This document shows, in pieces, positions 1 to 64,000 of a stretch of 64,000 nucleotides of DNA. The position numbers were made by a program, and so were the translations under genes. Source of the stretch: an uncultured Acidobacteriota bacterium. GTDB lineage: Bacteria > Acidobacteriota > Vicinamibacteria > Vicinamibacterales > UBA2999. The DNA lies in contig CAWAQA010000005.1 in the NCBI GenBank assembly GCA_963784065.1, positions 383,530 to 447,529 on the forward strand, read 5' to 3'. Below the pieces are notes generated by a model. That model was given only the letters and a program-made list of their open reading frames with translations, was not told the DNA's origin and ran no database searches. Position 1 is the first letter of the stretch. Each line of letters starts with the position of its first letter.

Positions 1-544
<544 letters not shown>

Positions 545-1339
545 CTCAACCTCTCGAGCCGACCCGTCACAGCGGTCCGTCCGCGCCGCTGCTCGAGGTC
601 AGACATCTCGTCAAGCACTTCTCTCGCAAGCAGGGGCTTTTCCAGAAGCCGTCGATCGTCAAGGCGGTGGACGACGTCAGCTTTGCGATCGACGAGGGCG
701 AGATGTTCGGGCTCGTCGGGGAATCGGGCAGCGGCAAGAGCACCACCGGCCGCGCCATCCTCCGCCTCATCGAGCCCACCTCCGGCGAAGTCCTCTTCAA
801 AGGAGAGAACGTGCTCGGGTTTTCGCGCTCGCGCCTGCGGCTGGCGCGTCGCGACATGCAGATCATCTTTCAGGATCCCTACTCCTCCCTCAACCCCCGC
901 ATGCGCGTCGGCGACATCGTCGAGGAGCCGCTCGTCATTCACAAGCTGGGGAGCAAGGACGAACGGCGGGCGCGGGTCGGCGAGCTGTTCGAGCTGGTCG
1001 GCCTCGAGCGCGCCATGATCGTGCGATTCCCGCACGAGTTCAGCGGCGGGCAGCGGCAGCGCATCGGCATCGCGCGCGCGCTGGCGCTGAACCCGGCGCT
1101 CATCATCGCGGACGAAGCGGTGTCGGCGCTCGACGTGTCCATCCAGGCACAGGTGGTCAAGCTGCTGATGGACCTGAAGGCGAAGTTCAGGCTGACCTAC
1201 CTGTTCATCGCGCACGACCTGCGCCTGGTGGAACACATCTGCAGCCGTGTGGCGGTGATGTACCTGGGGAAGGTCGTCGAGATGGGGGACACGGCCGCGC
1301 TGTTTGCCAACCCGACGCATCCCTACACGCGCGCGCTCC

Positions 1340-2234
<895 letters not shown>

Positions 2235-2236
2235 GT

Positions 2237-2341
2237 CGGGCTTCGGGCTCCAGCTTTCGGGCTCGCTGTAAGTCTACGCTGATCGCTCGGAGCAGGTTCC
2301 ACGGTCACGCCTGCCCTCCGGAGCCCGGAGCCGAGAATCTA
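2237..2341. repeat. Inverted heptamer array, CGGGCTY / RAGCCCG family
   Basis: cgggctt cgggctc cagcttt cgggctc (2237-2264) facing gagcccg gagccga (2321-2334). Confidence 0.75.
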
Positions 2342-2362
2342 CGCCGCGCGACACCAATCCGC

Positions 2363-4340
<1,978 letters not shown>

Positions 4341-4412
4341 GGCGCGATCAGGATATCAGCTAGGCAGGCCGGCAGCGATCGAGCTAGTCGGCTGCACTGC
4401 CGGCCTACCGGC

Positions 4413-4915
4413 TTACTGCGGCGGCAGCGGCGGCGGGCCGAACGGATCGCCGCCGAGCGCGGGCGGCACGTCGCGGCTGGAAGAACGCGGCGCCGAGCAG
4501 CCCGCCGAGCGCCGAGAAGATCGCGCCGAACAACTGGAACGCGAACCCCATGACGAACCGCATCGGCGTGGAGGCACGGCCGGCCACCATCTCGAGCCAC
4601 TCGCGCGCGTCGGGCGGCATGTCCTGCGCGCCGCGGAGCATCTCGTCGACCATGCGGTCCTGGAGCGGCGCCACGACCACGTCGAGCGCCAGCGCCAGCG
4701 ACGAGCCAGACGAACGCGCCGGCAACCCCGGCCATGAGCCCGAGGACGGCGCCGCGGCCGGGACCGATCGGGCGCGCGGCGTCCTGAGCTGCGAGCCGCA
4801 CCGTCAGCAGCCCACCGCCGAGAATCCACAGGCAACAGCAGTTGCCGACGCTGACGATCGGCAGCGCGGAAAGCACGCCGATGAAGAGACCGCCGAGGAG
4901 AACGGGCTGAAGCAC
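4413..4915 (-). CDS. Small multi-pass membrane protein (DUF4199-like); frameshifted
   Basis: [29 protein letters not shown] plus further hydrophobic helices; Pro-rich C-terminus. Confidence 0.6.
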
Positions 4916-4920
4916 GGTTA

Positions 4921-5023
4921 GAAAGCGGGCAGCCGGCAGCAAGCAGCTGGCAGAACGCAACAGGCATTCGTGACTTCCGGCGTCAGCCGGAAGAACTGCC
5001 GGCCTCCAGCTGCCGGCTGCCTG
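4921..5023. repeat. Inverted heptamer array, GGCAGCN family, with internal REP palindrome
   Basis: ggcagcc ggcagca agcagct ggcagaa (4928-4955) facing aactgcc ggcctcc agctgcc ggctgcc (4994-5021); cttccggcg-tc-agccggaag at 4974-4993. Confidence 0.8.
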
Positions 5024-6342
<1,319 letters not shown>

Positions 6343-6371
6343 AATCGGCCACTATATCATGCTGAAAACGC

Positions 6372-6942
6372 ATGTTTTTCCTGCGAAAGACCAAGACGGA
6401 CACCGAGCCGCTGCCGATCAAGATGAGCGGCATCCGCATGGGTGAGCGGCTCCTGCAGATCGGCGTGGACGACCCGAAGCTGCTCGCCGCGATGGCGCTG
6501 AAGATCGGATTGAGCGGCGCCGCGTCCGTGGCGGTGAGCGACGAGGCGGCCGCCACGCGCGCCCGCGGCGGCGCGGCGGACGCGGGCGCGCTGATCGATC
6601 TCCACGTCACGCCGCTCGACGCGCTGCCGTTCGACAACGACGCGTTCGACGTCGTGGTCGTGCACGGCGTGAACGGGTTGCTGCCGTCGCTCAACGATCA
6701 GGCCCGCGCCGATCGGGCGCTGCGCGAGACCCGTCGCGTGCTCCGCCACGGAGGCCGCATCATCGTCATCGAGGCGGGACCGAAGAGCGGCCTGCGCCGG
6801 AGTGATCCGCCCGTACCGGCCCGACGTCAGGTACGAGGCAGCCGGCGGCGCGGTCGCGGCGCTGCAGGCGGCCGGCTTCAAGCCGGTGCGCATGCTGTGG
6901 GAGCGAGAGGGCTACCGGTTCACGGAAGGGCTGAAGACGTAG
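6372..6942 (+). CDS. Class I SAM-dependent methyltransferase-like protein (frameshift near 3' end)
   Basis: ALPFDNDAFDVVVV and RRVLRHGGRIIVIE post-motifs; glycine-rich motif I is degenerate (LLQIGVDD). Confidence 0.65.
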
Positions 6943-6944
6943 TT

Positions 6945-7071
6945 CGAAGCCGGCAGCCGGCAGCCGACAGTGGAGGTCGCTCGACACGTAACGCTCGAGG
7001 GGTCGCGCTTGTCACCCGTTGCGTCGTGACAACATCGCCTGCCCACTGCCCGCTGCCAGCTGCCCGCTGAA
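6945..7071. repeat. Inverted heptamer array, GGCAGCN family
   Basis: cgaagcc ggcagcc ggcagcc gacagtg facing gcctgcc cactgcc cgctgcc agctgcc cgctgaa. Confidence 0.8.
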
Positions 7072-7185
7072 AGAGACAGCCCGACCGTCCCGCAAACACA
7101 ACACCTCCCCGCACTTGGGCGGAATCAGGCCGCATTCGGCCGGCACACGGCGGGCAAGGGTTTTGCCTGAGCACTGCGCACGGCA

Positions 7186-8298
7186 ATGTCTCCAGGCTCT
7201 CACCCGGAAGTCTTCACGACGGACGAGCTGGCCCGCGCCGCTCTCGTGGAGCCGCGCGCGGTACAGGCCCTGATCACCGCCGGCACGCTGCGCTTCGTTC
7301 CGGGCACGCGCTACATTGCCGCCGCCGACGCGCTGCGCGCGGGGCGCGAGCTGCGGGCGAGCGCCACGGCCGCGGCAGCCGCGAGCGCAGCCCGGCGGAC
7401 TCTTCGACGATGCTGCCCGACCCGCCCTCGGCGAACGCCGGGCGGGCCTCCCCGCCTTCGCATCGACGTTCGTCCATGGGGCGATCCTCGCCACGCTGCT
7501 CGTGCTGACGGCGGGCGCCCCGGAGAGCGCGCCTGTTGACGCACCACGCGAGGAAGCGCGCCTCGTGTTCCTGATGTCGCCAGGGCCCGGCGGCGGTGGC
7601 GGGGGCGGTGGCCTGCGCAATCCGCTGCCGGCGCCGAAGATTCAGCGGCGCGGCCCGGAGCGGCCGCGGCTGTCCGTGCCCGCGGTGACGCCGAAGCCTG
7701 TCGTCACGACAACGCGGCGCGAGGAGCCTCCGAAGGAACTGACCCCCGTGACGCCGCCCGTCGGCGCCGCCGCCCGCTCCTGTCGAGCGCGAGCCCGAGC
7801 CGTTGCCGTCGAAGGTCATCGTCGCACCAGTCGTCACCGCCGCGGCCGCTCCGCGCGAGCGCGAGGGGACGATCGAGGCCGGCCGCGGCGAGGCAGAGAG
7901 CCAGGGCTCCGGTGCCGGCGGCGGAGCGGGAACGGGCCAGGGTACTGGCAACGGCGAAGGACTCGGCTCCGGCATCGGCGATGGCGCGGGCGGCGGGATC
8001 GGCGGCGGACCCTACCGGCCCGGCAGCGGCATCGAAGCGCCACGGCTCCTGAAAGAGGTCAAGGCCGACTACACCGACGAGGCGCGGCGGCGCGGCTTGC
8101 AGGGCGACGTCGTGCTCGAGATCGTCGTGCGACGCGACGGGTCGCGTCGGCGAGGTGACGGTGCTGCAGGGCCTCGGGGGCGGCCTCGATCAGCGCGCGG
8201 TCGCCGCCGTCCGCCAGTGGCGGTTCGACCCGGCCCGCCGCCGTGGTACCGCGGTGGACGTGATCGTCGAGGTCGCCGTCGAGTTCACATTGAGGTAA
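7186..8298 (+). CDS. TonB-family energy transducer with N-terminal extension (frameshifted)
   Basis: TM helix with SxxxH (STFVHGAIL), Pro/Gly-rich linker, C-terminal YTDEARRRGLQGDVVLEIVV...AVRQWRFDPA TonB_C domain. Confidence 0.85.
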
Positions 8299-8300
8299 CC

Positions 8301-8962
8301 ATGGATCTGCTGCTCCTGATTCTGACGCTCGTCTCGTTCGCCGCGGCGGCCGGCTTTGCGCTGGTCGCGACGAGGCTCGTGCGGGAGGATCGCCGGCGGT
8401 CGGCCGCGCGCGTCGCGGCACTGAGCGGCGCCATCGACGCGGACACTCCGCCCGACGCCGCAGCCGTGCAGGTCTCCTCGATGTTCGAGATGGAGCCGGG
8501 CGCATCGGTGCAGGGGCGCCCGCTCTTGAAGGCCGCGGTCGTCGGCGTGATGGCGGTGATCGTCGTCGTCGCGGCGGCAATGGGCAATCGCGGGCTCTTC
8601 CACGGCGCCCGCTGTCAACGCGGTTCAGACGACGGCTCCGCTCGAGTTGATGTCCATGCGCCACTCGCGCGAGGGGACCACGCTCACGGTGACGGGCCTC
8701 GTCCGCAATCCGGCCGGAGGCGCCGAGGCCCGGCGCGTCACCGCCGTCGTCTTCGCCTTCGATCGCAGCGGCGGCTTCACGGCGAGCGGACGGGCGCCGC
8801 TGGATTTCATCGTGCTCGAGCCTGGAGACGAGTCGCCGTTTCGTCGTCACGATTCCGAACGTGACGGAGGTCGCCAAATACCGCGTCAGCTTCCGCACGG
8901 AGCGTGGCATGATGCGTCACCTCGATCGCCGCGCGGAACAGACGCAGCTGGCCCAGCAGTAG
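8301..8962 (+). CDS. Membrane-anchored hypothetical protein with FxLYD-like C-terminal domain (frameshifted)
   Basis: Two hydrophobic helices, then LTVTGLVRNP...VVFAFDRSG...LEPGDESPF pattern typical of FxLYD domains. Confidence 0.55.
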
Positions 8963-8975
8963 GAAGGCTCTGACG

Positions 8976-10001
8976 ATGCGCACCCTCTTTCGACCCTTCG
9001 TTGCCGCGGCGGCGTTGGCCGCCATCGCCGTGGTGTCCATCGACGCCCAGGAGACGTTCCGGTTCCGCAGCGGCGTCGAGCTGATCAACGTCACGGCGAC
9101 GGTGACCGACGAGGAGGGCCGCTTCGTGCCGGGCCTGCGGCAGGAGGACTTCACGGTCTACGAGGACGGCGAAGAACAGCAGGTCTCGCATTTCAGCAAC
9201 GAGCGCGTGCCGGTCAGCCTCGGCATCGCGCTCGACACCAGCGGCAGCATGACGCCGGAGAAGATGTCGGCCGCCCGCGCCGCTATCGATCGGTTCATCT
9301 ACGACCTGCTCGGCCCGGACGACGAGCTGTTCTTCATGCAGTTCGCGAACCGTCCCGACATGATCCAGCAGTGGACCAGCGACCGTCAGCGAATCAGCCG
9401 CGCGGTGGGCAGCGTCGGCTCGGGGGGCGGAACGGCGATGTACGACGCGATTGCCGACGCGATTCCCGTGGCGCAGTCGGGCAAGAACCGCAAGAAGGCG
9501 CTGCTGGTGATCTCGGACGGCAACGACACCAACAGCGGCACCTCCGTCAGCGAGCTTCGACAGATGATTCGCGAGAGCGAAGTGCTCGTCTATGCGCTCG
9601 GCGTCGAAGGCACCGAGACATCGGCGCGCCGGGGTCCGACGATTCAGCTCCCGCCGATGCCAATTCCCTTTCCCATCCCGGGGCGCCGGCCACGGTCGCG
9701 AATGCCACCGCCCATCGGCGGCGGGTCGGGCGGCGGTGTGTGGTCGCGCGGCGGCGACGAACGCGTCAACGCGCAGGCGCTGCGCCAGATCACCGACGAC
9801 AGCGGCGGGCGAACCGAGATCGTACGCGGATTCCGCGACCTCGACGGCGCGACCGCGCGCATCGCCGACGAGCTGAGCAAGCAGTACTACCTTGGCTACG
9901 CGAGCGAGGGGACCAAGGACGGGCTCTGGCATGCCATCCGCGTCGAGGTCAAGGACCGTCGTTTCACCGTGCGGGCGAGGCGGGGGTACGTCGCCTCGTA
10001 G
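8976..10001 (+). CDS. VWA domain protein (VWFA-related Acidobacterial type)
   Basis: Signal peptide, FRSGVELINV, MIDAS DTSGSM, GTAMYDA, LLVISDGND, QYYLGY...VRARRGY. Confidence 0.9.
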   Translation: MRTLFRPFVAAAALAAIAVVSIDAQETFRFRSGVELINVTATVTDEEGRFVPGLRQEDFTVYEDGEEQQVSHFSNERVPVSLGIALDTSGSMTPEKMSAARAAIDRFIYDLLGPDDELFFMQFANRPDMIQQWTSDRQRISRAVGSVGSGGGTAMYDAIADAIPVAQSGKNRKKALLVISDGNDTNSGTSVSELRQMIRESEVLVYALGVEGTETSARRGPTIQLPPMPIPFPIPGRRPRSRMPPPIGGGSGGGVWSRGGDERVNAQALRQITDDSGGRTEIVRGFRDLDGATARIADELSKQYYLGYASEGTKDGLWHAIRVEVKDRRFTVRARRGYVAS

Positions 10002-10003
10002 CC

Positions 10004-10128
10004 GGCAGCGGGCAGCCGGCAGCACGCAGGGAGCGTGTGCAAGGCGACCTGCCTAAGCCGTCGTCGCTTTCCTCGTGCTCCGCCGAACAACATCCGATGC
10101 CAGCGCCAGCAGCCCGCTGCCTGCGTGC
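10004..10128. repeat. Inverted heptamer array, GGCAGCN family
   Basis: ggcagcg ggcagcc ggcagca cgcaggg directly after the VWA stop; cgctgcc tgcgtgc on the right. Confidence 0.7.
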
Positions 10129-10149
10129 GCCTTGCTATGATGCCCCTGC

Positions 10150-10881
10150 GTGCGTGTGTTCCTCATCGCTCTCGGGTTGAGCCTGCTCGGCGGCCTGGGA
10201 GGCATGGCTGTCGCCTCCGGTATCCTCCTCGTCAACGACTCGGCGCGGTCCCGCCTGATCCCGTGGCTGGTCAGCTACGCGGTTGGCGCGCTGCTCGGCG
10301 TCTCGATGCTCGCGTTGCTGCCGGAAACACTCGATACGCTGCCGGCTTCGACGGTATTCCCCACGCTGCTCGGAGGCATCATGCTCTTCTTCATCCTGGA
10401 GAAGCTGGTCCTCTGGCGCCATTGCCACACGCATGACTGCGAGGTCCACGACGGAAGCGTGCTCACGATCGTCGTCGGCGACGCGTTCCACAACTTCGTG
10501 GACGGCGCCGTCATCGCCGCGGCCGTCATCACCTCGGTCCCGCTCGGCATCAGCACCGCCATCGCCGTCGCCGCGCACGAGATCCCGCAGGAGGTCGGCG
10601 ACTTCGCCATCCTGCTCCACGCCGGTTACTCGCGCCGGAAGGCGCTGCTGCTCAACATGCTGTCGGCGGCCGCCAGCGCGCTCGGGGCCGTGGCCGCGTT
10701 CCTCGCGTTCGACTTCCTGCCGGACATGCTTCCGTATTTCCTCGTGCTCGCGGCCGCGAGCTTCCTCTATGTCGCGATGGCCGATCTCATTCCCGGGCTG
10801 CATCGCGGCCGCACCGACGCGAGCTCGATGCGCCAGATCGTCCTCATCGCCGCCGGCGTCGCCACGATGCTCGTACTGTAG
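10150..10881 (+). CDS. ZIP family metal transporter
   Basis: HNFVDG and HEIPQEVGD ZIP motifs, His-rich loop HCHTHDCEVH, multiple TMs. Confidence 0.92.
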   Translation: MRVFLIALGLSLLGGLGGMAVASGILLVNDSARSRLIPWLVSYAVGALLGVSMLALLPETLDTLPASTVFPTLLGGIMLFFILEKLVLWRHCHTHDCEVHDGSVLTIVVGDAFHNFVDGAVIAAAVITSVPLGISTAIAVAAHEIPQEVGDFAILLHAGYSRRKALLLNMLSAAASALGAVAAFLAFDFLPDMLPYFLVLAAASFLYVAMADLIPGLHRGRTDASSMRQIVLIAAGVATMLVL

Positions 10882-11008
10882 AGGCGTCCGCATCTGCGGA
10901 CGAGTCTGCATCCCTTCCCGCGAGAATCGCGGGAAATATACCGGAAATTTCGTGTTTTCAGCTGGCAGACTATTTGATCCACCTCTTCACATGAAAGAGG
11001 AGGCTCGT

Positions 11009-11551
11009 ATGATGACTAGGATTACTGCCGCGGTTCTCGTGATGCTGGCACTGGCGGTGCCGGCCCGGGCCGCAGGCGCCGAGGACCTGCAGATCTTCCG
11101 CGACGTGCAGAAGCAGGTGCTCCGGTACTCGCAGTTCACGATCTTCGACACCGTCAACGCGCAGATCGAAGAGGGCGTGGTCACGCTCACGGGGAAAGTG
11201 ACGATGCCGTACAAGCGCACTGACATCGAGAAGCGGGTGGCGAAGCTCGACGGCGTGACCGAGGTGCAGAACAATATCGAGGTGCTTCCCGTCTCGCACT
11301 TCGACGACCAGCTGCGGGTGGGGATCTCCCGGGCGATCTATGGCAACTCCAACTTCTGGCACTATGCGTCGATGGCGAACCCGCCCATCCACATCATCGT
11401 GGAGCGCGGGCACGTGACGCTGGCGGGCGTGGTCAACAGCAACGTGGACCGGATGCTGGCGCGCTCACTGGCAAGCGGCTTCGGCTCGTTCTCGGTGACC
11501 AACGACCTGAAGACCGACGCTGAAGTCGAGGCGCAGCTCGAGAAGCTGTAA
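11009..11551 (+). CDS. Secreted dual BON-domain protein
   Basis: Signal peptide; GVVTLTGKV...GVTEVQNNIEV and GHVTLAGVV...VTNDL BON repeats; GGAGG upstream. Confidence 0.85.
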   Translation: MMTRITAAVLVMLALAVPARAAGAEDLQIFRDVQKQVLRYSQFTIFDTVNAQIEEGVVTLTGKVTMPYKRTDIEKRVAKLDGVTEVQNNIEVLPVSHFDDQLRVGISRAIYGNSNFWHYASMANPPIHIIVERGHVTLAGVVNSNVDRMLARSLASGFGSFSVTNDLKTDAEVEAQLEKL

Positions 11552-11567
11552 GTCTTCGGCGGGCACG

Positions 11568-11604
11568 CTTCAGTCTTCAACCTTCATCAGGTTGAGGACT
11601 GAAG
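11568..11604. repeat. Hairpin of CTTCARY heptamers between convergent genes
   Basis: cttcagtcttcaacct pairs with aggttgaggactgaag (15/16); overlaps GNAT stop. Confidence 0.75.
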
Positions 11605-12213
11605 ACCTGCCGAGTGGAGATGCTTGACGAGCTGAATCTCGTCGAGAATCGGGATGCCGGCAAAACCAACCGGCGCGGGCGCGGAACGCTGTGACGCGAA
11701 CGAGTCGGGGACGACGCCGGTGATGCGATATCCGCGGCGCTGGTAGAAATAGAGCGCGGGGATGTTGTCGTTGGCGAGGGTCACGACCACTCGGTTGTGC
11801 TCTCGCCGCCGCGCCAGCAGCTCCGCTTCGGCGACCAGATGGCCGCCAAGGCCGGCGCGTTGCCACATTGGTTCGGTGGCCAGCGCGAGGATGTGAAACG
11901 CTCCCTCGAACGGGCGCCACGCCAGGGCGGCGCCGATTTCGTTCTCCGCTTCTGCGACCAGCGTCTCTGCACCGTCGAGCGCCACCGTCTCGCCGAACGC
12001 GACGAGCGGCGCATGCCCGAAGTGACGCTTGAAGAGGCCCAGCGCCGCGTCGCGCTCCTCGGGCGTGGCCTCGCGGACGAGGACGGGCAGCAGATCCAGG
12101 TGCGGCCGGCAGGTGCAGACGATCTGCAGCCGCGATTCTTCGAAGTCCGCGAACTTCCCGCAACGGCCGCAGCGCAGCACGGGATGCATCGCGCCGAAGG
12201 CCAGCTTGTTCAT
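11587..12213 (-). CDS. GNAT family acetyltransferase with N-terminal Cys motif
   Basis: WQRAGLGGHL acetyl-CoA loop, NIPALYFYQRRGY; N-terminal CGRCG...CTC. Confidence 0.85.
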   Translation of the reverse strand: MNKLAFGAMHPVLRCGRCGKFADFEESRLQIVCTCRPHLDLLPVLVREATPEERDAALGLFKRHFGHAPLVAFGETVALDGAETLVAEAENEIGAALAWRPFEGAFHILALATEPMWQRAGLGGHLVAEAELLARRREHNRVVVTLANDNIPALYFYQRRGYRITGVVPDSFASQRSAPAPVGFAGIPILDEIQLVKHLHSAGLQSST

Positions 12214-12951
12214 GGGCGCGATTCCGCCAACTCAGGATCGCCGCCGCGCCGCGCCACCCACCAGATCACCGCGGCGAACGCGATGGCGGCGGCGACGAGC
12301 GTCGACGCCGAACAGCAGCAGCGTTGTGTAGAGGATCGTCTCCGGCTGCATGTGTACTTCGACGTTCACGGCCTCTCCGCGCAGCCGCGCGGCCAGCGGC
12401 TGCTTCCATTCGAGGATGTTGCCGCGCTCGACCTCGCGTGAGGGCGCGTTGTGAAAGTCGATCTTGCTCGGCAGGTGGAGGCGGAAGGCGACGAGCTCGT
12501 TGCCCGTCCATCCGACCTCGCCCACCGGTCTGGCCGCCGGTTCGCCGACCACCTGGCGATACGTGAACGTGTCTCCCTCGCGATCGAAGCGATAGGTTGA
12601 CCACGAAAATGGCGCGACGCGAGGAAGCTGGCGGACATCGTCCACGTCGATACGGACGTGCACGAAGCGGCGGCCATCGCGGCGCGACAACGTGGGCGTC
12701 GAGACGTCGACGCCGGGCCCGGCGAACAGCGCCCGAACCGCCGCGCGATCGACGCGAGCGCGCGGATTGACGTCGAAGTCGGCGCCCCGAAGCGCCACGA
12801 GCGCGGCGACCGACGCGTTCACGTTCAGCTGAGCCGAACCGTCGAGGGAGAGGTACAACTCTTCCTCGTACTCGTAGTGCTCCTTCAGAATCCCGGTGCC
12901 GCACGCCGACGCGAGCAGGGCCAGAAGAAGTGCCGCCGTGGGAAACGCCAT
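12210..12951 (-). CDS. Hypothetical lipoprotein with C-terminal TM anchor (frameshift near 12300)
   Basis: Lipobox LLASAC; corrected frame gives TLVAAAIAFAAVIWWV and a TGA overlapping the GNAT ATG. Confidence 0.65.
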
Positions 12952-12985
12952 AAAGCTCAATGATATCCTTACAGACTCCCCTTCA

Positions 12986-15706
12986 ATGACCCGCCCGACT
13001 CTCTATCTGATCGACGGCAGTTCGCAGATGTACCGCGCGTACCACGCGTTCCGCGGGAAAGGCCTGTCGAACCAGGAAGGGCAGACGACGCACGCGGTCT
13101 ACGTGTTCGTCACGATGCTCCGCAAGCTGATCAGCGATCATCACCCCGAGTACATCGCGGCGTCCTTCGACCTCGCCGGCCCGACGTTCCGCGATTCGAT
13201 CGTCACCGATTACAAGGCGAACCGCGCCGCCATGCCCGATGACCTGGCCGAGCAGATCAACTGGGTGCACCAGGCCTGCGAGGCGCTCGGCGTGCCGATC
13301 GTGACTGCGCCTGGCTATGAGGCGGACGACGTGATTGGGACCATGGCGGCGCGCGCGGCGGCCGACGGGTTCGAGGTCGCGATCGTATCCATCGACAAGG
13401 ATTTTTTCCAGCTCGTGCATGATGGCGTCCGCGTGTACGACCCGCGGGAAGACGGTGTGTGGTTCGACGCGCAGGGGGTCGTCGACAAGTTCGGCGTGAA
13501 GCCGTCGCAGGTCGCGGACGTGCTCGCGCTCGGTGGGCGACACCAGCGACAACGTGGCCGGCGTCCCCGGTGTCGGAAAGAAGGGGGCCATTGACCTGAT
13601 CACCGCCCACGGCAGCCTCGACGCGCTCCTCGATAATGCCGCGGAGCTCGCCCAGAAGAAGTACCGCGAGACGCTCGTCGCGCATCGCGCCAACGCGCTC
13701 CAGAGCCGTGAGCTGGTCACCATCCGGACCGACGTGCCGCTCGAGGTCGACTTCCAGTCGCTGCGCTACCGCGGCGCATCACGCCAGCGCTGCTACGAGC
13801 TCTTCGCCCGCCTGGCGTTCCGCACCCTGGTCAACGAATACGCGCCCGACGCCGAGACGGTCGAGAAGGACTACCAGCTCGTGACCTCGCTCGACGCGCT
13901 CGATGCGCTCGATCGCCGGCCTCCGCTCGGCCGGGCGAGTTCGCGTTCCGCGTCATTCCCGACCAACCGCTCGCCATGCGCGCCGGGATCGTCGGGATTG
14001 CCTTCTCTACTCGCGACCGCGAGGCCCGCTACGTGCCGCTGAACCATCAGGGCGCGGGCATGAGCGGCGACCTGCTGGCGGACGCCGACATGCCCTTGCA
14101 GGCGGACGCGCGCGCGGCGCTCGATCGTCTCAAACCGTTGTTCGAGGATGCGGCCGTCCGCAAGATCGGCCACGACCTGAAGTTCGACGCCATCGTGCTC
14201 GAGAGGCACGGCATCGCGCTCAGCGGACATGCATTCGACTCGATGCTGGCGAGTTACCTGCTCGACGCGACCCGGCCCGGTCATCCGCTCGAGGAAACCT
14301 CTCTGGAGCATCTCGGCTACAAGGCGCTGGCCGAGGAGGACTTGTGTGGCCGCGGCGCAAAGGCGATTCCTCTCGCGCGCGTCGCACCGGAGACGGCGCT
14401 GAACTTTGCCGGAGAGCGCGCGGACCTCGCGCGGCAGCTCTCGAACAGGCTGGCGCCGCTGCTCGTGACCGACCAGCTCGATACGGTGTACCGCGAGCTG
14501 GAGATGCCGCTGATTCCCGTGCTCGCGGCGATCGAACAGGCCGGAATCCGCATCGACGGTCCGGCGCTCGCCTCGCAGTCGCAGCACATCGAGCAGGAGC
14601 TCGCGCGGATCTCGGCGCGCATCTACGAACTGGCCGGCGAGGTCTTCAACGTCAACTCGCCAAAGCAGCTTGGCGAAATCCTGTTCGACAAGCTGCAGCT
14701 GCCGGCGCTGAAACGCACCGGCAAGACGCGCTCGGCGTCCACGGCGGTGGACGTGCTCGAGGAGCTCGCGCTCACCAACGAGCTCCCGCGGCTGATTCTC
14801 GACTGGCGCGGCCTGCACAAGCTGAAGAGCACCTACATCGACGCCCTCCCGCAGGTGGTGCATCCCGCGACGGGGCGGGTGCATACCTGCTTCAACCAGG
14901 CCGTGGCTGCCACCGGGCGCTTGAGCAGCTCCGATCCGAACCTGCAGAACATTCCAATCCGGACCGAGCTTGGCCGTCAGATCCGGCGGGCGTTCATCGC
15001 CGATCCCGGCCACGTGCTGATTTCGGCCGACTACTCGCAGATCGAGCTGCGCGTCCTCGCGCACCTCGCCGGAGAGGAGACGCTCACCGAGGCGTTCCGC
15101 GTCGGCGAGGACATTCACGACCGCACGGCGCTGAAGGTGTTCGGACCGGAGAGCGGCCTCGATCCGCACGAGCTGCGCCGGCGCGCCAAAATCATCAACT
15201 ACGCGCTGCTCTACGGGAAGACCGCGTTCACGCTGGCCAAGGACATCGGCGTGCCGAAAGAGGCCGCGCAAGAGTTCATCGACGCCTACTTCGCCGGCTT
15301 CCCCCGGGTGCGCGGTTTCATCGACGGCACGCTGCAGCGCGCACGCGACACGGGCGTCGTCAAGACCATGTTCGGCCGGCGGCGGCTGGTGCCCGAACTG
15401 AACAGCCGCAACGGCCAGATCCGGGCGGCGGCGGAGCGCGAGACGGTGAACATGCCGATTCAGGGAACCGCCGCCGACATTCTGAAGCGCGCGATGATCG
15501 ACCTCCATGCCGAGCTGCCGCGGCGCGGGTTCCGTACGCGCATGATCCTCACCGTCCACGACGAGCTGCTGTTCGAGGCGCCGCGAGATGAGGCGGAGTC
15601 GGCCGCAGTGGTCGTGCGCGAGCAGATGGAGCGGGCGGTTGAGCTGTCGGTCCCGCTGACGGTTGACGTCGGTATCGGCGACAACTGGCGCGACGCGAAG
15701 TCGTGA
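12986..15706 (+). CDS. polA: DNA polymerase I (frameshifts near 13535 and 13920)
   Basis: LYLIDGSS, GYEADDVIG, GDTSDNVAGVPGVGKK, TGRLSSSDPNLQNIP, ADYSQIELR, QGTAADILK, VHDELLFE. Confidence 0.97.
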
Positions 15707-15871
15707 AGAGCTGCGGGCCCGGTGGCCTTCGGGCTCGCGGCCCTGCGCGCTGACAGCGATTCCTGCAGTCACGACTCCGTCTGACATTCAGTTCAACGGC
15801 TCTGTGGACGCATCTGGCGCCGCGGTCTGCCGGCTGGGAACGACGGCCGCGACATCCGTGATCCTTGAAGG

Positions 15872-15936
15872 CGGCTGAAGCCGGCCCCTGCGTACGGGAG
15901 AAGTGGAGGGCCGCGTGCGGCCGGCTTCAGCCGGCC
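15872..15936. repeat. REP doublet (REPIN-like)
   Basis: cggctgaagccggcccctgc and gtgc-ggccggct-tc-agccggcc in inverted orientation. Confidence 0.75.
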
Positions 15937-15944
15937 GTCCGTGT

Positions 15945-16754
15945 TCACTTCCACTGCTGCTTGACGAGATCCCATTCCGCGCGCAGCGCGGCCATGGAGT
16001 CGGGCTGCTCGCGGGCCGGCCGCGTGCGGGCGCGCTCGGGGATCAAGGCCTGCGTGACGAGGCGATCGAGGTCGGCGCGCAGCGTTTCAGACGACTCCGG
16101 CTTGAGCGTCGAGCGCACCCACGCGGCAACGGCGGCATCCCAGGCACGATCGACGTCGCCGCTGCCGCGGGCGGCCACCGCGAGCCAGTAGTTCGCCACC
16201 GTGTTCGCCGGATCCTCCCGCAGCTCCGATTCCATCCGCTCGCCGATGCGCTCGAAGACGCGCACGCGGCGCTCCGCCGGGCGCGCCTGCGCTTCGCGGT
16301 CGAGCGCGGTCGCCCACCAGTCGAGCAGCAACAGCCGATCGCGCTCGGGCAGGAGCGTCGCACGGTTCAGGGCGGTATCGAACAACTCGGCTGCCGCGCC
16401 AAAGACTTCCCCGAGGTACAGCGACTGGCCCAGCCCGACGAGCAGGTCAACCTGGTCGCGCGGCGTCAGCGCGCTGGAGCGTACCGACCCGAGTGCCTCG
16501 CGCGCGCCGCCCAGATCGGCTGGGTCGACGCGCTGCCGGTACCGCTCGAGATGGGAGCGCGCGATGACCAGCGCGGCCGCGTCCGCGCTTGCAGGTTCGC
16601 GCCGCGCCACGGCCGCCGCGCTGATTGCGCCGTCGAAGTCCCCGGCGTTGTACAGCGCGCGCGCCTTGGCCAGCGCCGGATGCTCCGCCGCCCCCGCCGG
16701 CAGGGCGAAGAGCAGGAGCGCGAGAATGGCGACCACGGCCCGCATCGAACTCAT
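15945..16754 (-). CDS. Secreted all-alpha (TPR-like) hypothetical protein
   Basis: Signal peptide; helical Ala/Leu-rich repeats (ARALYNAGDFDGAI, GLGQSLYLGEVFGAAAELF). Confidence 0.6.
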   Translation of the reverse strand: MSSMRAVVAILALLLFALPAGAAEHPALAKARALYNAGDFDGAISAAAVARREPASADAAALVIARSHLERYRQRVDPADLGGAREALGSVRSSALTPRDQVDLLVGLGQSLYLGEVFGAAAELFDTALNRATLLPERDRLLLLDWWATALDREAQARPAERRVRVFERIGERMESELREDPANTVANYWLAVAARGSGDVDRAWDAAVAAWVRSTLKPESSETLRADLDRLVTQALIPERARTRPAREQPDSMAALRAEWDLVKQQWK

Positions 16755-16771
16755 CGTATACCACTGTTACA

Positions 16772-18085
16772 ATGCGACCGATGACGGTTCCGGTTATCGT
16801 GCCCCGCGCGGAGCACGCGATCTCGCGCAGCCAGATCGACGCCGACGCGCTCAAGGTGCTGTACCGGCTGCATCAGAACGACTACGTCGCCTACCTCGTC
16901 GGCGGCAGCGTACGCGACCTCCTGCTCGCGCGCCGGCCGAAGGACTTCGACATCGCAACCTCGGCCCACCCGTACCAGGTGAAGCGCCTGTTCCGCAACT
17001 GCTGGATCATCGGCCGCCGCTTCCGCCTGGCGCACGTCAAGTTCGGACCGAAGACGATCGAGGTGGCCACGTTCCGCCGCCCGGTCTCGGCCGAGGAGCT
17101 CGCCGCTGCCGAGGACGCGCCGCTGGAAGGCATCCCGCTCGAGGCGCACAGCGACAACGCTCCCGATCGCCTGGTCCACCGCGACAACACCTTCGGCACG
17201 CCCGAGGAGGACGCGTTCCGCCGCGACTTCACGGTCAACGCCCTGTTCTACGACATCAGCACGTTCTCGATCATCGACTACACAGGCGGCCTCGAGGACC
17301 TGCGGGCGCGCGTGATCCGCTCGATCGGCAATCCGGTCGAGCGGTTCCAGGAGGACCCGGTCCGCATGCTGCGCGCGGTGACGATGGCCGCGCGACTGGA
17401 GTTCTCGATCGATCCGCCGATTGACGAGGCGATCGGCGTGCTTCGCGCCGACATCGCACGCGCGGCGCCTGCGCGGTTGATGGAAGAGTTCTACAAGCTG
17501 CTGCGGACCGGCGCGGGCGAGCGCGCGTTTCGCATGCTGGCGGAGCGCCGCCTGCTCGAGCCCATCGCGCCTGAACTCCAGAAAGGCGCAACCGACGCGC
17601 TGTGGCGATCGCTCTCGGCGGTGGACGCGTACCGCGCCCGCTTCGACGACGTACCGGAGACGCTGACCAACGCGGTCCTGCTCGGATCGCTGCTGGCGCC
17701 GCTCGGTCACACGATCAGGTCGCTCTCGCCGCCGCCGGTCGCGGACGGCGAATTCCGCAAGGAGCCGCGCCTGTCGCTCGGCATCCTGCCGCTCGCACGG
17801 CGCGACATCGAGCGGTTGCGCCAGATCCTCGGGCTCCAGCGGAGGCTGGTGGACATGCACCTCTCGCCTCGCGCGCGCCGCGCGTTGATGCATCGCGCGC
17901 CGTTCAAGGAAGCGCTGACCTGGCTCGAGATCCACGGCAGCTCGCCAGAGGTCCTGGAGCACTGGCGCGGGTTCATCGAAGCCGCGGGCACGTTCGAGGC
18001 GGAGACCACCGAGGCGGCAGACCCGCAACGCCGGCGCCGCCGGCGACGCCGGCGCCGCCGATCGGTCAAATCGACGACGACGTGA
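16772..18085 (+). CDS. pcnB: Poly(A) polymerase I
   Basis: VGGSVRDLL, KDFDIAT, PAP-specific IIGRRFRLAHV motif, RRDFTVNAL, EDPVRMLRA, Arg-rich tail. Confidence 0.9.
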   Translation: MRPMTVPVIVPRAEHAISRSQIDADALKVLYRLHQNDYVAYLVGGSVRDLLLARRPKDFDIATSAHPYQVKRLFRNCWIIGRRFRLAHVKFGPKTIEVATFRRPVSAEELAAAEDAPLEGIPLEAHSDNAPDRLVHRDNTFGTPEEDAFRRDFTVNALFYDISTFSIIDYTGGLEDLRARVIRSIGNPVERFQEDPVRMLRAVTMAARLEFSIDPPIDEAIGVLRADIARAAPARLMEEFYKLLRTGAGERAFRMLAERRLLEPIAPELQKGATDALWRSLSAVDAYRARFDDVPETLTNAVLLGSLLAPLGHTIRSLSPPPVADGEFRKEPRLSLGILPLARRDIERLRQILGLQRRLVDMHLSPRARRALMHRAPFKEALTWLEIHGSSPEVLEHWRGFIEAAGTFEAETTEAADPQRRRRRRRRRRRSVKSTTT

Positions 18086-18089
18086 GTCC

Positions 18090-18156
18090 TCGTCTTCGGG
18101 CTGCAGCCGTCGGTGTCCGGTCTTCGGTCCGACCGGAGCCCGGAGACCGCAGACCA
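18090..18156. repeat. Inverted heptamer array, CGGTCTY family, between convergent pcnB and serC
   Basis: cggtgtc cggtctt cggtc facing gaccg gagcccg gagaccg cagacca. Confidence 0.7.
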
Positions 18157-18161
18157 GCACG

Positions 18162-19257
18162 CTATCCCCGCTTCCTCTCGAACTCCCGCATGAACTCCAC
18201 GAGCGCGTCCACTCCCTCTTCGGGAAACGCGTTGTAGATGGAGGCGCGCATGCCGCCCACGGCGCGGTGGCCCTTCAGGCCGTCGAGCCCGGCCGCGGTG
18301 GCCTCTTTTTCGAACGCCTTGTCCAGTTCCTCGGTCTGCAGCCGGAACGTCACGTTCATCAGCGAACGGCTGTCCGTCGCGGCGGTGCCGCGATAGAAGC
18401 CGGTGCGATCGATCTCGGCGTACAGCTTCCCCGCCTTGCGCTCGTTGATCTGCCGGATACCTGGCAGCCCGCCATGCGCCTTCAGCCACTTCATCGTCAG
18501 GCCGAGGATGTAGACGCCGAAGGTCGGCGGCGTGTTGTAGAGCGAGTTGTTGTCCGCGTGGATCTTGTAGTTGAGGAACGTAGGCAGCGTGTCCTGCGAA
18601 CGGGCGAGCAGGTCCTCGCGCACGATCACCAGCGTGACGCCGGACGGTCCGAGGTTCTTCTGCGCCCCGGCGTAGATCAGGCCGAAGCGGCCGACGTCCA
18701 TCGGGCCGTGAAACATGTCGGACGAGGTGTCGGCCACGAGCGGCGCAGCGCCGGTCTGCGGCAGCGTCTTCCACTGGGTCCCCTCGATCGTGTTGTTGGT
18801 CGTGATGTGGACGTACGCAGCGCCGGGCGTGAGCTTCAGCTCGTTCTGGCGCGGGGATCCGCGTGTAGCCGTCCGCCTTCGTCGAGCCGGTGACGTTGAC
18901 CGTGCCGACCTTTTTCGCTTCCTTGATCGCCTTGTCGGCCCACGAACCGGTGTCCACGTAGTCCGCCGTGGCGCCGGCGCCGAGCAGGTTCATCGGCACC
19001 ATCGAGAACTGCAGCGTCGCGCCCCCCTGCAGCATCAACACCTTGTAGTCCGACGGGATGTTCGCGAGCGCGCGCATGTCCGCGATGGCGGTGTTCAGGA
19101 TGTCCTCGAACGTCTTCGAGCGATGGCTGATCTCCATCACGGACATTCCCACGCCCGGAAGCGACACGAGATCGCGCTGTGCCTCCTCGAGCACGGGCAG
19201 GGGCAGGACGGCAGGACCGGCGGAGAAATTGAAGATGCGGGCGGTACTCGTTGGCAT
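18162..19257 (-). CDS. serC: Phosphoserine aminotransferase (frameshifted)
   Basis: FNFSAGPAVLP, MEISHRS, QGGATLQF, YAGAQKNLGPSG, NTPP, GHRAVGGMRASIYNA. Confidence 0.96.
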
Positions 19258-19294
19258 ATGTGAAACTCCGTGGACTTCGGCTACGGGCTGGCGG

Positions 19295-20572
19295 CTACGA
19301 CTCGAACGACGGGCGACCGGTCCCGGCGCCTGAAGCCTGACGCCCGGAGCCGATATCTATTATCTGCAGGCTGAGGACGTCGGCGTTCCCGCGTTCGATC
19401 GCCGTCAGCAGCGACGCGGGCGGGTTTCCGTCGAGGCTGATGCGCGCGACGGCGGCGTCGGCGCCCTCGAAAATCACGTTCTCGGTTTCCTGGACGTTCA
19501 GGTTGCCGTTGCGGAGGTGCTCGAATACGTGCGCCAGCACGCCGGGACGATCGCGGTGGCGCACCACCAGCCGGTGCGTCGCCGGCGTCGTCTTCGCGAG
19601 GTTCACGACGTTCGGCGCCTGGCCGGTCTCCTTGTAGGCGCGAATCACGCGAACCGCTTCGTCGGCGATGGCGTCCTGCGCCTGTTCGGTTGAGGCGCCG
19701 ATGTGGTGGGTGCCATACACACCGGCGAGGTCGCCGATCGGATCGGCAAAACGCCCGGTCCCGCCCGCCGGCTCCTGCTCGAACACGTCCAGCGCGACGC
19801 GCAGCCCCCGGGTTCTGACGGCCTCGGCGAGCGCGCCGTGATCCACGATTTCGCCACGCGCGGTGTTCACCACGTACGACCCCGGCTTGAGCCGGTTGAA
19901 GATCCCCGCACCGACCAGGTGCTTCGTGTCTGGCGTCAGCGCGAGGTGCAGGCTGAGGACGTCACTGCGCGCGGCCACCTCTTCCGGCGACGGCAGCACG
20001 GTGACGTCGAGATCGCCAGGGATGGCGCGCACGGCCGCCTCACCGTCGCGAACGAAGCGCGGGCTCCAGACGACCACGTGCATGCCGAACGCGCGCGCCC
20101 GGCGCGCCACCTCCTGCCCGATGCTGCCGAACCCGATCAGCCCGAGGGTGCGGCCGTACAGGCCGCGCGCTTTCGAGTACTCGTTCTTGTTCCACCTGCC
20201 TGCGCGCAATTCCGCGACGTTGTCCGGAATACGCCGATCGAGCGCCAGGATCAGGCCGAACGTCAGCTCGGCCACCGCGATCGAGTTCTTGCCCGGACAG
20301 GTCGCAACGTAGATCCCGCGCCGCGAGGCGGCCGCCACGTCGATCGTGTTGACGCCGGCGCCGGCGCGGACGACGAGCGCCAGCCGCCCGGCGTCGAGCA
20401 TCGCCTCGCTGACCCGGGTCGAGCGGACCACGAGCACGTCGGCGCCGGTCGAGCCAATCGCCGCCGCCAGCGCGGCATCCACGAGGTCGGGCTCGTAGAT
20501 CACCTCGCAGCCGGCCGCCGCAAGGCCTTCGAGCCCAGACGTTTCGAACTTGTCCGCGACGAGTACTTTCAT
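19295..20572 (-). CDS. serA: D-3-phosphoglycerate dehydrogenase-like with C-terminal ACT domain
   Basis: RAGAGVNTID, GLIGFGSIG, VNTARG, LDVF, HHIGAST; HRDRPGVLA ACT; adjacent to serC. Confidence 0.82.
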   Translation of the reverse strand: MKVLVADKFETSGLEGLAAAGCEVIYEPDLVDAALAAAIGSTGADVLVVRSTRVSEAMLDAGRLALVVRAGAGVNTIDVAAASRRGIYVATCPGKNSIAVAELTFGLILALDRRIPDNVAELRAGRWNKNEYSKARGLYGRTLGLIGFGSIGQEVARRARAFGMHVVVWSPRFVRDGEAAVRAIPGDLDVTVLPSPEEVAARSDVLSLHLALTPDTKHLVGAGIFNRLKPGSYVVNTARGEIVDHGALAEAVRTRGLRVALDVFEQEPAGGTGRFADPIGDLAGVYGTHHIGASTEQAQDAIADEAVRVIRAYKETGQAPNVVNLAKTTPATHRLVVRHRDRPGVLAHVFEHLRNGNLNVQETENVIFEGADAAVARISLDGNPPASLLTAIERGNADVLSLQIIDIGSGRQASGAGTGRPSFES

Positions 20573-20687
20573 CGGGCTCCGGGCTTCGGGCTTCGGACTC
20601 CGGGCTTGCGGCTTCGGGCTCTGGGTCCTCGGGGCGCGACCGGTGCAGGTTCCGGCCCGGAGCCCGCAGCCTGAAGCGCGAAGCCTT
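20573..20687. repeat. Inverted heptamer array, CGGGCTY family (8 + 5 units)
   Basis: cgggctc cgggctt cgggctt cggactc cgggctt gcggctt cgggctc tgggtcc facing cggcccg gagcccg cagcctg aagcgcg aagcctt. Confidence 0.88.
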
Positions 20688-21904
20688 CAGATGATGTGCG
20701 ACAGCAGCCCGTCCCTGAGCTTCGGCTCGAACCACGTGGACTTCGGGGGCATGATGCCGCCGGCGTCCGAGATGGTCATCAGGTCCTCGACGCTGACCGG
20801 GTACATCGAGAAGGCGACGGCAAACTTGCCGGAATTCACCAGCTTCTCGAGCTCGGCGGGCCCCCTCGCGCCGCCGACGAAGTCGATGCGCTTGTCGGTG
20901 CGGACGTCCCCGACGCCCAGCACCGGCGCCAGCAGCGCATCCTGGAGACGGCTGACGTCCAGGCGATCGGCGGCACCCAGGCCGGCGGGCGCATCGCCCA
21001 ACGCAATCGTGTACCACCGGCCGCCCAGGAACATCGCGACCTCGCCACGCCGGGCCGGGATGGCGGGACCCTCCGTCACCGTGAACCGCTCGCGCAGCGT
21101 CGCCAGGAACGACTCCGGCGTGAAGGAGCCGAGGTCCTTGACCACGCGGTTGTAGGGCAGGATCTGCAGCTGGTTGCCGGGAAAGGCGACCGCCAGAAAC
21201 GTGTCCCACTCCCCCGCCGCGCCGTTCGTGCCCCTCAGCTGCTGCCGCGCCCTGGCGGCACTCGCCGCCCTGTGGTGGCCGTCGGCGATGTAAAGCGCCG
21301 GGATCGCCGCGAACGCCGCGATCAGCTGGCGCTCGTCGCGCCCGTCCACCTGCCAGATGGTGTGCTGAACGCCGTCGGGAGCCGTGATGTCGAAGAGCGG
21401 CGGCGCTGCCGTGCTGCGCTCGACAATGGCATCCACGGCGGACGACGGTTCGTGGATCAGGAACACGGGGCCGGTTTGCGCGCGCAGCTCGAGCAGGTGC
21501 CGCGTGCGATCGTCCTCCTTGTCCCGGCGCGTCCGCTCGTGCTTCTTGATGACGTCGCGGTCGTACTCATCCACCGAAAAGGACGCAGCCACGCCCGTCT
21601 GTACGTGCGAGCCCATCCGCAGGCGATACACATACAGTCGCGGCGCGTCCTCGACGACGAGCGGGGCGTCGGCCTTGAGCTTCGCAAAATTCTCGGCAGC
21701 CTTGGCGTACACCGCATCGGCGTACGGGTTCGTGCCGGACGGAAGATCGATCTCGGGACGGGACACGTGCAGGAAACTCAGCAGGTTGCCGTCGGCGAGG
21801 GCCCTGGCCTCCTCGGCATTGACGACATCGTAGGGAACAGCAGCCACGCGGCCCGCCGAAGCGGGCGTCGGCCGGAGCGCACGGAACGGAACAAGGGCAG
21901 CCAT
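20687..21904 (-). CDS. DUF1015 family protein
   Basis: PFRALRP, PYDVV, KKHERTR, LYIADGHHRAASA, MPPKSTWFEPKLRDGL. Confidence 0.9.
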   Translation of the reverse strand: MAALVPFRALRPTPASAGRVAAVPYDVVNAEEARALADGNLLSFLHVSRPEIDLPSGTNPYADAVYAKAAENFAKLKADAPLVVEDAPRLYVYRLRMGSHVQTGVAASFSVDEYDRDVIKKHERTRRDKEDDRTRHLLELRAQTGPVFLIHEPSSAVDAIVERSTAAPPLFDITAPDGVQHTIWQVDGRDERQLIAAFAAIPALYIADGHHRAASAARARQQLRGTNGAAGEWDTFLAVAFPGNQLQILPYNRVVKDLGSFTPESFLATLRERFTVTEGPAIPARRGEVAMFLGGRWYTIALGDAPAGLGAADRLDVSRLQDALLAPVLGVGDVRTDKRIDFVGGARGPAELEKLVNSGKFAVAFSMYPVSVEDLMTISDAGGIMPPKSTWFEPKLRDGLLSHII

Positions 21905-21940
21905 CGAATAGAAAATTATATATTCGGAGGTGGAGGCGTC

Positions 21941-24920
21941 ATGTTGTCAGCGAGACATTCGAGCTACAACCGAGCGTGTGCCGCCGCGCTCCTGCTCCTG
22001 CTCCTCGGCCGGCCGGCATACGCGCAGAGCGCCACGGGCGACGTCCAGGGCACCGTCGTCGATCAGTCGGGCGCGGTACTGCCCGGCGTGACCGTGACCG
22101 TCACCAACACGGCCACCGGTGTGCAGCGAGAGGCTGTCACCGACGCGGCGGGACGCTTCGCCGTGCCTGGTCTGCAGGTGGGCCCGTACGAAGTGACCGC
22201 GGCGCTGCAGGGGTTCGCGACGCGACGCCAGGAGAACCTGCGCGTGCAGATCGGCGAGACGAACAACCTCCGGCTCGAGCTGGGGGTGGCGGCGCTCGCC
22301 GACACGATTACCGTCAGCGCGACGGCGCCGGTCCTCGAAACGACGCGGACCCAGGTGAGCTCGGTCGTCAATTCCACCGCTGTCGCCAACCTGCCCGTGA
22401 ACGGGCGCAACTTCATCGACTTCGTGCTGCTGACGCCCGGCGTGACGCGCGACACACGCGGCGGCGACATCAGCTTCGCCGGCCAGCGCGGGACGCTGAA
22501 CAGCCTGATCGTGGACGGCGCCGACAACAACAACACGTTCTTCGGACAGTCGCTGGGACGCACGGGCTCGGGCCGGGCGCCGTACCAGTTCAGCCAGGAA
22601 GCCGTGCAGGAGTTCCAGGTGAACGCCAACGCGTTCTCCGCCGAGTTCGGGCGCGCCGGCGGGGCGGTCATCAACGTCGTCACCAAGTCGGGCACCAACC
22701 GGTTCAGCGGCTCGGTGTTCGAGTTCTACCGCGACAAGGCGCTCAACGCCAACAGCGCGATCAATGAATCGCTCGGCCGTCCGAAGAGCCCCTATCACTA
22801 CAACCAGTTCGGCGGCGTGCTCGGCGGGCCGCTCGTTCGGGACCGCCACTTCTTCTTCGTCAACTACGACGGCCAGCGCAACACGCAGCCGAACGTCGTC
22901 TTCATGAACGTGCCGGCCAATGTCCCCGGCGACCCCCTCACGCAGCTGGCGCTGCAGCGGCTCCAGCCGCTCTCCGCGAGCTGGGAACGGACGCAGAACC
23001 AGGACACGTTCCTGGTGAAGACCGACCATCAGCTGACCGGTAATCACCGCCTGACCCTGCGCTACAACCACCAGAACTTCGTCGGCGAGGGTTTCGAGAA
23101 CGGCGGCACGCAACAGTCGTTCGAGACGACCGGCGCGTCGAAGGTCTACACCCGCTCGTTCAACGCCACGGTCGCCAGCGTGCTCGGGCCGAGTCTGTTC
23201 AACGAGATGCGCGTGCAGTGGGCGAAGGATCGCGAGCCGGGCGAGGCCAACAGCGAGAACCCGCAGGCCGACGTGCGCCAGGGCGGCACGCTCGTGCTTC
23301 GTATCGGCCGCAATTTCTTCAGCCCGCGCGAGACGACCGTGGATCGCGTGCAGGTGGCCGACACGCTGACGTGGGTGCGCGGGGCGCACAAGGTCAAGGG
23401 CGGGTTCGACGTCCAGATGGACGACATCCTCAACTTCTTCCCGGGCAACTTCTCCGGCGTCTATGTCTTCCAGACGCTGGCCCGCTTCGCGACGGGTGCA
23501 CCGACGGGCCCGGGCGATACCTTCGCCCAGGCCTTCCCGGGCGACGGGACCAGCGGGGCGCGCACCAACCCTGACATCAGGGAGACGTCGCTCTTCGTCC
23601 AGGACGAGTGGCGGGTCGGCGACGCGCTGACGGTGAACGCCGGGCTCCGCTACGACCGCCAGAAGTTCGCGCAGCCGCAGGTGCGCAATCCCGCCCCGGA
23701 GCTCGCCGCCGCCGGCATCGACACGAGCGTGCTGAACACCGACAACAACAACGTCGGCCCCCGGGTGGGCGTCGCCTGGGCGCCGGTCGGCCGGCGCTAC
23801 GTGGTCCGCGCGGGCTACGGCCTGTTCTACGGACGTACGCCGTCGATCATGGTCGGCACGGCGCACTCCAACAACGGCATCAACGTGCAGACGATCACGT
23901 TCAGCGGTACGGCAGGCAATCCCGTGCCCACCTATCCGAACCGCTTCGCGTCGATCCCGGCGGGCGTCACGCTGCCGAGGCCGACGATCTTCACCTTCGA
24001 TCCCGACTACCAGAACGCGCGCACGCAGCAGGCGAGCACGGGGGTGGAATGGGAATGGATGCCGAACACGTCGGTCGCGGTGAACTACCTGTTCGTCAGG
24101 GGCGATGACCTGCCCCGCTCGACCGACATCAACGTCGGCGCGGCAAGCCCGGTGACGTTCACCGGGCCGGACGGCGAGAGGCTGCCGCACTATCAGTTCG
24201 CGCCGGGTCCGTTCACCAGTTTCGCGCGCGTGATCTCATTCCAGAGCACGGCGGAGTCGCGCTACAACGGCGTGACCGTGGAGCTGAATCGCCGGTTCGC
24301 GCAGGGATATCAGTACCGGGTGGCGTATACGCTGGGGAAGGTCGAGGACACGGTGCCGGATGCAACCGCGGTCGTGCCCGAGGGATCCGACGATCGCAAG
24401 TTCGCGTCCAACCCCGCGGACTTCGACGTCGATCGCGCCCCGGGCGGCACCGACCAGCGGCACCGTTTCGTCGGCAGCGTGATCTACACGACCGACACGT
24501 TCGCCGCGCGATTCGGCGGATGGGTCGAGGACCTGCTCAAGGACTGGACACTCAGCGCGATCTACACGGCGCAGAGCGGACAGCCGTACAGCGCCTATGT
24601 CGCGACTGACATCAATCTCGACTCGAACCGCTTCAACGACGTGGCACCCGGCACCACGCGCAACGAGTTCCGGTATCCCAAGGTACATGTCGTTCGACCC
24701 GCGCGTCGCACGCAACATCGGTCTCGGCGGCACGCGGGAGCTGACGTTGATCTGGGAGGCCTTCAACCTGCTGAACCGCGCGAACTACAACGTGGTCCAG
24801 CAGACCTTGTACGCGGTGGACCTGCCGACGCGGGCGTTGACGAGGAACCCGCAGTTCGGTCAGTTCACGGGGCAGGACGACCCGAGGATCATGCAGCTCG
24901 CGGTGAAGTTGGCGTTCTGA
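21941..24920 (+). CDS. TonB-dependent receptor (Oar-like, carboxypeptidase-regulatory N-terminal domain); frameshift near 24685
   Basis: GTVVDQSGAVLPGVTVT, LPVNGRNF, AVQEFQV, SAEFGRAGGAVINVVTKSGTN, C-terminal PRIMQLAVKLAF. Confidence 0.92.
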
Positions 24921-25026
24921 AGGCCCCGGGCCTCAGGGCCCAGGGCTCAGGCGTCTCGCAGGCCTCAGTCGCTGCCCGCTGACGCCTGGGACAGCCCTGA
25001 ATCCTGGGCCCCGGTCCCTGAGGCCT
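24921..25026. repeat. Inverted heptamer array, AGGSCTC family
   Basis: aggcccc gggcctc agggccc agggctc aggcgtc facing gacgcct...cagccct gaatcct gggcccc ggtccct gaggcct. Confidence 0.75.
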
Positions 25027-26305
25027 GCGTGAGCTGGGCGAGCGCCTTGTCGCGCTCGGCGGCGAAGTCCGCGAGCGCGGAGGCTGGGACGGGCTCTCCC
25101 GGCGGCATGTTGCGATGCTCGCGGACGGGGTCTACCCACTGGCCGTTGCGCTGTAACCCGTAGTGCAGGTGCGGACCGGTCGCGAGCCCGGTGGCGCCGA
25201 CCAGTCCGACCGTCTGTCCCTGGCTGACGCGCATGCCGGCACGGATGCCGGATGCAAATGCTGAGAGGTGCAGGTAGTACGACTGGTACCCGCCGGCATG
25301 GCGCAGACGCACCATGCGGCCGTTCGCATTGTCGTAGGTGGCGGAGATGACGGTGCCGGTCGAGACCGCTACGACCGGCGCGCCGGTGGGAGCGCCGTAG
25401 TCCACTCCGCGGTGCGCGCGGGCCGTCCCGAGCACGGGGTGCATCCGCCGCATCGAATACCTGGACGTGATGCGCGGCTCGAACTTCAGCGGCGACTTGA
25501 GGAAGAAACGGCGCAGCGAGCGTCCGTGCTCATCGTAGTACGCCGGCTTCCCGCCGGGCGTCGTGAAGCGGATCGCGCGCAACACGCGTCCGTCGTTACG
25601 GAACTCGGCGGCCTCGATCACGCCGTAGGTGGACGGCCGCCCTTCGCGGTTCCACCGCTCGAACGACAGCGCAAAGCGGTCGTCAGGCTGAAGCTCGTTG
25701 TTGAAGTCGATCTCGCCCGAGAAGATTTCCGCGAGCGCGAGCGTCAGCTCCGCGCCTTCACCTGCCGCGTCCATGGCCTGGAAGAGCGATGGCGTGTCGC
25801 CGCCGATCGTGCCCGACACGTGGTCGTGCTCGAGCGTCTTCGGAATCGGCACCAGCTCCGCCCGCACCTCGGGCGTCCCGGTCGAGACGGGGATCACGCG
25901 CAGGAACCAGTCGGGATCGATCTCGTATTCGAAGAAGCGCAGCGCCCCCTCGAGCGTGCGCTCGAGCGAGAACGGCTGCGCCGACCGCAGCCGGCGAGGG
26001 TCGAACACTGTCTGCGCCGCCTCGACGATGCGCTGCACCGCGTCGCCTTCGAGACCCTGCGCGCTGAGCATCGAGGCCAGCGTCGTGTTGCGCGGCACTT
26101 CACCGCGGATGAGGGTCGTGTCCGGCGTGAGCGTGATGTCGGAGGTCCGGACGGACGGGGCGCGTCAGCTCGACCGTTGCAGGCGGCGCGACCCCGAGGC
26201 ACAAGGCGCATGCGAGCCAGCTGCAGCTGCAGCGGGCGTGGCGTGATAGGCGGCGTGGCGACGAGGCAGACAAGCGGCGCCTGTTCCCGTATCGCGTCGA
26301 GCCAT
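24965..26305 (-). CDS. M23 family metallopeptidase (MepM-like); 5' end frameshifted/uncertain
   Basis: FLKSPLKF, HRGVDYGAPTG, YLHLS, GLATGPHLHY. Confidence 0.9.
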
Positions 26306-26360
26306 GTTCACTGCCAGCGCGTCAGCGCGCAGCCATGGCCGTGAGTCCGTCATCGCGGCG

Positions 26361-27238
26361 TCATGCTATCAACATCCGCGCCGGCTCGAGTAGCGCGGAC
26401 AGATCTTTCGCGCCGGCGCGGCGGAGGCCCGGCGCGGAGGTAATCTCGGCAAAAGCACGATCCGCCTCGACCGCGGACCCGAACATCGAGCGCGGGTGGA
26501 GCTGCAGCGTCTGCTGGAGCCACATGCGAAACGCGGACGCGCCCGGCGCTGCGGCGTCCGAGGTGGCGGCGATCACCAGGTCCGTCGTGCAGCGCGGATA
26601 CTCGTGGTCGCGAAGCGGCCGCCGCAGCGCGATCGCGAGCACGACGGCGCCCAGTTGCGTGACGTCCGCGCGCTGATCGAAGCGCGGCAGGCTGGCCGCG
26701 GCGGGCAGCGCGACGTGAAACTCGCGCCACAGCTTCTCGCGGTTCCATTCGAGCGATTCGAGCGCCGCGCCGAATACGCTGTCGGTCAGCACGGCTGATC
26801 CGTCGTCCCCGAGCACGATGTGCGCGGGCGTGAGGGCGCCGTGCGCGAGGCCGTCGGGCAATCGGTGCAGCGCGGCCAGCGCCCGGACGACGCTGCCGGC
26901 GAGCTCCAGCATCGCCGCATGCGAGAGGCTGCCGCCGGTCGACTCGAGTCCCGCGAGAAAATCCGAGAGCCGAATGCCACAGGTTGCATCCGCGACGACG
27001 CGCACGCCTGCGGCATCGCGCTCGATGCGCCGTACGGCCGCAAGAGCGGGCGCCGCGATGTGCGCCATCCGCTCGGCGCGGGCGCGAATCGCCGGCTTCG
27101 GCCGCCGCATGCGAGGCCAGCACGGGCGCAAGCGTAAGCACCTCCACCTGGCCGTGCGGCGGCTGCATCAGGACCCACCGCTCGCCGAGGCCGTCATTCA
27201 GCGCGTAGTGACCGCCCGTGGACCTGTTCCGGCGCCAT
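26361..27238 (-). CDS. Protein-kinase-like domain protein, probably catalytically dead (frameshifted)
   Basis: ALAALH...HGALTPAHIVL...LTDSVFG...ADVTQLG align to kinase subdomains VI-IX; GGAGG before ATG at 27238. Confidence 0.6.
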
Positions 27239-27446
27239 GCCTCCGCGAATTGCAACCACCGGTCCCATGTGCAAAGGGGTGAAAATCGCTGCAATCGACG
27301 GCCTTTGCCCGGACCTGCGCGGTGCGGCCATTACAGATCGGTCAGGCGGCGACAGACTTCTGTAATCACGCTCGCGCGGCCGACGGCGAGCGTCCGCCCG
27401 GCGCAACCTGGAGTGTTACACTTCGCTAGCACCTGGAGGATTTGCC

Positions 27447-29043
27447 TTGAAAACACGCTCGCTGCCGGCCGTTCTCGCCAGCACGGTCATCCTCTCCACG
27501 CTGGCTGCCGCGACGTGGGCCCAGGCCCCGGCGAGCGGCCCGGAGCGCGTCGATTTCGACGCCTTGTACCGGATCAAGGACGAGGGCCTCCAGCGGTCCC
27601 AGGTCATGGACACGCTCTGGTACCTGACCGACGTGCATGGACCCCGGCTGACGAACTCGCCCAACATCCGCGCGGCAGCGACGTGGGCCATGAAGCGTCT
27701 CAACGAGTGGGGCGTCAGCAATGTGCGCCAGGAGGCGTGGGGACCTTTCGGACGCGGATGGGCGAACGACAAGCTCGTCGCTCACGTGATCGCCCCGCAG
27801 CCGTTCCCGCTGATCGCATTCCCGCGCGCATGGACGCCCGGCACCAGCGGGACGATCACCGTCGACGCCCTCCATGCGGTCATCGACGACGAGAACGACT
27901 TCAAGGAATGGGCGGGCAAGCTGAAAGGCAAGGCCGTGCTCGTGTCGGTGACGCCCGAGGTGCGGCCGCTGTTCACGGCGCCGGGCCGCCGCCTCACCGA
28001 CCAGGACCTCATCGACATGCAGGCGCAGCAGGTCAACACCGGCCGCGGCGGCAGGGGCGGCCGCGGCGGCGGACCCGACGATCCGGCCTTCCCGCTGAAG
28101 CGCGCACAGTTCTTCGCCCGCGAAGGCGTCGCGGCGATGATCGAGCCGGGCAGCGGCCGCAACGATCACGGCGCGATTCTGGTCGGCAACGCGCCGCGTC
28201 AGTTCCGCGACGCGAAGGAGCCGCTGACTGTTCCCCAGCTCATGGTCGCCAGCGAACACTACAACCGGATCGTCCGCCTCCTCGAAAAGAGCATCCCCGT
28301 CACGATCGAGCTGAACGTTCAGAACCGTTTCGTGGACGACACGGTGGACTCGTTCAACATCGTCGCCGAGATTCAGGGCACCGACCGCAGCGACGAGATC
28401 GTGATGCTCGGCGCGCACTTCGATTCGTGGCACGCTGGCACCGGCGCCACGGATAACGGCGCCGGGGTCGCGGCGATGATGGAGGCGGTCAGGATCCTGC
28501 GCGCCTCGGGCGTGCGGATGCGGCGCACGGTACGGCTCGCCCTCTGGACGGGCGAGGAACAGGGGCTGCTCGGCTCGCGCGAGTACGTGAAGCAGCAGTT
28601 CGGCGACCCGGAGTCGATGCAGCTCAAGCCGTCGCACAGCCGGCTCTCGGCGTACTTCAACATGGACAACGGCACCGGCGCGATTCGCGGTGTGTACCTG
28701 CAGGGCAACGAGGCCGTGCGCCCGGTGTTCACGGCGTGGATGGATCCGTTCCGCAACCTGGGTATGACGACGCTGACGATTCGCAATACCGGCGGCACCG
28801 ACCACCTCGCATTCGACGAAGTCGGCCTGCCCGGTTTTCAGTTCATCCAGGACCCGGTGGAATACGGGACCCACTCGCATCACACGAACATGGACCTGTA
28901 TGACCGGGCGCAGGCGGAAGACCTGATGAAGAACTCCGTGATCATCGCATCCTTCGTCTATCACGCGGCGAACCGGGACACGCTGCTGCCGCGCAAGGCG
29001 CTGCCCAGGCGCGCGGAACCAGCGCCCGACCGCTACGCAATGA
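27447..29043 (+). CDS. M28/M20 family secreted peptidase (carboxypeptidase Q-like)
   Basis: GPRLTNS, LGAHFDSW, GATDNGAG, WTGEEQGLLGS, NMDNG, GGTDH, HHTNMD. Confidence 0.9.
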
Positions 29044-30286
29044 CCCTCGAGCTGTGGGCCCTGATCGCCGCGGCCGGAGTCGGCGCGGCGATCGTGGCCA
29101 TCCTCATCAGCCGCGGGCAACTGGCGGCGCTGCACGCCGATCTCGCGCAGACGCAGGAACAGCTCAGCGCGGCCCGGGCCGAGAACGCCGCTCTGGCGCG
29201 GGACAACAAATGGCTCGGCGAATCGGACCAGAAGCTGCGCGACACGTTCCAGGCCCTGGCCGCCGAGGCGCTCAAGGACAACCGCTCCTCGTTCCTCGAT
29301 CTCGCGAGGACCTCCTTCGAGCAGTATCAGCAGCCGATCTCGGAGACCCTCCGGCGCGTCGACGTCCGGCTCGGCGAGGCCGAGCGCGATCGCGTCGCCG
29401 CCTACTCGAAGCTCGCCGAACAGGTCGTGGCGCTCGGCTCGACGGCCAATACGCTGTCGCGGGCCCTTCACACCCCGTCCGTCCGGGGCCGCTGGGGAGA
29501 AATGCAGCTTCGACGCGTGGTCGAGATCGCGGGCATGCTCGAGCAGTGCGACTTCGACGAGCAGGCGGCGTTACACAGCGACAACGGCCGCCTGAGGCCG
29601 GACCTCATCGTGCACCTCCCCGGAAGAAAGCAGATCGTGGTCGACGCCAAGGCGCCGCTCGAGGCATTCCTCGACGCGCAGGAGACCCGGGACGACGACG
29701 CGCGTGCGTTGAGGCTGCAGGCGCATGCCCGACAGGTGCGCGACCACATGGACAAGCTCGGGAGCAAGGCCTACTGGGACCAGCTCGAATCCCCGGAGAT
29801 GGTCGTGCTGTTTCTCCCGGGGAAACACTCTTCAGTGCGGCGCTGCAGCACGACCTGACGCTCATCGAGCATGGCCTGCGGCAGAAGGTCCTGCTGGCGA
29901 GCCCGATCACGCTCATCGCCCTGCTCACCACCGTCGCTCACACATGGCGGCAGGAGGCGCTGACCGAGAACTACCGGGAGGTCGCGCAGCTCGGGAAGGA
30001 ATTCTACGAGCGGCTGGCGACGTTCATCGAGCATTTCGATGACGTACGCAAGAAGCTCGACGGCGCGGTGCAGGCCTACAACAAGGCGGCGGGCTCCTTC
30101 GAAACCCGAGTGCTGGTGAGCGCGCGCAGGCTCAAAGACATGGCGGTGACGACGGCCGGGGAACTGACGCCGCTGGAGCCGATCGACGCCGTCCCGCGCG
30201 TGCTGAAACAGGCCAATCTCATGGGGCTGCCTGAAACGGCGACCGTTGAGGAGGACGAGGGCGTCAACTCCCAACTCCCGATCTGA
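29040..30286 (+). CDS. rmuC: DNA recombination protein RmuC (frameshift near 29820)
   Basis: N-terminal TM, coiled coil, RGRWGEMQLRRVVE, RPDLIVHLPG, VVDAKAPL, LASPITLIALL. Confidence 0.9.
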
Positions 30287-30420
30287 GCCCCGCGCCAACG
30301 CCCAACCTGTCGTGCCTTCGTGCAACTCCCATCTGTCGTGCCTTTCGTAGAGGCCGACCTTCAGGTCGGCCTGTCGGGAGTGCGCGTGGAACGGAGTTGG
30401 GACTTGGGAGTTGGAAGCTT
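30265..30420. repeat. Inverted heptamer array, CAACTCC / GGAGTTG family, with internal GTAG REP
   Basis: caactcc caactcc (30265-30278) facing ggagttg ggacttg ggagttg (30393-30413); gtag-aggccgacct-tc-aggtcggcct at 30347-30372. Confidence 0.85.
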
Positions 30421-30434
30421 TAAGATCTAGCCGG

Positions 30435-32141
<1,707 letters not shown>

Positions 32142-32148
32142 GACGCAC

Positions 32149-32168
32149 GGGCCGGCTGAAGCCGGCCC
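32149..32168. repeat. REP palindrome between convergent glnS and malQ
   Basis: gggccggct-ga-agccggccc. Confidence 0.78.
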
Positions 32169-32174
32169 GCTGAT

Positions 32175-33766
32175 CTAACGTCCATGCCTGTGCGCCCACT
32201 CGCGCAACTGATTCGCAACCGCCATCGCCGCCGGCTCGGTCGAGATCCGATCGACCGGCCACGGCAGGCGCCACGTCCAGTTGCCGTCGCCAACCGTGGC
32301 CGGCTGGTTGATCCGGTCGCGCCATCCGAACACATCCTGGATGGGAAGAATCAGGATGTCGGCGCCGGAGGCGTAGAGGGTCTCGAGCAGCGCCTCGTGC
32401 ACGGCGTGGGGCAGGTGCGGCACGTCAAGCGCGTGTGCGCGATCGTCTTCGCTGAGCCGCTCGCGCACTGACGGAATCGCGAGCACCGCCTGCCGTTCCT
32501 CGCGCGGCGCATTCTCCCACCAGATCACCATCGGCTCGGTGTCATGCGTGCCCGAGGTGGCCACGCCCGCGGCCGGGTAGTCCACCGGATCGCGGAATGG
32601 TTGCCCTTCGTCGTTCCACCGCCGCTCCCAGCGAAAGACCTTGTAGCCGGGCACAGTCAGCCGGGCCAGCGACTCGACGCACGAAGTCGGGAACGGTACC
32701 GAGGTCCTCGGCGATGATCTCGGCGCCCGGCTCGCGGAACACCTCGAGCACGCGCTCGCCAAGCCGCGTCTGCGCGTCCTGGGCGGCCGGAGTGAACCGC
32801 GGCGCGCTGCCGTCGAGGGGGCGGAAGTAGGTCCGATAGAACCCCACGAGGTGATCGACGCGATAGCCATCGTACAGGTCGGCATTGCGCCGGGCGCGGT
32901 TGCGCAGCCAATCGAAGTCGCGTTGCGCCAGCACGTCCCACCGGTAGACCGGGAGGCCCCAGTCCTGGCCCGTCTCGCTGAACGCGTCCGGCGGCACGCC
33001 CACCGACGCGTCGAGGCGGAATTCATCCTGGCGCGCCCACACGTCGGCGCTGTCGCCGCTCACCATGAACGGCAGGTCGCCGAAGAAGGCGACGTCGCCG
33101 GCCGCGTCTCGCGCCGTGCCCCACTGGTCACCCGCGATCCACTGCAGGTACTGGCGGAAGAGGATGTCGTCGGCCAGCTCCGTGCGCGCGGCCGCGAGTG
33201 CGTCAGGATGCCGCGCGCGCAGCGGCTCCGGCCAGTCGGTCCACGCCCGCTCGTCGAAGCGGGCGTGCAGCGCGCGAAACAGCGCGTAGTCGTCGAGCCA
33301 CCATGATTCCTCCTGCATGTACTCACGGAACGCGGAAGCGCGCCGCGAGCCGCCTGCCCACTCGGTGTCCCGGAAGTACGCGAACGTGCGCCGCAGGGCG
33401 GTCAACTTCAGGCGGCGCACCGCGGGGTAGTCGATCGCGGGCGCGACGCGGACCGCATCGAGACGCGCGCGCAGCGCGGGCTCGAGCGCCGTCTCGCCGC
33501 CGATGGCGGCGAAATCCTCGAGCGGCGCGATCGAGATGAACTGCGGATCGATCGCCATCGCGCTCAGCGCCGAATACGGCGAAGCCTCGCCCGGCGGCAT
33601 CTCGTTGATCGGCAGCAGCTGCAGCAGCCGCTGGCCGGCGCCGGCGAGCCAGCGCGGTGATCGGCTGGAGGTCGCCGATTTCGCCGATGCCCCAGCTGCG
33701 TGTCGAGGAGAGGGAGAACAGCGGGACCAGTATCCCGCCACGGCGCGATGATCCTGGTCGGCGCAT
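32175..33766 (-). CDS. malQ: 4-alpha-glucanotransferase, GH77 (frameshifted)
   Basis: GILVPLFSL, QLLPINE, SPYSALS, GDLPFMV, PPDAFSETGQDWGLP, RVDHLVGF, IAEDLG, GTHDT, RINQPAT. Confidence 0.93.
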
Positions 33767-33784
33767 ATGAAGCTTCATGGCTGG

Positions 33785-33800
33785 TGCAAGGCAAATGCCG
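33785..33800 (-). promoter_or_regulatory. Candidate sigma-54 promoter for malQ
   Basis: Minus strand CGGCAT-TTGCC-TTGCA, GG-N10-GC spacing, about 20 nt before ATG 33766. Confidence 0.4.
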
Positions 33801-33804
33801 GCCG

Positions 33805-34981
33805 CTAGTTTGCCGTCACGAAATGGCCGCGTGCAGCACGCGTCCGAACGCCGGCGCGAAGACGATCTTCCGACGGCAGCAGGCTCACGACGATGAACGC
33901 CTCGCGAACGAAAGTCGAAGAAGTAGCCCGGATGCACGAGCACGCGCTCGCGCTCGAGGAGATCGAGCACGAACTGCTCCTCCGTGCGCGTGGCCGGGAT
34001 TCGCACCACCGCACACCAGCCGCCGTCCGCGCGCAGCACCTCGCAGGCGGGAACGCCGGCGGCCGCGCCGCGCGCGGCGTCCAGATTTCGCCGCACGCGC
34101 GCGTGGATCGCTGCACGGATCGGCGCCGCACGCGCCAGCAGCGCCGGCGCCGCGACCTGCACCGGCGTGCCCACCGAGAGGAAGCTGTCGGCGATCAGCT
34201 CGATGGCGGCACGTGCGCGCGTCACGCTCGTCCGGCGGGCCGCCAACCACGATCCATCCGAGCTTGAGCTGCGGCAGCCCCGCCGACTTCGACAGGCCGC
34301 CAAGCGTGAACGAGAGCACGTCAGCACCTGCGGCGAGATCGGTCACCGGGTCCGTCGGCGTCGAGCGGATAGTCCGCAAAGACTTCGTCGGCCACGAGCG
34401 CACAGCCCCGTTCGCGGCAGAACGCCGAGAGGCGCGCGACCTCGGGCGCCGACACGTAGGAGCCGGTCGGGTTGTTGGGAGACACGACGAGCACGGCGCG
34501 TGCGTCGGCCGGAGCGCTGTGACAGCGACGCGAAGTCGATCTCCCAGCGGCCGTGATACTCGAGATCGTACGGCTCGGCGCGCACGCCCTCCAGCCGGGT
34601 CAGGTGCTCGAACAGCGGATAGCTGGGACGCGGCACGAGCACGCACTCGCCAGGGTTGCAGAGCAGCTTGAACAACCACGTGTACGCCTCGCTCGTGCTC
34701 GCGGTGAGGACGACGTCCGCGGGATCGACCGTCACGCCGCGCCGCTCGTGATCCCTGGCGACCGCCTCGCGCGCCGTGGCGAGACCCAGCGGGTGCGGCT
34801 CGTAGCGCAACGCCTGCGGATCGACGAGCGGCGCCAGCAGATCGGGTGGATACGGCAGGCTGACCTTTGTCGGGTTCGACTCGGTGAGATCGACGATCGT
34901 CTCCCCTCGCGCGCGCAAGGCGGCGAGCGCCCGGGTCAGCCGGTTCGTGTCAGCGTAGGGCGGCAGGCGATCGGAGAACAT
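33805..34981 (-). CDS. PLP-dependent aminotransferase class I/II (frameshifted)
   Basis: DLTESNP, TASTSEAY, PSYPLF, SPNNPTG, ADEVF, GLSKSAGLPQLKLGW. Confidence 0.88.
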
Positions 34982-34985
34982 CCGG

Positions 34986-35108
34986 GAATCTGCGCTGTGC
35001 GATTCGCGATCTCAAGTCTGCGATTCGTGATTGTCATTCGAAATGCGAATGGCGACGACGAATCAGCCGCAATCACACATCGCAAATCACAACCGACAAT
35101 CACAAAAT
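34986..35108. repeat. Inverted heptamer array, CGATTCG / AATCRCA family
   Basis: cgattcg cgatctc aagtctg cgattcg tgattgt facing gcaatca cacatcg caaatca caaccga caatca. Confidence 0.7.
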
Positions 35109-35115
35109 GGTGGCC

Positions 35116-37150
35116 TTACCGCGGCAAGACCTCAACCTGCTTGATCACGTCCCCCTCGAGGATGCCGTCGGCCACGTCCATGCCCAACGTGATCTCGCCG
35201 AACACGGTGAAGTCGTGATCGAGGCGCGGGTTGTCGAGCAGGTTGACGAAGATCTGCGCGTCGCCGGTGTGGCGGCCGCGCGTGGACAGCCCGATCGTCC
35301 CGCGCGTGTTCCCGCGGAGTCCGAGCTCGTCGCGCATGAACGGGCCGTCGCCGGAGTACTCGTTCGATCCGGGACTGCCGCCCTGGAGCACGAACCCGGG
35401 CGCCACGCGCCAGAAGCTGAGCCCGTTGTAGTACCCCTGACGCGCCAGCTCCACGAACGCGCCCCGCGGTCGCCGGCGCCTCGTCGGTGAAGAGCCTCAC
35501 CTCCATCACACCGGTCGCCGTCGTCATTCGCAGACGGTCCGGCGGCGCCGCGGTGCGACCGTGCGACGGAGCCAGGGTGGCGGGTGCGGCAGCGCGGGGC
35601 TGGACGGCTACGCCGGTCCACGCCCGCAGCGTGACGGCGCACTCGGCGGCGACGACGGGGTCCTGATCGCTGAGGCAGAAGCGCAGCTCCGGCGCCTGGG
35701 CCTTCGAGCCGAGCTCGCGGAGGCGGACGAGCAGCGCCATGCGAGGATCGCGCGAGGTGTCACGCTTCTCGGCTGAGAGGCGCGTGAACGCCTCGAGCAG
35801 CGCGGGCGCGGCGGACGCGCCATTCGGCGACCCCTCGAGGGCCTGGGCGGCGAGCATGACCAGCTGGTAATCGCGGCGCGCCAGAGCCGCGACGTAGATC
35901 GCATCGGCGTCATGCCGTCGCAGCGTGCGCAACCCCTCGATCGCGGCGTGACGGACGTTGTCGTCGGCGTCGGACGCGAGCCGCTCGAGGCGCGCCGCCG
36001 CGGCAAGCGCCGCCGCGCCGCGCGCGGCGTACATGCGCACCTGCCACACCGGATGTTCGGCAAACACCGCGAGGAGCGGCGTCGCCTGCTCGCGCGCGAG
36101 GCGCGCCAGCGCCACGAAGGCGTGCGCCGGACGATGCCAGGCCACGCGGGATTGGGGACTGGAACCTCCGGATTCGGCTCTCGGCAGTTCGTTCGTCAAG
36201 GCGGTCAGCCGCGTCACCGGATTCGGGCCCGCCGGACAGCCATTGCCAAGGGCATCGATCGCGGCCAGCGCCACATGGGCGCTCACGTCGTCGATCGCGG
36301 CGAGGACGGGTGCGCAATCCTGCGGCTGCAGCAGCCGGCTGTAGGCGCGGACTGCCTCGTACCGTACCTGGAACGCCGGATCGACGAGGGCGCGGCCGAG
36401 CAGCGCGCGGCGCTGCGCATCGGTGGCCTCGGCCGTCGCAGACGCAACGATTGCACGGCGCCGCACCTGGAGGTCAGGGTCATCGAGCCCGCGCTCGACG
36501 GTCGCGATATCCACCGGTCCCGCCGCCGCAAGCGCGAGCCACGCCAGACGGCGCACCAGCGCGAGGTCGGCGTCCGAGGGATCGGAGCCCAGCGTCGCCG
36601 CGGCACGGAGCTGGGCGATCGTCGCTGCCTCGGGAGGCTGCACCTTGACCGTGTTCCGAATCAGGGCGTCGAGTCCTTTGGCCGCGCCGGCCACCACCGC
36701 CGGATGCGCGTCCTGCAGGCGGAGGCGCAACGCCTCCTCGACTTCGCGCAGGACCGCGGGAGCGCGGTTCGGCAGGCGGCCGATCGTCTCAGCCACGACC
36801 TCGCGCGTGAGCGCGTCCGGCTCGAGACGCAGCCTCGTGAGCAGCGCCTGCGTGGCCGTCGCCAGCTCCGGCGGCGGCGGGGTGTCGCCGGTGCGCGGGA
36901 CCGCGAACAAAGCCTGCCCCAGCGCATTCGCGGCCTCGCGCCGCACTTCGGCGCGCCCGTGCGGCAGCAGCGGAAGAATGTCCTTGACGGCTTCCGGGCG
37001 CTCCGTCTGGCCGAGCGCGCGCACCTTTCGCGCCACGTCGAGCGCCGCGTCCTGCGAGCGCCCGGCCGCCGTCGCCAGGAACACGAAGGCGATCGCCCAG
37101 GGCAGACACGACCAGCGGAAAGGGATCTTGCTGCGCAGCATTCCGGACAA
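35116..37150 (-). CDS. HEAT-repeat protein with C-terminal cyclophilin-type peptidyl-prolyl isomerase (frameshift near 35460)
   Basis: Repeated VRREAANALG / VRYEAV / VRHAAIEGL helices; YYNGLSFWRVAPGFVLQGG, LDHDFTVFG. Confidence 0.85.
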
Positions 37151-37165
37151 CCTTAGCCTGGCAGG

Positions 37166-39153
37166 TTAACTCGTTTTCGTCGCCTTGGCGGCCAGATCGT
37201 CTTCGTGATCCTCGTGGCCGTCGCGCGCGAATGCCGAGTACTCCAGCATCTGCGTCTCGAGGTCGCACGGGTAGGAAATCTCCACGTCCACGATCCCGCC
37301 ATCGTCGCCGTACCGCGCTTCGAGCCGCGGCATGACGAACGCACTATAGGACGGCAGGTTCAGCGCGTCCACACGCGCTACGACTTCATCGCGCAGAGCA
37401 GGATCGAAGTGGACACCGTAGGTCTCGAACAACGACTTCGCGGCATCGTAGTCGCCTTCGCCCTTGATGCGCTGCACCTCGGCGAGGAGGCGCCCGACGC
37501 CGTCACGGAACGCTGACGGGTCGGTCATCACGAAGTATGTCTTGCCGCCACGCCGCCTGACCTCGATCGCCGAGGTGTGCGCAATCAGCCAGTTCACGAT
37601 CATGTGGCGATTGCGCATGTGATCCTCCTCGATCTGCGTGCCGTGGCGGATGCGGCGGAGCTGCAGCAGCGCATTGCGCGTGTAGTGCTCGTACTCGGCG
37701 CGGATGATCTCTTCGTGATCCGCGGCAGGCACGAGGCCGAGCTCGACGAGCTTGGGGTCGGACAGGAAATACAAGGCCACGAGGTCGGCGCGCGACTCCT
37801 CGATGGCGGAGAACTGCTCCTTGAGCAACTGATGGGGCGGCGCCGTCACGCCCTCGGCCATGCGACCGGATCCGTGTCCGATCACCTCGTGCATCTCGGT
37901 GGTCAGTTCCTGCGCGAACGCACCGAACTGCCGCGCGCGGGCGGCTCTTTCGGCATTCCACGCGAATTCCACGCGCATGGCATCCGGCATGGCGAACTCG
38001 TAGGCTTCGTTCACGTTCGACATCGACACCGACTTGCTGCCGAACTGTTCGCGGATGGCCTGATCGTTGGGCAGGTTGATGCCGATCGGCATCAGCGGTC
38101 CGGAGTCGCCGGTCTCGAGCACGACCTCCATCGCCCTGGCGGTGACGCCGAGAACCTGGGGCTTGCGGAACCGTGGCTCCCACGGCATGTGATCCTCGAA
38201 CCACTGCGCGTTGGCCGCAATCGTCTCGATCTTGCGCGTCTTCTCCTCGTTGCACGTAGTAGACGAGCGCTTCCCAGGATCCTTTGGAGCCGCGCGGGTC
38301 CATGTAGACCTCGACGAAGCCGTTGATCGTGTCCACCGGGGACTTCTTGTCACGAACCCAGGCGATGTCGTAGGCGATGCGATCGCTCTCCTCGCCGGTC
38401 TGGTAGAAGCGGATCAGGGCGCGCAACGCCGTCGGCCATGGGGACGGTGGCGTAGGGCAGGGCGTCCTCGAGATGACCGATGATGCGGCGGATCTCGCGA
38501 TCGTAGCGGCCGCCGACCCGGTACACTTCCTCGACGAGCTGGCCGTTCCTCTTCACGAGCCTCGAGTTCAGCCCGAATCGCTCCTCGAACTGCTCGACGT
38601 CGCTCATCGTCACACCGACGTACAGATTGTTGGCGCTCGCCTCGAGAATGTCGCGGCCCGGGCCCGGCGTCTTGTTGGTGAGGATCGGGTCCACCTGCGG
38701 ATCGAAGAAAAGCGGCGCCAGCCGAGCGACCATCGATTCGAGCGACTCCCCCTCGCGCCGCGGAAAGCGCGCGCCGCGCCCGGCGGCGGCGCACACCGCG
38801 CCGGCAAGGTCGGCGCGCGTCAGGCGCAGGAGGAATTTGCGCGCCGTGATGTTGTTGTACGGGCCCGTGTTGAGCCAGAACAGCTTGGTATAGCGACGGA
38901 TCTCCGCGGCCACCGCGGGATCGACGGCCTGATCGTGCGTCAGGATGGCCTCGAGCAGCGCCCGCATCTCGAGGTTGTGGGCGTAGCGCTGGTCGTAGAA
39001 GATGTCGCGCCCGGCAAGGGCCGCCAGGGAGAGGTGCCAGACGAGGATCTTGTCGCGCAGCGACAGCGACGCGAAACCATCGGCGTAGAGTTGCACGACC
39101 GCGGCTTCGTCGACCCGCTCCAGGAGGTACTTACGATTCGGGCTGGCGGTCAA
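37166..39153 (-). CDS. Dipeptidyl-peptidase III family (peptidase M49), frameshifted
   Basis: HEVIGH hexapeptide zinc motif, EESRAD, GINLPN. Confidence 0.9.
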
Positions 39154-39182
39154 TGGCTAGACTCCAGACTCCAAAGTGCAGT

Positions 39183-40563
39183 TCAAACCTCTATTGTCTC
39201 CCGATACGCCGGCGCGCGGGCGTCCCACCCCAGCCGTTTACCAATCAACGCTCCCAGCGCGTCCATGGGTCCGGGCTCGCCGTGGACGAGGTAGAGGCGT
39301 CGCGGAGCGGACGGCAGCGTGCCCAGCCAGCGCAGGATCTCGCCGCGATCGGCGTGCGCCGACATCGAGTCGAGCCTGCGCGACCGTCGCGTGCGACCGG
39401 CACGAAGTGGCCGTGAATCTTGACGTGGGCCGCGCCGTCCACGAGGGTCCGGCCGCGCGTGCCGGGCGCCTGATAGCCGACGAAGAGCACGGTGTTCTTC
39501 GCCTCGGGGAGCGCGCGCGCCATGTGATGCAGGACGCGGCCGCCGGTGGCCATGCCGCTGGAGGAGATCACGATGGCGGTGCGCCGGCTGGCGGTCAGCT
39601 CGCTTCGACTGCTGCGGGGAGGCGATGGTCTGGAACCGCGCGGTCGCGAACGTGCTGACGTCCTTCTGCGTGGGTCGCATGTCCTCGTCGAGCTCGCCCA
39701 CATGCGAGGCGTAGAAGCGAAGCGCCTCGACCGCCATCGGACTGTCCACGTACACCGGCAGCACCGGGACGCGCCGCTCGCGTTCGAGGCGCCGCACCCA
39801 ATACAGCAACTCCTCGACACGTCCGATGGCGAACGCCGGGATGATCAGTTTGCCGCCGCGGCCTGCCGTTTCGCGAATCACGCTCGCAAGCCCTTCTCCG
39901 CTGTCGTCCGCGACGTGATCGCGATCGCCATACGTCGATTCGACAAGGACGATGTCCGCAGCCGCCGCGTCGGCGGGATCGGGCAGCACCGGCCGGCCGT
40001 AGCGCCCGAGATCGCCGCCGAACAGGATCGTCGAGCCACCGGCGAGACGGACGAGCACGATAGGACGAACCGAGCAGGTGGCCCGCAGGAGCGAATGTGA
40101 CGGTTATCCCCGGCGCCGCCTCCTGCGGACGGTTGTACGGCACGGCCTGGAGGTGCGTCAGCGCGCGAAGCGCGTCGCTCTCGCCGTAGAGCGGCAGGGC
40201 GGGCGCGTGCCTCGTGTAGCCATGCTTGTTCGCCTGACGCGCATCCTCTTCCTGGATTCGCCCCGAGTCGGGCAGCACCAGGCGGCAGAGATCCGCGGTG
40301 CCGCTCGTGCAGAAGACGCGGCCCCGGAATCCGCCGGCGACCAGCCGCGGCAGGTAGCCGACGTGATCGAGATGCGCGTGGGTCAGGACGACGGCGTGAA
40401 TGGAATCAGGAGGAACCGGAAAATCCTCCCAGTTCCGCGCCCGCAGCTCCTTGAGGCCCTGGAAGAGCCCGCAGTCGAACAACACGCGCGCGCCCGCGTG
40501 CTCGAGCAGGTACTTGGACCCGGTGACCGTGCGGGCCGCCCCCAGGAACGTGAGTTTTGCCAC
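39183..40563 (-). CDS. MBL-fold beta-CASP family ribonuclease (frameshifted)
   Basis: [59 protein letters not shown]. Confidence 0.92.
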
Positions 40564-40575
40564 GCACCGACGATA

Positions 40576-40670
40576 TCAGGCCTCAGGCCTCAGGCCTCAG
40601 GCCCCAGGGATCGCCAGGGATCCGCAGCCGGGAGGCCGCCCGGCCTTAGACCGGAGGCCCTGCAGCCTGT
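40576..40670. repeat. Heptamer array (TCAGGCC)4 with degenerate inverted partner
   Basis: Four perfect tcaggcc units at 40576-40603; ggcctta gaccgga ggccct at 40642-40661. Confidence 0.8.
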
Positions 40671-40682
40671 TAAGCTTTCCCC

Positions 40683-42933
40683 ATGGCCGCAGCTTTTCGG
40701 CGCCGCATCGGGATTGTTCTTGGTCTCGGGGTCCTGACCGTCTCGCTCGCGGCGCAGGCGCCGCCGCGCGCGCTGACCGTCGACGCGATCTACGACCCGG
40801 CGACGCGGGTCGACTTCAGCGGATCGCCCGCAACCAACATCACCTGGGTCGATGCCCAGAGCTATCTCGTGTCCCGGCGCGCCGGAGGCGGTTACCAATG
40901 GCTGAAGGTGGACGCGGCGTCGGGCCGTTCCACCCCACTCTTCGACAGCGAGCGCATGGAGGCGGCGATCGCGGAACTGCCCGGCGTCACCGGGTCCGAA
41001 GCGGCGCAGATCGCGCTCTCTTCGGACCTCACGCTGAACCCGACGCGCATCCGGCGCGCTCTTCTCGATCTCCGAGGATCTCTACTACTACGACTTCGGA
41101 TCCGCGCGTGCGTCCCGCCTGACAACGGCTCCCGGCGCCGAAGAGGAGGCGACCTTCAGCCCCGACGGACGTTTCGTCGCTTTCGTCCGCGCGCACAACC
41201 TGTTCGTCGTGGAGGTCGCCGGCGCGCGCGAGCTGGCGCTGACGACCGATGGGAGCGAAGAGATCCTGAACGGCAAGCTCGATTGGCTGTACCAGGAGGA
41301 GATTTACGGCCGTGGCCGGTTCCGCGGTTACTGGTGGAGCCCCGATTCGACGCGGGTGGCGTTCCTGCAGCTCGATGAACGGCCCGTCCCCGAGTACACG
41401 GTGGTCGATCACATTCCCTACCGCCCCGTCGTCGAGGTCACGGACTACCCGAAAGCCGGCGACCCGAATCCCAAGGTGAAGCTCGGAGTGTCACGCGTGA
41501 CCGGTGGCGCCCCGCTCTGGGTCGATCTGAACAGCTACTCCGCGATCGACTTCCTCATCGTGAACGTGGACTGGACGCCGGCGTCGTCCGAGGTCGTGTT
41601 CCAGCTGCAGGACCGCGAGCAGACGTGGCTCGACCTGAACGTCGCGAGCGCGGCATCGGGGCAGCCGCGCAGGATCCTGCGCGAGACCACCAAAGCGTGG
41701 GTGAATGAGAATGGCAACCCCACCTGGCTGAAGGACGGTTCGTTCCTGTGGTTCAGCGAACGCAGCGGCTTCAAGCACCTCTATCAATACAAGACCGACG
41801 GCACGCTGGTGCGGCAGGTCACCACCGGCCGGTGGGACGTCCGCTCGCTGTACGGGGTTGACGAGAGCAACGGCCTGGTTTACTTCCCGTCGAGCGAGCG
41901 CAGCGCGATCGGCACGGATCTGTACCGCGTCAGGCTGGATGGGACCGGCTTCACGCGGCTGTCGCAGCCGCTTGGCACGCACCGCGCGATCTTCAACCCG
42001 GCGTTCACGCAATACGTCGGCATCTGGAGCGACGTGACCACGCCGCCGCAGGTGCGGCTGCACCGCGCCGACGGCACCGAGGTGCGGGTGATCGACGCCA
42101 ACCCGGTGAAGACACACGCCGAGTTCCGGCTCTCGAAGCCCGAGTTCGTCCAGGTGACGGCGCGCGACGGCTTCGTCATGGACGCGATGATCATCAGGCC
42201 GCCCGACTTCAACCCGGCGCGCCGGTATCCGGTGTTCCAGCATACGTATGCAGGTCCGGGGGCCGCCCAGGTGCGCAACCAGTGGGCCGGACAGACGTAC
42301 ATGTTTCATCAGATGCTCGCGCAGCACGGCGTGATCGTGTGGATCCACGACAACCGCAGCGCGAGCGGCAAAGGCGTGGAGTCGCAGTGGCCGGTCTACG
42401 GCAATCTCGGCGCGCCCGAGCTGCGCGATCTCGAAGACGGCCTGACGTGGCTGAAGCAGCAGCCGGGCGTGGACGGCTCACGCATCCTGCTGAGCGGCTG
42501 GAGCTACGGCGGGTTCATGACGGCGTACGCGCTGACCCACAGTACGAGCTGGGCGGCCGGGATCGTGGGCGCGCCCGTCACCGACTGGCGCGACTACGAC
42601 ACGGTGTACACGGAACGCCTGATGAAGATGCCGCAGAACAACGCCGACGGCTACCGGGCGTCAGCCCCACGGTTCGCCGCCGGCCGGCTTCACGGCCGGA
42701 TGCTGCTGATGCACGGCACGACGGACGACAACGTGCATTTCCAGAACACCGTGCAGTTCGTCTACGAGCTGCAGCGGGCCGGAAAGTCGTTCGAGATGAT
42801 GATCTACCCGCGCTCGCGCCACGCCTTCGACGATCCGCTCCTCAACAGGCATCTGCGGCAGAACATGTTCGACTTCACGATGAGGACGATCGGCAGCGCG
42901 CCCGGCCCCGCCGGAACGTCCACGGCCCAGTAG
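40683..42933 (+). CDS. S9B dipeptidyl-peptidase IV family protein (frameshift near 41060)
   Basis: DWLYQEE, WWSPD, YPKAGDPNP, GWSYGG nucleophile, HGTTDDNVH. Confidence 0.93.
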
Positions 42934-42937
42934 CTGC

Positions 42938-43794
42938 ATGTCGCTGCTCGATGCGCTGCTGACGGACTCGACAGTCATCGCCGCGGAGCTGCGGCCGCCG
43001 CGGGCGGAGCTCGACTCCGTTGAGGGCATGGACGCGTGGATCGATCTGTACCACGCGATCCGCGGGCTCGCGCGCCAGGACATCCGCGTGTTCCTCACCG
43101 ACAGCGCCGTCGGGACGCAGGAAGAGAACAACCTGCGTCACCTGGTGACGAACCTCGGACGCGACGTCCCGCGCGAGCGCGTCGTGCCGTTTCTGACGAG
43201 CAAGCACTCGCGCGAGTTCTGCCTCGCCTATGCGGAGCAGGCGTGGCAGCACGGCTTCTCGTCGCTCGTGGTGCTCGGCGGGGACAAGACGGTGGGCCGG
43301 GCACGCTGCGTGGACCACGCGTGGGAGTTGCGGAAGGCGATTCGTGACCGCGAGCCGCGGTTGGCCCTTGGCGGGTGGGCCAACCCGTACGCCGACGCCG
43401 CACCGCAGGTCGGCTTCCTCGTCGATGGGTCCTTCACGGCGGAGTACTACCTGACCCAGATCGTCAGCCACATCGACGTCGCACCCGGTAGAACGGTTCC
43501 TCGAGGAGACCCGACGCCGCGGCGCGGACCAGATACCGGGCATGTTCGGCGTCTTCTACTATCGCAGCGCCAACGCGAGGACGCTGCAGCTGCTCAGCCA
43601 GTTCCTGCCGGTCCCCGCTGCCGGGCTTACGGCGGAATTCGCGCGCCGGCGCGACACCGGTCGACGTCTGCGCCCGTACGCTGCGCGCGATGATGGACAT
43701 CGGCGTACGGCACTTCTACATCAGCAACCTTCCGCTGCTCGGCGCCCCGGCCACGCTGACCGCCATCCTCGAAAAAGTCGGCGTGACGGCATAG
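42938..43794 (+). CDS. Divergent methylenetetrahydrofolate-reductase-like TIM-barrel protein (frameshifted)
   Basis: AELRPP, FLTD, LVVLGGD, GGWANP, YYLTQ, HFYISN correspond to MetF-family motifs. Confidence 0.55.
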
Positions 43795-43858
43795 CTGCAC
43801 CCCCTGGCCGCCAGGACCAGGTTGGGGAGTGGGAGTTGATATTGCAACCGCCGTACGC

Positions 43859-44642
43859 ATGAGAACGCGTGCGTCCATCGACGGCCATCCGATTCATCCC
43901 ATGCTCATCCCTTACCCGTTTGCGTTCCTGACGGGCGGGTGGGGCTTTGGCGTGGCGGCGGCCATCACCGGCAACAAGGACCTGGCGACCGTCGCGCGCT
44001 ACCTCGTCCCCACCGGGGTGGCGGCCGGCCTTCTCGCCGCCGTCCCCGGCATCGTGGACTACGTCGAGAGCGTTCCGCCCGACAGCTCAGCCAAAGAACG
44101 GGCGCGCACGCACGGACTGCTCAACACCGCCGCGCTCGCGCTGTTCACGGCGGGATGGTGGATCAGCCGGCGGTCGCGCCGCACCGCCGCACCGTTGCTG
44201 CTGCAAGGACTGGGCACCGCGGCGATGTCCACCGCGGCGTGGATGGGCGGCGTCCTGGTGAACCGCAACCAGATCGGCGTGGACCACCGCTACGCGAACG
44301 CGGGCAAGTGGCAGGAGGAACGCCGAGCGCCGGCGAGCAGCCGCGCGCTCGCGTTTGCCGCGGCGCCGCTGGACGTGGACCAGATGAAGCTGGTTCACGT
44401 GGACGGCGCGCGCATTGCCGTCGGCGCGCACGGAGGAGGGCTACGCCGCCTTCAGCGATCGCTGCACGCACCGCGGCGGACCGCTCTCCGACGGCGTGCT
44501 GATCTGCGGGACCGTGCAGTGTCCGTGGCACGGCTCCCAGTTCGACGTGCACACAGGTGACGTGAAGTGCGGGCCGGCGGAGAAGCCGATCGAGACCTAC
44601 GACATCGACAAGGCGTCGGGCGAGATCAAGCGGCCGGCCTAG
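43859..44642 (+). CDS. DUF2231 membrane domain fused to a Rieske [2Fe-2S] domain (frameshift near 44420)
   Basis: GHPIHPMLIPYP, AVPGIVD, HGLLN, WMGG; CTHRGGPL and CPWHGSQFD Rieske motifs. Confidence 0.88.
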
Positions 44643-44644
44643 AG

Positions 44645-44680
44645 CAACTCCCAACCGCCAACTCAACGCCAACCCCAACC
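44645..44680. repeat. Left arm CAACTCC-family array flanking the four-helix-bundle gene
   Basis: caactcc caaccgc caactca acgc caacccc aacc. Confidence 0.8.
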
Positions 44681-44739
44681 GTCGGGCGGCTCGCGATCCG
44701 CCGTGTCTTGTCCGGCATGGTACGGGCACTGCTTGTCGT

Positions 44740-45119
44740 ATGGACGGCCACCACGACTGGCAGCCGAAGAAACCGTACGACCTTCGCGAGCGACTCTTCG
44801 AGTTCGGATGTCTCATCGTCCGCGTTGTGCAGTATCTGCAACTCGGGGACCGGTGGCATCCGCTCTTTCGTACCAGTTGTTGCGCTGCGGCACGTCGGCG
44901 GGCGCGAACTACGAGGAGGCGGACGACGGGTCGAGCGACCGCGATACGTTGGCGAAGAGGAAGATCGCGTTGCGGGAAGTGAAGGAGACGCGCTTTCGGT
45001 TGCGAATTCTACGACACTGCAACCTGCTGACGCCCGCGCAGGACCCGGTCATTGATGAAGCCGACGAACTGGTACGAATTCTCGCAACACTGATACACAG
45101 CAGTCCGGCCGGCCGCTGA
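44740..45119 (+). CDS. Four-helix-bundle protein (23S rRNA intervening-sequence protein / Avd-like family); frameshift near 44840
   Basis: YDLRERLFEFG...QLLRCGTSAGANYEEA...IALREVKETRFRL...EADELVRILA matches the family pattern QLxRSxTSIGANxxEA...ALxExxET. Confidence 0.85.
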
Positions 45120-45172
45120 AACCGCGGTGCGGGCTCCGGCCCGAACGCCAGCACACCGCTTCGAGGCTATCC

Positions 45173-45218
45173 GTTGGGAGTTGGCGCAGAGTGTAAGGTT
45201 GGGAATTGGAAGTTGAAC
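45173..45218. repeat. Right arm GTTGGGA-family array flanking the four-helix-bundle gene
   Basis: gttggga gttggcg ... gttggga attggaa gttgaac; gttgggagttg is the exact reverse complement of 44645-44655. Confidence 0.8.
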
Positions 45219-45228
45219 CTTCGAGAAC

Positions 45229-45970
45229 CTACTTCACGTGCCTGCCGCCATCGACGCGGATCGTTTCGCCGGTGATGAAGTCGTTGTCGATGAGCGCGAT
45301 GACGGCCTTGGCGATCTCGGGCTCACCGCCCCAGCGGCCGAGCGGGGTTGTGCGCTCGACGGCGGCGAACTGCTCGTCGGAGGTCCCGTCGGGCGCGACG
45401 ATCGGACCGGGCGCGATGGCGTTGACGAGAATCTGATCGGCCGCCAGCTCCAGCGCCAGGCCTTCGGTCAAGGCGACGACCGCCCCTTTCGCCACGTAGT
45501 AGGTCAGGAACCCTGGATAGCGCGGGCGGCCGCTGCGCGCGATCCAGTCGGAGAAGTTGATGATCCGGCCGCCGCGAAGCCGGCGCATATGCGGGACGGC
45601 GGCCCGGGCGCAGAGCCACGCCGCGCGCAGATCAACAGCCATCTGGTCTTCCCAGTCGTTGAGCGTGACCTCCTCGAAGGGCGTGTGACTGTAGATCGAC
45701 GCCATGTTCACGAGCACGTCGAGGCGGCCGAGCGCCGCCACCGTCTCGTCCACGACCCCCTCACAGGCATCGGGCTCCTTCAGGTCGGCTCGCAGCACTG
45801 TCAGCGCGCCGGCCGAGACCGCGTACCGTCTCGGCCACGTCCTCCGCCTCCGCCCGAGAGCGCCGATAGACCAGCGCGACGTCCATGCCCCTGCGCGCCA
45901 ACTCCGTCGCCACGACGGCGCCGATGCGTTTGCCGCCGGTGATGAGCGCAACGCGGCCAGCCAGCTCCAT
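45229..45970 (-). CDS. SDR family oxidoreductase (pteridine reductase-like); frameshifted
   Basis: ITGGKRIG, LVNMAS, YYVAK (YxxxK), VNAIAPG, ITGETIRVDGG. Confidence 0.88.
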
Positions 45971-46224
45971 GCGTGGAAGTCTATCGAGACTTACGCAAAT
46001 TTTCCGGCTCTCCCGGTTCTTCCGCCACCTTCGCGCCCGAAAAAACCGCCCGTCCTCGACTCCTTCTGCGATCGTCCCCGAGCCCGCGTCGCGAAAGCGT
46101 TTTCGTCGCGCGTAAGTGACTGACAGCCGCAATCGCAGATCTCCTTGAATCGCCTCGCCCGCTAGCTGGTCCGGTTCGTGCTATCGTGCCCGCGCCAACC
46201 ACCCTTCCAAGGAGAAGCACCTCG

Positions 46225-46701
46225 ATGAGAACGTTGCTCTCTGCCTGCGCCCTGGCGCTGGCGTTCCTGCTGCCGGCCTCGGCGTCGGCTCAAACCGCAA
46301 CCATGGTCGCCACGCTGACGGGTGCGGAGGAGAATCCCGCCGTCCTCACCGGCGCAGTCGGCACCGCGGAAGTCGCCATCGATGGCGGGTCCCGCGAGCT
46401 GACCGTCTCTCTCCGTCTGTTCAACATCCCGACCGGCACGACCGCCGGCCACATTCACGCCGGTCCGCGCGGCGTGAACGGCCCGGTCGTGATCGACTTT
46501 CCCATCCCCGCGGGGCGAACCGGTGATATTGCGCTCGATTTCCGTCTGAATCAGGGCCAGTTCCGCGCCCGTCCCGAAATCGGGATCAACAACATGGAGG
46601 ACATCATCCAGACCATCGTGGGCGGCGGGGCCTACGTGAACATCCACTCGACCGCGTTTCCCGGCGGCGAGATTCGCGGCCAGTTGAGGACTCCGGAATA
46701 G
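46225..46701 (+). CDS. Secreted CHRD domain protein
   Basis: LTGAEENP, AGHIHAGPRGVNGPV, YVNIHSTAFPGGEIRGQL; AGGAG upstream. Confidence 0.92.
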   Translation: MRTLLSACALALAFLLPASASAQTATMVATLTGAEENPAVLTGAVGTAEVAIDGGSRELTVSLRLFNIPTGTTAGHIHAGPRGVNGPVVIDFPIPAGRTGDIALDFRLNQGQFRARPEIGINNMEDIIQTIVGGGAYVNIHSTAFPGGEIRGQLRTPE

Positions 46702-46726
46702 CACCCGAAGACGCTACGATCAGGGG

Positions 46727-47383
46727 GTGCGCGGCGGCCCCCTGGTGCTGAGCGTCGCCCTGCTGACGATGTCGACGGGCGCACGTGCGATCGAGCTGAT
46801 GCTCGGTCCGCGAGCGCTCGCCGAAGCGCTGGATATCGGGCAATCTCGCATCGACTCGGTCCGGACACGGTTCCATCGGCCCTACCGGCTGGTGGTGGCC
46901 CGAGCGCCGGTGGATTACATCGAGGTTGTCACGCCGTTCCGGCGCGTGGCCCTGGCGGCCGAGGCACGTACCCGCCTTGGCGAGCGCGCGTTCGGTCAAC
47001 GCGAGGCGCGCGCCGTGCTGGGCGACACGCCCGAGCAGATCGATCTGCTCGTCGAGCTCACCTTTCACCCCCAGAACACGTTCATCGGCGTGCCGGCCTA
47101 CGAGGTGCGCCTGCTCCCGGTCACGGCCGAGACGACGCCCGTTGAACCGCGCGATGTGATGTCCGTGCCGCGGTTCGGGCCGCGAATCGAGGGGATGCCG
47201 TTGCCGTACCCGTATCCCATGACGTCGCCGGGCCTGCCGGGCGGCCAGCCGCTCACGGGCGGCACGATCGTCATCCGGCTGGATGGTCTGACGGTCAACC
47301 CGAACGGCATCTACGACATCATCGTGGCGGAGCAAGGGAAGGAACTGTCGAGAACGCGGCTGGACTTACGAGGGCTGCGGTAG
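46727..47383 (+). CDS. Secreted hypothetical protein
   Basis: Uninterrupted 218 aa ORF with signal peptide and typical codon usage, directly after CHRD gene. Confidence 0.65.
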   Translation: MRGGPLVLSVALLTMSTGARAIELMLGPRALAEALDIGQSRIDSVRTRFHRPYRLVVARAPVDYIEVVTPFRRVALAAEARTRLGERAFGQREARAVLGDTPEQIDLLVELTFHPQNTFIGVPAYEVRLLPVTAETTPVEPRDVMSVPRFGPRIEGMPLPYPYPMTSPGLPGGQPLTGGTIVIRLDGLTVNPNGIYDIIVAEQGKELSRTRLDLRGLR

Positions 47384-47424
47384 GTCGTGGCAGGGGCAGG
47401 GCCGGCGGGCCGGCCCCCCACGGG

Positions 47425-47492
47425 CCACAGAGACGCAGAGGCACAGAGCCCACTCCCTGGGTTCTCTTCTCTGTGTCTCTGTGGCTCTGTGG
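47425..47492. repeat. Inverted octamer array, CACAGAGR / YCTCTGTG family
   Basis: ccacagagacgcagaggcacagag pairs 21/24 with ctctgtgtctctgtggctctgtgg. Confidence 0.85.
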
Positions 47493-47500
47493 TTCGTCAC

Positions 47501-47531
47501 AAAAAAAGGGCGGGTCCGAGAGGACCCGCCC
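47501..47531 (-). terminator. Intrinsic terminator downstream of the ompA-family gene
   Basis: Minus strand gggcgggtcc-tctc-ggacccgccc followed by T7. Confidence 0.85.
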
Positions 47532-47559
47532 AGCTGACAACACGACTGCCGAGTGCCGC

Positions 47560-48258
47560 TTACGAGAGCACCTTCACGACGACGCGGCGGTTCTGCGCGC
47601 GGCCGGACCGGTTGTTGTTCGGCGCAACCGGCTTTTCCTCGCCGTAGCTGATCACGTTGATCTTGTGCAGCGGCACCTGATGCTGCTCGTAGAGATACCG
47701 CTTCACCGCCTCGGCGCGCTCGAGGCCAAGCCGCTCGTTCAGCTCGCGGCCGCCCACGTTGTCCGTGTGGCCTTCGATCTCGATGAACACGTTCTTCGGA
47801 TCGGTCTTGAGCTGGTTGACCATCTGGTCCAGGCGCGCCTTGGCTTCGTCAGGAAGCATCGTGCCCCCGAAGCGGAAGTTGCCCTGATCCTCGCTGAGCG
47901 TCACTTCGTAGACGAGGCGACGTGACGAGGCCGCCTCGGCCTTCAAGTCGGATTCGACCGTGTTGATCCGTCCGCCCAGGCGCGTATCGACGTCCTTGGC
48001 AGCAGCGGCGGCGGAGTCGGCGGCCGCGCGCGCCTCGGTCGCCGAGCGGCCTGCTGCTTCAGCCTTGGTGTCCACGGCGCCGATACGCTCCTCGTTCTGA
48101 CGCGTGCGCTCCTGGGTCTCTTCGAGCGATCCGCCCAGCGTGTCAACCTTCGAGTTGACGTTGCCGACTTCCGTGCGCACGAACTTCTTGGTCGCGCAGG
48201 CCGGGGCCACTGCCACGGTGAGCGCGAGCATCGACGCTGCAAACAGGGTCTTACGCAT
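47560..48258 (-). CDS. OmpA-family lipoprotein with N-terminal coiled coil
   Basis: Lipobox APAC, IEGHTDNVG, LGLERAEAV, SYGEEKP, GRAQNRRV. Confidence 0.92.
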   Translation of the reverse strand: MRKTLFAASMLALTVAVAPACATKKFVRTEVGNVNSKVDTLGGSLEETQERTRQNEERIGAVDTKAEAAGRSATEARAAADSAAAAAKDVDTRLGGRINTVESDLKAEAASSRRLVYEVTLSEDQGNFRFGGTMLPDEAKARLDQMVNQLKTDPKNVFIEIEGHTDNVGGRELNERLGLERAEAVKRYLYEQHQVPLHKINVISYGEEKPVAPNNNRSGRAQNRRVVVKVLS

Positions 48259-48330
48259 GATTCCTTCCTCCTCCGTCGTCTTCCGCGGGACTGCATCCTC
48301 CCGCGGTTCGGTGTCGACGTGTGTGTGTCT

Positions 48331-49266
48331 CTAACTTCCCACTCGGCCGGGGCCGGCCATGTATCCGCTTCGTGCTCGTACCACGTGGCTCTTCTTTTTC
48401 GTGCGAATCTCGAGCGGGTGCCAGCCCTGCCGCGCGCCCGGCTCGAATGTGATCACGTACTGCTGCCGCAGTTCGATGAACAGGTCGCGAAGACCCTCCA
48501 CCGTGTGCGCCGGCGTGCTCGACATGCGCAGGTCGCCGCCTGTCCAACGTGCCAGATCCGCCAGCGTCGCGGTTTCCGAGACCTGCCCTGTCTCGATGAC
48601 CGCGAACTCGCCCCCAGGGTGGTCCGCTGGGTTCATCACCGTTAACAAGTAGACGGGCACGTCAATCGCGCTGGCGATGCCGGACACCTCTGGCGCCGTC
48701 CTCTTGCTGCCGGTGTCGATGCCGTCGCTGATGACGAGCACGGCGCGATGACGGTTGGCGCGGTCCGCCGCCGCTTGCGCCGTCCCTGCGATGGCATCGT
48801 AGAGTGAGGTCATCCCGAACGGCGTCCCGGACAGGTTGACCGCCTTCACCCGATCGAGCTCCGTCGTGAACGGAACCACTTCCTCGAGACGCGAATCGAA
48901 CGTGTAGAGCGACGCCTCATCTCCGTACCGCATGTTCGCGAGCGTGAGGTCCACCGCCTGCCGCGCCCGCTCCATGTTGCCGCCCACTGCCATGCTGCCG
49001 CTGATGTCGAGAAGGATGGCCAGGCTGATCGCCGCGTCCCCTGCCCAGAAATCCTTGATGGGCTTCCCGAATCCCGAATCAATGACCTGGAAGTCCTCCT
49101 GCTTGAGGTCGCGCACGACGCGGTTCCGGCTGTCGCGCACGGACACCGACACGCTGACGGCCTCGACGCCCGACCGGAACGTTACGTCCTGCGCCCTGGC
49201 ACCGGCAGGTGCAAGGCCAAAAAGCAGCATTCCGATGACAAGCCTGGGGGACAGCCTCCTCATCAC
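48331..49266 (-). CDS. VWA domain protein (VWFA-related Acidobacterial type)
   Basis: FRSGVEAVSV, DISGSM MIDAS, TSLYDA, VISDGID, VRARSGY. Confidence 0.9.
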   Translation of the reverse strand: MMRRLSPRLVIGMLLFGLAPAGARAQDVTFRSGVEAVSVSVSVRDSRNRVVRDLKQEDFQVIDSGFGKPIKDFWAGDAAISLAILLDISGSMAVGGNMERARQAVDLTLANMRYGDEASLYTFDSRLEEVVPFTTELDRVKAVNLSGTPFGMTSLYDAIAGTAQAAADRANRHRAVLVISDGIDTGSKRTAPEVSGIASAIDVPVYLLTVMNPADHPGGEFAVIETGQVSETATLADLARWTGGDLRMSSTPAHTVEGLRDLFIELRQQYVITFEPGARQGWHPLEIRTKKKSHVVRARSGYMAGPGRVGS

Positions 49267-49510
49267 GCGCCCTCATAGTTCAATGGGCTTGCCAAAGTGT
49301 CCGCCTTCGTTATTCAACAAGTTACCGGGATTGTTCGCGACTGTCGCGTCTGGATGACAACAGATTCGTGTAATTGTTACGTTCCAGAGCGATTGGCTGT
49401 GTAACTTTGTGTGCAAATTGAGGCAACGGTGGCACAGGAGAACTGCCGAGCGAGGAAGGCAGGACGAGTGACACGAGCGAAAGTGGGATGCAGGAGGTTA
49501 ACATTGCCCG

Positions 49511-50734
49511 ATGCCCACGTCGAAGGCCTCCCACCCCATTCCGATTGCCGGGCGGGTCAACCGCTTCTCTTACGCCATCCGGAACATCGTGGCCGAGGCG
49601 AAAACGGTCGAGGCACGGGGCGTCCGGGTCAAGTACCTGAACATCGGCGACCCGGTGGCCTTCGGGTTCGCGACGCCGCAGCACCTGATCGAGACCGCGG
49701 TCCGCGCGATGCGCGACGGTCACAATGGGTACCTCCCGTCGGTCGGCATTCCGGCGGCGCGTGAAGCGGTGGCCGGCGACTACCGGGAAAAGGGCGTTGC
49801 CGTCTCTCCCGACAGGGTGCTGATCACCACCGGCTCGTCGGAAGGGATCGACCTCGCGCTCCATGCCCTCGTGGACGAGGGCGACGAGGTCCTCGTCCCG
49901 CTGCCGACGTATCCGCTCTACACGGCGGTGCTCGCCAAGATCGCGGCGCAGCCACGGTACTATCGAACGGATCCGGACCGTGACTGGCTGCCCGATCTCG
50001 ATCACATGCGCAGCCTGGTGACGCCGCGCACCCGCGTGCTGGTGGTGATCGACCCCAACAATCCCACCGGTGCCGTGTACCCCCCGGCGACGCGCCGTCA
50101 ACTCGTGGCCTTCGCGGAAGAGCACGGCCTGACGATTCTGGCTGACGAGGTCTACGGCGATCTCGGCTTCGACGGGCCAGTGCCGTTGCTTGGGACGATC
50201 GATCCGGACGCGCCGATTATCTCCACGTCGAGCCTCTCCAAGGCGTATCTGGCACCCGGGTGGCGCGCCGGCTGGATGGTGGTGGGCGCCACGCCGCGGC
50301 TCGACGGGGCGCTCGCCGCGATCAAGAAACTGGCGGATGGCCGCCTCTGCAGTCCCGGCCCGATGCAGTACGCCGTCGCCGCCGCGCTGACGGGCGACCG
50401 CTCGCACCAGGCGAGCTTCCGTCGCGCCCTCGTCGAGCGGGCGCGCCTCACGACGGACATGCTCAACGCGGTCCCGGGGATACGCTGCGTCGAGCCTCGC
50501 GCCGCGTTCTACGCGCTCCCCTGCGTCGCGCTGCCACCCGGGCGGACCGACGAGCAGTACGTGCTCGCGCTCCTGCGGGAGACCGGCATCCTCTGCGTCC
50601 ACGGCTCCGGCTTCGGCATGCCGGCGGAACAGGGCTTCTTCCGGATCGTCTTCCTGGCGGAGCCCCGCGAGCTGCAGACGATCTACGCGGACATCGCGGC
50701 ATTCACACGCCAGTACCTCGAACGCACCGGGTGA
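49511..50734 (+). CDS. PLP-dependent aminotransferase class I/II (AlaA-like)
   Basis: LNIGDP, YPLYTA, PNNPTGAVY, ADEVY, SLSKAYLAPGWRAGW, HGSGFG. Confidence 0.92.
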   Translation: MPTSKASHPIPIAGRVNRFSYAIRNIVAEAKTVEARGVRVKYLNIGDPVAFGFATPQHLIETAVRAMRDGHNGYLPSVGIPAAREAVAGDYREKGVAVSPDRVLITTGSSEGIDLALHALVDEGDEVLVPLPTYPLYTAVLAKIAAQPRYYRTDPDRDWLPDLDHMRSLVTPRTRVLVVIDPNNPTGAVYPPATRRQLVAFAEEHGLTILADEVYGDLGFDGPVPLLGTIDPDAPIISTSSLSKAYLAPGWRAGWMVVGATPRLDGALAAIKKLADGRLCSPGPMQYAVAAALTGDRSHQASFRRALVERARLTTDMLNAVPGIRCVEPRAAFYALPCVALPPGRTDEQYVLALLRETGILCVHGSGFGMPAEQGFFRIVFLAEPRELQTIYADIAAFTRQYLERTG

Positions 50735-50747
50735 AGGGCGCTCCCAT

Positions 50748-50834
50748 TCACTCTCACGGGCCACAGAGGCACAGAGAACAAGAATATGAAAGGATAGCCT
50801 TTGTGCCTCTGTTGTCTCTGTGGCTTGTGAGTGA
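50748..50834. repeat. Inverted octamer array, CACAGAGR family (second copy)
   Basis: cacgggccacagaggcacagag facing tctgttgtctctgtggcttgtgag; cacgggccacagag is identical to 47419-47432. Confidence 0.8.
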
Positions 50835-50843
50835 GCGTGTGGC

Positions 50844-51882
50844 GTGGACAGGCGGACTGACAACCCTCGTTCGTTGATCCGCTACGCCCTGGTGGGCCTG
50901 GCGCTGACGTTCTTTCTGTCGTGGGCGCTTTACCTGGTCCGCGACGCCGTGCTCCTCATTTACATCTCGGCGCTGATCGCGATCGGCCTTTCGCCGATCG
51001 TCAGCGCCATTCAACGGCGCCGTGGCCGGCGCGCGCAGCGCGTGCCGCGATGGGTGGCCATTCTCATCATTTACCTCGGCATCATCGGCGCGGTCGTCGG
51101 CGTGGGGTTGCTGCTGATTCCGCCGCTCGTGGATCAGGCGCGAGCGCTGTGGGCCGCATTCCCCGAGATGCTGCACAAGGCCCAGGTGTGGCTGATGGAG
51201 CGCGGGCTGCTGTCGCGCGAGTTGACCGTCAGCGAGGCGGTCCAGCAGACGCCGGTGAACACGGACGCGGTCGGCACCGTGTTCTCCGCGGTTTTTGCGG
51301 TGGTCGGGGGCGTCTTCGGCCTGCTCACGGTCCTCATCATCACGTTCTACCTGCTCGTGGACTCCGACAGCATCGTCCGGACGTTTCTGCGGCTGTTTCC
51401 ACGTCGCCGAGCAGGTGCGCGTTCACGAGGCCTGCCGACGTGTGACGACGAAGGTCAGCGCGTGGCTGGGCGGGCAGCTCCTGCTCGCGGCGATCATCGG
51501 CAGCACGGCCGCGCTCGGCCTCTGGCTGCTCGGCGTCCCCTACTTCTACGTGCTGGCGCTCGTGGCCGCAGTCGGCGAGATGATCCCCGTGATCGGGCCG
51601 CTGATCGCCGCGATCCCGGCCATCCTGGTGGCCTTCACCGTGTCTCCGGCGGTGGCCCTCGGCGTCGCGATCTTCTTCGTCATCCAGCAGCAGGTGGAGA
51701 ACCACGTGCTCGTCCCCAAGATCATGGAACGCCAGGTCGGGGTCAGCGCCGTCATCGTCATCGTCTCGCTGCTGCTCGGCGGCTCGCTGCTCGGCATCGC
51801 CGGCGCGATCCTCGCGGTGCCTACCGCGGCGATCCTGCAGGTGCTCTTCGAGGAGCTCGTGCCGGAGGCGACGCCGGATTGA
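50844..51882 (+). CDS. AI-2E family transporter (frameshift near 51400)
   Basis: Multiple TMs; IPVIGP, QQVENHVLVPKIM, GAILAVP motifs. Confidence 0.88.
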
Positions 51883-53951
51883 TGCCTCGCGCCTCACACG
51901 CGCTCGCGGCTTACATCGTCATCACGCTTGTCGCCACATGGCCGCTCGTCCTCGGGCTCGGACGCGATGTCGCGTGGGATCTCGGCGACTCGGTCCTCAA
52001 CATGTGGATCCTCGCGTGGGACGGGGACCAGCTGCTCGCGATCCTCCGCGGCGATCTCTCGCGCCTCCGTACCTTCTTCGACGGAAACATCTTCCACCCG
52101 GCGCCGCTGACGCTGGCGTATTCGGAGCACCTCTTCGCCCAGGCGGTGCAGATCCTGCCCGTTCACGCCATCGCCAGAAATCCCATCCTCGAGTACAACC
52201 TGCTGTTCCTTTCGACGTTCGTGCTCTCGGGCCTGGGGACGTACCTGCTCGTCCGCGAGCTGACCGGCAACCCGCTCGCGGCATTCGTCGCCGGGCTGCT
52301 CTTCGCGTTTGCCCCGTACCGGCTCGCGCAGTCCTCGCACATGCAGGTCCTGTCGTCGCAGTGGATGCCGTTCGTGCTGTACGGCATCCGGCGCTACTTT
52401 GCCGGTGAAGGCGGACGCGAGGGTGTGCTCCACCGAAGATCCAACGTGACGGCACTGGCGTGGGCGGCGGTGGCGCTGGTCGCGCAGAACCTTTCGTGCG
52501 GCTATTACCTCCTCTACTTCATGCCGTTCGCGGGAGCGTACGCGCTGTGGGAAATCGGCCAACGAGGGCTGTGGCGCGACCGGCGTGTCTGGCTGCACAT
52601 GGGCGTGGCTGGCATGTTCACCGTCGCGCTGACGGCGCCGTTCCTGCTGCCGTACGCGGAGGTCCGGCAGCGCTTCAACATGGCGCGGACGCTCTCCGAG
52701 GTGAACCGGTACTCCGCCGACGTGTATTCCTACGCCACCGCTTTCTCGCTGCAGCCGCTCTGGGGCGACGTGATGCAGGCGTTTCCCAAGGCCAGAGGGT
52801 GAGCTGTTTCCAGGGCTGGTGCCGGTGGTGCTTGCCCTCGTTGGAGTGCTCTTCTTCCGGCTGAAGCCGGAAGCCACGGGATCCACGGGATTTTTCCAGT
52901 TGAAGCCGGAAGCCAGTGCAGAAAGTCGCTCCGCGTCAAGAGCTCCGGACGGACGTGGCTTCCGGCTTCAGGCGGAGGGACCCGCAGCCTCACGATGGCG
53001 GCGGGTCACGGTGATGCTGCTCGCCGCCGTTGCCGTCGCCCATGCAGCCGGCGCGCTGGCCACGATCGTCCTGCGCCGAATCGTGATCGACGTCGGGCTG
53101 TTCGAGCTCCGGATGACGAACATCAGCCAGCTCCTGCTGCGGGCGGCGGTGGCGTTCGCGCTGGTGCTCGTGCTCTCCCCGCGAGCCCGCATTCGCACGG
53201 CGGCATTCGCTGCGCGACCGCGGCTTCTTCGTCGCCGGGCTTCTGGTCGCCACCTGGCTGTCGCTCGGGCCTTCGCCGCAAGCGCTCGGACGGCCGATCG
53301 AGCTTGCCGCGCCGTACCGCGTGCTCTACGAATACGTGCCCGGCTTCGAAGGCCTGCGGGCGCCGGCGCGTTTCGCGATGGTCGGCGCTTTCATGCTCGC
53401 GGTGCTCGGCGGCTACGGTGCGGCCGCGTTCGGTCGCACGACGTGGGGGCGCGCCGCGGTCCTCGCGATGGCAGCCGTGTTCCTTCTCGAGGGTACGTCC
53501 GTGCCGTTTGTGGTGAACGGCGTGACACCGACGAAAGGGTTCAACGCACCCCCGGGGCGCCTTTATCGCCCGCAGCGGGCCCCCGCCATTTACGCCGAGG
53601 CGGCGCGGCATCTGGGAAATGGCGTGCTCGCCGAACTACCGCTCGGCTACACCGACTTCGACGTTCGGGCGATGTATTACTCGACCGTGCACCGCCGGCC
53701 GATCCTCAACGGATACAGTGGGTTTTTCCCTCCTCACTATGGCCGGCTCGCGTTCGAGCTCGGTGAGCTGCCACGACATCCCGACGTGTCGCTGCGCGCG
53801 CTCCAGGCCGCCGGCGCCACGCACGTGCTGGTTCACGAGGGTGCGTACCATCGGCAATGAGGGTGCGGAAACATCCGGTGCGCTGCGTACACTCGGCGCG
53901 ACCGAGCTCTACCGCGACGGCACGGACGTGCTGCTCCTGCTGCCGCTCTGA
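51882..53951 (+). CDS. Large polytopic membrane protein (GT-C / YfhO-like putative glycosyltransferase); frameshifted, contains in-frame REP cluster
   Basis: GDSVLNMWILAW, NIFHPAPLTLAYSEH, LLFAFAPYR, PGFEGLRAPARF, ILNGYSGF. Confidence 0.7.
52854..52978. repeat. Intragenic REP cluster (3 copies, GTGG-CTTCCGGCT-TC-AGCCGGAAG type)
   Basis: cttccggctgaagccggaagccac, tttccagttgaagccggaagccag, gtggcttccggcttcaggcggagg. Confidence 0.8.
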
Positions 53952-53955
53952 AAAC

Positions 53956-53970
53956 TGGTACGCGGGTTGC
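53956..53970 (+). promoter_or_regulatory. Candidate sigma-54 promoter for the DUF5658-like gene
   Basis: TGGTAC-GCGGG-TTGC, GG-N10-GC spacing. Confidence 0.4.
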
Positions 53971-53993
53971 CCTGCTCATTGCCGCAGAGACAA

Positions 53994-54371
53994 TGGCGTC
54001 AACGGCAGGTTACGCAGACCCGGCGGCTTCTCGGCGCCACGACCGCCGCACCGCGAACCTGGATGTCCACGGTGCGGCCGTCGCTCTTCGGCGACGTCAT
54101 CGTCATCGTCTTCCTGCTGGCGCAGTGCTTCGACGGAGTGTTCACCTACGTCGGCGTGGTCAGCTTCGGGATGAGCATCGAGGCCAACCCGCTCATCGCG
54201 ACGGTGATGCACACCTTCGGTCACGGCGTGGGCCTGACCGGCGCGAAGCTGATTGCCGCCGCGCTCGGCATCTGCCTCCACCTCCGCCAGGTCCACAGCG
54301 CGGTCGCGGTCCTGGCCGGCTTTTACATCGTCGTCGCGATCGTCCCCTGGGTGGTGATCCTGTTCGCATGA
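53994..54371 (+). CDS. Small membrane protein (DUF5658-like); start uncertain
   Basis: QCFDGVFTYVGV, EANPLI, AKL motifs with three TMs. Confidence 0.65.
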   Translation, partial: WRQRQVTQTRRLLGATTAAPRTWMSTVRPSLFGDVIVIVFLLAQCFDGVFTYVGVVSFGMSIEANPLIATVMHTFGHGVGLTGAKLIAAALGICLHLRQVHSAVAVLAGFYIVVAIVPWVVILFA

Positions 54372-54373
54372 GT

Positions 54374-54471
54374 GGTGGGCCGGCTGAAGCCGGCCCCTAC
54401 GGGCGACAACAGAGCGGTACTTGCGGGCGATAAGACGGTTGGTCGTAAAGGCCGGCTTCAGCCGGCCCACC
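54374..54471. repeat. REP doublet (REPIN-like)
   Basis: ggtgggccggctgaagccggcc (54374-54395) is the perfect 22-bp reverse complement of 54450-54471; ctac and gtaa feet face inward. Confidence 0.85.
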
Positions 54472-54488
54472 GCTATACTGGCGCGACG

Positions 54489-55674
54489 ATGCGCACGGAT
54501 CCTCTTCGCTACCTCGACGACGAGCTGAACGCGCTGCGCGAACAGGGTCTCTACCGGCGGCTGCGCGTGCTCGACGGCGAGCAGAAGGCGCACACCTCGG
54601 TCGACCATCGCTCGGTCGTCAACCTCTCGTCGAACAACTACCTCGGCCTGACGACGCACCCGCTGCTGCGCGAGCGCGCCGCTCGACGCGATTCGGCGTT
54701 TCGGCGTCGGCTCGGGCTCGGTCCGCACCATCGCCGGCACGATGGACATCCACATGGAGCTCGAGCGGCAGCTCGCCGCGTTCAAGCAGACCGAGGCGGC
54801 GGTCGTCTTCCAGAGCGGCTTCACGGCCAACGCCGGCACCGTCTCGTCGATCCTCGGCAAGGACGACGTCATCATCTCCGACGAGCTGAATCACGCCAGC
54901 ATCATCGACGGCGCGCGCCTGAGCCGCGCCACGATCAAGGTGTTTCCGCACCGCGACGTCGCCGCCGCGCGCGCGATCGTCGAGGCGCTGCCGCGCGACC
55001 AGCGGAGCGCTGATCATCACCGACGGCGTCTTCAGCATGGACGGCGACCTCGGGCCGCTGCCGGCGCTGTGCGACCTGGCCGACGAGTTCGGCTGCATCA
55101 TGATGGTGGACGATGCGCACGCGAGCGGCGTGTTCGGCCGCAACGGGCGCGGCACCGTCGATCACTTCGGCATGCACGGCCGCGTGGACGTGCAGGTCGG
55201 CACGCTGTCGAAGGCGATCGGCGCGCTCGGCGGCTACGTCGCCGGCTCGCGCGCGCTGATCGAGTTCCTCTACCACCGCGCGCGGCCGTTCCTGTTCTCG
55301 ACCTCGCATCCGCCGTCGGTGGCGGCGACCTGCCTCGCGGCGATCGACGTGCTCGAGACCGAGCCGGCAGCTGATCGACCGGCTCTGGGAGAACACCCGG
55401 TTCTTCAAGGCAGGGCCTCGCAGCGCTCGGCTTCAACACCGGCAGCAGCGAGAGCCCGATCACGCCGGTCATCGTCGGCGAGGCGGCGCTGGCGATGACG
55501 CTGTCGGACCGGCTGTTCGAGGAAGGCGTGTTCGCGCAGGGCATCGGCTTTCCCGACCGTCGCCCAGGGCAAGGCGCGGGTCCGCACGATCGTCACCGCC
55601 ACGCACACGCGCGAGGAGCTCATTTTGCACTCGATTGCTTCGAGAAGGTGGGCCGCGAGCTGGGCGTGATCTAG
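54489..55674 (+). CDS. Glycine C-acetyltransferase / 8-amino-7-oxononanoate synthase family (frameshifted)
   Basis: [62 protein letters not shown]. Confidence 0.9.
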
Positions 55675-55698
55675 ATCACGTTACGCACAATCGGGACC

Positions 55699-56869
55699 AT
55701 GAACGTTCCACCCCTGCCGCGGACGCCCGGCGGACGCGGCGCTTTTTCGACGCCTACACGCAGGGGCTGACGACTGCGGAACTGGAGCGGCTGTTCACGC
55801 GCGACGCGCCGGAGGCGTACCGGTTCTTCTCGCGCACCATCGACTTCAAGGAGCTGGGCAAGCTGCCGTGGCACCGGCGCACGCTCACGCACCTGCGGCT
55901 GTTCTTCCTGGCGTTCACGCTCAAGCTGTCGCCGGCGCGCCGCGCGCTCTACGGCATGGCGCTGCGTCGCCGCGCTGCTCGGCGCGCTCGAGCTGTTGCA
56001 GGACGTGCACTTCCTGCTGGTGCCGCACCGCTTCGCGCCGGGAACGCTGTGGCTGCTCGTCGGATTCGCGCTGGTGAACCTGCTCGTGCTGCTCGAGGTC
56101 GCCGACCGGCTGTCGCTCAAGAACGACCTCGAGATCGCGCGCGACATCCAGCAGGCGATGCTGCCGACGGCGGCCTACCACGCGCCGGGGCTCGAGGCGT
56201 TCGGCATGACGCGGCCGGCCAACACCGTCGGCGGCGACTTCTACGACATCATCCCGCTGGCCGACGGCCGCGTGCTGCTCGCGCTCGGCGACGTCGCCGG
56301 CAAGGGCAGTCCGGCGGCGCTGCTGATGGCGCTGCTGCTGGCGATGCTGCGCACGCTCGTGGACGAAGGGCTCGAGGGCGCCGCGCTGATGACGCGCCTG
56401 AACGTCCAGGTCGCCAAGCACACGCCCGGCGTCGCGCTTCATCACGCTGTTCCTCGCGACGCTCGAACCCGTCTACCGGCGAGCTCGTCTACGTCAACGC
56501 CGGCCAGAACCCGCCGCTGCTGCGACGCGCGCGGCGGCGGCTACGAGCGTCTGCGCGAGGGCGGCATGGCGCTCGGCATGTTCGAGCATGCCGACGTACA
56601 CGTCGGGCCGCACGCTGCTCGACGCCGGCGACGTGCTCGTGATGTACAGCGACGGCGTCACCGAAGCGGAGAGACGGCGAGGGCATCCCGTTCGACGAAG
56701 CGGGCCTGCAGCGCGTCGTCGATCGCGCACGGCTGGGCTTCCGCCAAGGAGCTCGGCTGGGCGACGTTCGCCGGCGGTCGAGCGCCACACCGACGAGCGC
56801 GCGGCTGCTGGACGATCTGACCGTGCTCGTCGCCCGGCGGCTGCCGCCGCTGCCGATCGTGCCCGATAG
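55699..56869 (+). CDS. Membrane-anchored PP2C/SpoIIE (RsbU-like) phosphatase (frameshifted)
   Basis: LEIARDIQQAMLP, VGGDFYD, GDVAGKG, VNAGQNPP, YSDGVTEA, DDLT. Confidence 0.88.
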
Positions 56870-56901
56870 CCGAAACCACGGCGCTTGGCGTCTAATACGC
56901 G

Positions 56902-59620
56902 ATGATGGCGCGGTTCCTCTCCGGCAGTCGTGTGCGCGCTGGCTGGCCTTCTGGCCAGCGCCGCTCGCCGCCCAGGCGCCGCGCGCCGCCGATCCGGTCG
57001 TCAGCGCGTCTGCTGGCGCGCCTCGAGGCGGCGCTGCAGCGCGGCGATCGCGACGCCTATCGCCGCGCTCTTCTCCGTCGACGTCCCGAAGCGAGCAGGT
57101 CGATGACTTCGCCGCGGGCCTCTTCATTCCGAACGCCGCGCGCACGCGTCGTCCGGAGCGCGACCGCGCGCCGCTCGAAGGCGCGCCGCGGCGACGGCTA
57201 CCGTCTCGTCGTCGAGTTCTTCGTCGAGACCGCCGGCCGCGCCCGCATCCTCACCGCGCCTCGACGTCCGCCGGCCGCCGGACGGCGCGCGCGACTCGTG
57301 GCGCATCGTCGGCGGCGAAGGCCTGACGTCGGTCGAGGGGCTGTTCCGGCTGCGCGTCGAGCCCGACGACGCAGTTCGCCGCCCACAACCTGGTCATCAC
57401 CTCCGAGGACTTCCAGCTGACGCTCGCCGACGGCGCCGTGTTCCCGGTCGAAGGCGACGAGGGGATCACCGGCCTGGTGCTGATCGGCCGCGGCGAGATG
57501 CGGTTCTCGCCGACGCCGCCCACCGAGCAGGGGCAGCTGCGCATCTTCTCCGGCGGCGAGACGCTCGTCGCGCCGTTCGAGACGCGCGTTCATCCGCCTC
57601 AACCCCGTCCGACTACACGGCGCGTGTCGCCACCGATCGGCCTGACGCCGGTACCGTCGACCCGCGGCTGCTGCGGCGCGCCCAGGAGATCTTCGCGCGC
57701 GAGGCGCCGAAGTCGTTCAGCCTCGACCTCGCAGGACCTGAGCCGCGACTACTGGTACCTGCTGCCGCCGCACGGACGACTTCCTCGCCGAAGTGCAGAC
57801 GCGGCGCTGGGGCCAGCTGACCTTCGCGCGCACGCGGCTGCAGGCCGAGGACATCACGCTGTTCTCGCGCGACGCGCGAGCGCACGATCTCGCTCTATCC
57901 CTCGCAGGCCAAGCTGGCCGCGCGCGGCCGCTTCTACAGCGACGACGCGCTGCTGCGAATACGACGTCCTCGACTACAACATCGAGGCGCAGGTCGACGC
58001 CGGAGCGGCAGTTCATCGACGGCGCGCGCGCGGCTGCTGCTCCGCGATCCGCGCCGGCGCCACCAACACGCTGACCGCTGCGGCTGGCCGAACCGCTGGT
58101 CGTCACCAGCATCGTCAGCCTCGAGTACGGCCGCCTGCTGCATCTGCGCGTGCGCGGACCAGAACAGCATCATCATCAACCTGCCGACGACGCTGGCGCG
58201 CGACTCCGACATCACGCTGGTCGTCACCTACGCCGGGCGGCTGCCGTCGCAGGACGTCGACCGCGAGGCGCTGCAGGTCGCGACGCAGGGGCAGGACGAG
58301 CTTCCGATCGTTCCAGAGCGAGCCGAGCTACCTCCTGAGCAGCCGGTCGTACTGGTATCCCGCAGAACCCGGTCAGCGACTACGCGACGGCGACGATGCG
58401 CATCACCGTGCCGCCCGGCTACGGCGCGTCGCCAGCGGCCAGCCGGCCGGCGCGCGCGTCAGAGGTCACGCTGCGCGATCTGCTCGACGGTGCCGACCGG
58501 CAAGGCGTTCGTCTTTCCGCGCCGAGCGAGCCGCTGCGCTACCTCGCGTTCGTCGTGAGCCGGTTGACCAAGGTCGCGGAGACGACGCTCGGCGTGCCGG
58601 ACGTCGAAGGGCATCCGTCGACGCGAGCGGACGCGCGACACGGTGACGCTGGCGCATCGAGGCGAACCCGCGTCAGCTCGGTCGCGCGGCCGCGACATGA
58701 TGCGCGCCGGCCGAGGACATCGATGCGGTTCTACGCGTCGCTGATCGGCGATGCGCCGTATCGCGTCGGCTCACGGTGGCGCTGGTCGAGAGCGATCTGC
58801 CGGGCGGCCACAGTCCCGGCTACTTCGCCGTCGTCAACAGCCCGCTGCCGCACGACGCACGATCACGTGGCGCAACGATCCCGCCGCGTTCGACGGGCTT
58901 CCCCGATTTCTTCCTCGCCCACGAGCTCGCGCACCAGTGGTGGGGCCAGGCGGTCGGCTGGAAGAACTACCACGAGCAGTGGATCAGCGAGGGGTTCGCG
59001 CAGTACTTCGCGGCGCTCTACGCGCAGAAGACGCGCGGCGACGAGACGTTCGTCAACATGCTGCGGCAGTTCCGCCGCTGGTCGCTGACCGAGTCGGACG
59101 AGGGTCCGGTTCACCTCGGCTACCGCCTGGGCCACATCAAGGAGGACAGCCGCATCTTCCGCGCCCTGGTCTACAACAAGGGCGCGGGCGTGCTGCACAT
59201 GCTGCGGCGGCTGGCTCGGCGACGAGGTCGTTCTTCAACGCGCTGCGCCGCTTCTACGATCGAGCAGAAGTTCCGGAAGGCGGGCACCGACGACCTGCGG
59301 CGCGCGTTCGAGGAGGAATCGGGCAGGTCGCTCGAGCGCTTCTTCGAGCGATGGATTTACAACGCCGGGGCTGCCGCTGCTTGCGCTACGGCGCCACCGT
59401 GGAAGGGTCGGAGGTCGTCGTCCGCTTCGAGCAGCTGACGGCCGACCTGTTCGACGTGCCGGTCACGGTGACCGTGACCTACACGAACGGGCGGACGCAG
59501 GAGTTCGTCGTGCCGGTCACGGACAAGCAGGTCGAACATCGCTTCCGCGCGGAAGCGCCGGTGCGGCAGGTGCAAGTCAACCGCGACCAGGCCGCCCTCG
59601 CGCAGTTCGAAGAAAGCTGA
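56902..59620 (+). CDS. M1 family aminopeptidase-like secreted protein (heavily frameshifted)
   Basis: AHELAHQWWG...WISEGFAQY, VYNKGAGVLHMLR. Confidence 0.8.
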
Positions 59621-59621
59621 G

Positions 59622-59770
59622 ATCAACTCCCGACGCCCAATCGAAACCTTGCGCCAGGACCCAACCTGTTGGCTTCGCTCGCAGCAGCCGGTGAATGTCA
59701 GAAAACGTGCGGCGCGAGCCGCGCGTCAGATTGGACGCGTGCAGGAGCGGATTCGGGGTCGGGTGTTGAT
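59622..59770. repeat. CAACTCC-family element with terminal inverted repeats filling a convergent gap
   Basis: atcaactcccgacgcccaatc (59622-59642) vs gattcggggtcgggtgttgat (59750-59770), 18/21 complementary. Confidence 0.72.
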
Positions 59771-60203
59771 CAGCGATAGATCCCGGCGACCCGCGGCTCG
59801 GCGCCCTTGTCGAAGGGCTCGAAGACGAGCCGGAAGCGGATGCCCGCCATGCTCGTACGCCCGCGTGACGCGCTGGCCGTGCGGCACGCGTTCGATCGAA
59901 GGCTCGGTGACCTCGGCCCGCGTGCCCGATTTGCGCGATCACGTCGGCCATCGTCTGGCCGACGCGAATGTCCTTGCCGTCGTTCAAGACCAGCATCGGG
60001 AGGGAGACGGCGCCTGGAGGAATCGATGCCGGCGGGGCGACGAAGGGAGCCGGGACCTCACGCGCGATGACGGGCGTCACGGCGCTTACCGTGCGGGCCT
60101 GGCGCATCGGCGAATCGATCCGAGCGCAACCACAGCGACAATCGCGGCGGCAGCCACGGCCCATTCGAGCGATAGCACCGAACCGGAACCGGGTTGCTTC
60201 CAT
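59770..60203 (-). CDS. Small hypothetical membrane-anchored protein (frameshifted)
   Basis: GGAGG-containing upstream region, hydrophobic LEWAVAAAAIVAVVALG, PPGAVSLPMLVLNDGKDIRVG; stop at 59770-59772. Confidence 0.5.
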
Positions 60204-60377
60204 TCCCTACCTCCGCACGCACACACGTTCAGAGGACCCGCCGCACGGGACGCGAACTCGGTCGCACTGTAGGATCGACGGGCGGATAAGGTCAAGCAGA
60301 ACAATGCGTCGCGCGCTCCGTGTTGCAAGGCGTTGCAACCTGACCAATCAAACCGTATGGGATATGATCGGCAGGTT

Positions 60378-62196
60378 ATGGAAACGGTCACGCTGACCAT
60401 TGACGGCCGGCCGATCACGGTCGAGAAGGGGAAGACGGTCCTGCAGGCGGCCATCGAGGCCGGCATCTCGGTCCCCTACTACTGCTATCACCCCGGCCTC
60501 GGCATCGACGGTTCCTGCCGCGTCTGCGTGGTCAAGATCGAGAAGATGCCGAAGCTGCAGACGTCGTGCTCGACGACCTGCAGTGACGGCATGGTTGTCT
60601 CCACGCGGGATGCCGAGACCGTGCAGGCGCGCGCGGGGGTCTTCGAGTTCCTGCTCGTCAACCACCCGCTCGACTGCCCGGTCTGCGACAAGGGTGGCGA
60701 GTGCCCGCTGCAGGACTTCTCCTATACGTTCGGGCCGGCGGAGAGCCGGATGGACTTCCCGCGCCGCGTGTTCGACGGCGAAGGGCGTCAAGGCCGACGT
60801 CGACTTCGGGCCGACGCTGATGCTCAATCGCAACCGCTGCATCCTGTGCACGCGCTGCGTCCGGTTCATGCGCGAGGTGGACAGCGACGCGCAGATCGGC
60901 ATCGTGGATCGCGGCTACGGCAGCGAGATCGCGACGTTCCAGGAGCAGGGCGTGCACTCGCTCCTCTCCGGCAACCTCATGGACGTGTGCCCGGTCGGCG
61001 CCATCACGACGCGCGACTATCGCTTCAAGAGCCGCCCCTGGGACAACCCCAACGTCGTGGACACGATGTGCACGCTGTGCGCGAAGGGCTGCAGCACCAG
61101 CGCGTGGCTCAAGGCCAAGCCGGAGTGGGCCCGCAGGCTCGCAGCTGATTCGCATGACGCCACGCTTCAATCCAGAGGTGAACGGCTACTGGATGTGCGA
61201 CATCGGGCGCTTCAACTATCACTGGATCGAGGGCGACACGCGCCTGCGCCGGCCGATGGTCCGGACCAGCGCCGGGCTCGAGAAAGTGGCGTGGCACGAC
61301 GTCGAGCCCCGGCTGCGCGACCGCATCCAGGAAGCGGGATCGGCGGACCCGGCCTCGGTGCGCTTCCTCGTGTCGGCGCACGCGGCTACCGAGGAACTGT
61401 TCGTGTTGAAGCAGATGCTCGAGGGACTGCTCGGCGCGGACGGGCTGAAGTCGGTGAGCATCAGCGTGGACCCGCAATGAGAAGCCGCAGCCGCCGGGTG
61501 TGAAGTTCAAGGTGCCCGCGACCAACGCCCCCAACGTCAACGGCGCGCGCGACCTCGGGTACGACGGTAGGCCAGGGCAACGAGGGGCTTCCCGACCTCG
61601 CGGAGCTGCGAACCGCCGTCGGCGCCGGACGCGTCAAAGCCGTGTACGTCCTCGACCCGGGGCCGGAGGGGTCGATCGGCGACGTGTCCTGGTTGATCGA
61701 GGCGCGCCGGAGCGGCACACTGCCGCTGCTGATCGTGCAGGGGGTCCTGATGACGCCGCTGGCGCAGGCGGCGGACATCGTGCTGGCTGGTGCCGCGTTC
61801 GTCGAGAAGGACGCGATTTACACGAACGACCAGGGCCGCACACAGGCGGCGTCGCTCGTCATCGCCGCCCCTGGCGAGGCGCGGGAGGATTGGCTGATCC
61901 TCGCGAACGTCGCGAAGTCGCTCGGCCTCGCGATGCCCTACAAGACGTCGAACGACGTCCGCCGGGCACTCGCCGCGGCGATGCCGGGCACGGGGTACGG
62001 CGAGGCCGACAAGATGGTGTTTGCGCGGCCGATTCCCGCACGGAACTGGCTGCAGGCATCGAACCCGTCGGAGCGCTGGAAATGGGACTTCATGTTCCAG
62101 GACCTGCCGCCCGTGAAGGGGCATTCGGTGCAGATGGAAGGGCTGCCGCTCGAAGGATCGGGCCCCGGCTACATCCCTCTGAAACCGGTTGACTAG
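60378..62196 (+). CDS. nuoG: NADH-quinone oxidoreductase subunit G-like protein (frameshifted)
   Basis: CYHPGL...GSCRVC...C (2Fe-2S), HPLDCPVCDKGGECPLQ, CILCTRCVRF, CPVGA, CTLCAKGC...WMCDIGR. Confidence 0.82.
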
Positions 62197-62315
62197 TGGA
62201 TGTCTGTGATTGAGCGGGCTGCCCGCTGGTTGGCCCGCGAAATTGCTGTCGAAAGGCTGTCGTGGGCACTACAGGTTCAGTTGATACAGTCCACTAGATC
62301 CGTGAACCGACAGTC

Positions 62316-62339
62316 GTAGGGGCCGGCTTCAGCCGGCCC
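62316..62339. repeat. GTAG-type REP palindrome
   Basis: gtag-gggccggct-tc-agccggccc. Confidence 0.85.
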
Positions 62340-62359
62340 ATTACCCGGCGCGAACCAAC

Positions 62360-63111
62360 ATGGAAGAAAACGTCACGTTGCTGGCGGCGTTCGGCGCAGG
62401 GCTCCTGTCGTTCATTTCCCCCTGCGTGCTTCCGCTGATTCCCGGCTATCTCTCGTATATCTCCGGGATGTCCCTCGACGAGATGCGCGGCACGGGTGCC
62501 GCCGGCGCCGGCGTGGCGGTCGCGGCCCCCCCGAGGCGCGGCGGCGCGTGATCCTCTCCTCGCTCGCCTTCATCCTCGGGTTCTCGATCGTGTTCGTGTC
62601 GCTCGGCGCGTCGGCGAGCGCCATCGGCCAGTTCATGATGGCGCGGCTGAACGTGCTCGGGAAGATCGCCGGCGCCATCATCATCGTGTTCGGACTGCAC
62701 ACGATGGGCGTCCTGCGCATCGAGTGGCTGTATCAGGAGAAGCGGGTCCAGACGAAACAACGCCCGGCCGGATTTCTCGGCGCGACGCTTGTCGGCATCG
62801 CGTTCGCCTTCGGGTGGACGCCGTGCATCGGACCAATCCTCGCCGGAATCCTGGCGATTGCAGCGACACAGGATACGGTGGGCAACGGCGTCCGGCTGCT
62901 GGCCGCGTATTCGCTCGGCCTCGCCGTGCCGTTCTTCGCCACCGCGCTGGCCATCAATCGCTTCTTCGCGGCGTTCGCGAAGATACGCCGCCACTATCAC
63001 AAGATCGAGCTCGCGTCGGGCGCGCTCCTCATCGTGATCGGCGTGCTCATCTTCACGAACCAGTTCACCGTCATCGCGCAGTGGCTGACGCCGTACCTGC
63101 CTGTTTACTGA
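62360..63111 (+). CDS. ccdA: Cytochrome c biogenesis protein CcdA (frameshift near 62530)
   Basis: SFISPCVLPLIPGY and FGWTPCIGPIL. Confidence 0.92.
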
Positions 63112-63126
63112 CGCGCGGCGAACGGT

Positions 63127-64000
63127 TCACCACCCGACCCGGATTCCGGTTATCCACGACAGGCCTGAATACGCACCGCCGTCGTTGGCGGCGTCGTTCA
63201 TGTCCGCGTACTGAAGGCCGCTCTGTAACTTGAGCTTGTGGCCGTAGAAGTAGTAGTTCGCGCCAACATACCCTTCGTTGTAGAGGTCACCCCGGCCTTC
63301 AACCACGCGGTTCTCATACGTGCCGAGCGGTACTCCGTTCGGATGAGAACTGTCGAGGAAGGTATAGCGTGCGATGAACTGCAACTTGTCGGTGATGTTG
63401 ACGAACGGCATGCCCATGAAGCCCCAGAGGTCGCTCTGGCCCAGGTACCCGGACCCCGCCGACACGTCGGTTCGCACGCCCCACCTGCCTGCGTCCAGCT
63501 TCAGGTTGATCGACGCGACATGTTCGAGCCGCCGCGTGAACGTGTTATCCGCATCCGGATGCTGGTACACGTAGTTGCCGGTCAGCAGCGCCTCCTTCAC
63601 CCCGAGCGGCTGCGCAAAGTCGTAGCCGAGGACGCCAAGCGTGAACATGCCACCGCTGAACTCTCCGAATTCCCGGTTCGCCTCGCCTGACGAGTACCCG
63701 CCGCCGCGGTACACCCAGCGCCCGACCTTCCCGGAGACGCTGACGCCGGGTATGTACTCCTGCGGAAACCACATGTTGTTCGTCAGGTTGCTGCGATCGA
63801 TGGTGATGAGCTCCCTCGACGAGGTGGCGCCGTCCATCGTGAACGGTACGCCCTGCTTGCCGACGGTGATCGCGAGCTTGCCGCTCCGCGCCCATTGCAG
63901 ATAGAAGTCGGTGAACCGCAGGTAGAACGGGTCCCGCTCCTGAGGGTTCACTTCCACCTCGCCGTGCAGCGTCCACGTGCGGAACAACGTGATTCTCGGA
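63127..64000 (-). CDS. Phosphate-selective (OprO/OprP-like) porin, 5' part beyond window
   Basis: Amphipathic beta strands, GANYYFYGHKLKLQ, terminal aromatic W. Confidence 0.7.
   Translation of the reverse strand, partial: PRITLFRTWTLHGEVEVNPQERDPFYLRFTDFYLQWARSGKLAITVGKQGVPFTMDGATSSRELITIDRSNLTNNMWFPQEYIPGVSVSGKVGRWVYRGGGYSSGEANREFGEFSGGMFTLGVLGYDFAQPLGVKEALLTGNYVYQHPDADNTFTRRLEHVASINLKLDAGRWGVRTDVSAGSGYLGQSDLWGFMGMPFVNITDKLQFIARYTFLDSSHPNGVPLGTYENRVVEGRGDLYNEGYVGANYYFYGHKLKLQSGLQYADMNDAANDGGAYSGLSWITGIRVGW

What the first reader, a model, noticed from the sequence alone, without database searches (positions are those of the whole stretch)
44645..45218. Four-helix-bundle (IVP/Avd-like) gene enclosed by inverted heptamer arrays: candidate 'loaded' form of a repeat-bounded cassette
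Seen: between the convergent DUF2231-Rieske gene (stop 44642) and SDR gene (stop 45229) lies a ~125 aa four-helix-bundle gene. It is bracketed by CAACTCC-type 7-mers starting 2 nt after the upstream stop and GTTGGGA-type 7-mers ending 10 nt before the downstream stop. caactcccaac (44645-44655) and gttgggagttg (45173-45183) are exact reverse complements. The same 7-mer family occurs without a gene at 30265-30420 and 59622-59770, and one-sided at 43821-43841. Known: this protein family is encoded in 23S rRNA intervening sequences, where flanking helices pair and the insert is excised, and it is related in fold to the nucleic-acid-binding DGR accessory protein Avd. Inference: here it sits in an mRNA-context intervening-sequence-like cassette whose arms can pair around the ORF. 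It may be the trans-acting partner or cargo of the dispersed array elements. No RT, transposase or rRNA is in the window.
Basis: partly seen in the sequence, partly recalled or inferred. Interest (0 to 1): 0.82.

Follow-up and report, generated by a model that had tools for sequence, protein, structure and literature searches.

The report
Small gene inside heptamer-repeat hairpin
A small four-helix-bundle gene, of the kind known from ribosomal RNA intervening sequences, lies here as an inserted block between two mirror-image runs of 7-base repeats, and this layout recurs across many bacterial phyla and may explain where the abundant heptamer repeats of bacterial genomes come from.

Summary
The left arm (CAACTCC-type, 44645-44680) and the right arm (GGAGTTG-type, 45173-45218) bracket a PF05635/TIGR02436 gene, and the cassette RNA is predicted to fold with the arms paired. 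The gene is split by a 1-base frame break in the window. A soil-metagenome contig carries the extra base, so this is probably an assembly error.

A related genome has the same two convergent genes with stops 2 nt apart, so arms and gene are absent together there.

The layout is general. Flanking inverted repeats or arrays were found in 3 of 5 copies in this genome, 24 of 29 in relatives and 57 of 80 loci from many phyla. Period 7 dominates. Only 5 of 1116 control genes had period-7 arrays.

- Each gene has its own unit, and that unit is an amplified dispersed family in its own genome.
- Unit similarity tracks protein similarity.
- Period-7 arrays occur in 72 of 86 genomes with the gene and 7 of 65 without it.
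- A second cargo, the GxxExxY nuclease-fold protein, sits in 8-mer arrays in the same way.

Best reading: an intervening-sequence-type hairpin element outside rRNA whose protein and repeats are functionally coupled, much as RAYT is with REPIN. The mechanism is inferred, not shown. I found no paper describing this link.

The parts
43821..43841 (.). One-sided GGAGTTG-type array (GGTTGGGGAGTGGGAGTTGAT) just upstream of the DUF2231-Rieske gene. It is a third array of the same family.
   Evidence: Read. Absent from the matching spacer of G017. In the 1411-nt fold it does not displace the pairing of the other two arms.
43829..44642 (+). DUF2231-Rieske gene, the upstream neighbour. It is in two frames in the window (43829-44560 and 44415-44642).
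   Evidence: ORFs. PF09990 and PF00355. One contig lacks 1 base at 44423.
44645..44680 (.). Left arm: an imperfect array of CAACTCC-type heptamers (CAACTCC CAACCGC CAACTCA ... CCAACCCCAACC).
   Evidence: Pairs with the right arm in the folds.
44681..44739 (+). Leader between the left arm and the start codon. It holds a small GC hairpin at 44685-44702.
   Evidence: No sigma-70-like promoter was found in 44500-45400.
44740..45119 (+). Four-helix-bundle gene (PF05635/TIGR02436), about 126 aa once the frame break after 44839 is read through.
   Evidence: The extra A after 44839 is in metagenome contig X1.
45120..45172 (+). Spacer between the stop codon and the right arm.
45173..45218 (.). Right arm: an imperfect array of GGAGTTG/GTTGGGA-type heptamers, the reverse complement of the left arm.
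   Evidence: One contig (X1, 45168-45299, 0 differences) bridges this arm into the SDR gene.
45229..45951 (-). SDR gene, the convergent downstream neighbour.
30265..30417 (.). Geneless hairpin of the same CAACTCC/GGAGTTG family.
59621..59771 (.). Degenerate geneless hairpin of the same family (GATCAACTCCCGACGCCCAATC ... GGATTCGGGGTCGGGTGTTGATC).

Best explanation
The stretch 44645-45218 is one inserted unit. It is a four-helix-bundle gene (PF05635, the '23S rRNA intervening-sequence protein' family) in the loop of a long hairpin whose arms are inverted arrays of a 7-base unit.

It is the non-ribosomal form of the intervening-sequence element. It lies directly behind the stop of a co-oriented host gene and has no promoter-like site of its own. 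It is therefore probably transcribed by read-through. Its arms can pair into a long double-stranded stem, which in rRNA intervening sequences is the RNase III substrate.

The element belongs to a widespread class in which the protein family and the repeat arrays are functionally coupled:
- each gene carries its own unit;
- the same unit is amplified as geneless hairpins in the same genome;
- genomes without the gene family almost lack such arrays.

My working mechanism is inferred, not shown. The pentameric helical protein binds the heptamer arrays of its own element and of the geneless copies, as single strands or hairpins of RNA or DNA. It is needed for their spread or persistence, as RAYT is for REPINs.

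My odds, step by step:
- anatomy: 0.95
- gene and arms are one inserted unit: 0.8
- protein and arrays are functionally coupled: 0.75
- stem processing of the transcript: 0.5
- protein-dependent copying of the arrays: 0.4
For: **Anatomy and fold:**

**Inserted as a block.** G017 has the DUF2231-Rieske stop and the convergent SDR stop 2 nt apart, with no arms. It also lacks the 43821 array.

**A second junction.** G000 carries another cassette between the tryptophan-dioxygenase and kynureninase genes (my names, from reading the translations).
- In 5 relatives that junction is empty.
- In G012 it holds one-sided heptamer arrays.
- In G005 it holds a geneless 8-mer-armed element.

**Generality.**
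- Flank alignment score of 36 or more: 22 of 29 loci in relatives (mismatched-pair 99th percentile 35) and 45 of 76 loci from many phyla.
- Reverse-complementary tandem arrays on both flanks: 71 of 114 loci, 60 of them with period 7. Among controls, 28 of 1116 genes met this test, only 5 with period 7.

**Coupling of protein and repeats.**
- Protein distance correlates with unit distance: r = 0.23, permutation p = 0.0002, n = 60.
- The arm units of G000 copies are dispersed families of 33, 26 and 20 arrays.
- AGTAGGC x3 matches 369 times in its own genome and 12 times or fewer elsewhere. GTTCGTG x3 matches 137 times against 3 or fewer. CGAATGG x3 matches 240 times against 57, 17 and 0.
- AGT-type period-7 arrays: 4 or more in 19 of 20 genomes with the gene, and 0-1 in all 11 genomes without it.
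- In a phylum sample, 72 of 86 against 7 of 65.

**Parallel system.** GxxExxY genes sit in 8-mer arrays. In G005 the terminus of the single such cassette occurs 175 times against 0 for the control.

**Read-through.** The upstream neighbour is co-oriented in 57 of 67 loci.

**Literature (passages read).** The Coxiella 23S intervening sequence has a 28-bp terminal stem and 3-4 tandem heptamers before the ORF, with the RNase III cut at the first repeat (PMC4990558).
Against: - No activity of the protein is known, and it has no recognised nuclease or recombinase fold.
- No empty/filled polymorphism or joint skipping the cassette was seen in the 4 runs laid.
- This cassette itself fails the formal criteria: alignment score 29, and no matching TRF arrays.
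- Its polarity is the reverse of the usual. The C-rich arm comes first here, whereas 46 of 60 period-7 loci have the G-rich arm first.
- The largest hairpin families of G000 have no resident gene in this 81%-complete assembly. These are the CGGTCTN type with 40 compact hairpins and the CTGCCGG type with 37.
- Some ordinary genes are also bracketed by inverted arrays: a deformylase-like gene, a thioesterase-like gene, and genes I read as infC and rplQ.
- 7 of 65 genomes without the gene have arrays, and 14 of 86 with the gene lack the AGT/TGA type.
- The genome counts are not corrected for shared ancestry.
- The 80 wide loci are the best matches to one profile, not a random sample of the family.
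Confidence: 0.6

Rival explanations
1. Landing pad. The heptamer-array hairpins arise on their own, by polymerase slippage and palindrome correction, and may serve as terminators or RNA stabilisers. The four-helix-bundle ORF is a selfish passenger that inserts into, or only survives in, the loops of such hairpins. On this view the protein has nothing to do with the arrays.
For: - Large hairpin families in G000 have no resident gene.
- Ordinary genes are bracketed by arrays too.
- 7 of 65 genomes without the gene have arrays.
- At the dioxygenase-kynureninase junction, G012 has arrays without a gene.
- Heptamer repeats have been explained by slippage in the literature (PMC4692102, passages read).
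Against: - The G017 junction lacks arms as well as the gene.
- The unit tracks protein similarity, even between phyla: L039 from a Bacteroidota MAG and L047 from a Betaproteobacteria MAG share AGGATT.
- Two unrelated cargo families have two different array periods, 7 and 8.
- The arrays are nearly missing from genomes without the genes, which slippage alone does not predict.
Confidence: 0.2
2. Host RNA-processing or regulatory module. The cassette is not mobile now. The arms only make an RNase III stem that releases or silences the small mRNA and separates the neighbouring transcripts. The protein is a host RNA-binding factor that regulates itself through the arms. The dispersed hairpins are its regulatory targets.
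For: - The arms pair in the folds.
- The gene is co-oriented with its neighbours.
- No promoter-like site was found.
- RNase III cuts in the heptamer stem of the Coxiella intervening sequence (PMC4990558).
Against: - The cassette is present or absent between related genomes at two junctions.
- Units are lineage-specific and amplified to hundreds of matches.
- The distribution within one bacterial family is patchy.
Confidence: 0.13
3. Remnant of a diversity-generating retroelement. The gene would be an Avd-type accessory factor left behind after loss of the reverse transcriptase.
For: The protein family includes Avd-like proteins (recalled; PMC10053308 mentions PF05635, seen in a search listing only).
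Against: - The only RVT_1 match in the genome is about 380 kb away.
- No template/variable repeat pair was seen.
- All five copies in the genome share the hairpin layout instead.
Confidence: 0.02
4. Chance or assembly artefact.
For: - This locus's own arm alignment is only at about the 95th-99th percentile of controls.
- The assembly has indel errors.
Against: - The 11-mer family is enriched well above my composition estimate.
- An independent contig bridges the right arm into the SDR gene with 0 differences.
- The same layout is found in 57 of 80 loci from other phyla.
Confidence: 0.01

Closest known systems
23S rRNA intervening sequences that carry an S23p/PF05635 ORF (Leptospira, Coxiella, Brucella, Xanthomonas, as cited in PMC4990558)
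   Same: Same protein family. The ORF lies in the loop of a stem made by terminal inverted repeats, and its sense strand is in the host transcript. In Coxiella, tandem heptamers (GACAGAT x3-4) lie at the 5' end and RNase III cuts there (passages read).
   Different: - Here the element is not in an rRNA gene. No Rfam family is found in the window, and it sits between two convergent protein genes.
- Both arms are heptamer arrays.
- The same arrays occur as geneless copies across the genome.
   Same: A single gene is bracketed by inverted copies of a repeat. That repeat is amplified as geneless hairpins in the same genome. Repeat type is specific to the gene lineage, and gene and repeat co-occur across genomes.
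   Different: - The protein is a small four-helix bundle or, in the sister system, a PD-(D/E)XK-fold protein. Neither is a Y1 transposase.
- The repeats are tandem arrays of 7- or 8-base units rather than one fixed palindrome.
Dispersed heptamer repeats: GGGAATC in Xanthomonas and GGGGA(T/C)T in Nostoc (PMC4692102); TAACTGA in Beggiatoaceae (PMC4679880); cyanobacterial STRR (recalled)
   Same: Intergenic tandem heptamers. In Xanthomonas there are 70-75 convergent pairs able to form stem-loops (passages read). The arms of the Pseudoxanthomonas locus L108 are GGGAAT-type.
   Different: Those papers give no link to a protein family. The words S23, four helix and intervening do not occur in either text. 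Their supplementary gene lists could not be read.
Avd, the accessory protein of diversity-generating retroelements
   Same: Related helical-bundle family (recalled).
   Different: No reverse transcriptase and no template/variable repeats at the locus. Here the gene is enclosed by inverted arrays.

Membership tests
PF05635 / TIGR02436 (23S rRNA intervening-sequence protein; four helix bundle protein) | HMM match above the curated cut-off | tested here: met
   TIGR02436 scores 56.8 bits against a cut-off of 24. PF05635 scores 40.4 bits against 33.8. The match covers profile positions 26-107 only, because the first quarter is in another frame.
PF05635 / TIGR02436 | Uninterrupted reading frame of about 110-130 aa | tested here: inconclusive
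   The frame is broken after 44839 in the window. One metagenome contig has the extra A that restores it.
PF05635 / TIGR02436 | Four-helix-bundle fold, pentameric ring | not tested
   No model was built. A profile of relatives matches the solved chains 2GSC (E 3e-34) and 2RLD (E 8.8e-21).
23S rRNA intervening sequence | Inserted in a helix of a 23S rRNA gene | tested here: not met
   No Rfam family reaches its gathering score in the whole window. The neighbours are protein genes.
23S rRNA intervening sequence | Terminal inverted repeats that form a stem around the ORF | tested here: met
   Folds.
23S rRNA intervening sequence | Excision by RNase III | not testable with these tools
   The one RNA run laid held only contigs and did not cover the cassette.
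Diversity-generating retroelement (Avd role) | Adjacent reverse transcriptase and template/variable repeats | tested here: not met
   The only RVT_1 match is at C5:1890-2526, about 380 kb from the cassette.
RAYT-REPIN-like system | Gene flanked by inverted copies of a repeat that is dispersed in the same genome | tested here: met
   for this locus. for three relatives.
RAYT-REPIN-like system | Gene encodes a Y1 (IS200/IS605-type) transposase | tested here: not met
   PF05635 is the only family found.
MITE / terminal-inverted-repeat transposon | Target-site duplication and a transposase | tested here: inconclusive
   No duplication is evident at the two junctions by eye. Transposase genes were not screened.

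The most novel reading that the evidence does not exclude
PF05635 four-helix-bundle proteins and, in parallel, GxxExxY PD-(D/E)XK-fold proteins are the element-encoded factors of a previously unrecognised class of mobile hairpin elements. Their ends are tandem arrays of 7-base or 8-base units. The protein reads its own unit and drives the copying of geneless arrays through the genome.

The classical rRNA intervening sequences would then be copies that landed in 23S rRNA. The unexplained excess of heptamer repeats in bacterial genomes (Xanthomonas GGGAATC, cyanobacterial heptamers) would be their progeny.
Probability: 0.4. Interest if true: 0.95.

Novelty: new variant of a known kind. Interest (0 to 1): 0.87.

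Why it matters
Three old puzzles become directly testable from this one locus:
1. What the widespread 'intervening-sequence protein' family does.
2. Where rRNA intervening sequences come from.
3. Why tandem heptamers are over-represented in many bacterial genomes.

Protein sequence and repeat unit vary together over thousands of natural pairs. A binding code could therefore be read from genomes and checked with simple binding assays. Such a code might give programmable recognition of short repeats.

The arrays also matter for annotation and assembly. Contigs break at them, and repeat finders can mistake them for other arrays.

Tried and rejected
**Chance.** Rejected.

**Rfam.** No family reaches threshold at the locus (E up to 1 gave only two chance microRNA rows) or in the window.

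**Promoter and terminator scan.** No promoter-like site, and one weak terminator-like hairpin at 44685-44702. The scan covers the sigma-70 consensus only.

**Pseudogene reading.** The frame break looked like decay. One metagenome contig restores it, and a second contig mends the neighbour's break. I therefore treat both as assembly indels. This rests on single low-depth contigs.

**Population evidence for excision.** Four runs were laid. No joint skips 44643-45228. The four joints listed lie inside the flanking genes, come from contigs under 95% likeness, and were disregarded. The parts of the cassette without cover in those runs say nothing.

**Telomere-like polarity of the arms.** Considered and dropped. 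An inverted repeat has the same polarity on both strands, and both polarities occur.

**One gene per hairpin family in G000.** Not met. Several large families have no gene.

**Alternative pairing of the middle arm with the upstream array at 43821.** Not preferred in the 1411-nt fold.

**G007 synteny.** The SDR gene is upstream and co-oriented there, so it is uninformative.

**Literature.** Searches found no paper that links PF05635 or GxxExxY genes with flanking tandem arrays beyond the single Coxiella description. The supplements of PMC4692102 and PMC4679880 (lists of genes next to repeats) were not consulted and could contain such neighbours.

**The search of earlier findings.** Closed, so no earlier findings were used.

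**Unpublished genomes.** The phylum counts include three genomes marked unpublished (G052, G075, G170). Without them the counts are 70 of 83 against 7 of 65, by my arithmetic.
Full report
**What is at the locus**

The window is C5:383530-447529 of a 5.54-Mb, 10-contig, 67% G+C genome estimated 81% complete. The DUF2231-Rieske gene stops at 44640-44642. The convergent SDR gene stops at 45229-45231. Between them lie 586 bases:
- 2 spacer bases;
- a run of CAACTCC-type heptamers at 44645-44680;
- a 59-base leader;
- a gene of the PF05635/TIGR02436 family at 44740-45119;
- a 53-base spacer;
- a run of GGAGTTG-type heptamers at 45173-45218;
- 10 bases before the SDR stop.

**The frame break**

The gene is in two frames in the window. 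Only the part in the frame of 44703-45119 matches the family model, at profile positions 26-107 of 109.

Contigs of four public soil or rhizosphere runs were laid on the stretch. One contig (X1, 44727-44898) has an extra A after 44839, which joins the two frames. One contig of X3 lacks a base at 44423, where the neighbouring DUF2231-Rieske gene is also split. Both breaks are therefore most likely indel errors of the assembly. This rests on single contigs of low depth.

A further X1 contig runs from the right arm into the SDR gene with no difference. That run may be the sample the genome came from.

**Is it more than chance?**

A generic alignment of the upstream flank with the reverse complement of the downstream flank scores only 29. 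Among 1116 crude control genes of 80-200 aa the median is 21, the 95th percentile 27 and the 99th percentile 29.85. The arms are imperfect.

The family statistic is much stronger.
- The 11-mer and its complement occur 27 and 36 times. I estimate about one per strand from base composition.
- With one mismatch allowed they form 136 clusters.
- 35 of these are left-arm-then-right-arm pairs within 700 nt, that is, hairpins.
- Only the pair at this locus has a gene-sized loop; all the others span 240 nt or less.

**All copies in the genome share the layout**

The genome has five TIGR02436 matches. Reading their flanks shows that each lies between inverted tandem arrays, and each has a different unit:
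- a GGGCTNC/GCCCGAA heptamer (C1);
- a 23-mer (C8);
- CAACTCC (this locus);
- a degenerate GGGGTCAGGG type (C5:463220);
- the 9-mer GAAGTGGAA (C4).

Their flank scores are 55, 210, 29, 24 and 59. Only 3 of the 1116 controls reach 40. Two of those three are genes I read as infC and rplQ, each with a complete hairpin on both sides.

**The layout holds in relatives and in other phyla**

In 30 related genomes, 20 of 31 (counting G000) have the family. Of the 29 loci fetched, 22 score 36 or more. The 99th percentile of 992 mismatched flank pairs is 35.

A scan of one genome per species returned the 80 best loci. They come from Acidobacteriota, Bacteroidota, Planctomycetota, Alpha-, Beta- and Gammaproteobacteria, Clostridia, Chloroflexota, candidate-phyla bacteria, an actinobacterium and one archaeon. 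Of the 76 with adequate flanks, 45 score 36 or more. The mismatched-pair 99th percentile there is 35.9.

A stricter test asks for TRF arrays on both sides with reverse-complementary units.
- 71 of 114 loci pass. The period is 7 in 60 loci, 14 in 5, 21 in 1, 9 in 2, 8 in 2 and 23 in 1.
- The same test passes 28 of 1116 control genes, only 5 of them with period 7.
- By either test the counts are 3 of 5, 24 of 29 and 57 of 80.

The 80 wide loci are the best matches to one profile and are not a random sample of the family.

After greedy register alignment the 5'-arm unit reads A (51 of 60), G (53), T or G (53), then two variable positions, then T (34) and C (29). The 5' arm is G-richer than C in 46 of 60 loci. 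The alignment procedure itself inflates this consensus. The present locus has the opposite polarity, as do the geneless hairpins of its family.

**Gene and arms come and go together**

G017 has a DUF2231-Rieske protein 68% identical, the same SDR, and the same peptidase and CHRD neighbours. There the two convergent stops are 2 nt apart, with no arms and no gene. The array at 43821-43841 is also missing there.

A second G000 cassette lies between two genes that I read from their translations as tryptophan 2,3-dioxygenase and kynureninase. These names come from reading, not from a family search. The state of that junction in relatives is as follows:
- empty in G004, G017, G016, G007 and G021;
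- one-sided heptamer arrays in G012;
- in G005, a geneless element of about 270-nt loop whose 8-mer arms and termini equal those of G005's GxxExxY cassette.

The same junction has therefore been hit independently by different elements.

**The arm unit is the genome's own dispersed family**

In G000 the units of four of the five genes are dispersed:
- GCCCGAA: 33 arrays;
- CAACTCC: 26 arrays;
- GAAGTGGAA: 20 arrays;
- CAGGGAT type: 11 arrays.

The 23-mer has only 3 arrays.

For three relatives, three units in a row (up to 2 mismatches) were searched in all 31 genomes.

| Unit | Own genome | Matches there | Elsewhere |
|---|---|---|---|
| AGTAGGC | G004 | 369 | 12 or fewer |
| GTTCGTG | G006 | 137 | 3 or fewer |
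| CGAATGG | G016 | 240 | 57 and 17 in two genomes, 0 in the rest |

Among 60 period-7 loci, protein distance and unit distance correlate (r = 0.23). One or none of 5000 permutations reached this value, giving p = 0.0002. The closest protein pairs share units even between phyla. Relatedness of hosts is not controlled in this test.

**Gene family and arrays co-occur across genomes**

In the 31 relatives the pattern AGT-N4 repeated (AGTNNNNAGTNNNNAGTNNNNAGT) gave these counts:
- 0 to 886 matches in the 20 genomes with the family, with 4 or more in 19 of them;
- 1, 0, 0, 0, 0, 1, 0, 0, 0, 0, 0 in the 11 genomes without it.

Positive and negative genomes are interleaved within one taxonomic family.

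In 151 genomes drawn across the phylum, 86 have the gene family. Period-7 arrays of this pattern or its reverse, 3 or more per genome, occur in 72 of those 86 and in 7 of the 65 without it. The odds ratio is 43 and Fisher p is 3e-20, not corrected for phylogeny. Three of these genomes are marked unpublished. Without them the counts are 70 of 83 against 7 of 65.

**A second cargo with its own repeat type**

A search for gene-sized loops in G000 found a GxxExxY gene inside inverted GGAGACGC 8-mers. It matches TIGR04256 (E 3e-40) and PF13366, the PD-(D/E)XK fold. The second copy in the genome has short CACGGAGG-type arms.

In relatives, 28 such loci have arms of about 8-base units of the form CACNGAGN, CACGAAGN or CGCAGATG. 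The flank score is 36 or more in 15 of the 28.

CACNGAGN x3 occurs in 10 of 14 genomes with this gene and in 2 of 17 without it. In G005 the 19-base terminus of the single GxxExxY cassette occurs 175 times, against 0 for the control.

Two unrelated small proteins, each with its own period and consensus, argue that protein and repeat belong together.

**How it probably works**

*Shown:*
- the anatomy;
- presence or absence as a block;
- the dispersed cognate arrays;
- the co-occurrence across genomes.

*Predicted:* the arms pair.
- The 586-nt RNA folds at -255.5 kcal/mol, z = -3.7, with the 5' array paired to the 3' array.
- The pairing persists in a 1411-nt context.

*Inferred:* the gene is expressed by read-through.
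- No sigma-70-like site lies in 44500-45400.
- In 68 wide loci the upstream neighbour is co-oriented in 57 of 67 and the downstream one in 52 of 66, using naive ORF calls.

*Inferred by analogy:* the long stem is cut by RNase III. This happens in the Coxiella 23S intervening sequence, which has a 28-bp terminal stem, 3-4 tandem GACAGAT units before the S23p ORF, and the cut at the first repeat (PMC4990558, passages read).

*Hypothesis:* the pentameric protein binds the arrays unit by unit and is needed for copying or keeping them. The pentamer is known from structure 2GSC, named and described in PMC4990558.

**Results that count against this reading**

- The protein has no known activity.
- Several large hairpin families of G000 lack a gene.
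- Ordinary genes are sometimes bracketed by arrays.
- No excision joint was seen.
- This very locus is a weak, reverse-polarity example.

**What is known and what seems new**

*Known:*
- the protein family, its presence in rRNA intervening sequences, and the idea that the ORF might serve mobility (Ralph and McClelland 1993, as cited in PMC4990558);
- scattered family genes inside cas operons (PMC3936711, passage read);
- dispersed heptamers with convergent pairs in Xanthomonas (PMC4692102, passages read);
- TAACTGA arrays (PMC4679880, passages read).

*Not found in print*:
- that these genes are generally enclosed by inverted heptamer arrays outside rRNA;
- that the unit is gene-specific and amplified in the same genome;
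- that arrays and gene family co-occur;
- that GxxExxY genes do the same with 8-mers.

Supplements of the repeat papers were not consulted.

**Verdict**

The locus is one member of what looks like a large, undescribed class of protein-coupled array hairpins. The mechanism remains to be shown.

Noticed in passing
window 47426-47492: A compact hairpin of 8-mers (CACAGAGA x2.9, then CTCTGTGG x3). This is the array type that flanks GxxExxY genes elsewhere in the genome.
   Followed up: partly
G000 C1:331849-332199 (L118) and C6:75616-75963 (L119): Two GxxExxY (TIGR04256, PD-(D/E)XK fold) genes, each inside inverted 8-mer or 9-mer arrays. Many 8-mer hairpins and the C1 cassette share an outer motif GATCACGA(A/G)CC.
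   Followed up: partly
window 20572-20633, 40576-40608, 7039-7069, 4924-4966, 10000-10029, 18131-18155: Further heptamer arrays of other units (TCGGGCT x7, TCAGGCC x4.7, CTGCCCG, AGCAGGC, AGCCGGC, GACCGGA). I did not check whether each has an inverted partner.
   Followed up: no
window 30345-30372; also G000 C3 near 758960 and C6 near 562720: A separate REP-like palindrome, TTCGTAGAGGCCGACCTTCAGGTCGGCC, recurs. It is nested here in the loop of the geneless CAACTCC hairpin.
   Followed up: no
G000 C3:1333579-1333891 and C9:305399-305718: The loops of two heptamer hairpins hold copies of another palindromic repeat (GGGCCGGCTAAAGCCGGCCCCTACG type). Repeat families therefore nest in one another.
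   Followed up: no
G000 C3:724782-725308 and C10:46573-47042: Tandem arrays of whole CAACTCC hairpins, with units of about 115 and 95 nt repeated 4-5 times.
   Followed up: no
window 44423 and 44839: Single-base differences from metagenome contigs restore two broken reading frames. The assembly probably carries indel errors, which may also lower its estimated completeness (81%).
   Followed up: partly
G000 C1:356130-356700 compared with L149-L157: The junction between the dioxygenase and kynureninase genes is occupied by different array elements in three genomes and is empty in five. It may be a preferred or tolerated insertion site directly behind a stop codon.
   Followed up: yes
G000 C6:429963-430480 and C1:280877-281501: A thioesterase-like gene and a deformylase-like gene are each bracketed by single inverted heptamer arrays. 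Array pairs can thus enclose ordinary genes.
   Followed up: partly
G000 C5:1890-2526: The only reverse-transcriptase (RVT_1) match in the genome is itself split into two adjacent pieces.
   Followed up: no

Follow-up and report, generated by a model that had tools for sequence, protein, structure and literature searches.

Four-helix-bundle proteins of the PF05635/TIGR02436 family (here the IVP family) are common, often with several in one genome, as in a Granulicella genome with six, and owe their name to rare copies that lie within 23S rRNA. Their structures have been solved, and we know of no function for them. Avd of diversity-generating retroelements (DGRs) is a related four-helix bundle, described as a nucleic-acid-binding pentamer that partners a reverse transcriptase. 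For decades, bacterial genomes have been seen to contain heptanucleotide tandem repeats, among them the STRR units CCCCAGT and CAACAGT, which fit the pattern CAGTNNN. The available part of the Coxiella literature describes a 23S rRNA intervening sequence (IVS) with a 28-bp terminal stem and three to four heptameric GACAGAT repeats ahead of the S23p ORF, the first of these repeats being the site of RNase III cleavage (PMC4990558). The same source describes S23p of X. campestris as a homopentameric toroid, and argues that in Coxiella S23p is not produced and is undergoing decay, a point that counts against the reading we favour below (PMC4990558). Published heptanucleotide repeats (STRR in Calothrix and Nostoc, GGGAATC in Xanthomonas, TAACTGA in Beggiatoaceae) resemble the arrays described here in being intergenic, with a period of 7, and often in convergent inverted pairs, 70–75 of which are given for Xanthomonas (PMC4692102, in part). 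The arms that we analysed include a CAGTTAT-type unit, to which TAACTGA is complementary (PMC4679880, in part). In their available excerpts, these two reports name no associated gene and leave function open; unlike the repeats described there, the arms analysed here bracket a specific gene family (PMC4679880, PMC4692102).

The window, a 64,000-nt stretch of an Acidobacteriota contig, contains an IVP gene (44740–45119, plus strand) between a gene for a DUF2231 and Rieske-domain protein (43829–44642, plus strand as for the IVP gene; PF09990, PF00355) and a convergent short-chain dehydrogenase (SDR) gene (45229–45951, minus strand; PF13561, E 1.8e-40). A 5′ arm of about five CAACTCC-type heptamers (44645–44680, also reported by TRF) reads caactcc, caaccgc, caactca, acgccaa and ccccaacc, and begins 2 nt after the upstream TAG stop (44640–44642). 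The 3′ arm (45173–45218) is built of GTTGGGA/GGAGTTG-type heptamers with an 11-nt interruption, begins gttggga, gttggcg, ends ggttggga, attggaa, gttgaacc, and finishes 10 nt short of the minus-strand SDR stop (45229–45231). The order is thus a 5′ array, a short spacer, a gene of about 125 codons, a second short spacer and an inverted array. The 11-mers at 44645–44655 and 45173–45183 are exact reverse complements, with a one-mismatch copy at 45198–45208; over the arms as a whole, complementarity is imperfect (27 of 36 aligned positions). These features agree with the initial annotation, which had described inverted heptamer arrays lying between the two stops and the reverse-complementary 11-mers.

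The repeat family of the arms recurs in the window without a gene. One such member (30265–30420; sequence, TRF and 11-mer scan) has CAACTCC units at its 5′ end, GGAGTTG units at its 3′ end and an inner G+C-rich hairpin, and by eye has an inner boundary motif, CCAACC(T)GTCG, in common with the cassette. A degenerate gene-less member with inverted ends of about 23 nt lies at 59622–59770 (sequence and 11-mer scan), and a one-sided array of two to three GGAGTTG-type units at 43820–43841, so that every copy previously listed is present. With up to one mismatch, the arm 11-mer has nine occurrences in the window where 0.39 would be expected (sites at 30265–30413, 44645, 45173, 45198 and 59624), a count reached in none of 100 shuffles.

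This architecture mirrors that of the 23S rRNA IVSs of Coxiella and Leptospira, in which the same protein family is encoded by an ORF around which terminal inverted repeats form a closing stem. Both have the ORF in sense with the host transcript, and heptameric direct repeats stand just before the ORF in each (PMC4990558, in part). They are similar in size, the IVSs measuring 428–444 nt in the available text (PMC4990558), compared with 586 nt for the cassette and about 480 nt for a typical one. They differ in position: the IVSs occupy a 23S rRNA helix (25 or 45) and the cassette sits between protein genes, 2 nt behind a stop codon. The genome's one 23S match (C5:337291–340264) is located roughly 43 kb ahead of the window, in agreement with the earlier statement that the window holds no rRNA, and carries no large insertion. 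None of 114 IVP loci was located in 23S rRNA, and the 23S genes of five genomes had no large insertion. We lean, somewhat beyond even, to the view that the locus is a discrete insertion cassette with the build of an ORF-bearing 23S rRNA IVS, located outside rRNA.

The initial annotation had also proposed a four-helix-bundle gene of about 125 aa. The family assignment stood: in the 3′ frame the product matches PF05635 (40.4 bits, E 3.7e-10, cut-off 33.8) over profile positions 30–105 and TIGR02436 (56.8 bits, E 2.3e-15, cut-off 24). The single open frame did not, as helix 1 lies in one ORF (44740–44982) and the remainder in another (44703–45119), with the switch near 44839–44848. Such a two-frame gene could be what is left of a pseudogene in decay, with repeats next to it by chance, its frameshift real and the locus functionless. 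Pointing the same way, the homologue in a related genome, G023, is apparently disrupted by a short duplication, and the cassette's own flank score, 14.5, falls below our threshold of 16 (the 95th-percentile control value), which also counts against the cassette reading. We nevertheless regard decay as very improbable. In a near-identical soil-metagenome contig (run X1), a single additional A after 44839 brings the frames into register, and the reading of orthologues in G023 and a second relative, G024, continues through the switch point. Two genes neighbouring the cassette are split in this assembly as well; the upstream DUF2231–Rieske gene, in two frames here, is a single 395-aa frame in a further relative, G017, and a run X3 contig has 1 nt fewer within it, at 44423, so that assembly indel errors are likely. 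The two residues that are invariant in 19 of 19 sequences, this gene's row included, are the acidic E48 and E71 (alignment columns), and pN lies far under pS against the two nearest homologues (0.18 and 0.15 versus 0.93 and 0.82), which shows purifying selection on the gene. The excess of the 11-mer family also argues against this reading.

No nuclease or recombinase motif was recognised in the IVP protein, an absence that counts against the cassette reading. We rejected a DGR reading based on Avd, as no reverse transcriptase, template or variable repeat lies near the cassette. The genome's only reverse transcriptase match (RVT_1, C5:1890–2526) is some 380 kb distant, well removed from each of the five IVP genes (C1:356252, C8:75664, C5:463223, C5:428391 and C4:202974), and the window was correctly described as holding none.

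Comparison with relatives was proposed at the outset as a check on whether the Rieske–SDR junction has filled and empty alleles. In G017 the orthologous junction (L183) is convergent with 2 nt between the stops and has neither arms nor gene nor hairpin; homology of the flanks to this locus is confirmed by tblastx. The gene is thus not syntenically fixed, and the inserted unit measures 586 nt (44643–45228, plus strand) and comprises arms, spacers and gene. The closest homologues of the protein, at 71% (G024) and 79% (G023), are flanked by the same arms, CAACTCC 5′ and GGGAGTTG 3′, at other loci whose flanks have no similarity to those in the window. On this comparison, the whole unit is gained or lost together with its arms, and the arm unit travels with the gene, unchanged even where synonymous sites have reached saturation. 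Some 20 CAACTCC elements without a gene, several in the form of tandem multimers, are scattered through the same genome as hairpins of the cassette's repeat family. Together with the recurrence of the arms at unrelated loci, these fit the initial description of the locus as the 'loaded' form of a repeat-bounded cassette.

A gene-bearing element accompanied by many short gene-less ones with common inverted ends, and seen as present or absent, also recalls MITEs and their autonomous parents. In contrast to a MITE or TIR transposon, the cassette has no transposase ORF within its 586 nt and no target-site duplication visible at its junctions (by eye, against the empty G017 site). At its ends stand short tandem repeats, and their unit varies from copy to copy within one genome, again unlike MITEs.

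To ask how general the build is, we scored the complementarity of IVP flanks and of control genes as a test for inverted period-7 arrays, a comparison that the initial annotation had suggested. Scores exceeded 16 at 22 of 29 IVP loci in relatives, at 54 of 77 from many phyla (gathered with a 6-row alignment) and at three of the five in the genome itself, compared with none of 28 cold-shock loci and 24 of 610 cross-locus pairs. Such arrays are much commoner at IVP genes than at controls, and with the empty junction in G017 the refutation test set out in the initial annotation came out in favour of that annotation. Of the arrays scoring at least 12 over 110 loci, 60 of 65 upstream of the gene and 58 of 62 downstream of it have a 7-nt period. 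The arms share the consensus CAGTNGY, with a unit logo of 4.29 bits (null mean 2.38, null maximum 2.74 over 200 runs), and have a median length of 4.4–4.6 units. Protein identity and unit distance are negatively correlated (Spearman −0.23; none of 500 permutations was as negative), and the unit lies within one change in 74% of the 19 pairs with at least 70% protein identity. No Rfam family was found on 14 cassette loci; a lone microRNA-model match (33 bits, gathering score 63) was taken as chance. Inverted heptamer arrays enclose IVP genes in no fewer than ten phyla, and these sequence comparisons indicate that the cassette build is general for the family. The cassette in the window departs from the common pattern in polarity, which counts against it: the unit on its 5′ side, CAACTCC, corresponds to the complementary strand of the consensus in its GAGTTGG form, and of 70 other 5′ arms 35 have AGT and two have ACT.

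Arrays of this kind might instead be ordinary intergenic hairpins, terminators or insulators arising by slippage, in which IVP genes land or survive and which have no tie to the protein. The genome does hold 483 period-7 arrays (217 of period 6, 149 of period 8) and 89–91 tight inverted array pairs, which often start just after stop codons (median 13 nt), as such an origin would suggest. Pairs were called by strict pairing and an 8-mer bin scan, as shared 6-mers were swamped by G+C-rich low complexity. Wide inverted pairs (gap 600–2000) were considered as further cassettes and rejected; they enclose ordinary genes (among them those for ribosomal proteins L16 and L6/S8, glyoxalase, SDR, ADH, CDP-alcohol transferase and Kelch) and are therefore neighbouring intergenic arrays, again in keeping with ordinary hairpins. 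This explanation, however, sits poorly with the missing hairpin at the empty site, with identical arms accompanying the gene at unrelated loci, with the covariation of protein and unit, with the blank result at cold-shock loci, and with a period and motif that vary by gene family inside the same genomes (see below). Nor do tight hairpins favour convergent gene pairs (15 of 91, compared with 19% of all neighbour pairs). We consider it improbable, if less so than decay.

A simple σ70-like consensus scan, which may not fit this organism, found no promoter-like site in 44400–45450. With the stop codon of a co-oriented gene 2 nt upstream and no such promoter, the cassette is probably transcribed by read-through from that gene. 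In 62 of 75 clear cases an IVP gene has the same orientation as its upstream neighbour; by a crude call, adjacent genes are co-oriented in 62% of pairs in this genome. No contig of runs X1, X2, X3 or X20 spans the joint between arm and gene, and the single RNA run analysed gives no coverage of the cassette. The initial annotation had inferred that the arms can pair around the ORF. Paired arms do close the minimum-free-energy RNA fold, with a z-score of only −2.08 (20 shuffles) that counts against the cassette reading. Selection for pairing in the sense RNA left no sign: arm mismatches show no excess of G·U-compatible forms on the sense strand (141 versus 149), so that arm complementarity need not be maintained at the RNA level.

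By analogy with the rRNA IVS, the arms would pair in the transcript as a duplex of about 30–36 bp. RNase III, whose excision activity has been shown for the IVS, may cut this duplex in the same way; the IVP message would thereby be released, and a stem would form the end of the host message. At a more speculative level, the IVP protein may bind the heptamer repeats. The deposited structures of relatives (PDB 2gsc and 2rld) contain five chains each, and a homopentameric ring, as in a solved relative, might engage arms that typically comprise 4–5 units. Through such binding, again speculatively, the protein could help to keep or spread the repeat family.

Arms that are symmetrical like terminal inverted repeats, show no strand bias in their mismatches and are preserved where synonymous sites are saturated would also suit a system operating on DNA. 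In this alternative, a REPIN/RAYT-like system, what really replicates is the arrays, the IVP protein acts at the DNA level as their cognate partner, mobilizing or homogenizing them, and RNA pairing is a by-product. The parallels with REPIN–RAYT are a single-copy gene, inverted flanking repeats that are also dispersed without the gene (as with the roughly 20 CAACTCC elements and their multimers), and a repeat type of its own for each gene family. A true RAYT in the same genome (L008; NF047646, 98 bits) has a similar build, with inverted REP arrays on its flanks. The systems differ in that RAYTs are HUH/Y1 transposases and the IVP protein is a four-helix bundle (the cassette gene matches only PF05635/TIGR02436), and in that REPINs are 20–30-nt palindromes rather than tandem 7-nt units. 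The IVP protein also lacks any known catalytic motif for breaking or joining DNA, and the junctions show no visible target-site duplication, both of which weaken the alternative.

Gene and repeat also co-occur, as in REPIN–RAYT, within the window's order: period-7 hits number at most 8 in all 15 IVP-negative genomes and more than 8 in 24 of the 26 that are IVP-positive, although these counts overstate independence, as the compared genomes are kin. The correspondence fails in cyanobacteria, where eight of nine genomes without a detectable IVP gene have at least 49 period-7 hits and two of 32 IVP-carrying genomes have at most two. Arrays there are therefore independent of the IVP protein, which speaks for ordinary hairpins and against both a DNA-level partnership and the cassette reading. 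Taken as a whole, the interpretation in the initial annotation is partly supported; of its suggestion that the protein may be the trans-acting partner or cargo of the dispersed arrays, the 'trans-acting partner' half is weakened by the cyanobacteria. In the genome itself, the largest heptamer families, of CAGCNGG and CGGTCTN type, have no IVP gene in the 81%-complete assembly, a further count against the cassette reading.

Genes for GxxExxY, a PD-(D/E)XK-fold protein, form a parallel package. In the same genomes their arms have a period of 8–9 and the motif CACRGAGR in 17 of 17 arrays. Across genomes, CACRRAG arrays and a GxxExxY gene occur together in 14, the gene alone in three, the arrays alone in four and neither in 20; several of the arrays-only genomes are just 85–86% complete, which limits the weight of these counts. 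The association lends support to the DNA-level alternative, in which GxxExxY would play the same part for CACRGAGR repeats; on the whole we hold that alternative to be unlikely, though the most serious of the competing explanations.

The preferred reading remains an IVS-like insertion cassette outside rRNA. A broader proposal, which we put forward tentatively and think less likely than not, is that IVP and GxxExxY proteins are the sequence-specific partners of CAGTNGY-heptamer and CACRGAGR 8–9-mer hairpins, respectively. They would form a widespread REPIN–RAYT-like class without a transposase that may explain much of the heptanucleotide excess, and the classical rRNA IVSs would be a few copies that landed in rRNA. 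We did not find this generalization of heptamer arms to the IVP family in the literature searched, in which the nearest precedent is the heptamers of the Coxiella IVS (PMC4990558, in part).

Collectively, these results connect an uncharacterized family of proteins with the heptanucleotide repeats, whose excess in bacterial genomes lacks an explanation; in one bacterial order, dispersed arrays occur almost only alongside the IVP gene. GxxExxY, likewise an orphan family, lies between 8–9-nt arrays of its own. rRNA intervening sequences may be recast as special cases of a general cassette, and two 'function unknown' problems would become testable by binding, processing and deletion.

The cassette fills the 586 nt (44643–45228) between the stop codons of convergent DUF2231-Rieske (TAG, 44640–44642) and short-chain dehydrogenase (SDR; 45229–45231) genes in a genome of 5.54 Mb (67% G+C, 10 contigs, 81% complete), in which the window spans C5:383530–447529. 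Inverted heptamer arms had been described here around a four-helix-bundle gene, and both are present: about five CAACTCC-type heptamers at 44645–44680 and GTTGGGA/GGAGTTG-type heptamers at 45173–45218, with 11-mers at 44645 and 45173 that are exact reverse complements. Between them, behind spacers of 59 nt (5′) and 53 nt (3′), lies a profile match to the 23S_rRNA_IVP family (IVP) at 44740–45119, scoring above the cut-off for both PF05635 (40.4 bits, cut-off 33.8) and TIGR02436 (56.8 bits, cut-off 24). With one mismatch allowed, the window holds nine copies of the arm 11-mer where 0.39 would be expected (0 of 100 shuffles reach nine), and the previously described gene-less copies (30265–30420 and 59622–59770) and one-sided copy (43820–43841) were all recovered. 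The cassette arms are not strong: they pair at 27 of 36 positions, and their flank score, from a local alignment of 400 nt upstream with the reverse-complemented 400 nt downstream, is 14.5, below the value of 16 that marks the 95th percentile of controls. They close the predicted RNA fold (z −2.08).

The initial annotation treated the gene as a single open frame; its family assignment stands, but in the assembly it is split over two ORFs, with helix 1 in 44740–44982 and helices 2–4 in 44703–45119. A 173-nt contig from a public soil metagenome run (X1), which covers 44727–44898 and differs at three other letters, carries one extra A behind 44839 that places both parts in one frame, and the orthologues in two relatives (G024 and G023) read continuously across the split point. 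The adjacent Rieske gene (43829–44642) is itself split over two frames here and forms one 395-aa frame in another relative (G017); a contig from a second run (X3) differs from the window by one base at 44423. A third neighbour (42938–43862) also looks split. Two broken host genes next to the cassette suggest indel errors in the assembly, and the split in the IVP gene is probably one of these. From the extra A, the read-through orthologues and the split neighbours we take the gene to be probably intact in the organism itself. Substitution rates against its two nearest homologues (pN 0.18 and 0.15; pS 0.93 and 0.82) indicate that the protein is under purifying selection, and it keeps the columns E48 and E71, invariant across 19 aligned family members.

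The proposal that this is the filled form of a repeat-bounded cassette gains support from an empty allele. Gene order in G017 matches that of the window (peptidase, folate-reductase-like gene, DUF2231-Rieske at 68% identity, convergent SDR), and the Rieske and SDR stop codons lie 2 nt apart with neither arms nor gene. The unit is therefore an insertion, arms included. The nearest protein homologues, in G024 (71% identity) and G023 (79%), have the same arms, CAACTCC on the 5′ side and GGGAGTTG on the 3′ side, with no similarity to the window's flanks around them. Homologues at 50–57% identity have different units (CAATGCT, AAGGCAA and CAATTCA), and more distant ones yet others. Protein identity and unit distance correlate negatively (Spearman −0.23; 0 of 500 permutations as negative), and 74% of the 19 pairs with at least 70% protein identity share a unit within one change. 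Since homologues with saturated synonymous sites in the ORF share CAACTCC arms, the heptamer is retained at that divergence, which complementarity alone would not require.

Repeat-armed IVP loci are widespread. Flank scores exceed 16 at 22 of 29 IVP loci from 40 relatives of the same order (three loci with an incomplete flank), 16.0 and 24.3 being the 95th and 99th percentiles of a cross-locus control (n = 650). The same holds for 54 of 77 loci (25 above 24) from public genomes of Acidobacteriota, Planctomycetota, Chloroflexota, Firmicutes, Proteobacteria, Cyanobacteria, Actinobacteria, Verrucomicrobia, Lentisphaerae, Bacteroidota and a CPR genome, against 24 of 610 in the corresponding control. 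Cold-shock genes from 41 genomes of the order, by comparison, exceed 16 at 0 of 28 loci (median 10), so the expected enrichment over control genes is borne out. Across 110 loci, arrays scoring at least 12 mostly have period 7 (upstream 60 of 65, downstream 58 of 62); arms have a median of 4.4–4.6 units, and on both sides the median distance from arm to Pfam match is 48 nt. The units share a consensus, C-A-G-T-N-G-Y (of 139 units, 109 have the A, 125 the G and 98 the T), whose logo holds 4.29 bits against a rotation-fitted null with mean 2.38 and maximum 2.74 (200 runs). The units show a strong polarity: among 70 5′ arms, AGT occurs in 35 and ACT in two, and 3′ arms are the mirror image. Because an X-loop-rc(X) structure is identical on both strands, this polarity belongs to the element and not to the strand of the gene. 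The CAACTCC family has the reversed polarity, rare within the set.

All five PF05635 matches in the genome lie between inverted tandem arrays with a different unit at each: CAACTCC, CGGGCTN/GCCCGAA, a CAGGGGT-like unit, GAAGTGGAA, and a 23-mer in about seven copies per side. Three exceed the threshold (27, 111 and 29.5) and two fall below it (the cassette, 14.5; L003, 11.5). The strongest arms seen are those of the 23-nt unit (TGTCGGTGCAATCCCACTTCGCT and its complement; L002, C8:75250–76350; score 111), to which an array at C9:374531 is related. Tandem arrays of period 7 number 483 in the genome, and those of periods 6, 8 and 10 number 217, 149 and 21; 89–91 of the period-7 arrays form gene-less tight inverted pairs, and gene 3′ ends facing such hairpins have their stop codons a median of 13 nt away. 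The CAACTCC family numbers about 20 loci, as nested-hairpin units of about 100–113 nt with CAACTCC always on the 5′ side, including tandem multimers of four to five head-to-tail copies (C3:724760–725330 and C10:46540–46960); the cassette is its sole gene-carrying member. Further heptamer arrays in the window (4924–5025, 6948–7069, 10000–10029, 20572–20633, 24922–24951 and 40576–40608) include several tight inverted pairs (AGCAGGC/CTGCCGG, AGCCGGC/CTGCCCG) and one-sided runs (TCGGGCT ×7, TCAGGCC ×4.7). Arrays also occupy short spacers between the ribosomal protein genes L16, S8 and L6 (C2:271000–281000; L212, L221), and would there belong to highly expressed polycistronic RNA. Elsewhere, a 281-aa ORF lacking any Pfam or NCBIfam match sits between inverted CCCTGAT/TCAGGA-type arrays (L009, C3:782400–783400).

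We counted dispersed arrays genome by genome, using AGT at period 7 ×4 and a reversed control. In the window's order, all 15 IVP-negative genomes have at most 8 matches (median 0), a number exceeded in 24 of the 26 IVP-positive genomes (maximum 1376), although kinship among genomes and overlap of matches within arrays make such co-occurrence counts overstate independence. The pattern does not extend to a set of 41 cyanobacterial genomes, where 49–629 matches occur in 8 of the 9 IVP-negative genomes and at most 2 in 2 of the 32 IVP-positive ones. With 54 of 58 IVP-positive genomes over both sets bearing arrays, IVP genes occur almost only where arrays exist; arrays need no detectable IVP gene.

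How the cassette works may be approached through the Coxiella 23S rRNA intervening sequence (IVS), which carries an S23p (IVP) ORF, a 28-bp terminal stem and, immediately ahead of that ORF, three to four GACAGAT heptamers, and is cleaved by RNase III at the first repeat (PMC4990558). Most likely, the cassette would be transcribed by read-through from the upstream gene, its arms would pair in the transcript and RNase III would excise it. This reading draws on the IVS-like build, the predicted RNA fold, the lack of any promoter-like site in a scan of the locus, the start of the cassette 2 nt behind a co-oriented gene, and the orientation of IVP genes across loci: of 75 clear cases, 62 share the strand of the gene upstream, compared with 62% of neighbour pairs in this genome by a crude gene call. 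As a selected function, however, RNA excision has evidence against it: G·U-compatible arm mismatches show no sense-strand excess (141 sense, 149 antisense) and the unit sequence is conserved, which together suggest that the repeat is recognised at the DNA or protein level. The X. campestris S23p homologue is a homopentameric toroid (PMC4990558), and PDB entries 2gsc and 2rld contain five chains each; that a ring of five subunits might bind about five heptamers is an appealing but speculative idea. A DGR reading was ruled out, with 0 of 5 IVP genes near the genome's single RT match (C5:1890–2526, read in two adjoining pieces).

The cassette shares its build with rRNA IVSs and with RAYT systems but lacks the defining feature of each, insertion in 23S (0 of 114 IVP loci) and a Y1 transposase, respectively. 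An excess of heptanucleotide repeats is on record, as inverted GGGAATC pairs in Xanthomonas (PMC4692102), as TAACTGA in Beggiatoaceae (PMC4679880) and as STRR in cyanobacteria (cited in PMC4679880), their function left open in these sources; in a paper on rRNA insertions in CPR bacteria, 23S_rRNA_IVP is described as functionally uncharacterised (PMC11270868). In the literature outside subscription journals we found no paper tying IVP or GxxExxY families generally to flanking repeat arrays.

GxxExxY genes (TIGR04256, PD-(D/E)XK fold) have arms of their own. In the window's genome and its relatives, 23 of 29 such loci (C1:331700–332250, L006/L051; L042–L071) score above 16, and all 17 arrays scoring at least 12 have period 8–9, with the unit CACRGAGR(N). 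The window itself holds a tight inverted pair of period-8 arrays of this type with no gene (47426–47492; CACAGAGA/CTCTGTGG). Among 41 genomes of the order, 14 combine CACRRAG ×3 (9–190 occurrences) with a GxxExxY gene and 20 have neither; three have the gene alone, with variant units at the loci read in two of these (G017 and G032), and four have arrays only, one with a single match and three being 85–86% complete. The same genome as the cassette also contains a classical REPIN-RAYT unit, a REP-associated tyrosine transposase (NF047646, 98 bits) between inverted REP-like palindrome arrays (L008, C9:169900–170750). Three unrelated small-protein families, IVP, GxxExxY and RAYT, thus each lie inside their own repeat type, evidence against their having landed by chance in generic hairpins.
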